This document shows, piece by piece, positions 1 to 64,000 of a stretch of 64,000 nucleotides of DNA (positions are counted from its first letter, which is position 1; every line of letters starts with the position of its first letter). The stretch covers positions 50,344,001 to 50,408,000 of the forward strand of contig OX597814.1 of assembly GCA_951406725.2 (NCBI GenBank), given 5' to 3'. The notes beneath the pieces were generated by a model that saw only the letters and a program-made list of their open reading frames with translations, did no database searches and was not told the origin of the DNA. This DNA is from Octopus vulgaris (taxonomy: Eukaryota). A program made the position numbers and the translations under genes.

Positions 1-84
1 TATATCCTTAAATATTTCTATTTCAGTTTCTATGGTTTCCCTACAGTTAACGTACCAAATAATTTCTCCCTCACATCATGTACC

Positions 85-351
85 TATTTCTTTACTACCC
101 ACAAGGGGCTAAACACAGAGAGAACAAACAAGGACAGACAAACGGATTAAGTCGATTATATCGTCTCCAGTGCGGAACTGGTACTTATTTAATCGACCCC
201 GAAAGGATGAAAGGCAAAGTCGACCTCGGCGGAATTTGAACTCAGAACGTAGCAGCAGTCGAAATATCGCTAAGCATTTCGCCCGGCGCGCTAACGTTTC
301 TGCCAGCTCGCCGCCTTCCATCCAGCAGACGAAATACCGCTAAGCATTTCG
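85..351 (-). mobile_element. tRNA-derived SINE (family A) with an extra partial head segment, bounded by a 17-bp target-site duplication
   Basis: Minus strand reads GGCGGCGAGCTGGCAGAAACGTTAGC...GAGTTCAAATTCCGCC (A/B-box-like)...GCCTTTCATCCTTTCGGGGTCGAT..AAGTACCAG. CCCTCACATCATGTACC occurs at both 68-84 and 352-368. At least six other copies in the window. Confidence 0.9.
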
Positions 352-2154
352 CCCTCACATCATGTACCATTGGCCTCGACCTTAAGAACTTTAGTGAAAT
401 CAATGTTTTTGCTCTTGACAACCTCAGAGACTTGGAATGTGTCTTTTATTTATATTTAAAGTACTATGGGTTTATCCGCCCTCCAACTCTAGGATGCAAT
501 ATTTCCTGTTAGATCACTCAATTGTAGCATATAGTAGCAAGTCTTTCTCTCTCCATTTAAAATTCTACTAACTCTATAGTTTGATTATTTTTACCCAAAT
601 TTCACCTTATTGTCACTTTAAACAATAGTCGTCTCAATACTGATTATATTCCATTTTAATCTATTCAATTACAAACCATGCCAGTGGGGTAATTCTTTCA
701 TGAATAGAGACCTTGATAATATACTCCAACAGAACCATAACAATGTTTCTTTCTCTGAACTACGATTAAAATCGTAATACATATTAAAGAAACAATATTC
801 ACTATACTCTTCTTATGAAGAAACACCACACAGTTAGAATCCTCACAATTGTTACATATGAAAGGTCTCGCAGATTCATAATTTTTCAAGGAAAACCGAT
901 AAGGTTACAAAAATTGAATCATAAATACTAGGATTTCTCTGTTTCTGCTCCCAACACTATAACTCAAAAACCCATAATTGAAAGACAAGAGAAAATACTT
1001 CCTGAACACTGTAGTGAACAAAAGCCTTTTTCAACGAAAATTACCCAGACTTCGCAGCTCCAGGTATTAGTCAAAAACATTAAAACATTAACATGAAGCA
1101 TATTGAATTAAATGTATTCTTTCATATCTTTTATCAATAATGTCACGAATTCCTTGTTCAAATAACTCCGAATGCTCTGTATCAGTTGCCCTGTAGCTTT
1201 CCAAGTCATCTGAAGAGTAAAATTTGAAACAATCCTGGCTGGTTCTACCACCAGAGCAGCCTGGCAAGAAGCTCCTTCTTTGGTTTGTACTGTTAGCTGC
1301 CAATTGTACGTATCATAGACAAAAGAAAAACAGGTTATTCTTCTTGCGTACACCCAATTAATTTATACACTCAGTTAATGTACAACACTTTCTCGTACTA
1401 TATTTCTCATACAAGAGCCTCCAAAATAACTCGGATCTTCTCTACGATAGCATATATTTCTTGGCTTCCATCACCGCATATTTCCAAAAAGGAACGTAAA
1501 AAAAAACATACAACTGAACAAAATAAAATATGTAATTTGGTCCTTATTTTAAAGACATGACTAAACAGAATACGAACATTGTACATTATGAGAGTAAGAA
1601 AAATAGGTAAAATCCATATTTACTGCACATTTTGCGTGTATGGACGACGATAAGCTATACAAGATTTAATACATTTATTCCATAATAAATTTGAGTCAAA
1701 CAATGCATACAATAACTTGTGGAGTAAAGAAATCCCCACTGAAATCTTATTTTAGGTGACTCCAGCCCCCAGACACAATGAAACAACCAACAAACTGCTT
1801 AGGCTCTAATATAATGCAATGGGTATCGTGTTAACGCATCGATTGAAATACAGAATGAGTGATAAAAACTAAATCGACGACCTCTATCAATTTCATTCAT
1901 GATACTTACAATTAAATATTCTCGACCTAAATTTCATTGCCCCATTATTCGTCTAGTATTCTCTATTTATTTCGGGCACTTCTCTTTCTCAAAGTTATTG
2001 CTTGCTTGGCTCTACTATTTCCTCCACGGGGATCAGCAATATCCTTCACTCTTCGAGAAAAATACTGCAACTGTCTCTTGGGAAAAGATTAGGTATTGTA
2101 CAGACGACAAGGTCTCTATTTCTATATTTTTGTTTTGTTTATCTTCCGTTCTGG

Positions 2155-2415
2155 TTCTTCTTCTTCTTCTTCTTCTTCTTCTTCTTCTTCTTCTTCTTCT
2201 TCTTCTTCTTCTTCTTCTTCTTCCCTTCCTCCTCTTCTTACTCCTCCTTTTCCTTCATCTTCACCAGCAGAACCAATCTTAAAACGACCTCCACCATCGC
2301 CTTAACAACAAATAACATCACTGTCGTCACCATCATCTTCATCATCATGATCATCATCATCGTCATCATCGTCATCACCTCAGCCACCACCACCACCACC
2401 ACCATCACCACCATT
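2155..2415. repeat. (TTC)n microsatellite followed by a (CAT)/(CAC) low-complexity tract
   Basis: Direct reading; source of the poly-L/F/S ORFs. Confidence 0.95.
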
Positions 2416-2672
2416 TCCAATACGGTCATCAACGTGTTCCCGCTCTAGGACGATGTGATGATTATTGGTAATGTTTTTACTTCTTCATATCTGTTTGCAC
2501 TGCCAGTTACATTAAATATTTTTCGCTCGAACAAAATACATTCTCAATGGATTCAATCATCAATACGAATGTAATCCATACTTTTGCGTGAAACATTGCT
2601 GGGGAATAGTTGGAGAGGCTTTTTTACTATTTTGCTGTTTGTTATCCTAGCTGCTTTCGAAGAAGCCTACGA

Positions 2673-2691
2673 TTTATTATTATTATTATTA

Positions 2692-2753
<62 letters not shown>

Positions 2754-2820
2754 GTTATTGTTGTTGTTGTTGTTGTTGTTACTATTATTATTGTTGTTGT
2801 TGTTATTATTATTATTATTA

Positions 2821-2869
<49 letters not shown>

Positions 2870-2880
2870 CATTATTATTA

Positions 2881-2936
<56 letters not shown>
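2673..2936. repeat. Compound (TTA)n/(TTG)n microsatellite
   Basis: Direct reading; source of the poly-L/I/N ORFs. Confidence 0.97.
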
Positions 2937-2938
<2 letters not shown>

Positions 2939-2939
2939 A

Positions 2940-3153
2940 CGGCAGCAAGTTGGCAGAATTGTGAGCATGCGGAACAAAATACTTAACGGCATTTCATCCG
3001 TCTTTATACTCCGAGTTCAAATTCCGCCGAGGTCGAATTTGCATTTTTTTTCGTTTCGGGATTGATAGATTAAGTACCAGAGAGACACTGGGATCGATTT
3101 AATCGATAAGTCCCTTCCTACCAAATTTCAGGTTTTGTACCTTTAGTAGAAAG
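2940..3153 (+). mobile_element. SINE family A copy
   Basis: GGCAGCAAGTTGGCAGAATTG...GAGTTCAAATTCCGCCGAGGTCGA...AAGTACCAG; aligns by eye to the 85-316 and 60793-61006 copies. Confidence 0.88.
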
Positions 3154-3174
3154 CTTTGTTATTATTATTGTTGC

Positions 3175-3211
<37 letters not shown>

Positions 3212-3235
3212 GCTGTTGTTGTTGTTATTGTTTAT

Positions 3236-3410
3236 GGCAGCGAGCTGGCAGAATCGCGAGTAGGCAGGACAAGATTGCTTAGCGGCATTTCATCTGTCTT
3301 CATTTTAAATTCTTCCGAAGTCAACTTTGCTGTTCATCCTTTCATGATCGATGTAGTTGACTTACCTTCTCCCACGAAACTGCCGACCTTGTGCCAAAAT
3401 TTGAAACCAT
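3236..3410 (+). mobile_element. SINE family A copy, internally deleted
   Basis: GGCAGCGAGCTGGCAGAATCG...GCTTAGCGGCATTTC...TTCATCCTTTC. Confidence 0.8.
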
Positions 3411-3412
3411 TT

Positions 3413-3467
<55 letters not shown>

Positions 3468-3594
3468 ATTTTGGTCTTTTAGTTGGAGTTTTTTGCCTTT
3501 ATTATACCGACTTGATGTAATAAGTATACATACATACATACATACATACATACATACATACATACATACATACAGCATACGTACGTATTGGGGG

Positions 3595-3627
<33 letters not shown>
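3413..3627. repeat. (GTA)n, (TACA)n and (TA)n microsatellites
   Basis: Direct reading. Confidence 0.95.
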
Positions 3628-3632
<5 letters not shown>

Positions 3633-4020
3633 TGTGTGGAAAAGAGATTGTAGGTTTATGTTGTTTATGTTTGATTATTATCCCCCGTTTGAAGAATCTT
3701 CCAAGGATGAAGTTGTCCTTTTAAAAGAGATATTTTCAATATTTTTTAAATTTAGAGTGGTTTTGTGTTTCCGTTCTCTTTGTTCCATTGTAACACTTCT
3801 GATGATTTATTGAACAACTGTCGTATCTATGTCTTACGTTTCCTCTGTTTCATCCCTGAAACATGTTTTTTTTTGTGTGATATGCTTCACGTTGCACAGC
3901 ATCCCGCCTTATAAAAACTTGTTAATAATATTGACTTAAAATGGTTAAACAAATCACAATGCACCAAAGTCTGGTAATCTCTGAGATAACTTTATTCGTA
4001 TTCTCAATCGACATGTACAC

Positions 4021-4070
<50 letters not shown>

Positions 4071-4406
4071 TATATATGGCAAAAAAAATAGAATTCTTTG
4101 CCACCATATAGGAAAAAATAAATAGTCATATTTTTACGTTCAACATCACAATCAAGGAACGGCCATAATAGGCCATTCACCCACTAGAAATAACAGCCAA
4201 AAGCTTTAACCGCAAAATAACATTATACCGTAAACCAGGAGAAAATTGAAAAACTTTTACCCTGTATTTCTTAGACGATGCACCGTTTCATCTACCGTTT
4301 AATGGTAAACTAACCTGATTAAATTAAATCAAGCCAATCCACCATAGGCCCTTAGACTCATCAGTAAGAAATAGCCAAATCGGAACAGATATTTTTCACG
4401 AGTGAA

Positions 4407-4498
4407 AAACAGTGAAAAACATAAGCCACATTTTTTTTAATTTTAGCTTTTATATTTTTAAATTAATTTTATGTATTGGCTTATGTTTTTCACTGTTT
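4407..4498. repeat. Perfect 22-bp inverted repeat with a 48-bp AT-rich spacer
   Basis: AAACAGTGAAAAACATAAGCCA (4407-4428) and TGGCTTATGTTTTTCACTGTTT (4477-4498). Confidence 0.9.
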
Positions 4499-4615
4499 GA
4501 TTTGCCTAATAGTGGTTTTATCTCTAATTTAATTTAATATAATATAATATATTTATACTATAAAATTTGATTTAGTCCTAAATCTAATTTTTCCCAGTAA
4601 GTTTGGATTTATTCC

Positions 4616-4705
<90 letters not shown>

Positions 4706-6389
4706 CATGCTTAGAGTGTGGTGTAAAACTTCTATTTAATATGAAATTAATATGAATAACGCAATTGTATAGAAATAAGTAAATGGAGAATTTTGATTTA
4801 AACCTTATTTCATACTGTCGTTGTTGCTGTGACTTGTTTATCCTCAACTCATTCCTGATTCAGAAGACACATGATCAATGATGTTCCAGTCTTGAATATC
4901 CCTGGTATATTCAAGCACATACGAACGACTATATCTAATTTATCGTTTAGACTATTCTTGTTCAATGAGTTCTTCACTCTTTTAAGAGAATACAGTGGGA
5001 TTTGAATAAGATTCAGGTGGTATTCCTTGCAGGTTAAGTGAAAAAGATCCCGCCCCTTAGGTGTTTTATGATATCTAAGCTCTACGAAGTAAAGTTTATT
5101 TCTAAGAGGGGTCGTTTCATATATTTCCTTTTTGTACTTTAGTAGTTCTTTGCATTACAGTTGTAAAGTATTTTATTGTAGTATAATGTATGTAATGTAG
5201 TCTACGTTTGAAGCAAATGTATTTAAATACATCCTTATAATAATGAGCAGTATTGTTTTAGAATTTCTCATGAGATATACAGTTACTAATATTATTAATT
5301 AAGTTTGTTAAGATGCAGTAATTTCTCCCTATATTTGTTGTATGACCAGTATTTTCCAGCAGATTTATCTAGAGATATAAACCGATGTTATCTTGGGTTT
5401 CTTAAACCAGGTAAATAAACATTTCTTCGAGAGGCAAAGATTAGGTAATAGCTTTAAGGTGAACTACGGATTCACAAAATCTTAGGTGCTGTTTCAATAG
5501 CCAGCACAAGCCGAAGGAAACTTTTCAGTATAAGGACGCAAGAAATGTATCCCTTTATGTTCATAGCTTTAGAAAGTTTGATCTGTGTCCCTGGGAGACG
5601 TATAGTGTGCTTTTACACTATTTTACAATTTTGAAAAATGATCGGAATTGATTGATTCTTGCAGAGTCTTCCATTCACATTTGCTGAGAATTTTCAAAAT
5701 AGTAAATTAGCACAAATTGAATTTTAAATACTAATCAATTGTTGTATAGTTTAAATTTAAATAGCATGCTTATTTATGTATGTGTGTGCCGCACATGTAC
5801 GCATTTCAGTTCACTAGAGGGCGTTACTGGTAACATGTAAACTGTAGAACCTGTTGCGTTGGCAGATCGTTAGTGATTAAAGCTTTACCAGCGCTCGCAA
5901 GTTATGCTTGTAAGAAGAGTTGCTACAAACCCAGCAGGGCAAAAGCAATACCTGTCAATGAGACCCGTAAAGCCGCTGTAGTGTCAGTGACAATCGAACA
6001 ATAACAGAGGAACTCGGGAGAATATCACACGGATATAAAATTCGAGGAAAGTGTTCGGGGAAATCATAGCACACCCTACAATTTTCTGCTAGTTGTTTAT
6101 CCAAAATGTACGGCTGATTTTCTATATGACGTCATCACAATTTTTGTATCATCTCTATGGTTAGTCTAACAGTTCCATATTTTTCCCTTTTGCTTCTGAA
6201 ATGTTGTGCCATCATACAGCAATACATGTGAGTCATGTTCATCATGCATGCACCTATATTGTATGTACTCACGCTCACACATGCACATAGGCACATACAT
6301 GAACTCTTATACACACATACACACATACCCTCACACCTGCATTTCTCTCTCTCTCTCTATTTATATATATCTATCTGTTTATCTGTTTA

Positions 6390-6481
<92 letters not shown>

Positions 6482-6944
6482 CATATATATGCATATATGT
6501 GTCTGTTTGTGTGTGTATATGTGTATGTGTGTTCGTCTGTGTATGCGTGCGTGAGTGTACGTATGTGTGTGTATGTATGTATGTATGCATGTATCTCCAA
6601 AGTTAAGCAGGTCACTTTTGTTCTATCCAGCTTGAGTCTATCGATGCGTGGACTTTTGTGCGAGTGTCTTTTACTATAACCTTAGGTCGACTGAAGATTT
6701 CTAACTAAAACTGAATATACAGGGACTATTGGGAGAACCGCTGGACAGATCGTACCTGTAACTCAACGGTCCCAGAGAATTGCTGTTAGAGTAAACATGT
6801 TTGTGTATTACTCAGCCACCTCACAAGTGAATTCAAGAATATATCATATATATACATTTTTTTTTCTACTTTCAGCTCAGAGCTGCGGCCATGCTGATGC
6901 ACCGCCGTTACACACAGAAGCACACACATATATATATGTATATA

Positions 6945-8145
6945 CAGGGGTTGGACAAAATAATGAAAATACCTTAAAATTTCAAACAAATTAATTTTAA
7001 TATGGGGTAGGGCCGCCTTTGGCAGTAATTACAGCTTGAATTCTACGAGGTATGTTTTCAAAGCAATTTTTGTCTATTCTTCAGCTAAAATAGTCTCTAG
7101 TTCTTGTAGTGATGAGGGTGGAATATATTGACTCCTTACTTGTTTTTCTATAATGCACCATAAATGTTCAATAATATCGAGATCTAGGGACTGTGGTGGC
7201 CAGATAAGATGTTCAACTTCACTATAATGTTCCTCGTGCCATTCAATAACAGCTTTAGCTGTGTGAATTGGTGCATTATCATCCTGAAAGATTGCGTTTC
7301 CTTCCGGAAACAGTTCAGAAATCATAGGATGAATTTGATCAGATAAAATACTTAGTCTTGACTATTAATTATGCCATGAAGAGAAACCATTGAGCCGGCG
7401 GATTCCTACGATATAGCCCCACAGATCATCACAGATCCTCCTTCATGTTCAACAGTTGGAAGAAGGCAGTCTGGATCAAATGCTTCTTTTGGCTGTCTCC
7501 GATGGTCGGAAATAAGGTAAAGGATAGCTTGTCCGAGAAAATAACATTCTTCCAATGCTCTAGGGACCAATTCTGTAAGTTTTTACGCCACTCTAAACAC
7601 ATTGCAACGTTTGTTTTTGAAAGTAGTGCTTTTCTCTGATTGCACGCCTTCCGTAAAATTCGGCTTTGTGCAGCTCCCGGTGAAAAATTTTTGTAGAAAC
7701 TGGATTTTCGAGGTGGCCATTAAGCTTTGCAGTAATTTGGGGAGCTGTACTTTTGTGATTCTTTCTAACAATTCTAACAATCTATATCTGAAAGGTTTGG
7801 TTTTCTTCCTGAGTTTTTGTTTCGACGAGGTTTTCCCTCTTTCTCAAAGTTTGTCATTACTTTCGAGACAGTACTCCATGATACACCGAACATTTCGGGT
7901 GTCTTCGTTACACTAGTACCTGTCATACGAGCACCAACAATTTGACCCCTTTAGAAGTCCGACAGATCTGTCATTTTAATGAATTTGAATTACCTTTTTT
8001 CTGAAACAGCAATTTTAGCAAAACATATTAAGCAACACTAATAATAAATCAAAAAACTTTAAAATAATCAAGCTTTTGACGGTCTTATAGATATTTCAAA
8101 AATATGATGCTATAATGCTATATTTTTCCATTATTTTTCCAAACC

Positions 8146-8146
<1 letters not shown>
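6945..8146 (-). mobile_element. Tc1-family DNA transposon with degraded transposase
   Basis: ORF 7074-7325 has FQDDNAPIHTAK...WPPQSLDLDIIEHLW (DD34E catalytic region). Imperfect TIRs: CAGGGGTTGGACAAAATAATG at the left, and the right end reads CGGTTTGGAAAAATAATG on the minus strand. TA flanks. Confidence 0.92.
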
Positions 8147-8187
<41 letters not shown>

Positions 8188-10296
8188 GCACACACATTAA
8201 TTTATATATATATGCGTGTGTGTATGTGTGTATTCGTATATGTATGTATGTAGTTGTGTGTGTATGTATGATCTATGTAAATCCATCCACACACACACAC
8301 TCACACACACACACAGCTTATTGAATTATCATATTTTACATTATATGACATTATATCATATTGCAATGTCAAAATCTCTCGCTCAATCTACGAGACACAT
8401 AGTTCAATTACGCCTCAAATTCGCTGTTATTTTTACCTTGCTGTAAATTGTTCAAGAGCGCATATGGCTTCTCCCGTCTCCCTCTATGTTCGTTCCTCAT
8501 CACCCCACCACCACCCCACCCCAAACAATACATACACACACAAACAAACAAAGAAACGGAGATGTATACACATTGTTATATATATGTAGGCATACAGATA
8601 TATATAATTACACTCATATAATTATATGTATAATTATATATATATATACACATATATACATATATATGTATGTGTGTATGTGTGTATGTGTGTGTGTGTG
8701 TACTCACATATATAATATGTATGTATGTATGTATGATGCTGAGAAATATTTTGTTGCCTATTAAAAACTAGTAATACAAACCCGTCCATGATACCAAAGC
8801 CATTTTTTGAAAAAGAGAATTAGCTATCAGAAGACCAGTTGTTTCTGATGAAGATTTAGAACATTCCTCGTTTCCTCTTTTCCTTCATCCCATTTTTTCG
8901 CATCAATTCCGCAGCAGAATTTATCTGTATAATATCTTAAAAATTAGTTTTTATTCAATTTAACAATGGCATCGACAATTGACATATCCCTACACATCTA
9001 CACATTTCAGTACACATCGACACATACATAGCAGCATTTAATGATTACCCGTGCGTATACATTTTTAAAACAATATAATTACTTTGTATTTTTATATAAA
9101 ATAATAATATCATTATATACAAATAGAGAAAAATTATATTAAAAGAAGCAAAAAAACACAACAAACAAACACTGTAAAATATTTATGCATATCAGCAGAA
9201 AATTATGAAATAAAAGCAACGCAACCATCGCCATCAGTAACAACGACAATGAACATTGCAGCAGTAAAAAAAAAATTATGTTGGTAACGGTGGTGCCGGT
9301 GGTGGTAGTGGTGGTGGTGGTGTTGGTGGCGGGGCTGGGGCTGGTTTAAATCAAATACTCTAAGTTGCATACACTGAAGATTTACTGTATACACATAGCA
9401 TTGGTTCCATACACCAAAGGTTTAGCCTCCATTAGCTCACACATAGTCAGAAATGTTACTGAATCCTCCGGGGATACTGCCAAAGCGACAAGTAACCAAA
9501 ATATTCATAGTGTTTGTTTGTTTTATACATATAATTATTTGGACGCGGAAGGGAGGGTGAAATTTCGCCAAAAACAAAATAGTATGTATGAAGAAATAAA
9601 TACAAAACAAAAAAAACTGAATGTTGTAACGAACAGATTAAGATAAATGTGTCGTTCAGTAGGGGATTCAATGATGATATTGTTCTGACAGCAGAACATC
9701 CAGAGGAAATTAGAATCTCTTTTCCGCTCTTTCCCTCCCTCCTTTCACCCTCTCTCTCCATCTGTCTATCTATCTATCAGTCACTTTCTCGTGTTCTCTC
9801 TCCCTTTCTTTCTCTCTTTATTTCTCTCTTCTCCCTCTGGTAACCTTCACCAGAAAAGTATCATTTAGTCAATAGCTGCTAAGATATGCAGCCACCACAT
9901 CTTACGTCATCTGTCCGATTCACTTATTGCCCTCCGTTTAAATTTATCATAGATATTTAAAATACATACATACATACATACATATATATATAGCTGCAAA
10001 TGAAAATGTGCATAGACTATCGTGGCTAGAGCCGTTGAGATTAGCTCTCGGGAAAACCGATTCTACGATAAGTGTTTCCATTCCTGGTTGTAGTCATTTC
10101 ACTTCAATAATGCGAATATTTTTAATTGCGCTATTTTAGCTCCACAAGATAAATGGCCAGTCACTAAGTTTTAGCATGATGCGTTACACTCTATGTATTT
10201 GCATGCATATGCAAGTATATACGCATGTATATACTTCTTTGAATACACACACACACACATATATATATTTATATATATATACATATATATATATAT

Positions 10297-10329
<33 letters not shown>

Positions 10330-10352
10330 CATATACATACACATATATATAC

Positions 10353-10408
<56 letters not shown>

Positions 10409-10410
10409 GT

Positions 10411-10485
<75 letters not shown>

Positions 10486-10896
10486 ATTTATGCATGATAG
10501 TGTCCACTATCATATCTCTAACCACGATTCTATGCCTGTGACAAGAAATATTTCCATGAATGAAAAGCATCAATGAATTGACTGCTAAGATGGTCAACAT
10601 AAATAAATTCTTATAGAACCTTATTCACAATCTAACCCAGAAAAGAGTAACAACTTGTTGCTTTTTTTCTCAGTTCAGTGATGCTTATAACATGATATAA
10701 CGGAGGTGTTTCTATGAATTGTATAAGCGTCACTTAGTCACATCTTCTTTCCACTCTTGTGCTTGTGTGGCAAATGCTGACTTTTAGTCGTTTGAGATTT
10801 TGTATTCATGTATCTTTTAATTCTTTAAATCTATTTAATAAAAAAATGCCTTGTGGCTTTCTAATCAGCAATACCCCCTCATTGGTTTATACACAG

Positions 10897-11426
10897 CCGT
10901 CGTTGTTGTTGTCGTGGTCGTCGTCATTAACTCGTGTCCGAGTATCAAATCTACAGTGGTGAGTGGGCCTCTTCATTTTGATGGGTGTGGAGGGTGCTGG
11001 TAGCTGAGGCCAAGGGCGGTATAGAAAAGCCGGGGGCTTTTATCGCAGGGGAAGGTTGATGGGGGACGAGGAAGTGCGAATCGTTCTTTGCGTCTTCGAC
11101 GTCTCATCTCTGCCTCTTGACGTCTGTTATTTTCTATCATGTCTGTTCCCTCGACAATGACATACCGCCACTTTGAACGGTCGTTAGCGACTGACTCCCA
11201 GATATGGAGCAGCGGAGGAGACTGGCCTTGAGCTGGTCTCCGAAACGGAATTTGGAAGCTCCGCGTGATCTGGTGCCAGAGGCCAATTCCGCAAAGAAGA
11301 GTTGACGGGAGGATACGCGATAGAGGCATATGCATGATGTATCTCAACCAGCAGAGGCGGTGTCGTGCCATAGTAGCATTAATGCTGGACAATCCGACCC
11401 GGAGCAGAACCTCTTCGTTGGTAATT
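10897..11426 (-). mobile_element. RTE-clade LINE 3' fragment
   Basis: ORF 10973-11392 SINATMARHRLCWL..HM...WESVANDRSKWR...C-terminal zinc-finger-like remnant; tail of GAC/CAA triplets. Confidence 0.8.
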
Positions 11427-12138
11427 CAGAAAATTATTATACGTTATTTCAATGCCTTGTTTACGGAATATTAATTTGTACAATGCTTTACATTGAAAAC
11501 GCTAAGTCTTCAACGTTTTCTCAATAAAGTCCTAAATTGTAAACTAGCTTTCATATAATTAGAGGTACAAAAATTAGAATCTGTAATAAAATTATAGAAC
11601 TTGTAGTATTCGAAGCAATATTACATAAATGTCTCCATCAATATGCAGATCACAGTTATAATTACTGTTGAAGTTAGATGCTATGTCTACATCTGGTGGG
11701 CAGCTGACGTTCTCAGAAGTATATTTGTTTTATCTTACATTCAATACAATTTGAATCCCTTGATATCGAATAAGCGCTTTCTCGTGTTTTTCACAAAGGT
11801 TATTTCGCAGACGTTGCTTTTTATCTGCTTGCATAATCTGTTTTTTCTTTCAACAATTGAACTATGACCATACTTGAGGACTTCCTTCAGTTTTAGTCAA
11901 TCATATCGATTCTCTAGCAGTCTGGCAGTTATTCTATTGAACTATATTTATCGGAAACCAAGTTGTCTTTGGTTATATAAAGACGCAGCACCTTGTTTAG
12001 ACATAAACAAGGTCATTGACACAAACATAGACTCACACTTAAATCTAGAAAGACGCATATACCCAAGCTCATATACACACATACACTTGCACGCACATTT
12101 CTATCTACCCACGTTCTTTCTCTCTCTCTCTCTCTCCA

Positions 12139-12543
12139 TCGCCGATAAGGCTCCTTTCCAAAATGCGCCAGAGAAAATTTGTTTGCTTGTTATCAGTCGT
12201 AAGACACTTGTTGTTTTCACCGTTAATGCTTCTGTATTTCATGTTTCTGTATTCCATTATTGTTTTTTGCCTTTTATATTCGTCCTTTTTGCTGTCCCGG
12301 TGTTCGTATGCATTCGATCCTTCTTCCAGGAAATCTACGCTCCCAGCTTAGTTTTTCTAATGCTCGTTGCTTAGTTTTTCTTGGAAGGCTGGCCGGATCT
12401 AGTAATCTCAAGATTAATCAGCCGAAATTACTACGATGATCCGGTTCTTGACTGAAGACTGAGGGTTTCGAATGTCCTGTCCGTGTTTATTGTATCGTCT
12501 TCTAAGAGTTATACGTTCTTGTCTATGTTGTATTTTTCTACAT
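12139..12543 (+). mobile_element. ~405-bp non-coding repeat (family H1) carrying a rearranged hammerhead motif
   Basis: Collinear similarity to 36576-36985 (minus) and 40897-41068. CT-rich 5' flank; 3' end ...TACAT runs into (TA)n. Confidence 0.8.
12391..12462 (+). ncRNA. Putative non-circularly permuted hammerhead ribozyme (H1 copy 1)
   Basis: P0 CCGGATC 12393-99/GATCCGG 12438-44; stem III TAGTAAT 12400-06/ATTACTA 12427-33; cleavage site C12407 (AUC); stem I TCAAGA 12408-13/TCTTGA 12446-51; CTGAAGA 12452-58; stem II CTGA 12459-62/TCAG 12418-21; GAAA 12424-27. Confidence 0.75.
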
Positions 12544-12545
12544 AC

Positions 12546-12590
<45 letters not shown>

Positions 12591-12594
<4 letters not shown>

Positions 12595-13461
12595 GTCTGA
12601 TCAATAAGTATTCGGACTGTTGCCATCGCAACGAAGCTGAAGAACACAGAGTGAAGCCCCTTGGCACATATTGACCTTGAACTCTGCTGTGCATGCACAC
12701 TAAGTTTTACTGTTCTAGCTTACTTCCGTTGTTTACAGTAATCCTTGGGAGGAAGGTGAGTAGCGAGCGTGTGATCGTCACATTAACAATTACAGAAAAA
12801 GTTAAGCAGAGAATCTGCATCAGATTTTGCTAAAAACTTGGTGATACCTGCTCAGGGGCCTACACAAAGTTTTCAAAATCTTTTCATCGATCTCGTCGCA
12901 GTCAAAGAGATCATGTGTAACTGAAACCCGATTGTTCTTTTTGGTCAGCTAAAAGCAGTTTTGGCACAAACTTGGCAGACATGCGTCTCATACCCAAAAC
13001 TTCAGTGATAATGGACTGAACTGAACCGTAACTAATCTGCACATCCTCTGATAACTCACGGATAGTGATTCGACGACTTCTCCTCACAGCTGCATGCACA
13101 TCTGCGATATTTTTGTCAGTTCTGCTGGTTGTGGGTCTCCCAGAATGTTCGTCAATATCGATATTTTTTCGGCCATCTTGGAAATGTCTGAACCACTCGT
13201 ACATTTGTGTGCGACTCATTCACTTACTGCAATTTTGCGTAGGACTCTGGGTAGGTATCGCCATGACAGCTTTCTCTGCTATGATCAATGCAACGATCAC
13301 ACGCTACACATTGCTATAACCAATGAAAGTGAGTTTGAACGTTAAAAGCTTGTGCGCATGCACAGCAGAGTACAAGGTCAATCTTAACCGAGCGGCTTTA
13401 CTCTGCATGCTTTTAGCTTCGTTACTATGGCAACAGTCCGGATGCTAATTGATCAGATCTC

Positions 13462-13462
<1 letters not shown>
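12591..13462. mobile_element. Mariner derivative built from two inverted 5' ends
   Basis: Terminal inverted repeats (GTCTGATCAATAAGTAT.CGGACTGTTGCCAT...) extend inward into transposase N-terminal sequence on both sides. ORF 12911-13219 (-) is a mariner HTH region (YEWFRHFQDGR..D..HSGRP...ITIRELS...SAKFVPKLL). TA flanks. Confidence 0.88.
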
Positions 13463-13512
<50 letters not shown>

Positions 13513-13718
13513 CACACATATAGTGTATATATATAAGGGGTTATAATCTAAGCTGTGTCTTCTTAAAGCACATCCACATCAGCATGTTCACATTAATGAA
13601 GTGTATGCTTTATTTTTTTATTGCTTTCATCCAGTGGCTGAGGTCATGCGGGGTTACCCGAAATTATGTGATCGGGAAGGAAACTCTTTAGCACAAACCC
13701 ACATCTGCGACAATATCT

Positions 13719-13719
13719 G

Positions 13720-13791
<72 letters not shown>

Positions 13792-13807
13792 GCTAACTAG
13801 CTAGCTA

Positions 13808-13891
<84 letters not shown>
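13719..13891. repeat. Compound (CTAT)n/(CTGT)n/(CT)n microsatellite
   Basis: Direct reading. Confidence 0.95.
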
Positions 13892-13892
<1 letters not shown>

Positions 13893-15039
13893 GTATGTAT
13901 ATATGTATTCCGCACAGTCAACGTCTATAAAAATCAATTTCAAGACCTTGGTCAGCTGGTGATTATAATAGAAAACACTTAGTGTGCACGCACTAGGGTG
14001 GTAGAAATCTCGGAACTGCATATATTTCATAAACACACAGCCATGTCTGCACCTATAGAAATCATTTTAGAAATACCATGTAGTATAGATTTCACTAATC
14101 TACGAAAGACCATTCTCACTGTTTATGTTCCAAATCGATCAATAATTTCTTTGGCTCCTAAGAAATAAATGTTATAAGTAACTCACATGTGACGAAACTA
14201 CATCATACAGGAGTATCACGAACAAAGATTGAGTGATCAAATACTTCTACTCACTAACCTTACATGTATATTAGTCAAAATTCTTTTGAAGCACCAGTTT
14301 TGGTAGAAAGATTTACTGTATTAGATTTACGTATGAAGAATGTATGTTCCATTGACATTAAAATCTTTAAGATTCTAGCATCGGATAGAGCAGTGGCTGA
14401 AACTTCAAATGAGATCAAACAAGTATAATTTATAACATGACGCATTGTTTTTTTGAAATAGGAAGCAGTTAACATTCCTTCCTTCAACACGCATGTTTCT
14501 TCTCTTCTCATCACATGCATCTAACTTGCCAACTCCTGCATTTAACACTGCGGCGAATCATCTCGCCATTCTGAAATGATTTCTGTGGAATGTGCTTCTT
14601 GTTCACGTCTTCTGCAGATGTAGACTGACTTACAAACGGGAGCAGAAACAAAAACACTAATCCAAGATTTTAATAAAGTAAGTAGTATCATGTAAAGAGA
14701 GAAGTGAATCTCAAAAGCACTGTGCATTGTGACCACGTAATTACTACACAACTCTCTAAGGCCGAAACTCAACAGATAGATACCCTGCACACTAGCATAA
14801 TTAGCAAGTGTAGCTGACTGTTAGCAGTATCTAGCAATAGTATGTTTTAGGTCAACGGCAATTGAAATTAATTGCAACATTGTAGCCTCCTAACTTTTGA
14901 GAACGTTAGCATATAACTACTGGAAGTATGTAAAGGAATAGCAGAAGATCTAATGTCAGAACCACAAAGAAACGGTACATATTTGAATATATGTACGTAT
15001 GTGTTTGCGTGTGTGTGTACATACACAAATTTATATATA

Positions 15040-15107
<68 letters not shown>

Positions 15108-15136
15108 GTATATATATATATATATGTATATATATG

Positions 15137-15190
<54 letters not shown>

Positions 15191-15243
15191 CGTCACGATG
15201 TGTTGTAGCTATTGTCTATAACTCGCTCTGAGATTTATTATTG

Positions 15244-15296
<53 letters not shown>

Positions 15297-17328
15297 GTAT
15301 GTGTGTATATATGTATGTATGCATGTATCTTTCTTTTTCGCTTCTTTAAATTCTCCCTTTCAAGAAAGCACCGTCGGTGCTATTTAAGAACCAAAACTCT
15401 ATTATTGGACTTCCGGTAAGAACAGCAAATTGTTACTGAATTTTAGCAAACTTTTGATTATTCTTGATGTTCTAGATTATTACTTGAACACTTTGTAACA
15501 TTAAAAAAAAGTATACCAACAATTATTCATAAATATGTAAATTATAGTCTGGGTAATTTTCAAATCAGCTGACGATACGTATTCACTTTCTCTTTTTAAT
15601 TTTGAATGAAATGATCATATCCACAAGTTAACTGACTTTACCAGCAGCGTAAATGTACGTATTCATACATGCTATAAGAGAATAACATTAATCTCAGTAT
15701 CTTAATTGGCATCAGAAAGCTCCATTATCACATGAGATTTTTTTCTTATTCTGTTTTTGTTTGTGCAGGTTGATAACGACAATCGTATGGTAGAAAGATA
15801 AATTTCTTCAAGAAAAGAACGCAATTTAATTTCTATTGTATACGTTAAAATATTCTTGAAAATGTACTCCTTATAAAAAAAATAGTCAATCTCATTCTTA
15901 CCTCAAATATATTGTTTCTGTTGTTGTCGATTAGCTCCAAATCAGCCATATTCGGAAACATTTACGGTCCAAATTTTTTCAGTCGTGATCATACCATCTT
16001 TTATTCAAACATAATGTAATGAGAATTGCATGAGTTGATAATTTTTATAGCATGAGCTGATATTTTTTAGGCAAGTAGAGAGAGATTCGAAGGAGACTTG
16101 GCTGCTCTTTCTAGTGTGTAGAGTGACTAATGAGAGTCTCCATTGGTATCTCTACCTGGAATATTGTTATTCATAAACAGAGAAGACATTGGAAACCATT
16201 GTAATATATTCTCCCTGAGGTACTGAAGCAGAGTAATGAGATATCGTCCTGAAACAGAGAAATTACTAGTAAACATTTTATGAATAATTATGATGAAAAT
16301 TAATTCAGTTCAATTAATTATATTGTAGTAAGATCGATATTTTTCGAAGAATTAATAATTTTCAAAATAAAATTTAGAATAGTGTCGGTAAACTATACCA
16401 TCATGTATTATCGACACAATTGGTCGTGCATTAACACCGAAAGTTAGATGCCTTTGCTGTGAGCATAACGCAGCATCAGTAAGAGGCAACAGACAACCAA
16501 CCTTTTGATAGGTAGAGCAAAGAGTATCAACTTGACCATGTAAGAAGTATCTAATAAATTATATGGCTACTACTAACTTTCCAGTTTGTAATGTGTAAGA
16601 AATACAAATGACATAGAAATGCATATTGATTTCTAACTTGGGCAAAACAGCAGTCTTTTCAGAGTAGATTATAGCTGATTATATGTAGCCCAGCTCTTGA
16701 CTAGTATTCACCTTGCCCGCTTTGAGAAGGATATATAACAAGAGCCTGCTTTCTGGGAGATTTGGCTGCTATTTCGAGCGACTAAGCAGATGCCTTCTCC
16801 TTAAATCTCCTTATTGTTGTAAGTTCCGGGTAGAGCAAAATTATGTTATAAAGTGTTTTGGTCGTGAGATTCGTCTTCTTTTGTACATCAGAAACTATGT
16901 TATGCTATTTAACGCAGATCTTGAAGAGAGGGGGCATGTCATTGATGAGGTCGCTTATAGTCACAAAAGGACTTTGATAAACAAACAGCCGATTGATTGC
17001 TTAAACATTACATTATAGAACCAATCAATTAGCTTGTTAGATATTCGGTTGAATATCTAACAATAAAGAATATCTAACAATTAAACCAGTGCGTGTGTTA
17101 TTATTGGCGTAATGACCCACCTGAAATACAACAAAGTTTGTTTCAATGCACAAATTCACAACACGAATGCAAAAAAAACAAGTATATACATAGATTTATG
17201 TACATTATTTGTTAATAAACCGTATGGACCTGGTAGTTTGCCGGCAAAGCACATTCACTGGCTCAGTATTCGTTGAGTATGTGATTAAAGAGTGAAACAG
17301 GAGGTGGAAATTTCGAGAATCTTTATTG

Positions 17329-17434
17329 ATCACTACAACTGTTTCGACCAAGCTAGCATTGATATCTCATGGGTTGGATAGTATACAACAGGTTTAAGTG
17401 TATCCCTCGGTGTAGTTGTTTCTCCTCAGATGAT
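17329..17434 (-). ncRNA. Degenerate type I hammerhead motif with a long stem II region (PLE pLTR-like)
   Basis: Minus strand: ATCAT-CTGAGGA-GA..(~77 nt)..TTGGTC-GAAA-CAGTTG-TA-GTGAT, immediately followed by CAATAAA. Confidence 0.6.
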
Positions 17435-18361
17435 TTCAAGAGTTATCTCGTTAAAATAAACTCTGTTTCGCAAGATTTCTTCTTGGTCTTCGTATATAGA
17501 AATGACAAATTAAGAAATACAGCTTCATTCTTATAGAAGATCCATAACAAAGATCAGATACAAAAAGAAACAAATAGACAATACATCGTAAAAATTATTA
17601 GATATATCCGTTAGTAGATATGGATATACAGACGCCCACATATACGTGGTCTGGCGCACGCACACTCGCTCCTACAAACGCACACACACATACAAGCCCA
17701 CACACACGCGTGGTCTGGCGCAGATACATTCGCACACAAAGTTAAATTGTTATTAATAAAGTCAGTGGCTATTACTGGTTAGTAATACGACACTGCCTAG
17801 TGAGGAGTCCCATATTCTGTGGTGCGATCCACTGGATCTGCTTGGTGTAGTTATAGTTCTTCCACGGTCGTAAATACGGACATAGATATTGATATAGCAG
17901 ATGTGTATTTTTTGAATGAACGGGTAATGAAAGCATCGATGCCAAGGTTAAACTCTCCATTGTAGTTAGTCACAAGTTTTTCACTTATTCCCAATGATCT
18001 TTCATCCAATTAGTGCCAGAAAACAGAGAGCCATGTACTGACCTTCTAAACGTTTGTTCAGTCTTACGAAACAAATTTTCTTTTATAACAGTTTTGTTTG
18101 TGTTAACCTTTCATTACCAGATGTTGCAGGGGGACGGTGAATGGCGTGGGCTCAATTTCTAAATTTAAAACTAAGTAAAATATCTTCAGCTAAGAATCGA
18201 ACCAAGATTGTAGAATCATTGTGTAACGGCCTTCACCATATATTTCAATGCAGCTAGACATTGTTTTCTTTGCAATTGGATTTGATAAGCATCAGGAAAT
18301 CTTAAAATATCTAGTTTTGGGAATTCAAAACTCATCGGAGTTTATTTTTTGGAGGATAAGA

Positions 18362-18632
18362 TATCCATCCATTCATCCATCCATTCATTCATTCATTCAT
18401 TCATTCATTTCTTTTTCTGCTCACTTTTCCTGGGAGGATCGTAGGGATAGCGTTTTCAGGCACCTTCTCCATAGGGTCGTATCAGAAGCAACCGTCCTTA
18501 CACTTTTCAGCCAGATTCTAAAGTATGAATAACTATGTGTATTATCGAACCTTCTCGTTCTTGGTCAACCCTTAGGTCTCCTATTACATGGGTCAGTTTG
18601 AAGAATCCGCGTTACGATTCTTTCTTGCGACA
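18362..18632 (-). mobile_element. RTE-clade (Expander/Rex3-like) LINE 3' end with (AATG)/(GATG)n tail
   Basis: Minus strand AGGAGACCTAAGGGTTGACCAAGAACGAGA (decayed RRPKGRPRTR); same family as 34200-34482. Confidence 0.7.
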
Positions 18633-19178
18633 AAAAATATTAATAACAGAATAATGAGTGGCGTTTCAGTCGACTAACTTTTCTTTTCTTCACGGAGTTT
18701 TCTTTCAATTTCATTGAATTTTTTTTTCTCTCAATTACCTATCAGTTCATATTTTGATACTAGCCAGATATCCTATACTGAACTGTTCTCGCACTAAATT
18801 TTTGTGTTGTTACAGAAGAAGATATATGAAATCAATGAGTCGTAATTATTATGAGCTTCCAAGATTTCGTGATAAATTTAGAAATTTATTTCTGTAAAAC
18901 CGTCTGTAAAAAGTGAAAACTTAATGTCTATTTAAAGATTATATATTTTCATAGAGTTAAGTCCATTTATGTATATCTGAAATCCCAGTAGATATATCAA
19001 AGAGAATGATTTGAGGGTAAAAAGCACAAAAAAGAAGAAAAAAAACAAGAAGAATAAATTAACCGTTCCGTGTGAGTGGACGGTATATTAATTGCTGCAC
19101 ATTTCCCCAATGAGTAACAAAAATGAGATTCTGAAAAGAAGTAAATATTTTTCGGTATCTTTCATTTATGGCTTAAGA

Positions 19179-19325
19179 GAGCGGATGGCCAAGTGGATAG
19201 ATTACAAGACACCCGACTAAAAGCCAGGCTGTTTGTATCACGCAACCGACATAAACCTATTCTTATAACCTGTAGACTTAGCGCACCATTAGTCTTGTCC
19301 ACCAGATGCAAATGGGTACAACAGT
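19179..19325 (+). mobile_element. Old tRNA-derived SINE remnant
   Basis: GAGCGGATGGCCAAGTGG A-box-like start and a GTCCACCAGATGCAAATGGGTAC central block of the kind seen in invertebrate SINEs. Confidence 0.5.
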
Positions 19326-22300
19326 GTAAAGGTAATTGGTTGTTGTTGGCAACAGATACACATTAAAATTGATGACTATTTTTACTCAATTTCCAAATCC
19401 AAATTGAATTCCGTTCATAGTATAAAAGCCACCAGCCAAGTCCTATCATACCCCCCCCCCACAGAAATGTTCATTTCTTTTGCTCTTAATACCCAAGAAA
19501 ACAGACTTTGGAAACATAACTTTAGCCTAGATTTCCAGGTTAATTTCCTGCCAGACCTTAAGTGAGTGAGCTTGATAGACATCTGTGATAGCTGAGTGCT
19601 ATATTCCGTTTAGATTCGTTATTTGGACCAATTCACTTCACTTCAGGTACTAGCTATCTCTACAAAAGAAACAAGCTGATAGCTTTTCATTTTCTTTACA
19701 CTAAAGATCTGATATTGAGTCTATTTTTAGAAACGAAAAAGCTTATTTACTGAAGAATCATACGAATACTATGTTTTGTCCCAAATCATGCGAATAGGTT
19801 TTTTTTGTCCGAAAATCATGGGGTAGACTAAATTGTGACGTACCTTTTGTTTTGTGACTCGTAGTTTCAGTGGACGTCAACGAATAGCAACTGAATGAAA
19901 TGTTTCGCTTCACTTTTCTTATGTGAATCAATTAGAAGGCGGCAAACTTAATATTTAACCTTACGTTCTAAGTCTCATATTCTCTGAAACAGCATAAAAA
20001 GGAAGCAAAGGAAACCCAATTTTCAGATCTCATTTCAAAGAATGTTATAAACAAGCTATTGTAAAAATTGATACAATTCTTAGCAGGGGAAAAAGGAGAT
20101 GAGCGTGGGGTTAAATATGCCCTCAATAAAATTAGGTCTGTGTAAAACTGTGTAGAAATTGTCTCCTACTAAGAATCGAAATCTGATTCCAAACTTTCCT
20201 AATCAGCACCTTATCTTTTCTGTAATCGGTCATATCTTGATAAAATCTCTAAATATTCAATACAAATAACTTTAGTGGGTTTTCCGTCCATCACGACGAT
20301 AATCCTTCGGTTGTCCGACTGGACCTTTATACTAGTCTGCAAGTAGCTAAGTATTCCATAAATACAGGCTCTCTTAACACAATTCTTAGGCTCAATAAGC
20401 GCAACACACTGGATCTTTGAATTGCGGATACAATCTAGAAAGAGAGAGAGAGAGAGAGAGGAAAGAATCGATACTGATGGTGCTTTGGTACTTTATTTAT
20501 GGACCCCAAGATATTTTTCCTGATTAAATTTGTAAAACAAACAGTAAGACTGGCATCTGTTACCTCAAACAGATTAGTAGTAATTTTACCTCTAACTTAA
20601 AGTGAAATATGAAATAGTTTTTATAGGTGAACTTTCAGTTTCAAGTACGTAGGTTGCTCCTTTGAAATAGCTGGAAAATGATATTTTGATTTGAGTAAAA
20701 TAATATGTACATTGTGCACACTTACACAGAGAACCATAAAGAAATGTCGTTCTTGTTTCTGTGCTTTTTAAAAATTTTATTTTAAGTTGTGAGTTAGCAA
20801 AATTAATTGTGCAAACACTGCACAAAATGCTCTGCAGTGATTGGGGCTTCCCCCATCTGCATCTTTAGTTCATTATCGATCGATAAAGCATTATATATTC
20901 TAGCTAAAAATATGCATTTTTTTTTTCTCATTTTGCAACATAATTTGAATTTTCATGATACAGAGATATCATAGAATAAATATTTATCTATTTTTAGAAA
21001 TAATTTCTTTGTTTTTCTAACCGAAAAAAAAAAGGAATAACATAAGCACGCACACACCCACCTAAATATATTAATAATGGACGCAAGTAAAAGATGGAGA
21101 AAGAAATGAAAATGGATAAACGAGTTACTTTCCTTCTCACAAATGGAGTTAAATCAAACTGAAAAGCTATTTATCAAAAGAAACATAACGCTTTCTTTAT
21201 AACAACTTTACAATTACTGTTTTTAATATATTTGGCTTTAAACCCTACTCTGTTGGAATTATATATCTTTAGTCATAAACTCTGCCCTGCTGGAAGTGTA
21301 TATCTTTAGTCATAAAAGTAGAATGTCAGTTATTCGTTTCTTTCCCTTGGGTAAACTCTTCATGTTATTTTACTTAATAAGACATATACGGTTGCCGCTG
21401 CAAATGTCATTAGTTTTATTTGATCAGAACGCCATATATCAGCAATTTTACTAAGAAGAAATCCTTTTATTTTAAGCATTATATTTGTTTCATTCATTCT
21501 TATATATATATATATATATATATTTGTTTTCAACTTATTATACTTAGAATTGTTTTCCCTAAACAGCTGCTATTAATTTGTGAATTATAAAAGAAATATT
21601 TTTATATTGTTAATATTATCATTATGTCATGTTTTCTTTATCTCCAACCTTTTAGAATGATAAGATTTGCAACTATTCGAGATAATGTTGCCTATTATTA
21701 TTGCTTCTAAGCAAATAAATTATTTACTTCAGATTATGAAAAATTACTTAATGTAATGGAAGTAAATGAACATAGAAGCTTTGAATTTTATCATACCTGA
21801 TAAAATTCAAGCTTAATTCTCATAATAGCGTAGCAATCGAACCATTTGATTAAAATCATCGTTTCATTAGGATGTTTAAACGGTATATAATGTAATTCCA
21901 CAAGCCTTCGAGAAGAATGAGCAACCATTTGAAGACAAGAATCGCGTAAATTATATTCGAGAAAATACAGTAGAGTTTCTTACAAAGGGCGACGAAATAA
22001 ATCGCTCTTTCATTTCAAAACAACGTGTGCTTCTTAACCTCCCTCATGCCGTCCATTTTTCACTCTCCCTAGAACATTTTTTCTCTTTTAAAAATATTGT
22101 CACTTTAGCCTCTACATTTAGGTTTACTGATATAACTGATCATAATTTCATCGGACGTTACAGACAAAGCCCGAATGAACGGGAATTGGACTCAGAAATG
22201 AAAGAGACTGAACTAAGAGTTCATGTAACACGACTCCATACTATCTCAATAATTTCTATCACTTCTTTTGCTACTCTGGTAAAGTTGGGGTTCTTTAAAC

Positions 22301-22920
22301 AATCTACTAAAACCACCGAGGGAATGTGAAGAATTTGTTAACGACTGATAAAATGTTTTCATTATAACGTTAATTAACACTGCTGTCATATAAACGGCAT
22401 TTAAAGACTAGATTATATATAAAATTTATAGTGTAACTTAACATAAAATTGCATTCCTTATAATTCAGACACAAATATCTTACAGTAGTTTTATAATTGT
22501 AACAATGTTATGTAAAAGTACAACTCAAAAGATAATACATTGCATAGAAATATTTTTTTTTTTTATTTGGCTACAATTATCTCGAGTTACAGAAAAAGGA
22601 AAGTATGACTATTTAAAAAGTTATACGTCAAAAAGGCCGTTCATTTTTCGTACGAGTATATGTTGCTATAGCAAAAGCAAGATATTGCTCTGACAAAAGC
22701 AAGACATCGAAACTGGAAAGTGAACTTAGCATGACAGGAACTTTCCTGCCTGAATATTGATTTCTATTATAGGCACAAAACTCGAAGTTTTTTGGAATGG
22801 GATGCAGCAGGCTTTTGATTTTCAGTTCCTAACTGCTTATTTTTTATCTTTATTTTTTTTATTTTATGTCATCGACCACGGAAGAGCTAAAAGAAAAGTA
22901 GAGCTATATATGTATATTCC

Positions 22921-23117
22921 TTTCTACTTTAGGCACAAGGCCTGAAATTTTGGAGGCGTGTGGTAAGGCTAGTCGATTACATCAATCCAGTATTTAACTG
23001 GCCCTTATTTCATCTACTCCGGAAGGATGACGGGTAAAGTTGAACTCAGAACGTAAAGTCAGACAAAATACCGCTTAGCTTTTTGCTCAGCGTGCTAACA
23101 ATTATGCCAGCTCGACT
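22921..23117 (-). mobile_element. SINE family A copy
   Basis: Plus strand TTGAACTCAGAACGTAAAG...ATACCGCTTAGC...CGTGCTAAC...GCCAGCTCG. Confidence 0.85.
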
Positions 23118-23344
23118 TATATATGTATATTAATACTTACTTTAGTAACAAGGTTCCCTAGTTTACAGCGGGCGGTCATGCTGTAATGTTTATGTCGTGA
23201 GTAAAATTATTTCGACTAGGACTTGAAATTGGATTCAAGAAAAAGTCTATTTATTTATTTAGTTAATTTTATATCGCAAGGGGGAAACAACATCGACATT
23301 GGATACAGGTATCCAACAGGCCAATCACTGCCTCATTACATATA

Positions 23345-23485
23345 TGACGGCGAGAGTGATAAGAGGTTTGCTTCCATGTTCATTCGCACTGCGTGACACC
23401 TTGAGCAAGTGTCTTCTATTATAACCCCAAAGCAACCAAAGCCTTGCGAGTGGTTTTGATAGACGGAATTGAAAGAAACCCGTAG
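23345..23485 (+). mobile_element. SINE family B (CORE-like) copy, degraded
   Basis: CACTGCGTGACACCTTGAGCAAGTGTCTTCTA...AAAGCCTTGCGAGTGG.TTTGATAGACGGAA. Confidence 0.8.
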
Positions 23486-23504
23486 TATATATATGTATAT
23501 GTAA

Positions 23505-23548
<44 letters not shown>

Positions 23549-23549
<1 letters not shown>

Positions 23550-23713
23550 GGCGTTGGTATATATGTGTGGTAAGTAGCTTGCTTACCAACCACATGGTTC
23601 CGGGTTCAGTCCCACTGCGTGGCACCTTGGGCAAGTGTCTTCTACTATAGCCTCAGTTCGACCAAAGCCTTGTGAGTGGATTTGGTAGACGGGATCTGAA
23701 AGACGCTCGTCGT
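23549..23713 (+). mobile_element. SINE family B (CORE-like) copy
   Basis: tRNA-like head TGTGTGGTAAG...GGTTCCGGGTTCAGTCCC then GGCACCTTGGGCAAGTGTCTTCTAC; further 3' part follows the TA/TG microsatellite. Confidence 0.88.
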
Positions 23714-23720
23714 ATATATG

Positions 23721-23792
<72 letters not shown>

Positions 23793-24198
23793 TATGTGTG
23801 TGTGTGTGCGTGTGTGTGTGTGTGTCTGCGTGTATGTTTATACATACACGTTGAGTGTGTGTGTCTGTGTCTTTGTTCTCACCATCACCTGAGAACCAGT
23901 ATTGGTTTGTTAATGTCCCCGTAACTGTCCCCGTTAATGTCCCCGTGTATCCCAGCTCTGCCGTAAGTATTATGCCAAGTCCTTCCTCCCTAGTATAATA
24001 TCCTCTGAAATTAACTCCACGCTCATGCATTATCTGCAGGTATTGAACTGCAATAGCAATGGACGGGCACCAAGCTCACCGGCCTCTCTCTTCCTCCGGA
24101 CCCAGCAAGTAAAATGTACAGATGAAATGTAGAGACGCCTAAGTAGAACAAGTACGAAATCAGCCAGCTTCAAAACACAGAGGCTATAATGGTGGTGG

Positions 24199-24201
<3 letters not shown>

Positions 24202-24255
<54 letters not shown>

Positions 24256-25800
24256 AATGCTGGGAGAAGAGACAGCAGACCTGTGGAATAGAGGCAAGAA
24301 CGTGTTTATTATTGATTTAATGCCAATCAGACGAGTAGTACTACACTGTATGCAGTCCAGGATGTCTCTGTGCACCTCAGCAGTCTGAGCAGTACTTTAT
24401 TGTGGCTCTCACTTGAAGCAAATAGGCTGTGAGCAACTATTGGGAGACGAAATAGTTTCTGACTCTGAAGAGAAGGTCCGGCCTTTGGCATGTGGTCGTT
24501 GTAATGTTATGTTTGTGCCCTCACCAGGAGAGATCGTTGGTGTTAGTGGAACCCAAAGTTTGAGTTCAGAGATATAGCTGAGTAAGGCTCGTATCTGGGT
24601 GTTGCTATGATGGTGTATTTCTTCATTTGAGAAATACTTAAGTGTTTTACTGTTAAAAGAGCCAAGACAACCATAGAACTTCAAGAGGATACTCGCCGGT
24701 CATGAAATCTCTGCAGGTTTGGTGTGTGGTATCTTCGCTGCGTGTAGATGATACATGGTTGCAGAATTTAAAGGCAGAATGAAAGTTTGTATCATATGCA
24801 TAAGAGTGGGCAATGGTGGATAAGACGGCAAGTCATTGATGTACAGCAAGAAGAAAGTGGGTAACAAAGCCGAGCCCTGAAACACGCAGAGCTGATTAAG
24901 AATGGAATAAGAACTTGAACGCTGGATGAATCATATAGACAGGACGTCTTGATTGAAGATTCGCATGCCAGACACAGTTGAAGGCTTTTACGATGTCTTG
25001 TTCAACATTGCTTTCACAGATTTTTTTCCAAACCGAAAGCCCACTAATGAGTGGCATAAAAGAGATTTCCAGTAGATCTGGCTCTGTGGAAGTCATACTA
25101 GTGGTTAATGAGGAGAAAATGAGCTTCAAAGCGTAGGAAAGCATCGTTATTAATGTCTGTGTTCATTACCTTAGAGATGTCAGAAGTCAGGACGATATAT
25201 GGCTGGGACAGAGGAATTGACATCTTTTGAAATAAGACACACTGAAGCGTACCTCCAAAATGACAAGTTATATCTCAACTGAGAATGAGAGATTAGAGTT
25301 TGGGGAATGTTGTCGCGCATTGTGATGTGCAATGTTTGAGTGTAATTAAAATGACGTTGTCAATGCATGTGGCCTTGTTGGTTTGAAGCAACAAGAGATA
25401 TTTCCTTACTAGGTATTTCTGAATGCGAGGTGAAGTGGCTTGTGTATTAGATTTGGAGGAGACTAGGTATGTATAGTATTCTATACTACATACCCAGTCT
25501 CCTCCAAATCTAATACACAAGCCTCTCCACCTCGCATTTAGAAACGTCTTGTACGGAAATACCTCTAGAACATCGAGAAGGATTTGCAGGCAGGGGTTCA
25601 GAAATTTGTCTCAGAGAAAAATAGGATGTATGGTTTGTGTGTGAGTAAAAGGCGATGAAGATATTTGAGAAGAGGAAGGCGAATTGGCCAAGGGATTTGA
25701 AGTGATGTGTTAAGAGTACGCGAAAATCCCTAAGGTGGATGTCTGGTCTGAATGCTTGCAACGTAGTGAACTTCGCTAAGACATTCAATTACCTTTAGCG
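24202..25800 (-). mobile_element. Degraded CR1/Jockey-group LINE with (TAC)n tail
   Basis: RT remnants DIVKAFNCVWH (ORF 24896-25144) and FQGSALLPTFFLLYINDLP (ORF 24700-24885); (GTA)n at 24202-24254 marks the 3' end. 5' boundary approximate. Confidence 0.8.
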
Positions 25801-28800
25801 TCGTGAGCCTTCCAACAAAAACATAGTTTTGAAATGTTTGAAACAAGATATAATTTGGGGCCAGTTTCACAGGTCGAGAATAACTCCTTATGACGACATC
25901 TGCGAATATTATGGATACATCCGTTATTTTAAAATGTCAACCACTTCGCCACTTTACTTACTGCATGACCACTTGGCAACCACGTCTTTGTGTTGATTGT
26001 ATGTCGGTAGTTTGTATGCATGTAGATAACCAGAACTTACTCTTTATTTCGTTCTTCCCCGACAGCAATGAAAGTGCCATAGTTGTCAGTGATGAGCTGT
26101 GTCACTCAGTGTATCTCCCGATGCGTCTTTTCCATGTTATATTTAAAGGAATTAAAACTTTTATCCTTCAAATCATGCCAAAAATATCCATAACTAATAT
26201 TTAAATTTACCATTTTTATTATTAGTTCCATAAAGATGATACACCACGTATTACAGTTCGAGAATTTGAAGCATTCGAACGAATAAATTTATGAAATATT
26301 TTTATAAGTTGGAGACAGTTTCGCAGGTCAAATGAAGATAGCTAATAACAGAATAGTTAGATCAGCGTAGTTTTACAATCTGTACTCCTTAAAGTATCAA
26401 GTTCACTGCTGTATCAACAAGTAAGCGTTTCAAAATAAAAATATTTGCTTAAATAATGAAGTATTGTATTCATAGATGTACATGCATCTCTAATCTGTTG
26501 AATTTAACTCTGCAAATTTCGTACTAAATACTTTGTTCGAATTTTCTTACCGGATATGTAATCCTCTGGTATTTCCTCACTGCACACGTTTTTTTTTTTA
26601 TTATCAAACATTCGACAACAATAAAGTTGAAAGTCACTCATAAAAGTCTCACTACTTTGGAAAGAGTCTGCAAATGATGTGGACAGTCGCTCGCTTCCTC
26701 GACCGAGTTAATAAGGCTTCGACTAGTAATTTACTTTATCGTTCCTGGAGGGATGGATGCAAAACTGACCCTCATGAGAACTGAATAGGGAGAGCAAAAA
26801 GCCGAAACGCAATAGTTAATGACACAATTCATAATAACACTAAAACACTAAACAAGTCAATCTAGTTTGAAATAAATGCTGAGTACGAAGAGATTTGATG
26901 TATAAATAATGAGCTAACCCTGTATTGGCCGACTTAGCCTATTTTATACCCTAACTACTATAACATGCAGACGAGCAACAGAGATGTCCTATTAGTATGT
27001 CAGCATTTACGTTTGACATATATATTCTGTCGATCTTATTGTAGTCTATTTCCTCAAATTAGATCCTTGCTGAAAGTAAAATCGTCGTGTGTATTCTCCA
27101 TTGCTACGTTAATTAAAACTATACATGATTATATGTCCTATTAGAAACAACTAGACACCTGAAACAGAAATCAACTCACCTAAGACTGTATTAGCCATTT
27201 AATTATTACGCAGTTACTCGGCAGTTCGAAATACCTTTGAAATCTACCTCGAATCCCTATGTTTAAAATAAAGAAACATACATTAGGCAGTATAGTATCT
27301 CGTATACGATAAGACAGATTTGCCACATCTGGAACGCTTTTGTTCTCAGATATGTTTAACCAGATATAACGGAGTATAAACAGCAGCATCAACAACATTA
27401 AAAAAAAACTATCCTATCATCTAAAGAAAAATGTTAATATATCTAGTTTTGACATCGAAACTTCTTGTTTAATGGCACAATCACCGGTAACATGCTGAAT
27501 TCGATGCAATCTGCAAACGACTCTACTTACACTTTCGAAAGAAAACCTTGTGACTTTATAAGAAATCATTTGTTGCAATAAACAAACCAATAAATCCATA
27601 GAACCATTACGAGATGCATTTCATTTATATATGTATTTATTTGATTCTTTATATTTGTATGCCTAAGTAAAAGTGTTAAATACTATTTCGCTTTTCTATT
27701 TGTATAAGAATGATTTATTACTCATATGGTGTAGGCAATTGTCTTAATATGGTTCTACGATTATATTTACGACTTAACGTTATATTATTTTACTTTGTTT
27801 TTGAATACTGCTTTTCATGCGTAAGTGTTTCTGTTTAAGTCGATGCAAAAGAGAAGATATTAATTGAAATTATGTATATGAGAATGGGCGTGCGCGTGTG
27901 AGCTAGTAAATACATATTAGACATTCACTACTGTACAAGAATATTGGTTAGTAATCTCCAGAGATTTCCTTCACGTATAGTTTCTTCAATTGTTGAGCTA
28001 CCTCACATGGCCTTTACATATCAACTTAATGCATTATTCCCGCGGGGATAAAAAGCTTCAATAATTTTACGTGCACGGCGTGTTACAAACGTTCTCTCAA
28101 CTAACTGTTGCCGTTATACAATGCTAGATGCTTCCTATGAGACTCGCCAAAAGTCTTTAAAGAACTGATGCTTCATACAAATACTAATTTCATATCAATT
28201 TCGAAATGCCCTTAATATTGTTCGCTTTTCCCCTATGATATCTGAAAACCCCATTGATCTTATTCTTAGCTTCACCACTTCATCTATTTACTGTGTTTAT
28301 TTCGGTTACGTATAAAGATAGATAATGCACTACTAACACTGCCTTCTGTATAAGGGAAAGAGGAACGAACTTATTGAAAACGTGGAATAAGTCGAATAAA
28401 TGCGAGCAAGTAATAGTTATTCTAATTGTGTTTACTAATCTCTGAATGCATTCAAACGTACTTGGATATATTTAATCCACTCTGAAAGTATTTTATTCAC
28501 ACTTCAATCTACTTACCTTCAGCTATATCTATTTGTTTCTCAGCATGCATATCTATTTATAGGTATCGATCTGATTAAATAGACAATGGTAAATATGCAC
28601 ATCCATATCACAAGATTCAGGGTAGTTGTTACTTCGCTGCTGAGTTGTTCTCACGCCGGAAACACCCTCCCGTCTTAGCCAGATTGAATTATGAGTATCA
28701 CAGCGATACATTCAGTTGTATACTGGCTATAGAGACAGTAGTGTTACCGAAAAAGCTGAAACCGGGACAATGAAAATAAAGGATGGTGCTTTTTGTATCA

Positions 28801-29380
28801 CTGCTTTCGCTCAAACAGTTATAAAAACACATACACTATGAGTAGGTCTGTGAGATAGATAGCGTGTATTTGCTTGTGTCAGAATAACGATAATTAGTGA
28901 AATCCCGAACATCACGAATAAAATTGCAACAAAATGAAGCAGTAGATACCATACAGATATAACTACAGAGAAGAACCTAGAAGATGTGGTTTAAAGATAC
29001 AGATACAGCGGGGGAAACCTTGGATTATCACTAACGATGGCGTGTCATAAATTAATATAGATCATGGCTAAATTGTTATGAACTTTTGTTTTTTTTTTAA
29101 TATCTAATTTGTTGCGCACTGCCAGTACTATAAATCATTGCGCAGATCGGTGTTAGCTCAGGTAAGAACTAGTGAAATCCGGCGTTGGCATTTTATTTTT
29201 CGACAAACCCCATAAATTCATTTTAATTCATTCAAGGCTACCTCTTAAGTAGCATCTTGGACCGTCTCTGTTCTTCTCTCCCCAGTCTGTCTGTCTTTCT
29301 CTCTCTCTCTCTCTCACTACATACACACACGCATACATGCATATATACATACTTACACACATACACACATACATATTTCA

Positions 29381-29757
29381 TGGCACTCCGTCGGTTATGA
29401 CGACGAGGTTTTCAGTTGATCCGATCAACTGAACAGCCTGCTCATGAAATTAATGTGCAAGTGGCTGAGCACTCCATAGACACGTGTATCTTTAACGTAG
29501 TTCTCAGGGAAATTCAGCGTGAAACAGACAGTGACAAGGCTGGTTCTTTGAAATACAGGTACAACAGTAACAGAAAGAAAGAGTGAGAGAAAGTTGCGGT
29601 GAAAGAGTGCAGCAGGGTTCGTCACCACGTTCTGCTGGAGCCTCGTGAAGCTTTAGGTATTTTCGCTCAATAAACACTCACAACGCCCGGTCTGAGAATC
29701 AAAACCGCGATCCTACGACTGCGAGTCTGCTGCCCTAACCACTGGGCCATTGCGACT

Positions 29758-29760
<3 letters not shown>
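29381..29760 (-). mobile_element. tRNA-derived SINE (family C), about 380 bp
   Basis: Minus strand starts GGAGTCGCAATGGCCCAGTGGTTAGGGCAGCAGACTCGCAGTC...GGTTTTGATTC (A and B boxes); inserted between CA/TA repeats. Confidence 0.85.
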
Positions 29761-29795
<35 letters not shown>

Positions 29796-29844
29796 ATATA
29801 TATATATATACATACTTACATACATATACATACATAGCTAAGTA

Positions 29845-29884
<40 letters not shown>

Positions 29885-30634
29885 AATATCTATATATATG
29901 TGTGTGTCTGTGCGTTTGTGTGTTAACGTATTATTTCCTTGGATCAGCAGGGTGATCGTAATACCGTTGGTGTTAGAGTAAATGTATATGTGCATATCTG
30001 CCTCTGTGGGTGTGTATGTACCTATATTGTGTATATGTATGTGTAGCTGTTTATATGCGCCTGTATGTGCGCATATGTACCTGTATGGCTCTGTGTCAAG
30101 TCCTTAAATTTTCATACTGCCGATTCTTTGATGCAAATTTTGGGTTGCTTAACTGAAATTATTTAATTATCTAATTACCAGAGTGAAATTGAACTAAAGT
30201 CAATATGATTGACTGATTCCTTGAAGATGTTGCTTCGGTATTAATGCACTCCAATGACTAAAACCAGTAAAAGAGTATGAATATATATGCGCCATACGTC
30301 GTGTGAATATCTGTTTGCATGTATACACCCATGCACACATACACACATACATATATGTGTGTGTGTATGTAAATATATTATATTTTTCTCTCCTTTTTTC
30401 TCTTTCTTTTCTCTTTTCTTTCTCTCCTTTTTTTCCTCTCATATTTCTCTCCTTGTTTTTCTCCTTGTTTCTTTCTGTGTTCCTTTCTGTGGAAGAGCGT
30501 AGGCACGAAACGTTAAAAACTTTTTCAATTCCCAAGTGTTATACTAATACATCTGTTTGCTTTCTACACCATTGTCTTCGTCTTATGTTTTTTTCGTGAA
30601 TTTTCCTTACATATATATATATATATATATATAT

Positions 30635-30737
30635 ATCATAAGGACATACGCATACGTCTGCCTGCTAGAAATGAGAGCTAAAACCCTCGCTTAGGTCTCA
30701 TTTCTAGCAGGTAGACGTATGCGAACGTTCTTATGAT
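30635..30737. repeat. Fold-back palindrome with 47-bp arms and a 9-nt loop
   Basis: Arms 30635-30681 and 30691-30737; 5 differences, two of which are G-U compatible on the + strand. Confidence 0.92.
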
Positions 30738-33223
30738 TAATATCATTTTAATTTTATAGCTCTATAATGCTATTTTAGTCCTGAAACCACCTATATTAAT
30801 GTTGATGTTATTATTTACTATTTATATTGTCTTCGATAATAATAGCTATATTAATATCTATATAAATATTCAGTCCTGAATATTTGCTCCTGATATATAT
30901 ATATATATATATATAGTAAAGATTATTTGTCAATAGAATGTGCCCCAGGAAATAACCTTTTCCAGCTGGCTGTCGACACAGTTTGTGTCCGTATAGTGTA
31001 AACAAGGAAGGTCATCGCTTCGATCTTTACGTGATACTCACAGACCTAGGTTTCTGGGCTTTTCCCGTCCTCGGTGCGAGACAATCACAGGCTAGTGACG
31101 GGATCTCATTCAACTTGCTTACACTCTATATTTTTAAGCGATATACCACCGTTGACCTCGTAAAGAGGAAAACAGCTAGTTTTAAATCTTTTTCTTGGGC
31201 CTAAACAACAGGATCATCATTCTTGTATAGGACTATCACATTCTGCTGGCAGATAAACTTAACTATTTGATACTGTAACTGCACATCTCTCGCTCAGAGA
31301 ATTAAAATTAGCTGTTTTTCTCTTTATATAGATATATATTACAGTGAACAAATAAGCGTCGAATTCGTCGAATTCCGATTGTTTTAATTTTTATTAGAAT
31401 TTTATCAGAATTTATCATCAGAATAAAGGAAGCACCCATGATATTGCTAGGTCTGTTGAGAATAGTAAGATCGATACAAATGATGTTCAGTTTAATAGTT
31501 TGAAATCTCTTATGGCAGAAACATTGAAAGTCTTTGCTGATGTTAAGGGAATCAACAGCGTTTTCAATGCAGTTCTAAGGGGAGATAAATCACTAATGCA
31601 TGATATGTTACGCGACAGGAAAATTACATAACCTAGTTAGTACCAACACCCGCTACCTTGAGGCCTTTAGCGAAATCCATGTAGTTGCAAGCGAGAAGAC
31701 TTCGTCTCCAATCTCGGGAAGACTGCCTTGCTCCTTTCATGAAGATCGGAAAAAAGGTCTATGACTGCTGCCCTTCTTCTTCTTCAGATTAAGTCGTTAA
31801 TATAAGTGTAATAGTTCTGTCACTAGGGAAACCATATTCCCAAAATACATGTGTACTACTTGTGTTGTATGGTGGAAATATTTAATGTAAAACACCAAAA
31901 TTCTAATTAGAGTTACTCAGGGGATGAGGACAGAGCAACATTACCTCAGTGACTGAAATAATTTTAATATTTTTGGGAAAGACGGATAAACAAATTCAGA
32001 TATACTACGGGCTTAATAGGCCTTCTCAGATAAACCCACACTTTCATTTACGTGCCGATAAGGAAATTGATAATTATAATAGAAATTGTAACAATGAAAC
32101 AATGAAAACTGAGAGCATTAAAAATAGCAAATTATTGAAAGTAATTACTTAGAGACACCATCTGCAAGAAATACTTAAGGAGAGTTGAGCCTATTCAATG
32201 CAGAATTTCCAAACTCTAATTGGTGATGCTAAGATCGTGATGAGCTATAACTAGGAGAATGTTTTCAATAAAACTATCCAGTCTCTTCACTAACTCTGGC
32301 GATGTGAGTAAAATGAAATAGTCCAGGAAATTTATTTAACCCTGGGGCCAATCCTGATTGAGCAACCTAATAACACGTATAGTGCCGGTCTGATGGCAAA
32401 TAATGGATCCGCCTGAAATTAATTAAAGAATATTCTGAACTGATACATCGCGTGGTTATAGTGTGGTACTATAGGAATGCTGCTTTTTACCTCCTAAATT
32501 ATATGCCAATTTACTCAGACGGTCGCCAAATCGGAGGTGAGAAAGGTGGATTTGGTCAGTGAGTTTCTCTTCCCTCTCTTACAATCTTAGGCAGGAAAAA
32601 GAGAGTGCACCCATAACTTTGGCAGTTTCCTCGAGACTGCGGGAATTGTCGTTCTTGTTATTTTGTTTAGACAACTGTAAGTCACTGTTTACAAGAAGAA
32701 CCTAGGTGTGAAGGGAATTCCAGATGGTCGGCGATCTTGAGGATAATGGTAAAGTAGTGAGCATAGGATTGATCGAGATACACAGTAGTGATAAAGAACG
32801 GTCGAAAGACAGATATATTGGGTGGATCTTGATGAAGATAATATGCAGCTAATTAGTTCATAGGAGCATGACTTGTAGTAGTAGCAATGCAAAAGGCAGA
32901 TTGAAGAGACAGCACATGATTGAGTCTTTGCCAATCATTCGCTAGATTTTGTTCATCTTCGTAAAATATCAGCATCTTATATGAGAGAGCTGTATACCAC
33001 TGTAGGTCATGTATTACGGTAAGAGTCGGGAGATAAACAGAGTTGAAGTATTTTCCAGTTTAGGAGAAAAAGGTTAATCTTTAGATTGTGATTTTTGCTG
33101 AGTTAAATACATATGGAATCAGGATAGATTATGAGAGATTTTGATGCCTATCACTTGTTACTACTTTAAATGTTTTTATTGTTTATTTTCCTCAACCTGA
33201 CACGATGTTTGAACTGGAAGTAT

Positions 33224-33627
33224 ATTTGAACCTTGTAACAAAATTGTATTTACACGCATCACTGCTTAGCGCTGTCATCCCGTATTTTATTTATTGCGAG
33301 ATGTTTGAATTGCGCAACCAGTCATTGAACAATGGCGGGAATATCATAAGAGGGAGCTGTCTCTCGTGTCAGTTCGCGGTGTCTGCCTCTCCTGTTTGTG
33401 TTGCTGAAGAGGAGATAATCACCCCGAAGTGCATGCATCCAACAGTCTGGTTAGGAGAACTGTGTACTGACACGGCGTATTTACAACTATTAGCCTACAG
33501 CGAAAACTTTTCTCCATGACAAGATACAGTGAATGGTTTTCTTACGGGTTCGAATATGCTTCGGGCACATTTGAATTGATTACAAGTTTGTATTTATACA
33601 TATCAATTCTTAGCGCTGTCATCCCGT
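33224..33627 (+). mobile_element. Partial-tandem non-coding element (PLE pLTR/retrozyme-like)
   Basis: ~60-bp direct repeats at 33224-33283 and 33569-33627, both ending CTTAGCGCTGTCATCCCGT, with a hammerhead motif between them. Confidence 0.7.
33399..33444 (+). ncRNA. Minimal type I hammerhead ribozyme motif
   Basis: TGTTG-CTGAAGA-GGAGA TAA TCACC-CC-GAAG-TGCATGCA-TC-CAACA: perfect 5-bp stem I, palindromic stem III, GAAA changed to GAAG. Confidence 0.7.
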
Positions 33628-34199
33628 GTATGTATGTGTGTGTGTGTGTATGTGTGTGTTTGTGTGTGTGTAAACATTATCGGTGGCACATAGTGTATGT
33701 TTTATGTTTATACACCAAATCAGCTGCGGAATAGCGTCCTGAGATAGCCCCCTACGCGACGCCGAATGTTGAAGAACACCTGAATGTTACAGACCAGGTG
33801 AAACAACTCGCCTCGGAATCACCGATAATGGTAGATACCGATATTTTGTTGTTACAGAGGCTTTAAAATACCATGTCCACGGATCGTCTCTAAACGAGGA
33901 GAATCATTGTTGTGTGATTTATATACAAATTGGGTGAAGTCTGTTTACTCGTGTGCATTGGCATAGCACTAGTGAAAGTAAATTAAATTACAAACTAAAA
34001 TTATTTTCTAGTAATATAAACATTACCGGTCGCACATTCATAGTGAGAGTAAGATTTTTAAAAAAAAGCCAAACTCGCTATCTTCAATTCTATTTTCCCG
34101 CCTATTCTCACATGATCATGAATATTGGTAACGACCGAAAGAGTACGGTCGTAAATACAAATGGCTAAAATGGAATTCCTCCAAAGGATCTAGTTCCAG

Positions 34200-34482
34200 T
34201 ACTACGGACATGTGTTTAGAAAGTTGCAAGAAGGAATCATGAGACGGATACTTGATGTCAAAACGACTGGCAGGAAACCTAAGGGTAGACCAAGAATGAG
34301 ATGGTTGGATGAAATCTAAAGTCTCAGTTAGTCACAATTGGGAATCCATCCGGAAAATATAATGATGGTCGCTTCAAATAGGTAGAGTCCTCAGACTCCT
34401 CCTTCATAGAAGGAGTAGCCCGAGGGCTCTATCCCCCAACCCTCAGGAACAGTGGGCGAGTAAATTGATCGATGGATGGAAC
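34200..34482 (+). mobile_element. RTE-clade (Expander/Rex3-like) LINE 3' end
   Basis: Encodes YGHVFRK...TTGRKPKGRPRMRWLDEI and ends in GATGGATGG. Confidence 0.78.
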
Positions 34483-34844
34483 AGAATTAACAAATACGAA
34501 GAAAATCTTGGTGAAGTGAAAGATGAAAAGCTGGACGATTATGGAGAGTAGTCACGGCAAAGAGTGGGGGAGGGAGAGGAAGAGAGAAAAAGAGGAGAGA
34601 GACGGGGATGACTGCCAACATATAATAAGATACAGGAGCAAGTGAAGAAGGGATGTCAACTCCGAAAGCATATAATAGTTTGTTTCTGAAATGTACGAAA
34701 TAAACTGAAAGAAAATGATTTAGTTTTGGAGACGGCAAGTGTGGGTGATTTATTATGAATTTGGTATAAATGTACTTTTTTCACGAACTTAGTACAGACA
34801 TACATACATTCATATACATATAGGCACATAGATACATGTGTGTA

Positions 34845-34930
<86 letters not shown>

Positions 34931-35326
34931 CATAATGTAAAGGAATATATATGCATAAGTTTAGGCTATTCTTAGGGCATATGGTACTGAAAAATATAAA
35001 TGAAACTGAAACTGTTTTCCGTTGAAAGTTCTTTTGTTGCTTTTTTTTTTATATCGTACCTTGGAGAATATGTAAATAATATCCGATGTGATGTTATACC
35101 GAAGTCTCGAATGCTCATCACTCATTTCAGTTTTTTCTATTTTTAGTCAGATATGTCTTCATTATGTCTTGACTTCAATATTGAGTATAAAGTAATATAA
35201 AGCAATATAAACATGAATTGACTGTTGACCGCGTGTAGTTCAACTAACTAAATGATATTGCAGGTCATGTGCACTACCACTGCTTCTTATTGAAGACATG
35301 TTTCTTTTTGGCATGATGATATTTAA

Positions 35327-35740
35327 GGCAGTGAGCTGGCAGAAACGTTAGCACGCCGGGCGAAATGATTAGCGGTATTTCGTCTGTCTTTACGTTCTTA
35401 GTTCAAATTCCGCCGGTGTCGATTTTGCCTTTCATCCTTTCGGCGTCGATGAAATAAGTACCAGTTACGTACTGGGGTCGATACAATCGACTTAATTCGT
35501 TTGTCTGTCCTTGTTTGTCCTCTCTCTGTTTAGCCCCTTGTGGGTAGTAAAGAAATAGGTGTTTCGTCTGTCTTTACGTTCTGAGTTTGAATTCCGCCGA
35601 TGTCGACTTTGCCTTTCATTCTATCAGGGTCGATGAAATAAGTACCAATCACGCACTGGGGTCGATATAATCGACTTAATCCGTTTGTCTGTCCTTGTTT
35701 CTCCCCTCTGTGTGTAGCTCCTTGTGGGCAGTAAAGAAAT
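35327..35740 (+). mobile_element. SINE family A partial tandem dimer
   Basis: Full unit 35327-35560, then a second unit lacking the first ~45 bp (TTTCGTCTGTCTTTACG...GTAAAGAAAT). Confidence 0.92.
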
Positions 35741-35953
35741 GCTTCCACCACAAATGACATTGCTAAAAGAATCTGAGAATAATACCCACGCAAATATTAA
35801 AAACGATAGATATATTAAGAACAATCGGTACCTATGAATTTATTTAGAACAGTTCCTACCACTACTGCTACAACCACAACAGGTCACTTTTAGGTCACAT
35901 GATTAAAGCAGATTCCACGGACAGCCTCTACTACTGTCTCATACCACTTCTGT

Positions 35954-36098
35954 CTTCTTCTTCTTCTTCTTCTTCTTCTTCTTCTTCTTCTTCTTCTTCT
36001 TCTTCTTCTTCTTCTTCTTCTTCTTCTTCTTCTTCTTCTTCTTCTTCTTCTTCTTCTTCTTCTTCTTCTTCTTCTTCTTCTTCTTCTTCTTCTTCTTC
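35954..36098. repeat. (TTC)n microsatellite
   Basis: Direct reading. Confidence 0.98.
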
Positions 36099-36216
36099 GC
36101 CTTCCCCTTCCTAGGCTGCTGTGCTTAAACCATCAAACTTCAGGACCAAATATTTCTCAGTACCCATAAATACTATTTTTTCAGATCTCCTACTATCGAC
36201 TGAGCCTTCACAAAGG

Positions 36217-36264
<48 letters not shown>

Positions 36265-36465
36265 GAGAAAAGGAAGATGTCCTGGCTGTTTGAAGACTAC
36301 GGGAATATTTACAAGACATTTGTTTTAATTCTTTCTTCAATCTAATTGTTTTTCTTCTTAATATCTACCTTTGTTTACCCTTACTGAAAAAGTCGAAAAT
36401 CTATTTCATGCTAAAATTATTTTAGCATTTTCTACCTTGTCTTATTTTCCTTAGATATACATACT

Positions 36466-36536
<71 letters not shown>

Positions 36537-36575
36537 GTACATGTATATGTATATGTATATGTATAGTATATGTAT

Positions 36576-36985
36576 ATGTAAAAAAATACAAACTGGGACA
36601 AGAACGCAAAGCATTTAGAAGACAATACAAAAAACACGGACGGGACATTCGAAGCCTTCAATCTTCAGTCAAGAACCGGATCATCCTCGCAATTTCGGCT
36701 GATTACTCTTGAGATTGCTCCGACCTGGCCAGCCCCAAAGGAAAATCTAAGCCAAGCGCATTAGATTCCTTGGAAGAAAGCCTCGAATGTATACAAAACA
36801 AGGACGGGAACGAATAAGAATACAAAAATACGTAAAAATAATAATGATAACCTGAATAAGAATACGAAAATACGTAAAAACAATAATGATAATAATAATA
36901 ACAAAAACAGGACGTCACAGACAAGCGTCTTTTCGACAGGACGGGTGAACTTGAGCTGGCGCATTAGAAAAATGTCTTGAGGCGA
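36576..36985 (-). mobile_element. Family H1 non-coding repeat, copy 2
   Basis: Shares AATGCGCCAG, AAGAC.CTTGT, CATTCGA, TTCTTCCA...AATCTA, GCTTAG.TTTTC, the ribozyme block and the TTCGAATGTCC.GTCCGTGTTT...TACAT end with 12139-12543. Confidence 0.82.
36658..36730 (-). ncRNA. Putative non-circularly permuted hammerhead ribozyme (H1 copy 2)
   Basis: Minus strand: CCAGGTC-GGA-GCAAT-C-TCAAGA-GTAA-TCAG-CC-GAAA-TTGC-GAGGAT-GATCCGG-T-TCTTGA-CTGAAGA-TTGA. Confidence 0.72.
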
Positions 36986-37312
36986 AGAGAGAAAAAAATG
37001 TGTCCAAAGTTAGTCACGTGTGAGGAGAAGAGAGAGGAAAAGAGGGACAGAGGAAGAGAAAAAAAGGGGAACAAGGAACAAAGGAGGAGGAGAAGAGAGA
37101 GAGAGTGAGAGAGAGAGAGAGAGAGAGAAAGAGACAGATCAAAGTGGAGTGCAAAGTGTGAAAGGCAGAGAAATGTAGGAGAGGGGGAGAGAGGGACAGT
37201 GTTATAGAGTCGTACCAAGTTTATACATATATACGTATATATATATACATATATATATATATACATATATATATAAATATATACATATATATATGTATGT
37301 ATGTATATATAT

Positions 37313-37371
<59 letters not shown>

Positions 37372-37386
37372 AATATATATATAGGG

Positions 37387-37461
37387 CTAGTTCGACGAGT
37401 CGTGTTCTGTCCTCACCTTCGAAACACGCTGGAGTTGAACTAGGGACAGCTGATGAGGGGG
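37387..37461 (+). ncRNA. Putative non-circularly permuted hammerhead ribozyme (second family, H2)
   Basis: P0 CTAGTTCGAC 37387-96/GTTGAACTAG 37434-43; stem III CGTGT 37401-05/ACACG 37424-28; site T37406 (GUU); stem I CTGTCC 37407-12/GGACAG 37444-49; CTGATGA 37450-56; stem II GGGGG 37457-61/CCTTC 37416-20; GAAA 37421-24. Confidence 0.75.
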
Positions 37462-37848
37462 ATTTTTCCTTGTGTAGTTTGTCCAGTACTCTGTTTTTTT
37501 TTTCTTTGTAAAAATAAGGTTCGTTCCATGCTTATTTTTACGTTTTCGTTCTCGTTGAGTTCTGCGTCTATTTGTGATGTCCTGTACTCACGTATATATA
37601 TTTATATATGCATGTATATATACATGTAGATGTAGGTACGTACATATATGTATGTATGTATGCATATATTTTATTTATTACACTATTGTATGACTGAGCG
37701 CCTTCGCGTCGATTCGATTTGACTCGTTCCGTTTCGTTTCGTTTCTTCTTCTTCTTCTCCCAGTACAGTTTATATATATATATATATATATATACGTTTA
37801 AATATTTGTTGTGCAAGATTTTTTATGTGAAGTCGTGTCTTGAAACAG

Positions 37849-38154
37849 ATATTGTTATATTTCGGAATGGTCAATTTGCCAGTTTAGCCAATAAAAACAC
37901 ACGCACTATATATTTGGTGTTACTTTGCTTCAGTGTTATTTATTTTTTACATTAATCTAGTAAGGAGAGACACAAATAACTGAGAAGAAAACAAAGGACC
38001 ACTGATGCGGTCACAGGAGTGTGACGAAAGAACTCTGGCCGAAATAAGATTAAGATTAATGTAAAAAATAAATAACACTGAAGCAAAGTAACACCAAATA
38101 TATAGTGCGTGTGTTTTTATTAGCTAAACTGGCAAAATGACCATTCTGAAATAT

Positions 38155-38162
<8 letters not shown>
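37849..38162. mobile_element. Fold-back element with 110-bp inverted arms and a hammerhead-like spacer (PLE inverted-pLTR-like)
   Basis: Arms 37849-37958 and 38053-38162 are nearly identical. Spacer contains GGACCA-CTGATGCG-GTCACA GGAG TGTGAC-GAAA-GAAC-TC-TGGCC (37996-38040). Confidence 0.8.
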
Positions 38163-38230
<68 letters not shown>

Positions 38231-38299
38231 ATATTGAATATATATTTATATACACACGACGCATGTGTGTAAAAGATAGATAGGTAGTGTTGTCAACAT

Positions 38300-38417
38300 A
38301 GTTTCCGTCTACCAAATCCACTCAGAAGGCTTTGGTTGACCCGAGGTTTTTGTAGAAGACACTTGCCCAATGTGCCACACTGTGGGACTGAACCCCGATA
38401 CATGTAGTTGGGAAGCA
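38300..38417 (-). mobile_element. SINE family B copy
   Basis: Plus strand TTTCCGTCTACCAAATCCACTCA.AAGGCTTTGG...AGAAGACACTTGCCCAA.GTGCCAC.CTGTGGGACTGAACCC. Confidence 0.85.
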
Positions 38418-39269
38418 TTACGGGAAGCAAGATTTTTAGCTGCCAAAGTACGCACACGTGAGCGTGTGTGTGTGTGTGTGCGCGCTTACGTGTGCGTACT
38501 TAAGCCAAAAATTAAAACCATATATTGAAGAAGTGCGCATGCCAGGGCTCTGTTTTCAGCTGTCGCTCATAAAAATATTAAAGATTTCTATTGAAATTCG
38601 ATCTCTTAATTGCATTCACTTGTATATATCAGGAATGCATTGCACGTCTTGCGTTCAGGCCACTCATATACATGTGCACCTGTGTGCGTATGTTCACACA
38701 CACACACACACAAATATGAAAGTGAGAGAGAGCGAGAGAGAGAGAGAGAGAAAGACAGACAGACAAACAGCAGACAGTCAGGCAGACAGTTGAATCGTTC
38801 TCATAGCATTTCCTGCCGTTGGGGCACAGGAATTTAATCTCCATTTGTCATTTGCAGTTAATTTACGCTATAAATTTTGAAATCTAACATAATAATCACA
38901 GAATTATTAGGAAAATAATAACTCAGGAATTAAATAGGAAAATATTCTTGTTTGCGTGATAAAGATGAACTGATGAAGAGAACAAAATGTGGCGTAATTG
39001 TTTTCTTCGAATTAGTATTTATATTTTAGTAAATTCTTAATCGGTTTTGATTTTTGCTGCATTAAATTGTATTCTCAACAATGGGAAATGATATTTATTA
39101 TTGCATAAATTCAAACATATTCAAGTGCATTTATAAATAGCATGAATGTGTTCTTTAATTCTCACAAACAAGTACACACAATACAAAAAGTGGCATCTTC
39201 CATTTACTGATGCTATCATGTATCGCTACGCTTGTGAGGTTTGTTATCAAACAAGAAACAAAAAAATCA

Positions 39270-39695
39270 CAAATACGTTACTTTTCAACTAGAATAATTC
39301 GGGGGAGTTGTACTAATGCTGATGAAGCCATTTATTTCCGACTTCACAAGAAATCTTTGAACAACCAAAGCTCTTTCTAAATATTTTTTTCTGTATTAGC
39401 TACTTCAACACCTCTTACAAAACCTTCTCAGTTCACTTTAACCTAACAAGGCAGTTCCTGACAGTACCCCTTTCACTAACTTCTGATTATGCACTCCGGA
39501 GATATATCCTATCCAAGTTAAATATTTTCAGCTTTTTCTTTCTTGGGGGATACATTCTAAGCAGTGGAAACTTACCCTCAGGATCTTGGTAAGAGCAACC
39601 TTATTGACCCTATTAATTACATATTTATCATATTCGACATCTTAATGTAAAGGAGACCAATATAAGCAATAACCTCATTTATCGCCTACAGTCCT

Positions 39696-39756
<61 letters not shown>

Positions 39757-40480
39757 ATTTACTTTCTCCTTGCAGGCCACTATTATAAATTCCGCAAAAC
39801 CATAGCTACTGTTGAAAAATACCGGTCCCTCATTCTTGAAATGTTCATTAATATCAATGTTGTTCCACTTGATATCAGAATACCTGCCCCCGTCACTTAT
39901 ATTCGCTGATAGAGCTCTCTCCCATCAATAAGCTCATTGTCCTGGAGGAGCCCCTAAGTCCATTTACACCTCTCACAACCTTCATTACATACATGAACGA
40001 CCTATTCACTGTCATCTCAAACTATATACATGCATATGAAAATGAAAGCATCCTCCATACATTCTTAACCTTCCACACGCTCTACCTAGATAACACACAC
40101 CAGATATGCAATGCTTTCGTTAACAAAGGCAGAAAACTCATTCCGAAATGAAGAGAGAAAAATATCCTTTAAATGTACTTAGATACAGTGTCTTGCACAT
40201 ACCCATGAAACATTCTGGTTACACATTATCTCAACAAATAAACGACATCCATATAAAGCTCTTAGAAATTTCTGGGTTTCTCTTTAGAACCTGAAAATTC
40301 TTCAACTTATATTAGTGATTTACTTTATAACACACACATTAAATGTAACACACATTAAACATTACACACATTATAACACACACATTAAAGTAACACATTA
40401 AAAAACTTCGCATCTACTGGACGAGCATCTGCTACGCTTACAGACACAACCACTTTCCTAGCAAGCTTCATACTACATCC
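39270..40480 (+). mobile_element. Highly degraded CR1/Jockey-group LINE
   Basis: Remnant of the G.PQ.S...PT.F..Y.NDL RT motif near 39945-40010; resembles the 24202-25800 element. Boundaries approximate. Confidence 0.5.
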
Positions 40481-40683
40481 ACTCTACTTATCCTTGGCTT
40501 TTGTACATCTATAAACACACACAGACATTTCGCTTGGTCTTTTATACCCGTAAAAAAACTTTTTTAAGAACTCAATTCACACACACTCATGTATTTATCA
40601 ATGTATCAATTTACCTATGTATCAATTTATATATGAAGCTATATATCTATGAATATAAGAATCTAAGAATTTGTCTGTCTAAC

Positions 40684-40820
40684 ACAGGTATGGCTGTGCG
40701 TTTAAGAAGCTCACTTTGCAATCACGTGGTTACGAGTTCAGCCTCACTGTACGGATCCTTGGACAAGTGTCTTCAGGAATAACCTCAAGCCAACCAATGC
40801 CTTTGTAAGTAAAATTGGCT
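40684..40820 (+). mobile_element. SINE family B copy
   Basis: ACAGGTATGGCTGTGCGTTTAAGAAGC...GAGTTCAG.CTCACTG...CCTTGGACAAGTGTCTTC. Confidence 0.8.
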
Positions 40821-40896
40821 CGACTACCGGCCGCGAAGCATCTCTTATCTTCCTGTCTCATGACTTTCATCTTTTATGTATATCTCCTAAGTTCCT

Positions 40897-41068
40897 GCCT
40901 CAAAGCTTTTACTCTACACATGCCAGATCAACTTGATTCGTCTCTATTAGTCGAAAGACACCTGTTGTTATTTTCTTGTTGTTAGTATTGTGTAACATTT
41001 TCGCCGCTTTTTGTTTCTTTTTTCGTTCTTTTTTGTCTTCGTTTTCATACACATTCGCTTGCTTTCTT
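40897..41068 (+). mobile_element. Family H1 repeat, 5' part only (ends before the ribozyme)
   Basis: GCCTCAA...ATGCCAGATCAA...GTCGAAAGACACCTGTTG...ACATTCGCTTGCTTTCTT aligns with the 5' halves of both H1 copies. Confidence 0.6.
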
Positions 41069-41541
41069 AGACAACCATAAATAAACTTCGTGCATGTGTG
41101 CGGCGTAGGTATGTGCATGTATGTGCTTATTTGAGTATGTATCCCAACATTAAAATCTCCATAACAAATTTTAAAAGGTTTGATTCCCATCTATTATAAA
41201 AGTTACAAGATGAATATGCAATTCTGTGACTGATTCAGTTTCTTTGTTCTTAGCATGTTGACAAAACAAAGTATTGCCGAAAAATTGGTTTCGAAATGGT
41301 ATATGTATTTGAGACTGACCTCCAAGTAAAGTACTTGCAAATGACTGAACTTCTATTATAGAGAGAGATAGACTTGCTTATCTGTTGTTTAGAACTTTGA
41401 ACACTAGATATTATCCAACTTCATAAACTATACATGACCTGCAAAGAAATTGTAGAAAAACATATTTCTGTCCGTCACAACATATGTGTAGAAAGACAGA
41501 AGAAAAAGGTGTTGTTGAGTGAGAAATACAGTGAGAGAGAG

Positions 41542-41580
<39 letters not shown>

Positions 41581-41614
41581 CTGTTTGTGTGTGCCTGTGT
41601 GTGTGTGTGAGTGT

Positions 41615-41652
<38 letters not shown>

Positions 41653-41822
41653 AAAAGGTAGATAGGTAGTGTTGTCTACATAGTAACTAGCAAATTTTGA
41701 TTTAAAACGCGAGAATCTTAAGTGCAGCACTGTCAACGCTGGATGAGAATATATATATATGTACTCATCCACACGCAATAAATGTAGTTATTGGAGGGGT
41801 TGTATGTGCGTGTGTGTGTGTG

Positions 41823-41860
<38 letters not shown>

Positions 41861-42166
41861 GTGTGTGTGTGTGTGTGTGTTTGTGTGTGCTCCTGTATGT
41901 CTCTCAACATATAGACAACGCAGCATATAGACAACTTTAGAAAAAGAATTTCACTTTAACGATAGGTCGTCGTCGTCGTTGTTGCTGATGTTGTTGTTGT
42001 TGATGCTGCTATTGCTCAAGAGTATTCAAACTGTTATTAATCTTCACTGAGAAAGTAAATCTAAACATTATTTGAACAATTTATAAAGGCACGTGCATGA
42101 TTAACATATACATTTACTGGTATTATAGCGACAGATAATGACCTAGTATTAATTCTTATCAATTAA

Positions 42167-42376
42167 TTCTTTCTACTATAAGCACAGGGCCTAAAATTTG
42201 GCGGGCAGTGGTTAGTCAATTGCATCGACCTTAATGCCCAGATGGTATTTATTTTATCGAACACGAAAAAATGTAAAACAAGATTTTCCTGCTTCGGCGG
42301 AATTTGAACTCAGATCATAAAACCGGAAAAATACCGCTAAGCGTTTTGGCCGACGTGCTAACGATTCTGCCAGTTC
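42167..42376 (-). mobile_element. SINE family A copy
   Basis: Plus strand TCGGCGGAATTTGAACTCAG...ATACCGCTAAGC...GTGCTAACGATTCTGCCAG. Confidence 0.85.
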
Positions 42377-45300
42377 AAAACAGAAATGTGACGGACACAG
42401 TGAAACCCTGAAGTAAATGTTTTACATTATTTTATAAACACTTCTACAGTTATAAAGATAGAAGTATAGTAACATAGAGGAAACATTTAACGCTTTGAGT
42501 AATACTTTTCATTGGTAAGATTTTATGAATGTAGACTGCTACTCAAAAAATTAGTCTGCTGTTCATCTTCACAGTAAACCAACAAACTCTAATTTTGAAC
42601 TGTTCATACTCATTATTCGATGACACAATCTTTGTTTTTCTCAGAATCTATTGTTTGCCTTACAGTAGGCAGTTTGTACCCTTGATCTTAAATCCTATTT
42701 AGTAACAACGTCGGTAATCATTACTCCGTGATCGATAAACAACCCCCAATCGACTTTGCTGCTTCTTCATAAACTTTTGGTATCTGGTGAAGTTCAAAAA
42801 AATATTATCAAATAATATAAGTTATTTAGTGCAGAATGGTTAATGCGTCTAATAATTTTTGATTTGATAATATGCGTTCAAAGAACAAAAATAAATAAAG
42901 ATACGAGGAAATAAAAATAGTTCCTGGAGACTCTATGAGCGTCTACGAGGATATATAACTTTATGAAATGACCAGTAATGACTATATTTAAATGAGTGGG
43001 CATATTTTTTCTCGACATAGGAATTGATCAGCAGTTCTTTCGAACACATATAAGAAGTATGTTATTTCATATTTTAAGCCATGGTTGACTTAATAATATA
43101 TCAGCTTTTCTGTATCTATAGTAACAGCTTAGGGGCGGAATTCATCATTCGAATGGCCTTCGATAAGATATGGCATGTAAATTCCTTTGTGAGATGCTTT
43201 CTTATGGAATCCATTCAATTGATTCTTATTAGCTGGCTGGTTTTCTAGCTATTTCACTCTATTAGTTGAATTCCATCTAAAAACAAAAATGAAGGTACAT
43301 ACAGAATTTCTGCAATTTTTATTTTTTCCAGTAATACACTTTTATCAAAATGGAGTAATCCAAATTTTAGATGAAGTTGGGATACTACAGATATGCCATC
43401 AACATTACTGGGATAAAATATATTCTACAAAAGACTGTATTTTTCCTCTTAGAAGAGTTTTCCTTGTTTTTCATATTGTGTCTACTTCCCCACACTAAGC
43501 CCTATGACTAATCTTTCTTTCTAGAGTGTCAGGTATCTGAAGTTCCTTTTTAGACAAAATAATCTTTTCCTGCAGTTATCGGCTAACAAATCAACCTCAG
43601 AAGCTGTCTCGAATGATTTGAGAAGGTGATATTTCTAAACCATTTTTTCGAGCCAAATCATTAAAAAGGAAAGAATACACTGCTACCAACTTCCTCGTGT
43701 TGAATTTAGCATTAAATGTTCATTCGTTTTTAGTTCTTCCCTTAATTCCTCAAACACTTTTCAGGGTCTTGGGGACATCATAAGTAATCTATTTAAAACC
43801 ACTGCCAAAATGAAGTCGTGTGGGTCCTGTTATTTTATTTCTTTTTCGCTTATTTTATGAAACTTTTAATTATTTGCTTCTGTAGATTTTTGAATTTGCT
43901 TTCACAATTCCAGTACAGTAAATAGGGAGCCTTCTCCTCACATGATAAAGTAATGCATGATACCAATCAACCAACGTTCTGAATAGTATGCAAATACATT
44001 CTTCACAAGAAGAACTTTATTGCAAGACGCCCAACAGCCAGACCTTCAAACTTAGTTGAGCACTGAAAACCAAAATGTGAAAGAGCAAGAAGCTTTATAA
44101 AAATATGAACATGCAATTAGTGTGTGTACGGTCTTTTGCAAGATCGGTGACTTTGATAAACTTATTGACAAGATATATTTACATTAATGACAATATTGAC
44201 TCGATTTCTGCACGTATTCCAGGCTAAGAAATTCGTGTTACTACAAGCATTGATGACTGGTTAAGTTTACGCAATGCATTAAATTTATGAAAACTTTCTC
44301 CAATACAGGTGATAATACTTACTTTATTCTAGAGAACTCATTTATCTTCATGAAGATCGAATGTTTTGTGGTGGTTCCATGTTCAGTATTTCCATCTAAC
44401 AAAGCAGCCTCTGCATGTTCGCTTCAGATACAAGAATAGCTGCCAACTTTCCCTCAAATTAAAATCTAGCGTCTTATATAAAAAACAGTTGATAATATTT
44501 TCCTTGATATCCAAATAAACGGAATGGTCATGGTTGGAACTCCTTTTGTCATAAATTTTCTTGACCAAGATTGGCTTGATATTGATCACCAACACGTAGA
44601 AAATGGAACTTAAATCTGAAGTTTGCTTTTGCTTTATTCTTCGTTGATAATAAACAACAGAATAAAAAAGGAAACCACGTTTCTTGAGGGAATTTCTTTT
44701 CTTATTAGATGAAGAAGCAACTTCTGGGAAAGATCGTGAAACGAAGGCATCCATCATGATATCTTAATAGTTTGAATGCATGAATTTGTAAGTGGCATGA
44801 GGGTATGCTATATTCAGAATTGACTGCTTTGGTTATTTCTCTGTTCTACAAATACAAATATACTTATTTTTCAAGCTTAAGATCTCTCCACTCATTTGAA
44901 ATTCTTTTTAAATACCCTGAGAAAATGGAACTTAAATCCACAAATTTGGTGTTTGCTAACGAAAATATTTTGTCTTTTGTCGTGTAAGTTCGAATTTAAT
45001 GAACTTTAATGTTTCCAACTAAGCAATAACATCGCTTTATATTAACTAAATATTTTTCTTAAAAGTGAAAGCTGTCAAAAATGAATGCCTGAGAGCACTT
45101 TTCATTGTCAGAGATTAATCGATCTTTCCTTAGGTATGTGAGCGATATACAAAGAGATATCATGTTTACTAGTAACATTTCATCCCCCTCTCCTCTATCT
45201 CCCCTCCTCCCCTCTCTCTCCCTCTTTCTCTCTCCGACGATGATGACGACGACGACGAAGGGCTCTGCCCACAATTGTAAACTCTTCCTCACAGCATTAC

Positions 45301-46014
45301 ATTTATTCCTCCGTTTCGATTACTTCGATTGCTATTTGCTGACATTTACCATTACTAGTTTCCTATATAGTATTCTACTATTTCATTGAGTGGTATACAG
45401 TTTTTGATTTATTCCCACTATATCTCCTCCTGTCACCATTCTGTAAAAGGACGATGAAAGCAATGCCACGAAAACACATTCAAAAGCTGTCTACATGCTG
45501 TGTTGTCATAGCAATTTCCATAATCTAAGTTGTCGGTCCCGTGGGTCTACAGTGAATACGGTTACGTATATTCCATGGCAAATCCCTTAAGCTAGATCAC
45601 ACAGCGATTCCTATTAGTCCGTTTGGTACATCTTGATTTTTTATTTTTTTTTTTTTTTACTCAGAACACTTTGGAGATTAATTCACCGCGTTATGAAACC
45701 TGTCCTGACCAACAAAACACACACGTCGCTTAATATTCTTCTTCGTGGAGAGGAAAGGGTGGTCATTGTATACATCCCTACGATGTATAAATGTCTCCAG
45801 TATACTATCATCTCAATATTGTTTACATTTGTTATTTTCAAATTCTTATCTCAAAGCAATTCTAATAGAAATATTGGTTGGGCATTAATGTGTCTCTGTC
45901 TAGAGATGTGTTCTGGGCATGCGGTGTTTAATGCTTATTTAAAGAATACAAATGCATGTGTATGTGTGTATATATATATATGTGCGGATTTTCATGTATA
46001 TATACTAATCTGTC

Positions 46015-46056
<42 letters not shown>

Positions 46057-46118
46057 TATATATATGTATATATATATATAAACACACGTAAGCACTCTCA
46101 TAGGTATGTAAATGTACG

Positions 46119-46168
<50 letters not shown>

Positions 46169-46217
46169 CATACATACATACATACATACATACATACATA
46201 CATACATACATACATAC

Positions 46218-46248
<31 letters not shown>

Positions 46249-46485
46249 CATACGTACATACATACATATATTAATGTATTTGCGTATGTGCTGTTGCCTA
46301 TATGTTCCTCTATAAGAATGGGTATATATTCACATAATTATCGAACTTGGACGCATGCAGGTACGAAATATTTACATGCTTGAATACTAACGAATTTATA
46401 GCGACCAAGATTCCTATACAAGCGCTCATATAACTCATGTATACGTACGCACCGATAAATATGTGTATGTGCAAACATACACTCA

Positions 46486-46547
<62 letters not shown>

Positions 46548-46577
46548 GTGTGTATGTATGTATATTCATACTTGCAT

Positions 46578-46662
<85 letters not shown>

Positions 46663-46959
46663 AGCAGGCATTCACAAAAGTACGCTTCCGCACACAGTCA
46701 CATAGAAACAGTGATATACACAAATGTGTTAGCATCAAATACAAACAGACGATTCTTTTTCTATATGCTACTAATACGAGTATTGTTCCAAGGGGATTAT
46801 GTCAGATAACGTGGGATTACGTTACCTATCCATCTTAAAAGATTAAGGGGCTCTATGGATAGCTTCAATGAACGTGACAACCATTTACCTATGAGAATCA
46901 TTGGCACCGCTAGAACGGTTTCGTTTTGCTATTCTGCTTCGCCTTAAACATCTAATAGT

Positions 46960-47275
46960 CTAAATTCTTCTTCTTCTTCGTCTTCTGCTACTACTGCTGC
47001 TGCTGCTCCAGCTGCTGCCACTATTGGTGCCACTGCTGCTCTGTTGCTGATGATAATGATGATGAAGAGGAGGAGGCTGATGAAGATAATGAGGAGGAGG
47101 AGGTAGAGGAGAAGATAGAATAGGAGAAGGGAAGGTAGTGGAGGGGAGGTAGAGGAGGGGGAGAAGACCACTGACAACAATAACGATGGTGGTGGTGGTA
47201 GTGGTTGTGGTGGTGGTGGTGGTGGTGGTGGTGGTGGTGGTGGAGATGGTGGTTGTGGTAACGATGACAACAACA
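46960..47275. repeat. Mixed trinucleotide low-complexity tract (TTC/GCT/GAT/GAG/GGT)
   Basis: Direct reading; source of the poly-P/T/H ORFs. Confidence 0.9.
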
Positions 47276-47481
47276 GTTAATGGAGATGATTTCAATGTTG
47301 ATGAAAACAGAGGGAACAATTTTGAACATGAATTTTGTTGAATTAGCTTTTTCACTTGATTTAAACTAAAATTGGCATGCTGATTTCAAAACTACAGGTA
47401 GTTTTCTTACGTCAAGTTTTTTTTTTTTTTTCTACTGCTTACTCTTTGAATAAGCATAATTTTATTGTTTATTCGGAAGTA

Positions 47482-48771
47482 TTAAGTTGTTCCGAAAACA
47501 ATGGCCGCTCGAAGTGTTGTTTTGAAACGCAATTTTATCATAGTATTTTAATTATATTTTAAGTGAATTTCGACATACTTAATAATTGATGTATGCTCCT
47601 TAATAATTTTCTACTTTTTTTCTACTTATTTCAAACAGAAAACATTCTCGGAGCATAGATGTCCTTAATTATGAACATGACAAAAAAGGACCTTCGCTTA
47701 CTTTTCTTGCAATAGTTCAAGATTGGGCACAGTGCCTCCCAAACAGCTGCCAATATCAGCAGAGCATGAGGAGAGGGGTCCACAAGTGATCACACAGTAC
47801 GAAGGTGGTTTCAGAAATTCCGTAGTGTTGATTAGAGCCTTGAAGATGAAGAAGGGAGAGGATGGTCATGCAGTCTTGACAATGAACAATCGAAAGCAAT
47901 TGTTGAACAAAACCCACATCAAATTCTCAGAGAAATGTTTCAGGCATTTGGTGACGGTATTGCAATGGTCTCACACAATCTGCAGAAGATTGGTAAGGTG
48001 AAAAAGCATGATAAATGGGTAATGCATGAGCTCAAGGAAAATCAAAAAGTTCAGCATTTTGAAGTGTGCTCGATGCTCTTTCTGTGAAACAACAATGATC
48101 CTTTTCTTGACCGAATAGTCACTTGTGACAACAAGTGGATCCTTTATGATAATCGTAAACGGTCAGGTCAATGGTTTAATCATGATGAGTCCCCCAAACA
48201 TTTCCGAAAGCTGAAGTTTCATCAGCAAAAGACTATGGTGACTATCTGGTGGTCTGCAATTGGTATTGTCCATAACAGCTTTCTGGGAGCTAATCAGAAC
48301 ATTACAGCAGAGGTTTACTGCAATGATCTCGCTGAAATGCATGCTCACTTTAAAAAAATGACCTGCATTGGTGAATCGGCGTGGCCTAATTCTACTCCAC
48401 GATAATGCAAAGCCACATGTTGCAAGAATGACGCTACAGAAACTCATTGACTTAAGATACGAGACTTTACCACAGCCACCGTATTCTTCTGATCTTTCAC
48501 CCAATGACTACCATTTTGAGCATTTAAACACGTTTTTAAGTGATAAACCTTTCAGGTTCAAACCATGAGTGGAATCAGCTTTCAAAGATTTCTTGGCATC
48601 AAAGCCAATATGTTTTTATCAACGATGCATAAATAATCTCGTTGATCGATGGCAGGGATGCATAGATGTTCACGACTCATACTTTGACTAATCAAAACAT
48701 TTCTATTGTTAATTTTTTTTCAGAATAACATTATGTTTCTGAAATCGGCCATTATGTTCGGAACAGCCTAA
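47482..48771 (+). mobile_element. Full-length (~1.29 kb) mariner element with a pseudogenised DD34D transposase
   Basis: TIRs TTAAGTTGTTCCGAAAACAATGGCCG (left) and, on the minus strand, TTAGGCTGTTCCGAACATAATGGCCG (right), with TA TSD. Motifs WVMHEL, IVTCDNKWILYDNRKR, LLHDNAKPH, QPPYSSDLSPNDYHF. Confidence 0.95.
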
Positions 48772-50179
48772 TAATTAGGGTGGTTACATGATTTTATTAT
48801 TTTATTGACTGCACTGAGGAACATTTTCGAAAAAAATTAATTGTCTTACTTTTACTTGGTTTGAAGGTGCTTGGTTCAGAAATGTCCACAGCAGTTTTCC
48901 ATCGCATCATGTATTTTATAATACAGGAATCCATTAAATGAAACCAAAAAAAAAAAAAAAAAACTAACTCAAGCCAAATAGTACTTGTAATTCTTTAACA
49001 AATAAATTACACAAAATGTTTGATTACACATCTTAGTATAGATATTTCTGTCAAATTGGTGTTTCAACTACTCAAGGAGTGAACTTTTTATTTGCTGCTT
49101 TGCGTGAATAACTTACGATAGTCTCTTTGCAGAGACCGGCAGTAGTCAGCCATCATGATTGTGTTCCACTTACCTTCATTCCTAGTCTCCACAATCTCGA
49201 TGTCTTGGTGGAACCGTTCTTCATCTATTGCACTATGGTTTTCAAGGAAGTATTCCAGGTGACTATATCTATATATTTGGTTATATACATATTTGTGTAT
49301 GTATCTAAATGTGTCCCCTTTTTGCGTCTGAATGTCTGTGTATGTCTTTTTATTTGAATAGTGTCTATTTACTTGCGATTTTGCTTTCCAGAATCAGATT
49401 ATTTTTAAGATTAAAAGAATTCACCTGCTGCTAGATAATATATTCCTGCATTTATCTCCAGTGGTGACTCCAAATTCGTTTTCTTACCTCCTTAAACTTT
49501 TCTTTCATTTATTATGATATATCCATAATTGCATTGTCTTTTTTGTTGCCACGCCAGGAGGTAATGTTTTGTACTGCTGATATCATTTAGATTACATAGA
49601 TATGTTTGTTCTTCCCGTAGTTATTCAATTCTTTTTCTGCATTGCTGAGTTAAGATATTTTAATGAATCGCTTAAGCAAGCTAACTGCTGTCTGCAGTAG
49701 AATAACTGTTAGGCTGTTAGCGTGCCGAAATTCAAAAAGTTTCACTTCATTTCTTCCTGCACAAGACCAGAGATGTAATTTACTTGTAGGTCATTTACTT
49801 GCTTATTTTCAAGTCAAATCATTGAGCTTTTGCACAAGCTTACTGTCGAAATTTATCGAAGTTCTAAAACCATTAAGCCAGTGAATGTTCTTTTCCCAAT
49901 TTGACAAAACATTGATCTATTATAATTTTGTTTACACTGAGAATTCTTTGACAGGGCTTAAACACGAGACTACAGATTCATTGCTGCTAGACAAACTGTC
50001 AAAAATATAGTCACTTCAGTATTCACGCTGGTGCTTTATCATAGTTTATCTATCAAGTATTTTATTGATACCGGAGCAATGGAAGTCTAGATTTAAAGCA
50101 GAGGAGAAACTTATTCATACAAGTGATTGAATATGTGTAGGTATGTACATTGCAACTATTATTAAACATTAAACTGCTC

Positions 50180-50960
50180 AGTGGGAAACATCTGCAACAC
50201 GAGTCTGATCTCTATCACAGCTTCATCGACTTCAAAAAGGCATTTGACCGTATTTGGAACGATGGGTTGTGACAGGTGGCGAAGAATTACGACTTCGATA
50301 ACAATCACTTCGAAGTAAGCCAAGCAGTGCAGTCCTCCTGAATAACATCGGAGAATTTTTCAGGACAACAGCAGGTATTCGACAAGGATGTTTTCTCTCT
50401 CCAGTGCTTTTCAACATCTTCCCGCGGAACACCATACAGGAGACACTTAAACTTCACCTTTCTGTTTCCATTAGAGGACAGCCTATTTCCAACCTGCGTT
50501 TTGTTGATGATATTAACCTGTTAGGAAGCAGTAAAGAAAAACTACAGGAGCTCACTTCCAGTCTGGAAAAATATCAGCCCAGAAAAGAACAAAATAATGG
50601 TTAAGAGTAACAACAAAAAAAAATCAACCGACATCATGTCAAATGGATAGACTTGAAGTGGTCACCTCCGAGTACCTAGGAGTCACTTTGACCAAGAATA
50701 GCAGATATCAAAGGGAGATAATGACAAAACTCAGCTTAGCCTCTGCTCCCATGACAAAGCTGAACAACATATGCGGATGCAATTTCATTAGTCTTCCCAC
50801 AAGATTAATTATAAAAGACTCTAGTCACTTCGACACTTCTGTATGGATGTAAAAACTGGATTCTTAGAGCTAACATGGAGCGGAGAATCCAGACATAACC
50901 TTCAGAAGGTTATTACACATCTGCACAAAGCACAAAACGAACAGCTTTATCAGGTAGTAA
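50180..50960 (+). mobile_element. RTE-clade LINE reverse transcriptase fragment
   Basis: FIDFKKAFDR, GIRQGCFLSPVLFNIF, ISNLRFVDDINLL, EYLGVTL, spread across frameshifts. Confidence 0.88.
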
Positions 50961-51279
50961 GTCAACAAAGTATTAACATGCCTGAAGAGTAGAATTTGTT
51001 AAAAGGAATATTCTATGCAATTACTGGTAGCTGTTGTCAAGAATGAATCATTTCATAGACATATTTATTCTAATAGCGTGGTGTTAAAGAACCAATTGAC
51101 TTCGATCTCATAGCTTCGAAGCTATGGAGAGATGGTACAGTACACTCATGTAGAATTAATCCGAGAGATTTTAATAGAGCAATTAAACAAACGCACAACG
51201 TTCTAGCAATACACGAGGAACTTACTGCTAGTATTTTCTTTTATTTTTTTGCTAATGTATTCCACATTTTTGCATGTTC

Positions 51280-52070
51280 AAAAAATTATTTAGGCGAATA
51301 CAAGAGCCCGAAGAAAGTAGCAAACTAGTCACATTCAATAGTGTGAAGTCGGCTCCAGAGTCGTTGAAAACCACTATGAAACATTTGTTTGAAAGATTGA
51401 AATACTTGTTTATCGTTATGGATGACATACAGGGATTTTTTGTATCAAAGTTGGAAATTACAAACTTCTGTATGGTATGTCATCCCTAACAGGTACAGAC
51501 CATAAAGCCTTGATAAACATTTTGCTCAAACTGCTTTACGTAGCCCTTGTGGAAATTATTTCAAGTGTAGAATTATAATGCACTGTAAAATATATAATAG
51601 GGGGAGAGGTGGATATTGCAGATGCGCTTAGTTGTGCAACGTACGACTGATCTTTGATACAGGGGACATACAATCCGATTGCCAACACTTCAGATGATTA
51701 CTGCGCATATTGCTAAAATGAAAGCTATGACTGCTAAACATAGTCAACTGGCTACATTAGAATAAGTTCAAGAATTACGCTATTACAGACGTAAATTAGA
51801 AGTTTCTGGAACTACAAGGATGACGTAACATAATTCCATGGGCTGGTATCTAAAAGCCAGAAAGTTTTGTTCCACGGATAATGAGAAGATTAATACTTAA
51901 TGATATACACTAGTTACAATTAGGTCACTCACTTTGTCTAAAGAGAGCACAGGATTGCATTATTGACGTATGATGTGAGCAGAGACATCATTGTACAGGA
52001 TGTGATATTTGTACCCGGCATCAATGAAACCAGCTAAAGATTATCTTTTGAATCAGTTATATTGCCGGAG
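51280..52070 (+). mobile_element. Ty3/Gypsy pol relic (RNase H to integrase region)
   Basis: TDHKAL (~51495) and IADALS (~51615) motifs in the expected order; heavily decayed, boundaries approximate. Confidence 0.6.
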
Positions 52071-53052
52071 TTATCATTGTCAACAAGACCGGAAATTTTG
52101 TTTCAGAAAAAGAACGCTTAGTTTCGCATTCGTGTGGTCTACTACAGTAGATTAATTAAATGACGTATACAACCAGACACAGAAAAAAAAAGAAAACAAA
52201 CAATCTAAACACAGTAAAATTTCAATTATTTGTGTGGCATGGAGTCTCGTGGAATTTGTCACAGTTAATTAGCTGCAATTTGACAGCAATGATTCAAAGA
52301 ATTTTCGAAAATTTGTCAATTTAAGCAGAAAACTTCAAGATATATATAAATATATTAACGGCATGTGTAAGAAAAATCAATGCAATTAAGATCAAATGAT
52401 CCATGATTTTTTTTTATACAAGAAAGTACAGCTATGTCAGAGCATATATCTTCTGCTGCTTGGTTATTTGCTTGGAGAATGAGAATCTTACAGATTACTG
52501 CTAATCTCCTGTCAAAACATGGTACATAGGAAAGTTGGGAATTTTGCAGAGAGTAATAATGGCTGAAATGCATAATGTATATGTACATATGTGATGGTAT
52601 GTGAGCAAACGCGATAGGTGACCAAATTTGTCCCCAGTAAAGAGATAAGAAATATTGCGAATGAATATTAATGATCATGTCTGTTAGTCTTTAAGAGCGA
52701 CCGAAAGAGTTCGTAGATGAAGTTATATCGTAATTGTTGGTGAAACAAAAGACACATATGTTAGCTATGTACAAGGGCCTCCTTTCAATAAACGACTTAT
52801 TATCCAATGTTGACAGGTCAGCCGAAGTTCCTAATCTTGATAATTCAGCAGAAACATATAAGCCAACAAACACTATTTCAACTACTGATGAAACTATCCT
52901 ACCTCCAGACAAAGAGACAGTGATTCAATAAAGTCTAATAAACATACTGCTGGCACAGTTACATGCAATTGAATAGCTGCAGACCATCCTACATTACAAT
53001 GAATATCAATGTTAGATGTTTATCTAAATCTCGTATTGTTGACATCTCTCTC

Positions 53053-53880
<828 letters not shown>

Positions 53881-54130
53881 ATATAAGAAATATGTTACAA
53901 AAAGAAAATAGAAACTACACGTGGTAATGTAAGGGGAAAGTAAGAAAACGAAAATGCACATTGTAAATAAAAAAAAGTAAAGGCTTTTTATGAAGAGTAA
54001 CGTCAGATATATACAATTAGATGAACTGAGGTAGGAATAAAAGTAATGAAAGTCATGATTGTGAGATTATTAAAGAGATTCAAGTATAGCGGCGGTTTCG
54101 TAAGTTTCTATTCATTGCTTTGAATGAACG

Positions 54131-54169
<39 letters not shown>

Positions 54170-54314
54170 GTAATGGTGTCAAAAAGACCCTAAGGTGTCA
54201 GGTAATACTGAGTAAGTGCTATGGACAGATTATAGTTAAGCTCCATGTTCGGTAATTCTGCGAATGAGGAGTCCAACTTAGGTCGAATATCAGCATGCGT
54301 TTATATAAAAAAGG

Positions 54315-54698
54315 ATTTAATAGAATGAGATAAAAATCCAAGGCTGTGAAAGATTTCAGAACATTTATAAATAGGTCTCACAGCTGTTTCCGGGATATTT
54401 TATATATCCCTTCATCGGAGACGGTGTGAGATAATGGATAAGCAATAGTTATTCTAGATAAGATTTGAAATTGAGAGTGAAGTGGAGGAAAGAAAATAGA
54501 CGTAAGATATGCAGGGTATTGTATTTGCAATTCCATTATTTAGGCAGAATGGTCTTGTCTAGACTAATTATTGCTTATCCATTTTTCACACTGTCTACGA
54601 TGAAGGGATATATAAAATATCCCGGAAACAATTGTAAGACCTATTTATAAATGTTCTGAAATCTTTCAGCCTTGGATTTTTATCTCATTCTGTTAAAT
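54315..54698. mobile_element. Fold-back element with ~147-bp inverted arms, each carrying a variant minimal hammerhead
   Basis: Arms 54315-54463 and 54553-54698. Plus motif 54593-54640: GTCT-ACGATGAA-GGGATAT ATAAA ATATCCC-G-GAAA-CAATTG-TA-AGAC. Minus motif 54375-54422: GTCT-CCGATGAA-...-GAAA-CAGCTG-TG-AGAC. Confidence 0.82.
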
Positions 54699-54709
54699 TT
54701 ATATATATA

Positions 54710-56171
<1,462 letters not shown>

Positions 56172-56451
56172 ATACAAAGATAAATTGATAGATACAACTG
56201 AGTGGGCAAACAAAAATATGAGACACAGCCTAGTGCTTTTTTTATGTTGATAAGCTTAGTACTTATTCTATTAGTTTGTTCTTGTGAAACCAGTAAGTTA
56301 AGTGGATGTAAATAAATGAACAGCAGTTGTGAAGCAGTGGTGAGGGTAAAACACAAAGACAAAGACACACACATACACTTGTATATATATATACATACAT
56401 ATATATACGATTGATTTGATTCAGTTCCTGTCTACGAAATCCATATATATA

Positions 56452-58560
56452 TTGTTGTTGGCATCCTTTTTGTCTCGGGAGACAATGGAGTTGCGCATAA
56501 AATAATCTAGTCCGGCTTTTACATTTCATGTCCTAATACATCTCCTGCTGTGGCTGTGTAGTCCTATCCTGGACGAACTCTCCCTCTGGTAGGTGCCGCA
56601 AATGTAGCGAAGACTTTGCCTGGCTGGTTGTAATGTCATAGTTTCTTGTTGACGTCTTTTCTTGTCTTTCCATTCTCCTCTCTCTCTATGTCACTTCTTT
56701 GTATTCCCTCTTTTACGGTACGTCGCCAATCTGCACTGTTGCTGGCAACTGCTTCCCAGTTGGTAATATTGATGTTGCAGGCATTCATGTCCCTTTTGCA
56801 AACGTCCTTGTATCGTAAGAACGGTCTTCCCACAGACCTAGTGCCCCTATCAAGCTCTCCGTTGAGTATGTCCTTGAGGATTCTGCCATCTTCCATACAG
56901 CTAATATGTCCAAGCCATCTCATACGTCTTTGTGTGAGGAGTGCAAACATGCTTGGTATTCCTGCTTGCTTGAGGACATCTTCGTTGGGGACATGATTCT
57001 GCCATTTGATGCGAAGGATTTTCCGGAGACAGCGCAGGTGAAATATATTTAGGCGACGTATGGCGTCGTATTGCGTGTGTATGGCGTCCAAGTCTCACTT
57101 CCATACAGTTGAGTGCTAAGTACACATGCCTGGTAAATCTTCATTTTCGTGGTCTTGGTCAGCTTATTGTTGTCCCATGCCCGTTTGGAGAGTTGGGCCA
57201 TCACAACAGCTGCCTTGCCAATGCGTATATTAAGCTCAGCATCACGGGATAGATTGTGTTGACGGTAGAGCCAAGATAGGTAAACTTCTCCACCTCCTGT
57301 AGCCTGTGGTCTCCAATATGTATGTTTGGGATGTCCGATGTAGCCTGACCCATGGTGTTGGTCTTCTTGAGGCTGATAACTAAGCCAAAGTTGCCACATG
57401 TTTGCTCAAAACAGTTGATGAGCCTTTGTAGGGCTTCTTCTATGTGTGATACCAGAGCGGCATCATCTACAAATAGCATCTCCTTGATCAGGACGCTTCT
57501 GATTTTGGTTTTGGCACGCAGACGTGAGAGATTGAACAGTTTCCCATCACTTCTACTGTGCAGAAACAATCCATCATCTGATGTCTCAAAGGCATGTGAC
57601 AGCAGCAGCGAGACGAAGATGACAAATAATGTACTAGCAAGGACACAACCTTGCTTTATCCCGATTTTTATTTGGAAGCCGGCTGATGTTGAACCATAGT
57701 GCTGTATGGTGCCTTGCATATCATCATGGAAAGATTTGATGATCCTCAGCAGCTTTGGTGGACATCCGATTTTTTTGGAGCAGGATGAAGAGGCCTTTTC
57801 TACTTACCAAGTCAAAGGCCTTGAATTCAAAGGCCGATCAATGAAGGCCATATATAATGGCATTTTCTGCTCTCTGGACTTCTCCTGAAGTTGGCGTATG
57901 GAGAATATCATGTCAATAGTTGATCTGCTTCTTCTAAAGTCACACTGCGATTCTTGATAAATTCGAGAAGCAAGCAGTTGTAGCCTGGACAGGATAATGT
58001 GAGCAGAGGCCTTTCCAACAGTGCTTTGAAGAGATATTCCAATGGTAATTGTTACAATCACCACGGTCACCTCTGTTTTTGTAAAGCGTAATTATGTTAA
58101 CATCCCGCATATCCTGAGGTACTGTATCCTCTTCCCAGCACTGACACAGAAGCTCATGAATGTGCCGAAGCAGGATGGTGTTTTTGCCGGTTTTGATGAT
58201 CTCTAAGGGGATGTCGTCTTTTCCCGGAGCCTTGTTACTTGCTAGAGAGTCAATAGCCTTGGTGAGCTCTGCTATAGATGGCAGACTGTCAAGTTCACAC
58301 ATGACTGGCAAGCTCTTGACACCCTCCATTGCAGCCTCAGCTACCGTGAACCCCGTGAGTACAGATCCTGGTAGTACTCCACCCATCTATCCATTTGCTT
58401 GCTTTTGTCCTTGATGAGATCTCCAGTAGTTGATTTCAGAGGGGCTGACTTGGTTGCGGATGGACCGAGGGCCTTCTTCAAACCGACATACATCCCACGG
58501 GTGTCGCCACTGTCAGCAGCTGACTGGATACTCTGACAGATTTCCTGCCGAAAATTCCAA
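56452..58560 (-). mobile_element. RTE-clade LINE, ~2.1 kb, 5'-truncated, frameshifted RT
   Basis: KAPGKDDIP, QESQCDFR..RSTIDMIFSIRQLQEK, GIKQGCVLASTLF, MLFVDDAAL, FTYLGS, LYGSETW, RRMRWLGH; (CAA)n 3' tail. Confidence 0.95.
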
Positions 58561-60192
58561 AATAAGACTTGAAGTGAGACCATTGGTTCCGATTGAATAT
58601 ATTATTGATACTCTTCTTTCAGTTGATTTTATATTCGATTGAGAATCATGTCATCATTTTATTAATCTTCTACTTCCATAAGTCCTATAGATAATTTATA
58701 AATGCCTTTATCTCCTGTATTTATTCTGTAATTGACAATTATTCAGGCTTCACTGAGTTTCTCATATACCAAAGATCTAGGTTTTTTGCCATTCAACCAC
58801 AGAAAAAACTCAAATAATAACCATAATCGAATAATAAATTCAACATGAAAACGATCCGTTATACATAATTAAGAGGTTAAGCAGAATTTTTCGCGAAATC
58901 AGCGGGATACAATATTCTCTTTGAGGCTGATTTATTATTTTTTCTTTATAGTAAATTATGAATGTACTATACCTTTCATTTTTGTTTAATCTATTAAGTT
59001 TTAAAGTAGTATAAATATATTTGGCACAATGTTGTAGTCTTTACAATCTAGTCGAATTGTTAGAGCTCTAACATATATTTTAATGTACAGTTACACTCCG
59101 ACAGTAGGCACCATATTTAAACTATTTTGACTTGTCAAACTAGGTAATATTCTATTACAACACAATATGGTTCACTTTCAATGATAACAGCAAGAAACAA
59201 ATAATTAAAATAAATAACACTCAAATATCTTTTACGAGTATTATTTATTAAATTAGTTTATTCGCAAGCCATATTTTGTAAATATTGTGGATGCGGCTAT
59301 TAATTAAATTTAAAATATTAATTAAATTTGCATTTTAGATTGAGATATTTTGTAAAGTCAGCTTTCATATAAGAGGTTGATATAACAATTTTCTATTGTT
59401 CATTAATATGGGAATCATGTAAATTATACTTACAAACTCTATGCATATTTATCTTACAGAAAATAATTAGTAAATAATAAAGGAAATGCATCTGCATGAT
59501 CTCTGCTAATTTCAGTTATGCTGCATTCATCTTCAGCAAACGTCATGAAATCTAATAATTCATATACTTCTATTTTTTTAAGAATTTCTTTTATCTACTT
59601 CAACATATTGTTCCAGTAGTTGTTGTAATATAACCTTAGGTCAGTTCTGATTGAGTATAACTTTAATCTATGACATTCTAGCCGTAAAAATTCCGTCTTT
59701 TTTAGAACTATTTAGTAATACATTTTATAATGTATACTTTATCCTTATTGAGTTGGTAGGCTGAGATTTGAAGGATATTTGGCTTCTATTTCAAGCAGTT
59801 CACATCGTAGTTCCCTTGTTGGTTCATCATTGTTTAAGTAAATGGATTTAGTGTAGGTCCTCTCAGTAATAAACAATTCCTTAAGAGCAGTGATGCACTA
59901 TAGTCAAGGATAGGCCTACTATCATCTATTAACTCGTGTATTATTAATATTGGCCGGCGGTAAAACATATAGCTGAATTGCTAGAGGACTAATGTATATT
60001 TTAATATACAGTTATTCTCCAACGGCAGATGCCGGAGTGAAAGTATTTTGACTCAACAAAATACGTAACATTCTGCTACAATACAATATGGGACATTTGC
60101 AAAGATAGTAAAAAGAGAAAATTAATTATAATAAATAACATTCAAATACCTTTTACAAATAATAACTCCCTGATCTATATATTAAGTGTGAG

Positions 60193-60540
60193 CAAAGCGC
60201 TTCAAGGACACACTGAATGCCTTACTGGAAGCCTTCAACATCGACCATGACACTTGGGAACAGTCTGCTCTAGACAGAGAAGGGTGCCGATCAGCTGTCC
60301 ACAAGGGTGCCAACTCATGCGAGACCAATATGATCGCTACTGCAGAAGACCGCAGACAAGCCAGGAAGAACAGAGCTAACAACTCTGTAACAGGCGCTAC
60401 CATTCCCTGTCCACACTGCCAAAGACTCTTTCGGGCGAAAATTGGCCTCACTAGCCATCTGCGGATTCACAAAACAAGCCCCCCCCCCCGGATGACTAGA
60501 TGGTTTTCGTCCCATCGACGAACAAACCACGACGAACAAA
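60193..60540 (+). mobile_element. RTE-clade LINE 3' fragment
   Basis: KRFKDTL...WEQSALDR...CPHCQRLFRAKIGLTSHLRIH C2H2 terminus. Confidence 0.88.
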
Positions 60541-60792
60541 GCACGCTAATATTAGATATCTATCCCTTGCAGTGGAAATTTTCGTACTGTGACTTGTTTA
60601 CAGGTCATACCACATTTGTTTGCATAAAATGGAAACTATCCTTGAGAAATTATTGGTTCATTTTTACTCACTAACCAACTGTTCACGGCTACAGTAGCTG
60701 CGAGTACTTCAGGCATACAAAGTTTTAATTAAATGCTCAGAATTTTAAGCAAGTGGAATACATATTCGTAGTATTGCTCAGGTTCAATCCAA

Positions 60793-61006
60793 GGTCGGCG
60801 AGCTGGCAGAAACGTTAGCACACCGGGCGTAATGCTTAGCGGTTTTTCGTCTGTTTTTACGTTCTGAGTTCAAATTCCGCCGAGGTCGACTGTGCTTTTC
60901 ATCCTCTCGAGGTCGATAAATTAAGTACCAGTTACGTACTATGGTCGATCTAATCGACTAGCTCCCTTCCCAAAATGTTGGGCCTTGTACCTAGAGTAGA
61001 AAAGAT
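60793..61006 (+). mobile_element. SINE family A copy
   Basis: GGCGAGCTGGCAGAAACGTTAGC...GAGTTCAAATTCCGCCGAGGTCGAC...AAGTACCAG...GTACCTAGAGTAGAAA. Confidence 0.92.
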
Positions 61007-61608
61007 TACTCAGGTTCACTCGTTACCTTATCTCACTTTAATAGCTACACCCTACTTCGAAGCAACACTATTATAATAGCCGGATCTATAAGGGAACAAA
61101 GGGGCAATTGATCCAGGCCTTCCATATGTCGGGGGCTCGCTGCTTCCCAGAAAGCTTGCATGAAGAAGGCCTTCCGCTATCTACTTAAAAATCCATGAAA
61201 AAGATACCACATTTCTCCACTTTATCGACATCAGAAAAGATACTCAACCCTACGATAACTACTAGCCAGTTCTCTAGAAGAAGTTTTAAATATCTTGGGA
61301 ATAAAATGAGTGGATGGATTTAGAAAAGAATAGTAACAAAAACAAACTTATCACTACCATCTACGAAGAAATTGATGGATATAATTCCATTCAGAATTCT
61401 TAACACTCCCCATAGCCCCACCGGCTCACTTATATATATATATATATACATATATACAAATATATGCGTGTGTATGCGCGCGTGCGCGTGTAGTGAACCT
61501 TTAATCCATATACATTTTTCTCTCTCCTTTTTTTTCCTCTTAATCCATTTTTCCCGAGCGCGCTAAACTAATACACCTGTTTGTTCCTTCATCTGTCATC
61601 GCATTTTG

Positions 61609-61670
<62 letters not shown>

Positions 61671-61690
61671 CTTATACATATATACACATA

Positions 61691-61750
61691 CGAGGTCTGA
61701 TCAATAAGTATCCGGACTGTTGCCATAGTAATAACGCTAAAGCATGTAGA

Positions 61751-61754
<4 letters not shown>
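61691..61754 (+). mobile_element. Solo mariner end, same family as 12591-13462
   Basis: TA|CGAGGTCTGATCAATAAGTATCCGGACTGTTGCCATAG...; truncated by (TA)n. Confidence 0.85.
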
Positions 61755-61808
<54 letters not shown>

Positions 61809-61867
61809 CATATATATATATACACACATACATATATATATATATATACATACATACATACATACAT

Positions 61868-61937
<70 letters not shown>

Positions 61938-61939
<2 letters not shown>

Positions 61940-63134
61940 AAAAAATGAAGTTCGAAAATGCTGCTGTATTATACAATTTTTAATTTTTATATATACATTA
62001 TAACATGTTTCAGTTCCTGAAATGAACTTTATCAAAAAAAGTTATATATAAAAAAAGACAGCTCATGCCGTCAAACACAAGAAATTCATTTATAATACAC
62101 AACGGAGTCAGACATCTTAGAGTTCATGTATAGTTGATATATAGTTCATGTATAGTTGATATATAGTTTGAAGTATATGTTCAAAGTGTTCGATGCAGTG
62201 GCCCACGGTGGCGATACGTATTCAATACAAAAAACAGATCAAAGTGGTGGAAAGCGGTCAATACAGAAGATTGATGTTTCCGAAAGAGCGAGGAATTCAT
62301 TTTTACCTTAAGCAAATGTGATGACCCATGGTGGATGTTCGCTGGGTGGTTCTAATGAGTTTTTGTGAAGTGCTCGGTTTTATAATGCTTGTTAGGTGGT
62401 CAATCCAGCGTAGCGTGACGTCATCAACGTTTTGACCAATCGTTTCGTTAGGTGGCTTTAGTCAAGTAGAACGGGACGTCATCATTATTTTGACCAATCA
62501 CTGCATTATAACTGCCTCTTGTTTGTTTCCTGTTTTGACCAGTCGCTTCGTTAGTCAAGCAGAACGGGACGTCATGCAGATTCTGCCCAATCACGACTTA
62601 TAGCTACATTAGATCTGCCCCCTGTCTGTACTTGTTAGGTGACTATTCAAGCAGAAAAGGACGTCATCAATATTCTGACTAATGACTGTCCCCTGTTTGT
62701 ATCCTGTCCATTCTAGCTGAGCTAGACGTCATCAACTTGTTGACCAATCAGAATCGGGTCTGACCCATAGCTGTATCGTATGTATCAGGGTCAGATTTGC
62801 ACGAAAGAATTTTTTTCCTTTTTTACTTAGGCATATTTCCGTCAGAGTGAGTGTCTGTTTGAAGTAGCGGCCGTGGTGGAATTTTGCTTCTACTTTTCGG
62901 AGGACTTATCTTTTGTTTTAGTATTCCTGGCCCAGGGTGTTTAAACTTGGTCTAAATTTTTTTATGAAATATAGTTCTTTATTTTGGCGTTGTGTGAAGG
63001 TTGCATTGTCACTGAATTTATAGAGCGGGTTAGTTGTAAATTTCGGATTTACATTTCCAGCACATCTATCTATGTGTCCGCTGACCGGTATTTTGCGGTA
63101 ATCAGGGTTTCTAATTTGTGATTTATGCACCGCC
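61938..63134 (-). mobile_element. Penelope-like element 3' fragment: GIY-YIG endonuclease C-terminus plus long 3'/pLTR region
   Basis: ORF 62918-63136 AVHKSQIRNP.YRKIPVSGHIDRC...F...PLYK...R..KELYFIKKFRPSLN matches the PLE GIY-YIG C-terminal pattern (E..FI....P.LN). Decayed hammerhead TTGATAA-AGTTC..GAACT-GAAA-CATG-TT near 61996-62035. Flanked by (TA)n. Confidence 0.8.
62417..62749. promoter_or_regulatory. Five-copy array of GACGTCAT(C/G)-N7-TG(A/C)C(C/T)AAT modules (CRE-like plus CCAAT box)
   Basis: Copies at 62417-41, 62475-99, 62568-92, 62660-84 and 62725-49; spacer length fixed at 7, spacer sequence variable. Confidence 0.6.
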
Positions 63135-64000
63135 ATATATATATATATAGACATCATACATGCACATAAATAAACGTATATATGAGTATGTGTATGTCGG
63201 TAGGTGGTGAATAATAAATGCAATAATAAAAAAAAGAAAACAAAAAATTAGCAGGAGAGACACATACGCGAAAACACACATATACATGCATACACTTGCA
63301 TACATACATACATACATACATACATACATACATACATACATACATTAATAAATCTTCGAGGCCCTACAAATGGTCAAGGGCACTGCCATCCCCCTGGCAT
63401 TTGACTATATTATTTCGGAAGTTTCAGTTATAGAACATGAGATTCTAACCATCATCATTTCAACATTTATTCTCACTCACTCACTCCGGCCTGGAAAATT
63501 GAAGGCAACTTTTACATAGTTTTTGCCTAACTTTAACTTGTCATAGCAATCTACATAAGAAAATTGATATGATTACTAAATGGAATTTAGGAAAAAATAT
63601 ACCTGGTTATGATATTGTATAAAGAGGTGATTAACAAATGTATCAAAGCTGATGTGATGGAATCTTCGTTCGTTCGATAAATTTGGTGTCTTGACATTAA
63701 GTAGACATTATCATTTCGTTTATTCGCATGAATCTACAATGTTCTCTTTGCAAGAAGTGTAGTATAATTTTTCATATCTCATGTTCTATATTCTTCTTGT
63801 TTGTATTTCTATTTGAATTATAAATTTGCTTATTTAATAGTGCCACTAGTTAAAAATCGATTTTGGTAAGTAATTTCAATGTTTAGGTTATCTGACAGAA
63901 CGACCTCAGCAGAAAATTGAATTGATGTCTAGGGAATAAAATAAGTTTTATTTTATACCATTAACAGTTAAGGCTAAGGTGCATCCTTAGATGTTAAGCT

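Follow-up and report, generated by a model that had tools for sequence, protein, structure and literature searches.

A candidate split hammerhead ribozyme at the (TA)n end of a dispersed octopus repeat, with a probable relation to Naiad retroelements

The H1 repeat of Octopus vulgaris is a large dispersed family, and the hammerhead-type motif located near its end is real, far beyond chance. In regard to its nature, the explanation that we consider likely from the sequence is that H1 represents the 3′ end, truncated on its 5′ side, of a (TA)n-inserting retroelement, of Naiad type or mobilised by Naiads, with a cutting hammerhead of type CSG permuted at A9/G10.1. The split layout itself appears highly probable, and both cleavage, which is predicted by the analysis, and a Naiad-type parent are quite likely. 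We also lean, by a small measure, towards a wider reading, in which H1 would hold a seventh natural hammerhead layout, opened between A9 and G10.1 and able to cleave, derived from type CSG by tandem duplication and possibly acting only between two copies; together with type CSG it would constitute an overlooked ribozyme of Naiads, ranging from ctenophores to molluscs and arthropods and present here in tens of thousands of copies.

According to Eckert, Friedrich, Weinberg and Weinberg (2023, PMC10085705), in the part of the article available to us, six hammerhead layouts can be counted when block C (stem I, CUGAnGA and stem II) is assumed to be uninterruptible, and no known organism's genome yielded either type SGC or type CSG. 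The block C of type CSG is closed by a helix that forms between the bases preceding stem I and those following stem II (PMC10085705). Naiads are described in the accessible portion of another study as retroelements that target (TA)n and lack canonical hammerheads, although some of them carry core words whose other half is located 35-50 nt to one side or the other (PMC8557442). These motifs were annotated only as 'HHR_core' or 'HHR_half_core', with no fold given there (Craig, Yushenova, Rodriguez and Arkhipova 2021, PMC8557442).

H1 copies and their surroundings

The window, by which we mean the whole 64-kb stretch of DNA that was analysed, is microsatellite-rich, with 30-42% GC, and contains LINE and DDE-transposase remnants, which marks it as DNA of animal type; its repeats may resemble those of octopod genomes. 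It holds two H1 copies, copy 1 at 12356-12544 (+) and copy 2 at 36575-36765 (read on the - strand), which share 83% identity over about 186-193 alignment columns. Both stop at (TA)n, approximately 80-90 nt past the CUGAAGA box, and a further motif, H2, likewise ends at (TA)n. The two are single copies, 24 kb apart on opposite strands, and the window holds no tandem H1 copy and no pLTR or inverted arrangement. Contig depth on the copy 2 element reaches about 36873, and reads appear clipped past that point. The features outside the copy 2 ribozyme are as follows.

36460..36579, no strand: (TA)n-type microsatellite at the 3′ end of the H1 element, the presumed target site (from sequence; copy 1 and H2 end likewise)
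36580..36657, minus: 3′ tail of the H1 element, about 80 nt, with a U-rich end at a (TA)n/(TATG)n run (from sequence and alignment)
36735..36870, minus: upstream part of the H1 element, U-rich and non-coding, with an uncertain 5′ boundary (from alignment with copy 1 and contig depth)
12387..12458, plus: copy 1 ribozyme motif (G10.1 at 12387, C17 at 12407, G12 at 12424, C3 at 12452), in an element copy that ends at (TA)n near 12550
37383..37461, plus: H2, a second motif unrelated to H1 in sequence, with the same S-G-C order and P0 placement (H17 at 37406, G12 at 37421, C3 at 37450)

Pfam searches with 148 of the 201 window ORFs returned only RVT_1 and DDE/transposase pieces, none of them near the H1 copies, and no GIY-YIG domain. 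Among the same 148 of 201 there was no Naiad-type ORF (N-terminal GIY-YIG, CxC linker, C-terminal RT); the H1 copies are short 3′ ends.

Several other repeats were observed in the window. A SINE-like dispersed family of about 200-240 nt, with one pair in tandem, occurs at 82-317, 2937-3352, 22915-23124, 35325-35740, 42164-42377 and 60790-61008. Broken LINE remnants lie at 56639-60671 (-/+), 53265-54066 (-), 50302-50601 (+) and 10976-11425 (-), and we take their subtypes, from the look of the peptides, to be RTE and CR1. The RVT_1 matches are located at 57204-58091 and 50302-50601. DDE transposase remnants are present at 7077-7361 (-) and 48088-48402 (+), an element flanked by inverted repeats occupies 12596-13457, right after the (TA)n of copy 1, and long palindromic (MITE-like) stretches were found at 54302-54709, 37849-38162 and 25394-25566. 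Copy 1 itself contains a short tandem duplication of about 20 nt at 12330-12367 (+), missing from copy 2. At 12370-12392 (+), upstream of its stem II strand, a 6-nt stretch can pair with the stem I 5′ strand, two bases away; it resembles a block C devoid of its core, is not kept in copy 2, and could be a relic of duplication or a product of chance.

Organization of the motif

In copy 2 the following parts were recognised, listed in the direction of the element, all on the minus strand.

36730..36734, minus: probable stem II 5′ strand, GGCUG (G10.1 = 36734), upstream of the other ribozyme parts and outside the interval of the preliminary description of this DNA
36722..36729, minus: 5′ strand of P0, the helix by which stems I and II are connected at their outer ends
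36714..36718, minus: stem III 5′ strand (U16.1 = 36714), including the C of the compensated pair (36717)
36713, minus: C17 of the AUC triplet, with cleavage predicted 3′ of it by analogy with hammerheads
36707..36712, minus: stem I 5′ strand, with 6 Watson-Crick pairs identical in both copies
36697..36701, minus: probable stem II 3′ strand, CAGCC (C11.1 = 36697)
36693..36696, minus: core box G12-A13-A14-A15.1, from sequence
36689..36693, minus: stem III 3′ strand, including the G of the compensated pair (36690)
36675..36682, minus: P0 3′ strand
36669..36674, minus: stem I 3′ strand
36662..36668, minus: core box CUGAAGA (C3-A9)
36658..36661, minus: YUGA, the stem II 5′ strand of the preliminary description, a weak competing 4-bp pairing and probably not the catalytic stem II

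The features of the hammerhead class, namely CUGAnGA, GAAA and an NUH at the junction of stems I-III, are present in both copies, in which CUGAAGA, GAAA, AUC and the 6-bp stem I are identical. P0 has 8 pairs in copy 1 and 7 in copy 2, while stem III has 7 bp in copy 1, the two distal pairs being broken in copy 2 (U-A to G.A and A-U to A.G). The blocks follow the order II′-S-G-C, which is not the circular order of types I, II and III (the Rfam hammerhead families), these being three-way junctions with a core free of pseudoknots. In Rfam searches, no match in the window reached the gathering score; with E values up to 10, the region 36400-37700 gave 53 matches, mostly miRNA models on (TA)n runs, and no hammerhead family. 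To our knowledge, the Rfam hammerhead models include only circular permutations. Minimum-energy folding did not give the active fold, as performed with a pseudoknot-free method incapable of showing pseudoknots.

H2, present as a single copy in the window, has a GUU site, a stem I of 6-7 bp, a stem III of 5 bp and a P0 of 10 bp, in an element that reaches to about 37593 with (TA)n on both sides. Its stem II may be formed in two ways: either by a G run after A9, as in type SGC, with 5 pairs including 2 G.U, which by eye fits the published SGC descriptor as far as it was available, or by a 4-of-5 upstream match that is cut at the (TA)n junction.

Conservation, covariation and chance

A descriptor that combines stems I and III with both core boxes in the S-G-C order (site, GAAA, CUGAnGA) matched three times in the window (copy 1, copy 2 and H2), compared to 2 matches in 300 dinucleotide shuffles. 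The same layout also recurs in unrelated families, as described below, so a chance complementarity in a decayed repeat is hardly tenable, even though the covariation between the two copies is not significant and no Rfam hammerhead family matches.

The preliminary description had proposed a permuted fold under selection, reporting that the cores, stem I and the AUC site are invariant between the copies, that the linkers differ, and that there is compensatory change in paired positions. Of this proposal, the non-circular permutation of a hammerhead-type motif within an amplified repeat holds, as do stems I and III and P0, whereas the stem II is probably wrong. The reported changes are genuine: the U-A to C-G double change in stem III alters both sides (36717/36690), the A-U to G-U change in P0 is still paired (36724/36680), one P0 pair is broken (G-C to A-C at 36726/36678), the C-G to U-G change assigned to stem II is found at 36661/36699, and the site is C17 = 36713, as given. 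Two further broken pairs in stem III had gone unmentioned, and among the changed pairs of P0, stem III and the earlier stem II, 3 of 6 are kept and 3 of 6 broken. The linkers do differ, but the linker G of copy 2 at 36706 is almost private, about 100% of the family depth having another base.

The caution that two copies are not enough proved well founded. Under simulated random mutation at 13-22%, the probability of at least one double Watson-Crick compensation among 25 pairs is 0.14-0.41, and with respect to whether substitutions fall at random relative to the pairs, the two-copy covariation was reached by 238 of 500 shuffles. The copies differ at 14/67 and 14/82 flanking sites and at 9/72 ribozyme sites. 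The core, stem I and upstream stem II differ at 0/35 sites, against a flank divergence of 17-21% (binomial P 0.0002-0.008, for sites chosen post hoc), while the 13 core sites alone give P 0.04-0.16. Selection on the H1 structure is thus supported by comparison of sequences, not through the covariation of two copies but because none of these 35 key sites differs and helices are kept with changed sequence across Naiad families.

Which stem II

In the fold of the preliminary description, YUGA right after A9 pairs with UCAG in a type-SGC-like arrangement, with two C's looped out before GAAA. Four such pairs are possible in both copies, one of them with the C-G to U-G change, and the family changes at 36661 and 36658 still pair as wobbles; a similar offset pairing, shifted by two after A9, is also possible in the accessible consensus of Naiad_Plae. 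On the other hand, this helix is separated from GAAA by CC and has a pyrimidine at 10.1, hence no G10.1 and no G10.1-C11.1 pair; it falls outside the published SGC descriptors, as far as these were available, and reaches only -0.4 kcal/mol in copy 2 and -2.0 in copy 1. Three of the four bases in the YUGA strand vary across the family (36661 in 11-23%, 36659 from G to A opposite C in 7-26%, and 36658 in 3-12%), and no change at 36701 compensating that at 36659 is found among the variant rows listed, which are unphased. By eye, no comparable pairing is present in the available Obim, Ovul, 4_Dst, Amil, Bfor and 2_Movir consensi of Naiads.

The alternative strand, GGCUG(G) at 36734-36729, lies directly before P0 and pairs with (U)CAGCC up to GAAA in both copies, forming a helix of 5-6 bp that directly adjoins GAAA and amounts to -8.3 kcal/mol in copy 2. 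Its five pairs between 36734-36730 and 36701-36697 are Watson-Crick and the same in both copies, and G36729 can give a sixth (G.U). Only if this upstream strand is used is there a G10.1-C11.1 pair closing stem II beside GAAA: a pairing beside GAAA that starts 0 or 1 nt after A9 has 0 pairs at either offset in both copies, and after CUGAAGA of copy 2 (36662..36668, minus) nothing is able to pair with C11.1 at those distances. By chance alone, a perfect complement of 5 nt would occur at one of three offsets with a probability of about 0.001. GGCUG is unchanged between the copies, while the bases just upstream of it differ. In sequencing run X9, for which the listing of C>T, C>A and A>G changes is complete, no transition of at least 3% was seen at G36734, G36733, U36731 and G36730, where depth is about one fifth of the peak, and likewise none at core G5, G8, G12, U4 and U16.1. 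A divergent subfamily, seen as loose ends, retains the upstream strand, and one X9 contig has kept CAGCC and lost the U needed by the YUGA/UCAG helix alone.

We infer from these pairings that the YUGA/UCAG stem II is probably wrong and that GGCUG/CAGCC is probably the catalytic helix formed in RNA; the earlier fold as a whole is very unlikely. The C-G to U-G change probably lies outside the catalytic helix, as the stem II to which it was assigned is weak, lacks G10.1 and is variable among family members. With the upstream stem II, A9 and G10.1 would therefore be unlinked and located at opposite ends of the motif.

Two other candidates were rejected. A third register of stem II (GGYU, five bases past A9) is weaker than the upstream helix and needs a 5-nt insert, and a vestigial type I motif 3′ of the core has GAAU instead of GAAA, no stem I partner, and a GUC that varies in 11-16%.

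Variation across sequencing runs

The stretch or part of it is contained in 20 of the 24 sequencing runs listed, from 12 studies and under five organism labels. Four runs were aligned at 80% likeness, with shares weighted by depth, unphased and taken from the variant rows listed. At this likeness, the matching contigs numbered 1178 in X9, 6517 in X3 and 3893 in X4. Summed depth peaks over 36664-36705, at about 3.3 million in X3 compared to 44-84 for the long pieces listed, which suggests that the repeat occurs in tens of thousands of copies, the depth sum itself not being a copy number.

Within the family, the G of copy 2 at 36724, responsible for its G-U pair in P0, is the minority letter, 94-96% of depth having A. 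A change of C36722 to U (52-65% of depth) keeps its P0 pair, G36725 to U (4-14%) breaks one, and G36688 to U (9-33%) restores a sixth pair in stem III. The compensated pair 36717/36690 is absent among the variant rows listed; a copy-1-like stem III is present in X9 as a loose end, so such copies are clipped and not counted. The loose ends also include a subfamily with a changed stem I 5′ strand, and stem I is therefore not invariant family-wide.

In the raw DNA run X22, which bears the species label of the top holder, no read was found on the ribozyme; that label may cover more than one organism, or the reads may have been filtered. No RNA run is on record among those containing the stretch, X9 being RNA by guess only. 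Viral contigs gave 0 matches to the H1 pattern. From metagenomes, 7 pattern matches were rejected as chance, as none of them, examined by eye, has an S block or a stem I partner.

The layout in Naiad consensus sequences

The Naiad consensi (File S5, PMC8557442) were read by eye for a part of the 54 ends, with names assigned from the following header and the table order, and with words broken across lines being missed. In this partial survey, the split layout of H1 was found in 9 of the 54 consensi, from six lineages, with helix sequences that differ by lineage. As read by eye from the supplement, these nine are the following.

Naiad_Obim and Ovul (octopus): split layout, stem II GACACC/GGUGUC
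4_Dst (ostracod): split layout
Amil, Anas and Aacu (corals): split layout
2_Movir (box jellyfish): split layout, stem II GGGGAG/UUCCCC
Plae (acanthocephalan): split layout
Bfor (ctenophore): split layout

All of them were recognised by an upstream 6-bp stem II starting with G-C, followed by P0, III, NUH, I, II, GAAA, III, P0, I and CUGANGA, and in these accessible sequences nothing was seen by eye to pair beside GAAA after A9. Stems I and II of Aacu each contain one mismatch, the stem I of Bfor is only 2 bp long, and a further consensus, Esco, has stems I and III and P0 with no clear stem II (all by eye, in the part available). Complete motifs of type CSG were seen by eye at the ends of seven other consensi in the same supplement, Parc, 1_Nbra, 2_Nbra, 3_Nbra and Hpol, all five from nematodes, and two more that are probably Hcon and Asuum; in the literature available to us, type CSG had been published from only two metagenomic sequences. 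Several of the published core words would, judged by eye in the available part of the supplement, be complete ribozymes of the split layout or of type CSG. Neither layout was recognised by eye in the accessible ends of 2_Dst, 3_Dst, Omin, Adux, 3_Chem and the consensi before Ptep and Sdum. Two other ends in this material deserve mention: the consensus before Naiad-2_Movir ends, by eye, in a twister-like motif, and the one before Naiad_Smim has stems I and III and GAAA arranged as S-G-C; it contains a long insert, its first core box is decayed, and it may be what remains of a type SGC motif.

Three short words of the H1 motif had 0 matches in the available supplement, where a match split over two lines could have escaped. 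H1 shares with Naiad_Ovul and Obim a 7-nt word located at the 5′ strand of P0, and the distance from the motif to (TA)n is about 80-90 nt in H1 as well as in Naiad_Ovul, as far as these consensi could be seen. Both features, together with the layout, argue against a carrier unrelated to Naiads, such as a SINE, a retrozyme or a Penelope-like element of Neptune type that likewise targets (TA)n and has this ribozyme layout, as does the presence of type I motifs in the canonical Penelope-like clades covered by the sources at hand. Such a carrier would fit the missing ORF link, the lack of a sequence match to the Naiad consensi searched, and the size of the H1 family, as cephalopod Naiads are described as long inactive (PMC8557442, accessible part). 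According to the same portion of that study, (TA)n insertion is not exclusive to Naiads, and Naiad_Ovul and Esco are listed with 'no pLTR' (PMC8557442). Altogether, we regard a non-Naiad carrier as fairly unlikely.

Proposed mechanism

H1 would descend from a Penelope-like retroelement with (TA)n as its target, the Naiad clade being the most likely one, or from a non-autonomous element mobilised by such a retroelement. The proposed order of the motif is 5′-[stem II 5′ strand]-[P0]-[III, AUC, I]-[II, GAAA, III]-[P0]-[I, CUGAAGA]-3′. If type CSG is cut between A9 and G10.1 and its first part moved to the 3′ end, the order of H1 results, with P0 corresponding to the closing helix of CSG. The halves of block C would then lie at opposite ends of the motif and be held side by side by P0, acting as the stem I-II interaction helix, so that the usual core could assemble and cut after AUC. 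Ordinary hammerhead chemistry after C36713 is to be expected, because all conserved core bases and the G10.1-C11.1 pair are supplied. In regard to origin, a tandem CSG-CSG arrangement, such as may arise from pLTR duplication, could have lost its outer parts, the intact CSG motifs of the seven other Naiad consensi offering the parent layout. As has been hypothesised for other Penelope-like hammerheads (PMC8557442, in the part available), the ribozyme may serve to trim element transcripts that are long or in tandem. What the sequences show is the motif with its possible pairings, the size of the family, its pattern of conservation and the recurrence of the layout in published Naiad consensi; cleavage, the parent element, this origin and this role we infer.

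P0 and stem III would together make a single long hairpin, whose loop consists of the S and G blocks, and the fold may therefore close either within one molecule, after a U-turn, or between two copies. According to a crude reach estimate, with lengths taken by eye, folding within one molecule requires that 0-2 of the distal pairs in stem III open, so the outer pairs lost in copy 2 may be harmless. A variant of the favoured explanation, with the same layout and pairings, would confine cutting to multimeric RNA: the tails of one P0/III hairpin would dock on the loop of a second hairpin, in tandem pLTR transcripts. It agrees with the joining of P0 and III on both strands, one of the two connections being 0-1 nt long in copy 1, 4_Dst, Amil and Plae, for which the crude reach is too short in the sequences available, with the dimer action reported for metazoan Penelope-like hammerheads in the sources at hand, and with the genomic copies deriving from uncut RNA. 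However, the opening of 0-2 distal pairs is enough for one molecule, copy 2, H2, Ovul and Bfor (the latter two from the accessible consensi) have enough slack, and the window has no tandem copy. We consider a restriction to two copies possible, on the unlikely side.

Both H1 copies extend upstream of the predicted cut, and they are therefore derived from RNA uncut at that position. This is also what would be expected from a hammerhead-derived fold that no longer cuts and is kept at the 3′ end as a structural or protein-binding signal, recognised for instance by the reverse transcriptase; such a fold might alternate between the upstream and the downstream helix. Copies including sequence on both sides of the site and the missing backbone link between A9 and G10.1 are in line with such a fold; the A9/G10.1 backbone lies at a metal-binding corner. 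Against it, the catalytic bases, an in-register NUH and G10.1-C11.1 are kept across six lineages in the partial Naiad survey while helix sequences change, and rearranged hammerheads with the same features cleaved in vitro (PMC10085705, accessible part); we hold such a non-cutting fold to be decidedly unlikely. A split hammerhead that cuts remains the reading we prefer.

Comparison with known systems

Our literature search, which took in few subscription papers, found no description of the split layout, or of permuted hammerheads in Naiads or other animals, and the available parts of PMC13725137, PMC10162972 and PMC6962438 hold nothing further on the split layout. If the split layout is correct, the assumption behind the six layouts, that block C is uninterruptible, would be broken, and the backbone link between A9 and G10.1 would be dispensable in nature. 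Hammerheads with non-circular permutations would move from unnamed environmental RNAs into animal genomes, in high copy. The claim that Naiads lack hammerheads, from which it was argued that Penelope-like elements can do without the ribozyme, would be reversed (PMC8557442, in the part available), and a concrete route would exist for the evolution of permutations, which the accessible text of Eckert et al. leaves open (PMC10085705).

Types SGC and CSG, as far as their published descriptions were available, have in common with H1 the core boxes, the NUH, stems I-III, with a short linker leading from stem I to stem II, and two pseudoknots; their interaction helix, which connects stems I and II at the outer ends, occupies the same place in the layout as P0. 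P0 of H1 corresponds to this helix provided that stem II is formed with the upstream strand. The order of type SGC (S, G, then stem I with CUGAnGA) is found in H1, whereas its stem II, starting with G, 0-1 nt after A9 and beside GAAA according to the available descriptor, is not. Type CSG has an intact block C 5′ of S and G; in both H1 copies only the stem II half lies 5′, with no CUGAnGA upstream. With block C split, H1 is therefore not strictly SGC or CSG: unlike these types in the sources available, it has a block C divided at the A9/G10.1 step, and as a repeat it occurs in high copy number within an animal genome.

Likewise, the 'HHR_core' and 'HHR_half_core' words of Naiads share with H1 the position at the 3′ end, the (TA)n target and both core boxes (PMC8557442, accessible part). 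Insertion at (TA)n, characteristic of Naiads, is seen in both H1 copies and in H2. H1 is different from the Naiad consensi searched in belonging to another sequence family, with its ORF not in the window (PMC8557442, accessible part).

Further relatives are the type I or minimal pLTR hammerheads of canonical Penelope-like elements (Cervera and de la Pena 2014, PMC4209133) and those of non-LTR retrozymes (bioRxiv 10.64898/2026.07.22.740005), which in the parts of these works available resemble H1 in their location near the element end and in scattered truncated copies. They also share with it a loosened 9/10.1 step, a conserved G10.1-C11.1 and possible dimer action, as far as described there; an extra nucleotide at the 9/10.1 step is already tolerated in Penelope-like hammerheads and in the SGC descriptors, according to the same partial sources. 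Non-LTR retrozymes consist of tandem units with type I hammerheads, while the window holds no tandem H1 copy. The unit size of non-LTR retrozymes is 170-400 nt. Finally, the hammerheads of Penelope-like elements and retrozymes are, in the descriptions available, three-way junctions of type I with stem III short or absent, while H1 has a stem III of 5-7 bp, is pseudoknotted with a split core, and is non-tandem here.
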